22,909 bases of DNA from assembly GCF_003334305.1 (NCBI RefSeq), contig NZ_QOWS01000039.1. The stretch is one strand, 5' to 3'. Source of the DNA: Escherichia coli (GTDB lineage: Bacteria > Pseudomonadota > Gammaproteobacteria > Enterobacterales > Enterobacteriaceae). Made by a program: the position numbers and the translations under genes. This document shows positions 1-22,909 of this stretch, one piece after another. Below the pieces are notes generated by a model. The model was not told the DNA's origin. It worked only from the letters and a program-made list of their open reading frames with translations, and searched no databases. Positions within the stretch are counted from its first letter, which is position 1; each line of letters begins with the position of its first letter.

Positions 1-61
1 TGTTTTTGTCATGTGAGTCACCTCTGACTGAGAGTTTACTCACTTAGCCGCGTGTCCACTA

Positions 62-421
62 TTGCTGGGTAAGATCAGTGCCTGGCACACGCGTTTGATG
101 GAAGACGGCGTTCAGGCAATGCGCGATTATCTTGCCGGACTGGATATCGCTTCGCCAGAGCATCAGGTTCTGATGAACGTAACAGCAAAAAGCGAGGTCG
201 CTCCGTCAATTATCAAAGAAAATCTCTCATTACACTTAACCCATACGGTGAAATGGACTGAATCTCTCGATACATTTCTGAATATGCCAACCCCGGTAGC
301 TTTCCTTGAAATAAGTAATAAGCCCTATTTGGGGAATATGTTAAATGATTTTGCTGGCGTGGATCAGCAACGAGTTATGCATTGTCGTAAAGCATTTAGT
401 GATGCAAAGGTATTCAAATGA
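62..421 (+). CDS. Small hypothetical protein (119 aa) resembling the C-terminal subdomain of FabD-like acyltransferases; possibly a gene remnant
   Basis: ORF starts at TTG 62; stop codons in all three forward frames within nt 1-47, so it cannot be the tail of a longer intact gene. The pattern V-x-N-V...V-K-W-T-E-S...F-L-E-I resembles the C-terminal region of malonyl-CoA:ACP transacylase from memory. Its stop overlaps the next start (ATGA at 418-421). Confidence 0.4.
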
Positions 422-1404
422 TTCCTGATTATTTAACTTTTATTCGCTTTCAGGATAAACGAAATCTGATATACATTTATGCTATTGGACTTATTCTGAT
501 AGGCTTTTATTGGAAAAATGCAGGATTTACTTTTCCATCAGAGGATATTGGTGTCGTTAGTGGGATTCTGGCCCTGGTGCTGTATAATTTTATTTTTGAT
601 CTCAAGGCGTACTGGGCTTATAAATGCGTCACGAAGAATATCGATTTTTCGTGGTTTAAGAAAAAGCAGAACCACAAAATAGAATTATTTCTTACACAAC
701 CTCTGGTGGCAGGATTTCTGTCGTTAATCATGTTGAGTGCAATGAGTTGGGGGCTATACCAGCTTCTACCCTCGTTATATGCGCTGTTCCTGATTTCGTT
801 ACTTGGGCCGTTGGTCATCTTTCTGCTGTTTCGGATGATCCGCACCAGTTATGTCAAGCAGGTCGCTATTTCAGTAGCGAAAAAAGTAAAATATAAAAGT
901 CTGACTCGCTATGTGCTGCTTTCGGTGTGCATCTCAACGGTTGTTAACCTGCTTACTATCAGCCCGTTACGTAACAGTGATTCTTTTGTGACAGAGGGGC
1001 AGTGGTTAACGTTTAAATCGATAATTGCATTGCTCATTCTTTGTGGCGTAGTGTTGGCGATTAATCTGTTTTTTCTGCGCTTCTCCAAGCGGTACGCTTT
1101 TCTGGGCAGGCTTTTTTTGCAGGAAATCGATCTGTTTTTCTCCAGTGAAAATGCGTTGTCGACCTTTTTTGCCAAGCCGCTTTGGCTTCGGTTATTCATA
1201 TTGCTGGTTATTGAAATGATGTGGATTACGCTGGTGTCGGTATTGGCAACGCTTGTAGAATGGCGGATTTGGTTTGAAGCCTATTTTTTACTCTGCTATG
1301 TACCGTGCTTAATTTACTATTTTTTCCATTGTCGATGCCTCTGGCATAACGATTTTATGATGGCATGTGACATGTATTTCCGTTGGGGGCATTTTAATAA
1401 GTGA
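418..1404 (+). CDS. Polytopic inner-membrane protein of unknown function (328 aa)
   Basis: Long uninterrupted ORF in an AT-rich region with several long hydrophobic stretches (for example [65 protein letters not shown]). No recognisable catalytic motif. Confidence 0.6.
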
Positions 1405-1535
1405 GGAAGTTACAGGAAGTGACCAGATAACGCATATATGTTCTCTACTATCTTGCGCATTTTGATTGTTGACTGAGTAACCAGACAGTTGATGTGCACA
1501 ATTTCCCCTCGCCCTAACAGACGTGGGCGGGGGCA

Positions 1536-1610
1536 CCCGGTGTGTGCAATATACGAAAAAAAAGCCCGTACTTTCGTACGGGCTCTTCTTTAAATATGGC
1601 GGTGAGGGGG
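1536..1610. repeat. 75-bp direct repeat, copy 1, containing a terminator-like hairpin
   Basis: Copy 1 (1536-1610) and copy 2 (1717-1791) match at 74 of 75 positions at an offset of 181 bp. Hairpin GCCCGTAC-TTTC-GTACGGGC at 1563-1582 is preceded on the plus strand by A8 (1555-1562), i.e. followed by T8 on the minus strand. Confidence 0.85.
1555..1582 (-). terminator. Putative rho-independent terminator (minus-strand orientation) inside repeat copy 1
   Basis: 8-bp GC-rich stem with a 4-nt loop followed by a T8 run on the minus strand; on the plus strand only a weak TCTTCTTT tract follows. Confidence 0.45.
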
Positions 1611-1716
1611 GGATTGACTCGCTTCGCTCGCCCTGCGGGCAGCCCGCTCACTGCGTTCACGGTCTGTCCAACTGGCTGTCGCCAGTTGTCGAACCCCGGT
1701 CGGGGCTTCTCATCCC

Positions 1717-1791
1717 CCCGGTGTGTGCAATATACGAAAAAAAAGCCCGTACTTTCGTACGAGCTCTTCTTTAAATATGGCGGTGAGGGGG
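1717..1791. repeat. 75-bp direct repeat, copy 2 (one mismatch, inside the hairpin stem)
   Basis: Same sequence as 1536-1610 except GTACGAGC versus GTACGGGC in the right stem arm. Sits about 160 bp upstream of the integrase start. Confidence 0.85.
1736..1763 (-). terminator. Putative rho-independent terminator (minus-strand orientation) inside repeat copy 2
   Basis: Same hairpin plus T8 as copy 1, with one stem mismatch. Confidence 0.4.
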
Positions 1792-1951
1792 ACCGCCTGA
1801 AATAAATCTGACTTAATCCAGGGGTGTTATATAATTTCATTATAAACAATGTATTACACTTTTTGTTGTCCGATATTATCTAATGTATTCTTAGTGAAGC
1901 GAGAGACTAATGGCATACTGGATGGCATACCAGAGTGACGGGAATTAGCGT

Positions 1952-3154
1952 ATGGCAGTATTGACGGATACGAAAGCAAGACATATCAAACCTGATGACA
2001 AACCATTGCCCCATGGGGGAATTACCGGACTGACCCTTCATCCTTCTTCAGTAAAGGGGCGGGGGAAATGGGTTTTTCGTTATGTAAGTCCGGTGACACA
2101 AAAAAGACGTAATGCTGGATTGGGAACTTACCCAGAGGTCAGTATTGCTGAAGCTGCACGTACTGCCCGGATAATGCGAGAGCAACTTGCTGCAGGTGAT
2201 GATCCTCTGGAGATTAAAAAGGCTGAATCTGAGAAAGTCGCTATCCCAACATTTGCCGATGCAGCCAGGCGTGTACATGCAGAACTGTCTCCTGGATGGG
2301 AAAATCCAAAGCATGTAAGGCAGTGGTTATCGACGCTTGAGAATTACGCGTTTCCTCAACTGGGAGCAAAAACGCTGGATTCGATTACGGCTGCGGACGT
2401 GGCAGAAACACTGCGTCCAGTCTGGTTAACCTTGTCAGAAACGGCAAGCCGGGTTAAACAGCGCATTCATGTTGTTATGCAGTGGGGATGGGCGCACGGT
2501 TTTTGTGTAGCAAATCCTGTTGATGTGGTTGACCATTTGCTTCCTCAGCAGACAAGAGGACGTGATGAACACCAACCCGCAATGCCCTGGAGGCAGTTAC
2601 CGCTTTTTGTGGCGACCAGTGTGTATACCGATGAACCTTATAATGTTACCCGCGCACTGTTATTAATGGTGATACTTACAGCAACTCGCTCGGGCGAAGC
2701 CAGGGGAATGCGCTGGGCTGAAATTGATTTTCATAAGCGGGTATGGACTATACCTGCAGAAAGAATGAAAGCTAGGCTACAGCATCGTGTTCCTTTATCC
2801 CGGCAGGCTATTTACATTCTGGAAAATATACGTGGCCTGCATGATGAACTGGTGTTCCCTTCACCCAGAAAGCAGCAGATCCTTTCCGATATGGTGTTGA
2901 CAAGTTTTCTGCGTAAAAAGAAAGCCGTCAGTGACATTCCGGGGCGAGTTGCCACGGCACATGGTTTTCGCTCAACATTCAGGGACTGGTGTAGCGAACA
3001 GGGGTATTCGCGGGATCTGGCGGAAAGGGCGCTCGCTCATACGCTGAAAAATAAGGTTGAGGCGGCATATCATCGTACTGATCTACTGGAGCAGCGTGTA
3101 CCGATGATGCAGGCATGGGCGGATTATGTGATGTCTCAAATTGTGAATAAATAA
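1952..3154 (+). CDS. int: P4-family tyrosine integrase (site-specific recombinase, 400 aa)
   Basis: N-terminal arm-type region (KWVFRYVSP...) and C-terminal catalytic core with R (TATRSGEARGMRWAEID), H-x-x-R (AHGFRSTFRDW) and the Tyr motif (AAYHRTDLLEQR). Overall layout matches P4/CP4-57-type integrases. Confidence 0.9.
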   Translation: MAVLTDTKARHIKPDDKPLPHGGITGLTLHPSSVKGRGKWVFRYVSPVTQKRRNAGLGTYPEVSIAEAARTARIMREQLAAGDDPLEIKKAESEKVAIPTFADAARRVHAELSPGWENPKHVRQWLSTLENYAFPQLGAKTLDSITAADVAETLRPVWLTLSETASRVKQRIHVVMQWGWAHGFCVANPVDVVDHLLPQQTRGRDEHQPAMPWRQLPLFVATSVYTDEPYNVTRALLLMVILTATRSGEARGMRWAEIDFHKRVWTIPAERMKARLQHRVPLSRQAIYILENIRGLHDELVFPSPRKQQILSDMVLTSFLRKKKAVSDIPGRVATAHGFRSTFRDWCSEQGYSRDLAERALAHTLKNKVEAAYHRTDLLEQRVPMMQAWADYVMSQIVNK

Positions 3155-3285
3155 TAGTGAAAATGTATATTGTACGATCATGATTTGATATGTGATCGTA
3201 GCAGTAGTAATTAAGAAACCGCTTTTATGTCAAATGTATTGAGCTGATAATTATCAGATCGTCAGGAAAGCGTATTTTGATTAAC

Positions 3286-3314
3286 AGGGGATTACTTAAC
3301 AATCCCCTTTTTAT
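3286..3314 (+). terminator. Putative bidirectional intrinsic terminator between the convergent int and orphan genes
   Basis: AGGGGATT-ACTTAAC-AATCCCCT hairpin (8-bp stem) followed by TTTTTAT; A-rich on the other side. Confidence 0.5.
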
Positions 3315-3340
3315 AAAAAATAATTTGCCTGTTTAACTCT

Positions 3341-5158
3341 TCACTCCTGCTGAGACTGAATTATTCCTAGTGCGTCATAAATCAGTCTTCTGCGTAGTTT
3401 ATTGTTTTTATCTGCACCATATAACATAAATATATTTTCAACTTTTTCTTCAGGTGTTCTGAGATAATGGATAAGAAAGGTTATCATTCCAACACAATGG
3501 AATAAAGTGAATCCATCAAACAGGCTTATCAGGTTTCCTTTTTTTTCCCGTGTTGTAAGTATTTTTTCGCGGGTAAGAATATTTGCCAGTTCATGGGGGG
3601 CTGATATGTTTCTGCTGTCTATAATGTCATTTATTTTACCAAGGGCTATATCAACTTCCTGTAATAGGTTATTTATCATAGCTGAGTGAATGTTATTGGT
3701 TTCATGTTCCTGACAGTTTATGAACTTATAAATCATTGAGTTATACAGAAATATTACTCTTCCTAATAAATATGTGTTTGTGTCATTTTGAAGACAGGAC
3801 TCTGGGTATTCGTGATCCAGTGAAATAAGGTTAATGGACTCGCCCTGATAAGTCATAAAATAATTGATGTCATTTAATAATGCTCGGATATTTACATGAT
3901 TTTTACTGAATTTTATTTTAAATGCTATCTTTAGTATAGCAAACGCGGCAATGATAAATCCAAAAGGTAATTTCTCATAGTTCAGTTTATTGATGGTGCG
4001 ATGAACACTTTCAGTCTTTCCTGAAGTAAGTTGTCTCAAACAGTTAACAAATTCTGTATAGCCATTTAAGACATAATGGCATGAAGAATCTTTTAAAGAG
4101 TTTTCTATGTTTTGTAATGTGACGCCGTTGTTCAATGTATAAATGTAACCGCCAAAGACAATGTTTTCAATCTCAACGACACAATTTATTGTTTTTTGTT
4201 CAGGATAAAGATAAATATCAGAAATACTATAGTCTCGTATTGCGTCAATGGCATCCCACGATAATGCACTGTCAATTTTCAGTGTATAAAATGGTGAGTT
4301 CTCATTAGGAAAGTAATATATGTATTTGTTCAGTATATTCATTACATCTATTGGGTTGGTTAAATATAATAACTGGCATTCATATTCTGAAACTTCTCTT
4401 TCGCTTATCAGCATTTTATATAAAGTTGCCAGGGTGCTTGTTAATGAAGTTCGTCTTTCGAAAGCCAGTAATATAGTGAGATAATAACATGCAACCTGAA
4501 CTTTATCTAAGTCAGAAATTATTTTTTCCTTGTCTTCATTACTTAAATAAAGCAGATGTTTACAGGTTTCTTTGCATGTGTTGATAGTTGCGATAAGTTT
4601 TGTTTTTCCTGGTGTACTGTTTTTGCGAATATTACGAATGAATTCATATACGCCATCAAAGATATCTTTGAAATGCGCATTCGCTGGCGTGTATCCGGAT
4701 AAACATAACTTAACGTAATTTCGCAGATATGTCCTTGCAGCATGATATATATCATCCTCATTATCCGGTATCTGAGTGAGAAAAGAATGAATATGATAGT
4801 AAAATGCCATCTCATTATCCGGGCGATATGTGTTCCTGATGTCGAGTGCGAGAATCATTGGTACAATGTCATTAAAATATTTTTGTTTTATTATTTGATG
4901 TGTTTTGTCTGTAAAAACAGAATAGTGCATTAGCTTAACATAGAGATCTTCATATCTCCTAAATATAACTTTTCGTTGTTCTTTACTCAATACTTGTTCT
5001 TTATCAATAATGTTTATTAATTCATCAAACATGTCGCCCAGTGAATGTTGATGTGAGGAAAAATTTTTAATATTTCGGATGTCACGGCTATTCTGGTTTT
5101 TAGCCAGAACACCAAAACATGAAAAGACATCATACATTATAGTGATAAAATTATACAT
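3341..5158 (-). CDS. Hypothetical protein, 605 aa, AT-rich orphan cargo gene
   Basis: Single long ORF in a visibly AT-rich segment that contrasts with its neighbours. No catalytic or nucleotide-binding motif recognised by eye. Occupies the position that yfjH holds in CP4-57. Confidence 0.7.
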   Translation of the reverse strand: MYNFITIMYDVFSCFGVLAKNQNSRDIRNIKNFSSHQHSLGDMFDELINIIDKEQVLSKEQRKVIFRRYEDLYVKLMHYSVFTDKTHQIIKQKYFNDIVPMILALDIRNTYRPDNEMAFYYHIHSFLTQIPDNEDDIYHAARTYLRNYVKLCLSGYTPANAHFKDIFDGVYEFIRNIRKNSTPGKTKLIATINTCKETCKHLLYLSNEDKEKIISDLDKVQVACYYLTILLAFERRTSLTSTLATLYKMLISEREVSEYECQLLYLTNPIDVMNILNKYIYYFPNENSPFYTLKIDSALSWDAIDAIRDYSISDIYLYPEQKTINCVVEIENIVFGGYIYTLNNGVTLQNIENSLKDSSCHYVLNGYTEFVNCLRQLTSGKTESVHRTINKLNYEKLPFGFIIAAFAILKIAFKIKFSKNHVNIRALLNDINYFMTYQGESINLISLDHEYPESCLQNDTNTYLLGRVIFLYNSMIYKFINCQEHETNNIHSAMINNLLQEVDIALGKINDIIDSRNISAPHELANILTREKILTTREKKGNLISLFDGFTLFHCVGMITFLIHYLRTPEEKVENIFMLYGADKNNKLRRRLIYDALGIIQSQQE

Positions 5159-5298
5159 AACATTCTCCTTTTATTGCACTATATAAAATTTTAACATTAT
5201 ATCATTTTGCTTTTCTGTTAACTGATTTTCATTTTTGAATCAATATTTTCTGAACAGGGTAATAGTACACGTATTAACAGATTATGTCAGAAGGCCCC

Positions 5299-6061
5299 GG
5301 TGATGCCTTCTGACGATAGATTAATGTTGTATTCTATTGGTATCTGGAGACCATATGGCAACAGTTACAGTATATTCTCCCCGCTGTAATTCCTATAAAG
5401 TGTACCGTTATGATCACAGCACCTCAGATCATGAGCGTTTCCAGTGCTAATCCTGCAAACGTGTATTTCAACTGAATTACATCTACGAAACCCGAAAACC
5501 AGGCATTAAAGAGCAAATTGTTGAAATGGTTCATAACGGAGCCGGGGTTCGCGATAGCTCCAGAACGCTGAAGGTGGATATCAACACCGTCATTCTCACT
5601 TTAAAAAACGCTCACCACGTAAAGTAACCATATCTCCAGCCGCCAGTGTCGATGTGGCACTTATCTGTGAACTTGATGAACAATGGAGTTTTGTCGAAAA
5701 CAAAGCTCGTCAGCAGTGGCACTGGTACGCGTATAAGACCAAAGCTGACGGTGTGCTGGCTTACACTTTTGGTCCTCGCACTGATGAAACATGCCGTGAG
5801 TTGCCGGAATTCCTGAAGCCATTCTCCGCAGGCATGATAACCAGAGACAACCGGAGCAGTTATACCAGAGAAATGCCACAGGATAAGCATCTTGTCGGCA
5901 AGATATTTACCCGGCGCATTGAGCGCAACAATCTGACACTTCGTACTCACATCAAACGACCTGCCCGGAAAACGATTTGCTTTTTACGCTCCCTGGAAAT
6001 TCACGAAAAGCCATTGGTTCATTTATCGAAAACACATGTACTACTGACAGGAGTCATTACC
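5299..6061 (+). mobile_element. IS1-family insertion sequence, about 763 bp, probably defective
   Basis: Ends resemble the IS1 inverted repeats (left GGTGATGCCTTCTGACGATAG; right end ...CAGGAGTCATTACC). InsA-like and InsB-like frames are linked by the canonical A6C frameshift motif TTAAAAAAC at 5602-5609. The flanking 9-mers are not identical, so there is no clean target-site duplication. Confidence 0.75.
5355..5627 (+). pseudogene. insA: insA-like frame interrupted by an in-frame TAA
   Basis: ATG at 5355; in-frame TAA at 5448-5450 after MATVTVYSPRCNSYKVYRYDHSTSDHERFQC; downstream in the same frame ...KPGIKEQIVEMVHNGAGVRDSSRTLKVDINTVILTLKN resembles the InsA C-terminus. Confidence 0.55.
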
Positions 6062-6091
6062 AGGGCCTCTTTTGCTGTTTTTTTGCCATGA
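5654..6091 (+). CDS. insB: insB-like transposase frame of the IS1-family element
   Basis: Translation (ICELDEQWSFVENKARQQWHWYAYK...FTRRIERNNLTLRTHIKRPARKTICF...) parallels IS1 InsB as recalled from memory. It lies in the -1 frame relative to insA. The ORF reads 30 nt past the inferred right end of the element. Confidence 0.6.
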   Translation: MALICELDEQWSFVENKARQQWHWYAYKTKADGVLAYTFGPRTDETCRELPEFLKPFSAGMITRDNRSSYTREMPQDKHLVGKIFTRRIERNNLTLRTHIKRPARKTICFLRSLEIHEKPLVHLSKTHVLLTGVITRASFAVFLP

Positions 6092-6257
6092 ATGATAATG
6101 AGAATCGACAGCGATAAGGGAAAAGTAAAATAACACTAATGCTGTCGTTTTCTATCATATTGATTTTTAATTATTTATTGTCTTTTTTCTCAACCCATTT
6201 TTTTACGCAGACAAATTTACCCGGGGAATACAAACTGTAACGACAGTTCACCACACT

Positions 6258-6566
6258 ATGGGGGATAAAATGCCAGATCAATCCGGACACTGCAGGACTC
6301 CTTCACGCATCTTACGGATGCCTGAACTGAGCCAATTGTTAGGTATATCTCGTTCGACAATTTACGAAAAAATGAATCCGTTATCGAAATACTACGATGC
6401 AACCTTCCCCAGGCCGGTACGTCTTGGTAGTGGTTCTGTGGGCTGGCGTTCATCAGCTATTGACGAATGGCTTACTTTACATACTGTACCTGCCAGATCA
6501 GCAGTCAAAGGTGTTAATGACGAAGTGAGACATACGCTTTCTTCAGATATGACCATGAGCAGATAA
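6258..6566 (+). CDS. alpA: AlpA-family phage transcriptional regulator / excisionase-like DNA-binding protein
   Basis: RILRMPELSQLLGISRSTIYEKMNP...YDATFPRPVRLGSGSVGWRSSAIDEWL matches the AlpA signature (E. coli CP4-57 AlpA, recalled). The true start may be the ATG at 6270. Confidence 0.8.
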   Translation: MGDKMPDQSGHCRTPSRILRMPELSQLLGISRSTIYEKMNPLSKYYDATFPRPVRLGSGSVGWRSSAIDEWLTLHTVPARSAVKGVNDEVRHTLSSDMTMSR

Positions 6567-6741
6567 TTTTTTGTCATCACGTGATCACCTCAGGAGGAAA
6601 AAGAAGCATAAGAACAATTTAGCCAGAAGTTTAATTGATAAACAGAATTTCCAGCATTCATTGTTGAAAGAGCAGCTATTGTCGCTATTGTAGCGGTAAT
6701 TGCTGCTATAACCGAAACGTATTACGAAAAAGGAAGCATTT

Positions 6742-6990
6742 ATGCCTTACATCAAACCGGATATGCCGTATTCAGTATATGCATGACCATCAATGATAGG
6801 GAAGGCAATAATTAAAGCTCAATACAATAAACAAGTACCTCTGACTCTGGTTGCAATGTCAGTATTAACAGCGATGTCAATTGCCTGTCAGAATCAGGTT
6901 GACGTATGCAGTCCCGGAAATTTACGTGGGGCCGTTAATATTTACACTATGGTTCTGGAGAAAGGGAAAAGACCGGGGGGAAGGTATTAG
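6742..6990 (+). pseudogene. Degenerate partial duplicate of the 5' end of the downstream yfjI-like gene
   Basis: The upstream leader 6673-6710 is a near copy of 7139-7180. The coding part (ORF 6793-6990, ...QVPLTLVAMSVLTAMSIACQNQVDVCSPGNLRGAVNIYTMVL) parallels residues about 37-78 of the 7191 gene, but the frame from ATG 6742 hits a stop after 14 codons. Confidence 0.55.
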
Positions 6991-7190
6991 TGAAATAATT
7001 TCTGGAGGTATTAAGAATGAGAAATATGAATGATATTTCGTGGTGAATAATACAGTCTTCACTGAATTAACCTTATCGGTTTATTAAACATCAGATCTAC
7101 AAATGCTCTGTATTTCTCAGAGCATCAGGTCTGAATAGCAGCTATTTTCGCTATTGTAGCGGGATTTGCTGCTATTTTACTAACCCATTA

Positions 7191-8642
7191 ATGAAAAGAG
7201 AGGCTTTTATGTGCTTACTTGCACCAGAAAATCCTTATCCGATATATGCACTACCACCGCTGGTGAGAAATGCAATAATTGAAACTCAAAAAAATACACA
7301 GGCACCTTTGGCTATGGTGGCAACATCCGCATTAACAGCGATCTCAATTGCCTGTCAGAATCAGATTGACGTGTGCAGACCTGGAAATTTACATGGGCCT
7401 GTTAATCTTTACTCTCTGATTCTGGCTGATTCCGGTGAAAGGAAAACGACCGTGGATAAAGTGTTTATGAAAGCATTTTATCTCAGGGATGAAGCCCTGG
7501 CGGAAGAATACGCGAAACTGGTTGAGAATTACAGTACAGAAAAGGAAATATGGGAGCAAAAACAAAAAGCGCTGGAATCAAAATTTCATAAAGAGATTCG
7601 TGCCGGTAAAGATTACAAGGCAACAGAATCAGAGCTTGAAACGCATCTGAATAAACCTCCTGTTCCGCCGCAGATACGTCGAACAATTTTTAATGAGACA
7701 ACGATAGAGGGAATGTTAAAATATTACTCCGATAGCAATCGCTCTTTTGCTCTTGTATCCAGTGAAGGGGGGGTAATTTTTGACAGCCGGGCCATGAGTA
7801 AACTGGGGATTATTAACACTTTGTGGGATGGAGGTTCTCTTTTCATCGACAGGAAATCATCTCCCGGAATTAATTTGAAGGAGCCAAGACTGACGATATC
7901 GGTGATGATTCAGCCTGATGTTTACCACAAAGGTTTTTGTACGCGAAAAAAAGAAATTGTGAAAACGTCAGGACATCATGCAAGGTTTTTGATGTGTCAA
8001 CCAACATCAACGCAGGGGACAAGGATAATAACCGGAGATAATTATTCATCACAGTATCAGGATTTGTTTGAAGAGAGGATCAATGAGCTTATTGATGAAA
8101 GTCTGGCGATGAGTGGTGAACGACGTTGCCTTCACTTTTCTCCTCAGGCTGCCAGAATCTGGACGGATTATTACAATGATGTGGAATCGAAGCTGGGGGG
8201 ATTGGGGCCTTTAAGACATTGCCGGGAATATGCTGCTAAAAATGCAGAGTATATGGCAAGACTGGCAGGACTTATTTACCATTCGAGCGGTGAAGAGGGG
8301 GAGATTTCCCCTTACACTGCAGAAATGGCGAGAGAATTAGCAATATGGTACGGTAATGAGTATGTGCGGTTGTCTAATCCGTTAACTTTTGACAACTCTG
8401 CCCTGACCGTACCTATGCGACTCATTCCAGAGGAGCTTGAACTTTTCAACTGGATAAAAAGCTATTGTATTGAGAAGGGGATCCTCTGTATGAAAAAAAA
8501 TGACATTTTACAGCGTGGTCCGAACCGTTTCCGGAAAAAGGATAAAATCAACTGGTTACTGGATTTACTGTATGAACAAAACAGAGTTGTACCGGTTATT
8601 GAGGGAAAAACGTTGTGTGTCGCACCTAACTTTGACCTCTGA
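7191..8642 (+). CDS. YfjI-like (DUF3987-type) protein, conserved backbone gene of CP4-57-like islands
   Basis: 483-aa ORF directly downstream of alpA. Family assignment is from gene order and recalled similarity, not from a search. The more likely start is the ATG at 7209, which has a GAGAGG ribosome-binding site about 7 nt upstream. Confidence 0.65.
   Translation: MKREAFMCLLAPENPYPIYALPPLVRNAIIETQKNTQAPLAMVATSALTAISIACQNQIDVCRPGNLHGPVNLYSLILADSGERKTTVDKVFMKAFYLRDEALAEEYAKLVENYSTEKEIWEQKQKALESKFHKEIRAGKDYKATESELETHLNKPPVPPQIRRTIFNETTIEGMLKYYSDSNRSFALVSSEGGVIFDSRAMSKLGIINTLWDGGSLFIDRKSSPGINLKEPRLTISVMIQPDVYHKGFCTRKKEIVKTSGHHARFLMCQPTSTQGTRIITGDNYSSQYQDLFEERINELIDESLAMSGERRCLHFSPQAARIWTDYYNDVESKLGGLGPLRHCREYAAKNAEYMARLAGLIYHSSGEEGEISPYTAEMARELAIWYGNEYVRLSNPLTFDNSALTVPMRLIPEELELFNWIKSYCIEKGILCMKKNDILQRGPNRFRKKDKINWLLDLLYEQNRVVPVIEGKTLCVAPNFDL

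Positions 8643-22909: not shown

Follow-up and report, generated by a model that had tools for sequence, protein, structure and literature searches.

In the chromosome of Escherichia coli K-12 MG1655, ymdE (b1028), a pseudogene, and ycdU (b1029) lie 3′ of an IS3 copy (insE/insF), between dgcT (ycdT) and the tRNA gene serX. The pga-dgcT-IS3-ymdE-ycdU region was found to be variable and was termed island-like by Goldstone et al. 2016 (PMC4951805). The same authors described ymdE as 'foreshortened by an IS3 element', reported that other phylogroups have a full-length homologue of 945 bp, and gave YcdU as a putative inner-membrane protein with 8 TM helices. An IS3-mediated deletion of 26,518 bp, from ymdE to pyrC, is on record from a laboratory-evolved K-12 clone (PMC8611074). 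In E. coli O157:H7, O-island 47 (OI-47) comprises z1528-z1556 and measures 31.7 kb (PMC8565820). Finally, the islands found at serX and serW, OI-43/48 and SRL-PAI, have a published 14-bp direct repeat, TGGCGGTGAGGGGG (PMC3064760).

The DNA analysed here is a stretch of 22,909 nucleotides from E. coli (contig NZ_QOWS01000039.1), referred to below as the window. Its positions 62-1404 are the K-12 arrangement ymdE-ycdU adjoining IS3. They share with MG1655 the gene order, the IS3/ymdE break-point (nt 599 of the transacylase gene to which ymdE belongs) and the ATGA overlap between the two genes, and the window ycdU has 99.2% nucleotide identity to that of K-12 derivatives. Window 1-1950 is 100% identical to E. 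coli strain A7, where the RefSeq order is pgaDCBA, dgcT, IS3, ACP S-malonyltransferase (incomplete, missing N-terminus), ycdU, RtT sRNA and tyrosine recombinase. The locus is therefore ordinary and already described: the IS3 truncation of ymdE and the serX attachment site have both been published. The comparison has little discovery value in itself. It does aid the correct reading of the window, the left flank of which is chromosomal context and not part of a composite island. It is highly probable that an IS3-associated deletion left window 1-1404 as its right-hand scar, in the form also seen in K-12, with ycdU as an orphan relic and an independent serX island adjacent to it.

The window opens within IS3. 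Positions 1-77 (minus strand) are an IS3 end; thousands of records contain the identical sequence (100% match) under the annotation 'IS3-like element IS3 family transposase'. orfA begins in positions 1-12, its start codon being the reverse complement of window 10-12, and positions 39-77 (minus strand) are the terminal inverted repeat, its terminus TGATC being read on the minus strand at 77. The first open reading frame, ORF1 (62-421, 119 aa), has a TTG start at 62 that sits in this inverted repeat, and its first six codons are IS-derived. The first-pass annotation had taken ORF1 for a frame resembling only the C-terminal subdomain of FabD-type acyltransferases. This resemblance is real: ORF1 matches TIGR00128 (fabD, 290 positions) only at positions 196-264 (E 1e-9, 38.3 bits; cut-off 260.9 bits). 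The limits given for the frame hold as well, but the frame cannot be read as transacylase throughout, since window 1-77, including the TTG at 62, is IS3. Transacylase-derived DNA in the window is confined to 78-421 (plus strand), the ymdE pseudogene. It corresponds to nt 599-942 (residues ~200-313), or about the last 114 codons, of the gene for a 313-aa FabD-like/trans-AT-type malonyl-CoA:ACP transacylase; window 78 aligns to position 8001 of the strain 149 locus (L002), which is nt 599 of the transacylase gene. In strain A7, RefSeq annotates 65-421 as 'ACP S-malonyltransferase, incomplete, missing N-terminus', with a pseudogene flag. The remnant retains the AWHTRLM catalytic histidine motif (His203; xHxxxM in the family), the first homologous sequence past the IS3 end, along with the C-terminal portion of the large subdomain. 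With the break at residue ~200, it is without the GHSVG serine nucleophile (Ser97) and all upstream parts, that is, more than 60% of the transacylase fold. Because the serine nucleophile is absent, the ymdE fragment cannot be an active transacylase.

In the STEC strain 149, the 313-aa transacylase is intact and overlaps ycdU by the same ATGA. This intact orthologue reaches 178.7 bits against TIGR00128, under the 260.9-bit cut-off, and on its profile score it is a relative of the family, not the housekeeping FabD equivalog. Among solved structures, it aligns best with PksC (5dz6, E 1e-32), DisD and FabD, with GHSVGE and AWHTRLM in register. The alignment to the discrete malonyl transacylases of trans-AT PKS systems (B. 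subtilis PksC, 5dz6; DisD, 3rgi) and to FabD (1mla) extends over residues 11-279 of the orthologue, with E values from 1e-32 to 1e-22, and their GHSxGE and xFHxxxM motifs are conserved in it. Unlike PksC, DisD and FabD, the window copy is the last third only.

OI-47 holds the intact version of the window transacylase and ycdU, with 98% nucleotide identity over window 78-1610 and the same ATGA coupling. The OI-47 strains keep the whole interval, including a vmpA-type EAL gene, grvA, fimbrial genes, two-partner secretion genes and a 15-kb FAS/PKS-like cluster. They have no IS3 at dgcT, whereas the window has kept the last 1.3 kb only. In strain 149, the cluster (~14.8 kb) is a type II FAS/PKS-like biosynthesis-and-export cluster closed by the transacylase and ycdU. 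Its 15 genes encode, in order, AcpS, an SDR ketoreductase, a FabZ-like dehydratase, an ACP and a GcvT-like protein (genes 1-5); an 852-aa fused double ketosynthase, a 407-aa ketosynthase, a 317-aa unknown protein, an ABC ATPase and a 218-aa unknown protein (genes 6-10); and a LolC/E-like permease, a LolA/TP_0789-like protein, a 462-aa unknown protein, the transacylase and YcdU (genes 11-15). The ABC transporter of this cluster is LolCDE-like. Upstream of the cluster are two-partner secretion genes, fimbriae, a winged-helix regulator and an EAL protein, and then dgcT. The aryl-polyene (APE) cluster of E. coli was considered as an identification and rejected, as its gene content differs: an ABC transporter and a GcvT-like protein are present in the strain 149 cluster, and no adenylation enzyme or MMPL exporter was seen in it. 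A literature search by O157 locus tags and by the GcvT plus ketosynthase combination returned nothing useful on the cluster.

The comparison with OI-47 shows the ancestral state, in which about 33 kb follow dgcT and close with the ~15-kb operon-like cluster. The interval absent from the window, from the dgcT-side point to transacylase nt 599 in strain 149, is 33,054 bp. IS3 is annotated at this locus in strains A7, 61, 2013C-3264 and REL606. It is located 10 nt past the dgcT stop, and the dgcT-side flank is contiguous with OI-47 in strain 149. The dgcT-side junction, ending in AAAGCGGCATTT and followed directly by TGATCC, is identical in all four strains. On the opposite side, the 39-nt IS3 end has one of three neighbours, depending on the strain. 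It is joined to transacylase nt 599 in A7, in the K-12-like strain 61 and in the window; strain 2013C-3264 has transacylase nt 414 at this point, and E. coli B REL606 has the RtT repeat past ycdU. The bases flanking IS3 are TTT and GTG, so there is no target-site duplication. Because the IS3/dgcT junction is fixed and its partners at the other end form a nested series, we infer an IS-mediated, one-ended adjacent deletion, an explanation that is well supported. It would be of the intramolecular-transposition type and anchored at the dgcT-side IS3 junction. In the window, ycdU has lost all of its pathway partners. The deletion in the laboratory-evolved clone (PMC8611074) involved the same IS3 copy and ran in the same direction; there too, one end with its flank stayed fixed and the other was joined to progressively farther DNA. 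That event was observed in the laboratory, whereas those described here are reconstructed by comparing strains. Two intermediates would be predicted: one in which IS3 adjoins the OI-47 edge and that edge is still intact, and one in which IS3 has entered the transacylase gene at nt 414 without loss of the upstream gene. Each was found in 0 of the 5,426 complete genomes surveyed. Since these intermediates are unsampled, the order of events and the nature of the first step (adjacent deletion or recombination between two IS3 copies) can only be inferred. One by-product of the present comparison is thus a documented nested deletion series anchored on a single IS3 copy.

The same survey of 5,426 complete E. 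coli genomes, in which ycdU was scored as present if at least 80% of it was carried, gives the distribution of the segment. ycdU is found in 2,608 genomes (48%); in about 52%, both genes are missing. An intact 5′ part of the transacylase gene occurs in 390 genomes, and 1,117 have the nt 418-593 segment. These counts place the cut at nt 414 in about 727 genomes and, as in the window, at nt 599 in about 1,494. Full-length ycdU is present in about 2,200 genomes without the cluster, and its nucleotide identity in the listed genomes is 98.6-100%. The ymdE-ycdU segment is accessory because ycdU is carried by only these 2,608 genomes. The first-pass annotation had doubted that the left flank belongs to the conserved core, and these counts agree with it. 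The flank was also correctly called AT-rich: GC is 44% in the remnant (0.439) and 40.5% in ycdU (0.405), 0.41-0.42 over window 1-1500 and 0.452 over the whole window. The GC content of the E. coli genome is about 0.508. The segment is accessory at the species level, yet it is syntenic and common, and it is neither core nor a novel islet.

The second frame, ORF2 (418-1404, plus strand, ATG start), overlaps ORF1 by the ATGA at 418-421 and encodes an intact protein of 328 aa with 8 helices, as expected from the earlier description of a polytopic membrane protein coupled to ORF1. In strain A7 it is annotated as ycdU (WP_000611856.1; 100% DNA identity). ORF2 can be regarded as a real gene because it has full-length homologues (36-73% identity in other Enterobacterales), a confident AlphaFold model, and eight hydrophobic helices with a charge bias in the loops. 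The AlphaFold (AF2) model has a mean pLDDT of 88.9 and a pTM of 0.85. There are 23 K+R residues in the inferred cytoplasmic (odd-numbered) loops and 1 in the periplasmic (even-numbered) loops. Taken together, helix positions and charge indicate that this inner-membrane protein has 8 TM helices and that its N and C termini are both cytoplasmic (N-in/C-in). An alignment of 40 sequences contains 20 invariant residues, including W66, Y68, R142, H310, D318 and R322, and a C-terminal motif WHxDFxxxCDMYxRW. Most of the invariant residues are in the inferred cytoplasmic loops and tails, and N34, P95, P183, L184, C209, W269 and P296 are within helices.

YcdU has no family in NCBIfam or PADLOC. A Pfam match to PSII_Ycf12 (25 residues, E 0.001) is spurious, and the protein belongs to no Pfam family. 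Its homologues fall into 114 clusters at 90% identity. An exhaustive HMMER search of 1.84 billion representatives returned only 47 matches (50% identity representatives), and the family is therefore narrow. The named homologues are from Enterobacterales (Enterobacter, Kosakonia, Mixta, Klebsiella, Pantoea, Izhakiella and Silvania). The structural relatives in AFDB are all uncharacterised and reach Providencia, Paraburkholderia, Verminephrobacter and Desulfatitalea (TM 0.8, 14-22% identity). Among solved structures, nothing resembling YcdU was found beyond generic helical bundles. Its conserved C-terminal helix, which contains His, Asp and Cys, would be cytoplasmic.

Wherever enough upstream DNA is available, the gene for the YcdU homologue comes immediately after the transacylase gene and closes the cluster. 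This holds for six loci: those of K. aerogenes, Pantoea and Kosakonia, of two distant homologues (25-27% identity) and of O157-type E. coli. The chromosomal surroundings differ among all six. Because the adjacency is constant across differing chromosomal contexts, YcdU is a dedicated component of the cluster. The family position is thus that of the final gene after the transacylase in a cluster with ketosynthase, ABC and LolA-like genes; in the window, the adjacency to the remnant has been kept and the cluster deleted. The second by-product is therefore the placement of a y-gene in a conserved, uncharacterised lipid/polyketide cluster, which provides a context for assigning its function. Tentatively, YcdU could be a membrane-embedded terminal component that receives the ACP-bound product on the cytoplasmic side of the inner membrane or processes it there. 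It would act through its conserved cytoplasmic loops and the C-terminal WHxDFxxxCDMYxRW helix, before export by the ABC and LolA-like proteins. A bolder and rather unlikely idea is that YcdU founds an uncharacterised 8-TM family whose members off-load the product or hand it to the membrane, as the obligatory last step of lipid synthesis and export by a type II FAS/PKS-like cluster, hitherto undescribed, in Enterobacterales and beyond, and that the orphan copy is independently selected. On the latter point, the over-representation of the genes in mastitis isolates, discussed below, hints at an independent selected function of orphan ycdU.

In the window, ycdU is intact and still translationally coupled to the ymdE fragment, and it has no recognisable promoter of its own; a search for a sigma-70-like promoter between the IS3 end and ycdU found none. 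In K-12, the RNA counts reported for ycdU are low (53 and 64; PMC10294691). The gene may be a non-functional or very weakly expressed relic in this genome. As an alternative, ymdE′ and ycdU could form a working two-gene module that selection, for instance in the bovine udder, has preserved without regard to the missing cluster, with a shortened YmdE translated from an IS3-supplied start or from an internal ATG. Such a module would be consistent with the retained ATGA coupling, with a window ymdE′-ycdU free of further inactivating mutations, and with the intact ycdU of the roughly 2,200 cluster-less genomes. The crude dN/dS of ycdU is also below 1, being 0.28 between the window and strain 149 (7 non-synonymous and 7 synonymous substitutions) and 0.05 between the window and a strain cut at nt 414 (1 and 6), but with 6-15 substitutions per pairwise comparison the sites are too few to separate a relic from a selected gene. 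The few substitutions in ycdU may predate the deletion. Goldstone et al. argued for a retained function on the grounds that ymdE-ycdU is present in 98.5% of mastitis isolates, compared with ~80% of phylogroup A, and shows no attrition (PMC4951805); however, the association could also reflect linkage or clonal structure. Against a module stand the loss of Ser97 and of most of the fold from the ymdE fragment, the lack of a promoter-like site upstream of ycdU and its low transcript levels in K-12. Moreover, the region can be dispensed with: E. coli B REL606 and the laboratory clone (PMC8611074) have lost it, 52% of genomes are without it, and IS insertions within ycdU do occur, such as IS1 in H46. 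On balance, a selected two-gene module seems improbable, and we prefer to see ycdU as an orphan left beside the deletion scar.

A different reading concerns the whole left flank. According to the first-pass annotation, the integrase island abuts another accessory segment, which was thought to fit the failure to find a simple tRNA-flanked boundary. The flank would then be a separate islet of horizontal origin with ill-defined ends, next to an island without a tRNA target, and the two would form a composite accessory region. Its low GC (0.40-0.44), its presence in only 48% of genomes and the negative ARAGORN result (no tRNA over the window) would all suit this reading. However, ARAGORN finds no tRNA because the window ends inside the island, and the boundary itself is clear. 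Homology to island-free strains stops exactly at 1791; in strain 61 (L003), the match stops at 7791, inside tRNA-Ser 7778-7865. Positions 1778-1791 (minus strand) are TGGCGGTGAGGGGG, the last 14 nt of tRNA-Ser serX. This cryptic ser′X is the left direct repeat (att core) of the island and coincides exactly with the junction. It is the published direct repeat of this island family (PMC3064760), and it occurs in two exact copies in the window against 0.01 expected. In strain A7, which is identical over window 1-1950, the island closes ~71 kb farther right with an intact tRNA-Ser (serX, 1964797-1964884), and ghrA comes next. The left flank is chromosomal context common to island-free strains: K-12-like strains without the island have the same sequence through window 1791, inside serX, and continue with ghrA-ycdXYZ-csg. 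The claim that a simple tRNA-flanked boundary is absent is thus refuted, and an islet of separate origin in a composite region is extremely improbable. The deletion scar remains the preferred explanation for the flank, next to a ~71-kb island that was shown by this comparison to have integrated independently in serX, with the 14-nt serX 3′ end at 1778-1791 as its boundary. Judged by its junctions, this island is a classical tRNA-integrated element.

Between ycdU and this boundary lies the serX trailer (1536-1791), in which a 75-nt repeat occurs twice (1536-1610 and 1717-1791) with a spacing of 181 nt. Each repeat has a terminator-like hairpin (1563-1584 and 1748-1761, respectively) and ends in the 14-nt sequence. 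On the minus strand, downstream of where serX would lie, Rfam RF00391 detects an RtT-type RNA element at 1597-1733 with 46.3 bits (gathering score 45) and an E value of 3e-6; RefSeq annotates it as 'RtT sRNA'. Compared with the K-12-like strain 61, in which the tRNA is intact, serX in the window is occupied by the integrase island, and its last 14 nt are left beside the RtT repeat. Window 1717-2000 is 100% identical to the junction in STEC strain 149. The tyrosine recombinase/integrase of the island (1952-3154, plus strand) matches the NF007246 integrase domain with an E value of 3.5e-55, under the 434-bit cut-off. The serX/serW islands with a P4-type integrase (OI-43/OI-48 of O157, SpLE1 and Shigella SRL-PAI) have the same 14-bp direct repeat as the window island. 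They also share its layout, as seen in the window and A7: the integrase is at the ycdU-proximal end, the cryptic ser′X is on the left, and serX on the right is intact. Their cargo is another one, with ter, ure and iha, whereas Mokosh defence genes, an enterotoxin, sugar-utilisation genes and fec are found here.

Comparison of strains shows that the deletions form a nested series, all anchored on a single copy of IS3. The IS3 junction on the dgcT side is the same in every strain examined, and the variable junction lies at 77/78 in the window, at 3540/3541 in the locus of strain 2013C-3264 (L011) and at 3577/3578 in that of E. coli B REL606 (L013). Among 5,426 complete genomes, the far end of IS3 is joined to nt 414 of the transacylase gene in about 727 and to nt 599 in about 1,494, the window and K-12 being among the latter; in REL606 it reaches the RtT repeat past ycdU. 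Neither of the two possible pre-deletion intermediates, IS3 beside the intact edge of O-island 47 or IS3 at nt 414 with the upstream gene intact, was found in any of the 5,426 genomes.

YcdU belongs to a fatty acid/polyketide synthase-like (FAS/PKS-like) cluster, which is conserved in several Enterobacterales in differing chromosomal contexts (L004 1104-15897 in STEC strain 149; L006, L008, L010, L015 and L016). It encodes AcpS, KR, DH and ACP, together with a GcvT-like protein, a KS, a fused KS-KS and the transacylase. YcdU, three unknown proteins, a LolA-like protein and an ABC transporter of LolCDE-like type make up the remainder. A literature search on this AcpS-to-YcdU cluster found no paper, and the cluster is apparently undescribed. 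The C-terminal motif of YcdU, WHxDFxxxCDMYxRW (residues 309-322, window 1342-1383), contains five invariant residues (W309, H310, D318, M319 and R322), and D312 and C317 are conserved at 90% or more. The motif probably lies on the cytoplasmic side and suggests that YcdU, which has no assigned function, contains a site for catalysis or metal binding.

The 14-nt att core of serX occurs twice in the window (1597-1610 and 1778-1791), because the RtT-type repeat located 3' of that gene also terminates with this tRNA-like sequence. In strain 149 (L002 9520-9742), the first copy is directly joined to the integrase arm and the 181-nt RtT unit is absent, reflecting either a pseudo-att site used by the island or recombination between the two repeats.

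Directly after the integrase lies a 605-aa ORF (3341-5158, minus strand), hypothetical in RefSeq, in the AT-richest part of the window (GC 0.32-0.34). It has no match in NCBIfam or PADLOC, and the identical protein accession is annotated in strain 149. Further into the serX island, PADLOC identifies a type I Mokosh anti-phage system (10689-17080, plus strand): a 1,652-aa protein gives a full-length match to MkoA (2,206 bits) and is followed by one of 478 aa that matches MkoB (503 bits).

In strain A7, which is identical to the window over 1-1950, the serX island also carries the ferric-citrate operon fecIRABCDE (L005 46169 to L012 4115), about 46-55 kb right of ycdU and beyond the window. Both fec and ymdE-ycdU are among the mastitis-associated 'core' loci of Goldstone et al. 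(PMC4951805), and this joint association could be due in part to physical linkage via the serX island. Left of the window (L001 6440-10809), A7 has a stop within pgaA and a frameshift in dgcT; therefore, the neighbouring biofilm genes are decaying too.

Follow-up and report, generated by a model that had tools for sequence, protein, structure and literature searches.

In a stretch of 22,909 nucleotides of Escherichia coli DNA (hereafter the window, that is, the whole stretch that was analysed), a segment resembling an insertion sequence lies between a 605-aa orphan gene and an alpA-like regulator. The question that it raises is what this segment is, how far it extends, which lesions disabled it and whether the island that carries it still makes any use of it. 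The preliminary description had taken it for a decayed IS1-family element at 5299-6091, with an interrupted insA, an intact frameshift site and no target-site duplication. By sequence comparison, the segment of the window from 5299 to 6061 is a full-length element of the IS1 family, 763 bp long and dead, which is called the relic below; its features and those of its neighbours are collected in Table 1.

Table 1. Features of the relic and of its surroundings, in coordinates of the window
Feature	Coordinates	Strand	Basis or remark
RtT RNA, borderline Rfam match	1597-1733	-	46.3 bits against a gathering score of 45; flanked by ycdU and the integrase gene
605-aa orphan gene, directly left of the relic	3341-5158	-	32.5% GC; labelled 'membrane protein' in Sakai
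Left flanking 8-mer AAGGCCCC, probable decayed target-site duplication	5291-5298	.	6/8 agreement with the right 8-mer
IS1-family relic, IS1N-like branch, full-length	5299-6061	+	End-to-end alignment to IS1N, 69.6% nt
IRL GGTGATGCCTTCTGACGATAGAT	5299-5321	+	Opens with the IS1-family GGnnnTG; agrees with the reverse-complemented right end at 15 of the first 21 positions
insA remnant, 91 codons, zinc ribbon and HTH, interrupted	5355-5630	+	Translation; Pfam Zn_ribbon_InsA residues 1-35, HTH_Tnp_IS1 residues 42-85
TCT, Cys8 to Ser, first zinc-ligand cysteine gone	5376-5378	+	Cys8 nearly invariant in 16 relatives; L067 keeps TGT
TAA, insA codon 32, inside the second CxxC (C31-stop-S33-C34)	5448-5450	+	Alignment with relatives; common to window and 83972 lineages; 56/56 metagenome contigs
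AAAAAAC, -1 frameshift motif, intact in the window lineage	5603-5609	+	A5604T breaks the run in the 83972/CFT073 lineage
insB' remnant, DDE domain, -1 frame, 3' end shifted twice	5606-6047	+	Pfam DDE_Tnp_IS1, E = 3e-58
A4 run, 1-bp deletion relative to the A5 of IS1N	6006-6009	+	Frameshift 17 codons before the insB' end; in all three island lineages
A4 run, second 1-bp deletion relative to IS1N	6029-6032	+	Also in L067, minus one further base there
IRR, terminating in GGAGTCATTACC	6039-6061	+	Final 12 bases exactly as in the IRR of IS1A
Right flanking 8-mer AGGGCCTC, probable decayed target-site duplication	6062-6069	.	6/8 agreement with the left 8-mer
MkoA, 1656 aa	10677-15647	+	PADLOC full-length match, 2212 bits
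MkoB, 478 aa, overlapping the MkoA ORF	15644-17080	+	PADLOC match, 503 bits

Extent, coding layout and target site

As criteria of the IS1 family we applied a length of about 740-1180 bp (768 bp being typical) and terminal inverted repeats opening with GGnnnTG. The relic agrees with both, with its 763 bp and with the tips GGTGATG in IRL and CATTACC in IRR (GGTAATG when read as the reverse complement), its outer letters being GGTGATGCC from 5299 and GGAGTCATTACC up to 6061. The two arms coincide at 15 of their first 21 positions, and both terminal inverted repeats are thus recognisable, as had been claimed. In a global alignment with IS1N taken from a plasmid of Shigella dysenteriae (L007, 244-1009, 766 bp), the relic is matched from the first to the last base at 69.6% identity, and its nucleotide identity with IS1A is 55%. 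Of the span given in the preliminary description, the start at 5299 was correct, whereas the end at 6091 was not, the true right boundary being 6061. In fact, this boundary was already implied by the right-hand 9-mer of that description, which sits at 6062-6070, and 6091 is the stop of an open reading frame (5654-6091) that, because of a frameshift, runs on through IRR into the flanking DNA.

The start codon of insA is the ATG at 5355, and the slip site TTTAAAAAAC lies at 5600-5609. In particular, the -1 frame is open across the slip site and the homology to insB' carries on in this frame beyond it, so that the motif and the frame arrangement, both read from the sequence, reproduce the two-ORF layout of IS1, in which insA is followed by insB' through a -1 shift at A6C. 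The A6C motif is present and intact, as previously described, for the lineage of the window only. In IS1, InsA is a repressor that binds the ends of the element, the zinc ribbon being required for this binding, and the InsAB' transposase arises by -1 frameshifting at A6C (PMC12903888). In the conceptual InsAB' product of the relic, Pfam recovers Zn_ribbon_InsA (E = 8e-12), HTH_Tnp_IS1 (4e-20) and DDE_Tnp_IS1 (3e-58) in this order (PF03811, PF12759 and PF03400), so that the zinc ribbon and HTH of InsA and the IS1-type DDE domain are all represented. Moreover, the same product reaches 209 bits with the NCBIfam model NF033558, 'IS1 family transposase', the cut-off of which is 100 bits, and the alignment with intact relatives indicates that the catalytic residues D108, D165 and E190 are kept. 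Judged by these scores, the likeness of the relic to IS1 is far beyond chance.

The 9-mers that flank the element, GAAGGCCCC (5290-5298) and AGGGCCTCT (6062-6070), agree at three of nine positions and therefore differ, as had been noticed; the accompanying statement that there is no target-site duplication holds for exact 9-mers only. IS1 target duplications measure 8 or 9 bp (PMC12903888), and the two 8-mers abutting the relic agree at six of their eight positions. A match of this quality has a chance of 0.0055 among equally spaced position pairs of the window and of 0.003 in shuffled local flanks, that is, of about 0.005. The loss of 20% of the invariant residues of the protein (see below) corresponds to roughly 9-10% neutral change per site, which would predict about 1.5 mismatches in an 8-bp duplication; since two are seen, the mismatches fit decay, and the flanking 8-mers are probably the remains of an 8-bp target duplication. 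A decayed duplication also fits the view, already held in the preliminary description, that the insertion preceded later sequence change. However, the 8-mer is near-palindromic, with a GGCC core, and the direct-repeat argument is slightly weakened because this core makes the two flanks partly complementary to each other as well.

Under an 8-bp duplication, the unoccupied site would be expected to read GTCAG-ARGGCCYC-TTTTGCTG. A blastn search with the joined flanks (336 bp) returned no record with contiguous flanks among 5426 E. coli genomes, and the exact pattern of left flank, 0 to 30 free letters and right flank was matched neither in metagenome contigs nor in 100,044 species genomes. As these searches found no uninterrupted target site, we infer the duplication from the two 8-mers. 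A scan of the insertion site detected no terminator or hairpin; the rejoined flanks fold only into a small GGCC hairpin, which is due to the near-palindromic 8-mer.

Lesions and lineage-wise decay

The in-frame TAA reported at insA codon 32 is indeed present (5448-5450). The possibility that this stop falls outside the real insA frame does not apply, since it aligns within the conserved C-R-[SD]-C of 16 intact relatives. The damage is more extensive, however, than the stop codon listed in the preliminary description, which had missed the replacement of Cys8 by Ser, the two single-base deletions at the 3' end of insB' and a large number of changes at conserved residues. As a consequence of the two deletions, the reading frame changes twice within the last ~17 codons of insB', which leaves the ancestral stop TGA (6045-6047) in the third frame. 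Furthermore, 14 intact relatives agree on a single residue in 121 alignment columns, 24 of which are altered in the relic; intact proteins subjected to the same column test show 0-9 changes, typically about two. With one stop and two frameshifts, the coding region does not have the integrity expected of a transposition-competent element. The window copy is predicted to make neither InsA nor the InsAB' transposase and, because these cannot be made, would be immobile in cis. The earlier reading of a decayed, probably immobile element is thus borne out by the stop, the frameshifts, the lost cysteine and, as shown below, the one fixed location. As regards its state of preservation, a relic that keeps its full length of 763 bp with ~10% decay and no large deletions is mildly unusual among bacterial pseudogenes.

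The relics of the window/O157 type and of the 83972/CFT073/Nissle type differ by 23 substitutions and two indels (3.0%). Both of these common lineages carry the TAA, the change of Cys8 to Ser and the two 3' deletions. The 83972/CFT073 lineage has, in addition, a GT insertion after 5460, a 1-bp deletion at 6036 and the substitution A5604T; because the latter breaks the A6C run, the intact frameshift site is specific to the lineage of the window. A third and rarer lineage (L067-L070) was reached through homologues of the 605-aa gene, at 91-92% identity. L067 belongs to E. coli, its flanking phoH region being 99.3% identical to that of E. coli, and over 4950-6570 it is 92.5% identical to the window (about 7.5% apart). 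In the aligned copy of L067 (reverse complement), codon 32 is CGC (Arg) as in the intact relatives, Cys8 is kept and many residues that are mutated in the window retain the ancestral state. The private damage of L067 comprises a 13-bp deletion in insA, the loss of one IRL base and the motif SENW in the catalytic region. It shares both 3' A-run deletions with the other lineages, and the 3' end of its insB' lacks three single bases in all, a net shift of -3 that brings back the original terminal frame. The three lineages thus show differing private lesions, and each keeps ancestral residues that the others have lost.

Since L067 has an arginine codon at position 32, the TAA would be a secondary lesion of one clade. 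The preliminary description was right in naming it as an interruption of insA; as the founding lesion it does not stand, given the CGC codon and the separate 13-bp deletion of L067. On the alignments, the 3' frameshifts of insB' appear to be the only disabling lesions common to all known lineages, and these C-terminal frameshifts may, putatively, have abolished transposase activity on their own. For annotation, this is a warning that an element was not necessarily killed by the lesion that first catches the eye, which is the TAA in this case. A 35-mer pattern around codon 32, in which the codon itself was left free, had 56 matches in metagenomes, all of them with TAA, and none in species-representative genomes; the L067 type is undetectable by this pattern, which overlaps its 13-bp deletion.

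The divergence of the relic between the two common lineages can be set against the synonymous divergence of the neighbouring genes, which amounts to 1.4% for int, 1.1% for the 605-aa gene, 1.5% for alpA and 4.5% for yfjI. As its 3.0% lies within this range of 1.1-4.5%, there is no sign of constraint on the relic. Selective constraint was accordingly rejected as a candidate, the divergence being no lower than that of the neighbours' synonymous sites. Within insB', the pN/pS ratio between the two common lineages is 0.47 (7 synonymous and 11 non-synonymous changes), a value that is not significantly below 1 by a hand estimate (binomial P ~0.1) and not exactly neutral either.

A separate observation concerns the distribution of these substitutions, as 18 of the 23 that distinguish the relics of the window and 83972 fall into 225 bp (5604-5828), where the divergence is ~8% compared with ~1% elsewhere in the element. 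When this interval was polarised with IS1N and a Moellerella IS1, a mixture of ancestral and derived states and no clean tract emerged in both lineages. Gene conversion from a live IS1 was rejected on these grounds, and the cluster may be a recombination mosaic.

Island context and competing explanations

An 871-bp query, consisting of the relic and its immediate flanks, found 1088 copies in 1034 of 5426 complete E. coli genomes, with a median of one copy per genome and one record in the 80-90% identity class. A separate search of the same collection with the flanks alone gave 1037 records and 2168 flank places, which is about twice the copy number. The order of the context is a tyrosine integrase, the 605-aa orphan gene on the minus strand, the relic, an alpA-like regulator and a yfjI-like gene, and it is identical in all inspected cases, namely O157 TR01, SpLE1 of Sakai, 83972, FCI5, YZ22PE106, JP538 and one record labelled 'plasmid'. 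The relic appears confined to this one context, and no unoccupied site appears in the collection. Its carriers include SpLE1 of O157 Sakai, CFT073, UTI89 and Nissle. The chromosomal sites of the island vary, the island adjoining ycdU, dgcT or a DUF2726 gene, so that the relic moves as part of the island backbone and not on its own.

As to the other contents of the island, neither NCBIfam nor PADLOC gave a match for the 605-aa gene. All of its homologues are at least 91% identical and belong to this island family wherever the context was checked, and between lineages the gene shows 13 non-synonymous and 4 synonymous changes, a roughly neutral-looking pattern. The equivalent of the RtT RNA is labelled 'RtT sRNA' by PGAP in another strain. 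ARAGORN detected no tRNA gene in the window, although the island family is usually described as tRNA-Ser associated. The cargo includes a type I Mokosh anti-phage system (10677-17080, plus strand), and the right end of the window (19463-22739, minus strand) encodes a PatB/MalY-type C-S lyase, a MalX-type PTS IIBC component and, as a fragment, a KbaY-type tagatose-bisphosphate aldolase, which may be either island cargo or chromosomal flank.

We consider that, with a probability of about 0.95, the segment is a dead and passively carried IS1N-like relic of one ancestral insertion, which decayed lineage by lineage. The ancestor would presumably have resembled IS1, with an InsA repressor, an InsAB' transposase obtained by -1 frameshifting and a target duplication of 8 or 9 bp. 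In an ancestral genomic island of E. coli, an IS1N-like element of this kind would have transposed once into the AT-rich, divergent intergenic region that separates the 605-aa orphan gene from alpA, not far from the integrase end of the island, and an 8-bp target duplication was probably made in the process. Function would then have been lost, the disabling lesions found in all lineages being the two single-base A-run deletions near the 3' end of insB', and the relic would afterwards have been carried passively, decaying at about the neutral rate, while the islands diverged from one another and came to occupy several sites in the chromosome. In this course, the lineage of the window would have acquired the change of Cys8 to Ser and the TAA at codon 32, that of 83972/CFT073 would also have gained the GT insertion and the A-to-T change that breaks the slip site, and the third lineage would have acquired the 13-bp deletion in insA. 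The sequences show the membership in the IS1 family, the lesions, the one fixed location and a decay that is specific to each lineage, whereas the order of the lesions, the 8-bp duplication and the absence of a present function are what we infer.

It might be supposed, instead, that the relic has been exapted, either by supplying the divergent genes, alpA and the 605-aa gene, with a promoter, an operator or a spacer or through a functional 145-aa product of ORF 5654-6091, a role that would account for its preservation at full length in every island. Each of the 1034 genomes and three lineages that differ by up to 7.5% retain it at full length, it occupies the divergent regulatory region directly upstream of alpA, and a consensus promoter-like site for the 605-aa gene (5290-5262) abuts IRL; the pN/pS of insB' (0.47) would also agree with a retained product. 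However, promoter-like matches are no commoner here than in shuffled sequence, and the relic has diverged by no less (3.0%) than the synonymous sites of its neighbours. The 3' end of the insB' ORF varies in frame and length among lineages, with products of 142-154 aa, radical changes have occurred at conserved residues in each lineage (for instance SDDW to RDNR or SENW in the catalytic region), and insertions of IS1A and IS3 into the relic are tolerated. We regard exaptation as improbable for these reasons. If it were true, the control region of SpLE1-type islands would include a dead insertion sequence as a working component; for instance, its ends or interior would couple alpA, an excision regulator, to the 605-aa gene, or a truncated InsB' protein would be made.

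It is very improbable that the element is still functional, with a working transposase obtained by readthrough of the TAA, or from a start downstream of it, followed by slippage at A6C. The intact A6C and open -1 frame of the window lineage and the retained D, D and E would allow for such recoding, but the stop lies within the zinc ribbon needed for end binding (PMC12903888), Cys8 is gone, 24 invariant residues are changed and the two further frameshifts remove the native C terminus. Moreover, the slip site is broken in one sister lineage and 13 bp are missing in the other, and there is exactly one copy per island, with no new location ever among the 5426 genomes. To the reading of the TAA and the frameshifts as sequencing or assembly errors in an intact insertion sequence we give practically no credence, even though both 1-bp deletions lie in error-prone homopolymer A runs and one database variant (P0068) is in frame through the first of them. 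The same TAA and A4 runs occur in hundreds of independent complete genomes obtained with different technologies, and the TAA is found in 56 of 56 metagenome contigs and in every sampled copy of the two common lineages; this recurrence refutes the error reading.

For the dead, passively carried relic, the preliminary description had left room for complementation in trans. Overproduced IS1 transposase moves otherwise immobile IS1 copies and cassettes flanked by inverted repeats (PMC12903888), and by analogy the mobilisation of the relic in trans is conceivable in principle. The ends of the relic differ widely from those of the resident IS1 types of E. coli, and no second location that would be a trace of such an event was found among the 5426 E. 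coli genomes.

In itself, the relic is of little import, as it was correctly recognised and is already flagged as a pseudogene. Its single fixed site and its independent decay in each lineage nevertheless make it a convenient neutral marker of ancestry for a large E. coli island family, by which we mean SpLE1/TAI of O157 and the serX-region islands of CFT073, UTI89, Nissle 1917 and 83972.

Comparison with known IS1 elements

The closest intact proteins among 5.8 billion are 66-73% identical to the conceptual product, and all of them are IS1 or IS1N transposases, from Enterobacter, Klebsiella, Cedecea, Pantoea, Pectobacterium and Shigella dysenteriae. The closer protein matches (85-99%) are all fragments of the same relic, for which one source uses the name 'putative IS1nuxi transposase', and a tblastn search against plasmids gave the same picture. 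The relic records an IS1N-like sub-lineage of its own, of which no living member turned up among the 5.8 billion proteins.

The closest intact branch is formed by IS1N (IS1 'nuxi', from Shigella dysenteriae) together with the relatives of Klebsiella, Enterobacter, Pantoea and Pectobacterium (66-73% amino acid and 70% nucleotide identity). IS1N resembles the relic in length (766 and 763 bp), in its GGTGATGCC ends, in the insA/insB' layout, in the presence of TTTAAAAAAC at the same position and in the three domains. Different from IS1N, the relic is dead (stop, frameshifts, lost cysteine), single-copy and restricted to one locus. In ISfinder, elements are treated as the same insertion sequence at about 95% amino acid or 90% nucleotide identity and above. 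With 69.6% nucleotide identity to IS1N and 66-69% amino acid identity to the IS1N transposases, the relic remains below this level, and on these values it is placed in an IS1N-like branch, too divergent to be an isoform of IS1N.

IS1A and the other IS1 elements of E. coli K-12 (768 bp) share the family, the architecture and an identical IRR tip GGAGTCATTACC with the relic, at 55% nucleotide identity in the case of IS1A. A live IS1A is found inside the IRL of the relic in JP538 (L002, 1575-2341), with a perfect 9-bp duplication GATAGATTA; this insertion gives the picture of a recent event, in contrast to the decayed relic. In ECE218 (L066), an IS3 truncates the relic after ~260 bp.

The relic itself is already known, being annotated as a pseudogene both in RefSeq ('IS1 family transposase; frameshifted; internal stop') and in O157:H7 Sakai, where it is ECs_1301 within SpLE1, and the copy in the window is an ordinary one. 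The literature yielded nothing specific to it, only general IS1 biology (PMC12903888). ECs_1301 is the same element, as the 871-bp query is 100% identical in Sakai and the neighbours are the same in the inspected annotated records, and the equivalent PGAP pseudogenes of ~1000 RefSeq genomes likewise correspond to the relic of the window. The Sakai annotation covers only the 438-bp insB' ORF, whereas the element is longer. Finally, the island of the window carries its Mokosh cargo further downstream, while the O157 islands that share the same left end differ in cargo.

Follow-up and report, generated by a model that had tools for sequence, protein, structure and literature searches.

The closest described relative of the locus studied here is the cryptic prophage CP4-57 of E. 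coli K-12, which has the gene order int, divergent hypothetical gene, alpA, yfjI and yfjJ/Gp2-like, and carries a GCTATT-based palindromic core between alpA and yfjI (4910-4938 of locus L006). Satellite elements are known to replicate from bipartite iteron origins, namely ori and crr in P4 and an ori beside rep in SaPIs. The DUF3987-family helicase of AgaPH is a 5'-3' helicase with Walker A and B motifs that acts as the partner of an element-encoded primase-polymerase (PMC11724360, PMC5862659).

The stretch of DNA analysed here (22,909 nt of an E. coli contig; the window) has the gene order of CP4-57, and the N-terminus of its YfjI can be aligned with that of the K-12-type protein. In contrast to the window, CP4-57 has only one leader and lacks a partial yfjI copy, and the centre of its core is 1 nt longer; K-12-type YfjI proteins share only ∼30% (BLASTP) to 41% (tblastn) identity with the YfjI of the window. 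The product of the intact yfjI belongs to PF13148, as do the DUF3987 helicases of AgaPH, but YfjI is uncharacterised, a primase domain is neither fused to it nor encoded next to it in the window, and the protein beside it is of the Gp2/YfjJ type. As in the P4 and SaPI origins, short direct and inverted motifs form two clusters beside a helicase gene, with AT-rich DNA between them; unlike those origins, the core in the window precedes the helicase gene and occurs where alpA is present, and most related islands carry one cluster only. A literature search found no paper on a partial duplication of yfjI or on the alpA-yfjI junction core. The duplication is already known as an annotated gene fragment, since RefSeq lists a partial DUF3987 gene that the NCBI PGAP pipeline labels 'DUF3987 domain-containing protein' and 'incomplete; partial in the middle of a contig; missing C-terminus'; that annotation omits both the tandem-copy relation to the adjacent yfjI and the occurrence of the fragment in three island lineages.

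A partial second copy of yfjI

Positions 6668-7001 and 7134-7478 are direct copies with 76.5% identity over 293 nt (blastn, E=6.9e-58). The same repeat was seen in a MAFFT alignment, and a repeat finder returned same-strand blocks of 203 nt at 78% and 74 nt at 74% identity with a spacing of 466/467 (features in Table 1). The first-pass annotation had proposed a partial tandem duplication of the yfjI leader and 5' coding region, and the pairwise alignment bears this out, because the similarity reaches well beyond the short leader motif. The proposed spacing of about 466 bp also agrees with the offset between the copies (466 nt in the leader, 467 nt in the coding part and 477 nt at the distal end), but the repeat comprises the conserved leader plus ∼90 codons of yfjI (7209-7478 in the downstream copy) rather than the ∼80 codons that had been suggested. 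An assembly artefact is excluded because the same arrangement is present in 1338 complete E. coli genomes. The two copies are adjacent, significantly similar and on the same strand, as in a simple tandem duplication, yet the end of the first does not abut the start of the second, and 104 nt lie between them.

Table 1. Features of the duplicated region between alpA and yfjI, in coordinates of the window.
Feature	Position	Strand	Basis or remark
alpA-like helix-turn-helix regulator gene	6270..6566	+	RefSeq annotation of identical locus L001; alignments; tblastn typing
Upstream copy	∼6643 (clear from 6668) to 7001	+	ATG at 6742
Weakly conserved 5' flank of upstream copy	6643..6671	+	alignments; ∼59% identity to L002 flank (own count)
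Upstream junction core GCAGCTATTGTCGCTATTGTAGCGGTAATTGCTGC	6672..6706	+	alignments, motif comparison
Remaining upstream leader, degraded ribosome-binding site AAGGAAG	6707..6741	+	alignments
yfjI' pseudogene, ∼90 codons of the yfjI 5' end	6742..7001	+	alignment, lesions, Pfam, dN/dS
AT-rich filler (30% GC) at duplication junction	7002..7105	+	no source found
Downstream copy	∼7106 to 7478	+	yfjI ATG at 7209
5' flank of downstream copy	7106..7137	+	homologous to upstream-copy flank in L002/L003
Downstream (native) junction core GCAGCTATTTTCGCTATTGTAGCGGGATTTGCTGC	7138..7172	+	inverted-repeat arms, alignments
Native leader, ribosome-binding site AGAGAGG	7173..7208	+	RefSeq start at 7209
Intact yfjI, 477 aa, DUF3987 family, putative island helicase	7209..8642	+	Pfam, RefSeq 'YfjI family protein'

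The intact gene (7209-8639) matches PF13148 over model positions 1-363 of 364 (E=3.5e-84), essentially the full domain. Conceptual translation of the upstream copy, with its stop codon read through, matches model positions 1-42 of 364 only (E=1.8e-7). The upstream copy is thus a fragment of a DUF3987 family member and not itself a member, and, as it breaks off near the putative Walker A stretch (ADSGERKT), it cannot be a helicase. NCBIfam gave zero matches for the AlpA-like, fragment, YfjI and Gp2-like proteins. The upstream copy was correctly described at first pass as diverged and broken by a stop codon (76-78% identity to the downstream copy), the stop being an in-frame TGA at codon 15 (6784-6786), and it also carries a net 10-nt deletion between ∼6957 and 6990 that shifts the frame. 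At the 5' end the level of divergence changes sharply at 6672, with blastn homology to L002 and L003, which stand for the two other island lineages with the duplication, beginning at 6671. At the distal end homology stops at 7001, where the window reads GTGAAATAATTT and the yfjI gene ATGAAAGCATTT, and, as had been noted, the copy runs into unrelated sequence, which is without a match elsewhere in the window or in related loci.

The disabling lesions differ by lineage, as expected of a dead gene: upstream copies of the L002 lineage have a TGA at codon 76, and those of the L003 lineage combine a +1 insertion and a 12-nt deletion with a TAA at codon 15, which L018 lacks. Selection is also relaxed in comparison with the functional copy. 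Among upstream copies from different islands dN/dS is 1.05-1.77, whereas the same codons of the downstream copies give 0.3-0.5 and full-length yfjI gives ∼0.2-0.3 among lineages. We conclude that the upstream copy is a pseudogene, a drifting relic of the start of yfjI. Some chimeric upstream ORFs (P0004, P0009 and P0010) join a downstream-type N-terminus to the upstream-type end KVLVK*, and therefore sequence has been exchanged between the two copies.

Distribution and discordant divergence

Of 5426 complete E. coli genomes, 1338 carry the duplication with the distal junction and 104-nt filler seen in the window. They represent three diverged island lineages with lineage-specific lesions, and the islands occupy at least two integration sites, including the phoH-side and thrW sites. 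Because all three share the junction and the filler, the duplication was one old event that was then inherited. A single-copy form (L004-type) is found in ∼63 genomes, and its yfjI falls within the clade of the duplicated islands (dS 0.049 to the window and L002, with L003 at 0.24-0.26), so the single copy in L004 is a secondary loss. A scan of IMG/VR with YfjI returned 2 near-identical loci only. The surveys covered E. coli genomes and metagenome samples, and a donor in another genus would escape them.

Divergence between lineages is discordant across the junction. Between the window and L002, alpA is non-homologous at the DNA level, the upstream copy is 13-19% diverged and yfjI only ∼0.4% (upstream-copy distance of 0.13 against a yfjI dS of 0.016). 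Between L002 and L003, the upstream copy is 9-13% and yfjI ∼10-14% diverged. The alpA of the window, upstream of the duplication, is of a different type from that of the thrW-site islands, as aligned with the K-12 and L002 AlpA proteins, and tblastn typing found three alpA types and two yfjI types in several combinations. Discordant divergence and mixed types make module exchange among these islands clear, independently of the duplication. The discordance shows later exchange and not the origin of the duplication. Thus the first-pass annotation was right that the int-alpA-yfjI-yfjJ backbone is mosaic, but its use of the duplication as evidence for how the backbone was assembled does not hold, since an event that predates the split of the three lineages is uninformative on the assembly of this window.

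A dead fragment in a quarter of complete E. coli genomes is of little importance in itself. However, the fragment drifts freely and can therefore serve as a neutral marker, which in comparison with the adjacent yfjI exposes recombination between phoH-side and thrW islands.

The junction core and the filler

A palindromic core of ∼35 nt marks every alpA-to-yfjI junction, including both copies in the window. Four GCTATT-like hexamers, two direct and two inverted, make up this imperfect palindrome, and its pattern, GCTATT-N3-GCYAYT-N1-2-TAGCGG-N-AWTWGC, is absent elsewhere in the window. The combination of direct and inverted repeats conserved across relatives is that of an iteron-type origin or operator motif. 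The core was missing in front of more remote yfjI genes, namely those of Serratia, of Budvicia and of E. coli islands in which yfjJ precedes yfjI. When metagenomes were scanned with the general pattern, 85 of 120 loci were chance matches without alpA or yfjI, and the remainder came from the same E. coli lineages and a few K-12-type variants. A scan of GTDB species representatives with the window-type pattern gave 5 chance matches in unrelated taxa and none in enterobacteria.

As RNA, the + strand of the upstream core is predicted to fold into a hairpin of -20.3 kcal/mol (z = -1.8) and that of the downstream core into one of -22.1 kcal/mol (z = -3.4); part of the downstream stem together with TATTTTAC was flagged as terminator-like. 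By our own reading, changes in the hairpin are one-sided (C-G to U.G) or break a pair, with zero double compensatory changes, and Rfam, at the gathering threshold and at E<=1, returned nothing relevant but a spurious miRNA model. A 9-nt unit of the upstream core, GCTATTGTC, is present in 2 copies in the window, 4 in L015 and 6 in L014, and match lengths indicate that 3 copies probably occur as well. Constraint on the upstream core was considered and rejected, because its variability (6 of 35 positions) did not differ significantly from the neutral baseline of 28% (P=0.10).

The filler between the copies contains a GGAGG (7004-7008) and a 9-codon mini-ORF, MRNMNDISW* (7017-7046), both of which are conserved, and a 23-mer at 7073-7095 that is invariant among the three lineages. 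A further predicted hairpin, ATGCTCTG-N7-CAGAGCAT (7103-7125), starts in the last 3 nt of the filler and extends into the flank of the downstream copy. Among the 5426 complete E. coli genomes the filler occurs solely in the context of the yfjI duplication. Searches for its source by blastn-short and by Smith-Waterman alignment with shuffles, against the window, L001, L004, L006, L013, alpA genes and the remainder of yfjI, gave nothing robust, and the idea that the mini-ORF is a decayed 3' end of alpA was unconvincing. The L003 filler agrees with the K-12 CP4-57 spacer before the junction core at 24 of 32 nt (shuffle p ∼0.007), a match that loses significance once the number of comparisons is corrected for, and the similarity of the window and L002 fillers to the K-12 alpA-yfjI spacer is weak and non-significant (p ∼0.2). 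Variable columns are proportionally fewer in the filler (19 of 115) than in the pseudo-coding part (71 of 253; P=0.003). Low variability together with the conserved mini-ORF and GGAGG could reflect constraint, although part of it may instead come from mosaic ancestry.

Origin of the duplication

The upstream copy is probably non-functional, the remnant of a partial duplication that happened once and long ago. By illegitimate joining, an ancestral island with the order int-alpA-yfjI-yfjJ would have acquired, in one step and after codon ∼90 of its resident yfjI, a further alpA-proximal flank followed by the core, the leader and yfjI, with ∼104 nt of AT-rich filler at the joint. The truncated upstream copy, lacking nearly all of the DUF3987 helicase domain, would have been dead from the start and have drifted neutrally since. 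Three island lineages would then have inherited the arrangement, which homologous recombination may have shifted between chromosomal sites, with occasional exchange of sequence between the copies and at least one loss of the duplication. Comparison of the two copies gives a dN/dS of 0.56-0.82 and a dS of 0.30-0.44, the dN/dS estimates resting on 70-80 codons and being blurred by inter-copy exchange. A back-of-envelope calculation predicts (1+0.3)/2 = 0.65 if the upstream copy died at once and ∼0.3 if it had first been a working allele in another island. The observed range fits immediate pseudogenisation, and a foreign donor is therefore not needed. We infer that one allele, or two almost identical ones, supplied both copies at the time of the event, as in an in-situ tandem duplication or an unequal exchange between sister copies, and that the yfjI fragment does nothing by itself. 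The 104 nt of filler, which a simple unequal crossover would not be expected to leave, count against such a crossover and leave some room for a foreign donor. An in-situ duplication is indistinguishable from a junction between two near-identical copies of the island.

A rather unlikely, though not negligible, alternative is that the fragment was the resident yfjI of another island lineage, displaced by an incoming spacer-leader-yfjI segment with an illegitimate left junction. Such a displacement would account for a filler that does not derive from the local island and, the downstream unit bringing its native upstream region along, for the resemblance of the L003 filler to the K-12 spacer, but that resemblance is weak in the window and L002 and is lost on correction. 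Islands demonstrably swap modules, and synonymous divergence between the copies exceeds the deepest found among downstream copies (0.15-0.25). Nevertheless, none of the 5426 E. coli genomes has a full-length yfjI that resembles the upstream copy more than the adjacent gene does, matches to it above ∼78% are other upstream copies only, and a collection of 5.8 billion proteins (word-filtered, 30 candidates scored) yielded only fragments of 52-94 aa and no closer full-length YfjI. The dN/dS between the copies is also about twice the value expected for divergence of working genes, and an event older than the split of the three lineages is not specific to the window. The view of the region as a recombination scar between two related islands stands as far as a recombination relic with a dead upstream copy is concerned, but in these collections neither copy matches another island lineage better.

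We also considered whether the duplication was kept for what it does. It is improbable that the core is a key cis site (an operator, attenuator hairpin or iteron-type origin for AlpA, YfjI or YfjJ) and that the duplication persists as a second, copy-number-variable site with the pseudo-coding part and AT-rich DNA as spacer; if it were so, the second core and spacer would tune helicase expression or replication. Consistent with this idea, two cores 466 nt apart flank an AT-rich stretch that is less variable than the pseudo-coding part, both are retained in all three lineages, the 9-nt unit of the upstream core differs in copy number between islands, the core is conserved even where flanks are unalignable and YfjI is at ∼30-40% identity, and the duplicated form far outnumbers the single form. 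However, the latter abundance is mostly clonal (O157, O111 and ExPEC lineages), slippage needs no selection to vary the number of 9-nt units, conservation of the upstream core does not significantly exceed the neutral baseline, islands with a single core persist (K-12, L026, L027 and L004), and the core has no known binding protein, transcript or origin activity. Least probable by far is a functional small protein, either the 65-aa ORF at 6793-6990 or a truncated YfjI N-terminus that regulates the helicase. RefSeq annotates the ORF, and intact versions of 75-87 aa exist in some strains (P0001, P0006 and P0010), but dN/dS among upstream copies is at least 1, ORF boundaries, starts and frames vary by lineage (65, 50 or 75 aa, or pseudogene), stops and frameshifts are particular to each lineage, and the ORF in the window begins at an internal ATG that lacks an evident ribosome-binding site.

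For a relic of a partial duplication, the naming of the leftover 65-aa ORF as 'DUF3987 domain-containing protein' is annotation noise, and such calls are a cautionary case. The alpA-yfjI core is undescribed so far and may be worth a simple binding or reporter experiment. In the window a Mokosh system is carried on this alpA-yfjI backbone, which is very common among E. coli defence islands.

The repeated start of yfjI and its distribution

The first-pass annotation had described two copies of the yfjI leader and 5′ coding region, the upstream one broken by a stop codon and passing distally into unrelated sequence, and each of these points was confirmed. The segment 6660-7000 aligned with 7125-7470 in MAFFT, a repeat finder reported two families of direct repeats (203 nt at 78%, spacing 467 nt; 74 nt at 74%, spacing 466 nt), and blastn gave 76.5% identity across 293 nt (E=6.9e-58). 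The repeat takes in ∼90 yfjI codons. The upstream copy, a yfjI fragment, carries a TGA at codon 15 and has lost a net 10 nt, and beyond 7001 it gives way to 104 nt of 30% GC without another match (the filler).

Features of the window around the yfjI repeat
Feature	Position	Remarks
RtT-like repeat	1597-1733	− strand, directly upstream of integrase; Rfam RF00391, 46.3 bits, barely over gathering score
IS1 transposase remnant	∼5300-6100	degraded
AlpA-like regulator	6270-6566	
Upstream copy	∼6643-7001	clear from 6668; ATG at 6742
Upstream junction core	6672-6706	
TGA, codon 15	6784-6786	
Net 10-nt deletion	near 6957-6990	
Filler	7002-7105	
GGAGG and 9-codon ORF	7004-7046	
23-mer	7073-7095	
8-bp hairpin	7103-7125	
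Downstream copy	∼7106-7478	yfjI ATG at 7209, the RefSeq start
Downstream junction core	7138-7172	
Intact yfjI	7209-8642	Pfam DUF3987, model positions 1-363/364, E=3.5e-84
Near-invariant tract of yfjI	7431-7550	
Gp2/YfjJ-type gene	9463-10026	
MkoA	10677-15647	Mokosh, 1656 aa, PADLOC E=0
MkoB	15644-17080	Mokosh, 478 aa, PADLOC E=2e-151

In the window lies an E. coli island that adjoins phoH and the RtT-like repeat, with the order integrase, divergent 605-aa gene, IS1 remnant, alpA-like gene, yfjI fragment, yfjI, Gp2/YfjJ-type gene and Mokosh pair. DUF3987 proteins are predicted mobile-element helicases, with one case demonstrated (PMC5862659, PMC11724360). Even with its stop read through, the upstream copy matched only DUF3987 model positions 1-42/364 and so cannot be a helicase.

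Of 5426 complete E. coli genomes, 1400 matched the 2.5-kb alpA-to-yfjI segment and 1338 contained the filler, which was confined to this context. The yfjI fragment is already annotated: RefSeq labels it a short "DUF3987 domain-containing protein" or an incomplete pseudogene. The duplicated arrangement exists in three diverged versions: that of the window, at the phoH-side site, and two at thrW, the L002 and L003 types, whose identities to the window are, respectively, 85% and 76% in the upstream copy, 90% and 87% in the filler, and 97% and 90% in the downstream copy. A single-copy junction is found in ∼63 genomes (L004 type) and also in K-12 CP4-57. The YfjI clade of the window is tight, with members at least 89% identical and the nearest outside relatives at most 36%. 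Synonymous divergence (dS) of full-length yfjI was 0.016 between the window and L002, 0.049 between L004 and either of these, and 0.24-0.26 between L003 and each other locus. Because L004 yfjI is nested among duplicated lineages, its single-copy state is most simply explained by secondary loss.

Origin and decay of the upstream copy

All upstream copies share the same end point and subsequent filler. Their lesions differ. The window lineage has the TGA at codon 15 plus the 10-nt deletion, and the L002 lineage has a TGA at codon 76 alone. In the L003 lineage codon 15 reads TAA (CAA in L018), there is a +1 insertion and 12 nt are deleted. By the Nei-Gojobori method over 70-80 codons, dN/dS was 1.05-1.77 among upstream copies, 0.31-0.50 among downstream copies and 0.56-0.82 between the two (dS 0.30-0.44). 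A value of ∼0.65 is expected for this last comparison under immediate death of the upstream copy (working-gene omega ∼0.3), and ∼0.3 under its divergence as a functional gene in another island; the observed range, with wide error, favours immediate death.

The earlier reading, a recombination scar between two related islands, was right in kind, but a donor of a different lineage is neither required nor found. In the proposed comparison with other island lineages the upstream copy had no closer allele: apart from other upstream copies, none of the yfjI sequences in the E. coli genomes exceeded ∼78% identity to it. A word-filtered search of 5.8 billion proteins with the least-damaged upstream peptide, in which just 30 candidates were scored, returned fragments of 52-94 aa alone. 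Four upstream-copy ORFs of other strains (P0004, P0009, P0010 and P0002) are chimeric, with a downstream-type N-terminus and an upstream-type C-terminal end (KVLVK* in the first three, which were among the fragments returned); they show sequence exchange between the two copies and indicate gene conversion. Taken together, the comparisons are best read as one old event followed by inheritance and decay. The fragment is an old partial duplicate of the yfjI start that has been inherited widely and is decaying neutrally, and the earlier reading erred in using it to explain the assembly of this particular backbone. Module exchange does occur, but what demonstrates it lies elsewhere than in the duplication.

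Exchange between islands and the alpA-yfjI junction core

Divergence between the window and L002 falls stepwise (16%, 8%, 0.4%): DNA-level homology is essentially absent in alpA, followed by 13-19% divergence at 6692-6889, 5-10% at 6890-7177 and ∼0.4% from 7178 to ∼8870. L002 and L003 are near each other on the alpA side and ∼10-14% apart in yfjI. Upstream-copy distances (0.13 window to L002, ∼0.1 L002 to L003) conflict with those of yfjI (0.016 and 0.25), and L002-type islands are therefore recombinant, with a crossover at ∼6890-7178. These thrW islands have a yfjI near-identical to that of the phoH-side island together with L003-type alpA and upstream fragment, a pattern that points to recombination across chromosomal sites, between islands at one and the other. 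In three metagenome contigs (L079, L140 and L068), L002-like alpA (∼70% aa identity) lies beside K-12-like yfjI (74-79% aa), with the conserved core at the joint. The types of alpA and yfjI assort independently, and the core lies at the module boundary.

The core, GCTATT-N3-GC(T/C)A(T/C)T-N1-2-TAGCGG-N-A(A/T)T(A/T)GC, was present at all alpA-to-yfjI junctions examined (K-12 L006, 4910-4938; L026, 2610-2632; L027, 2507-2529; L068, L079, L140, L004 and both window copies), including those with unalignable flanks and YfjI identity of just 30-40%. It is an imperfect palindrome of ∼35 nt with two direct and two inverted GCTATT-like hexamers. Islands that lack alpA and have yfjJ-to-yfjI order did not carry it upstream of yfjI, and the window holds no further core beyond the two copies. 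As RNA, the + strand has a predicted fold of −20 to −22 kcal/mol (z = −1.8 and −3.4) and, owing to G.U pairs, folds more stably than the − strand; reading the junction alignments by eye, we saw no double compensatory changes. Neither an Rfam family nor literature on the core was found. Against the neutral baseline, the upstream core showed no significant excess of conservation (6/35, P=0.10). Its left arm contains a 9-nt unit, GCTATTGTC (6675-6692), which is present in 2 copies in the window and has expanded within the window lineage to 4 copies in L015 (∼2608-2647) and 6 in L014 (2608-2660), and match lengths suggest that 3-copy forms exist too; no such copy-number variation was found in the downstream core. 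We regard the junction core as the sole lead worth keeping, its doubling by the duplication being incidental.

A near-invariant tract of ∼120 nt in yfjI spans and slightly passes the duplication endpoint at 7478; it is nearly unchanged across all lineages including L003, with flanking coding sequence differing by 10-14%, and could be a recombination tract or reflect unusually strong constraint.

The filler and the island cargo

No source of the filler was found in the window, the related loci or the 5426 genomes. The L003 filler resembles the K-12 spacer that immediately precedes the core (24/32 nt, shuffle p ∼0.007), whereas the window and L002 fillers do not (p ∼0.2). Across the three lineages 19 of 115 filler columns vary, against 71 of 253 pseudo-coding columns (P=0.003, segments picked post hoc); low variability is strongest at the GGAGG with its ORF and at the 23-mer, also post hoc segments, and arises in part because the window and L002 share more recent ancestry there. 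The strong Shine-Dalgarno-like GGAGG is followed after 8 nt by the ORF MRNMNDISW*, in which the three lineages differ by a single synonymous substitution and by the use of TGA or TAA as the stop; it may encode a leader peptide, derive by decay from the 3′ end of alpA, or have arisen by chance. The 23-mer TTATCGGTTTATTAAACATCAGA, with an internal GATC, is unchanged in all three. The hairpin ATGCTCTG-N7-CAGAGCAT, 3′ of the 23-mer and just upstream of the native core, is poorly preserved in L002 and L003.

The RtT-like repeat, which has two copies at the reference locus, probably belongs to the attachment-site region. The IS1 remnant, between the divergent gene and alpA, is frameshifted with an internal stop in the RefSeq annotation of L001 (strain 504838). 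The cargo at 10677-17080 is a Mokosh anti-phage system of type I. In L001 one of its genes is truncated by ISEc52 and bears the annotation of a partial nuclease-related pseudogene.
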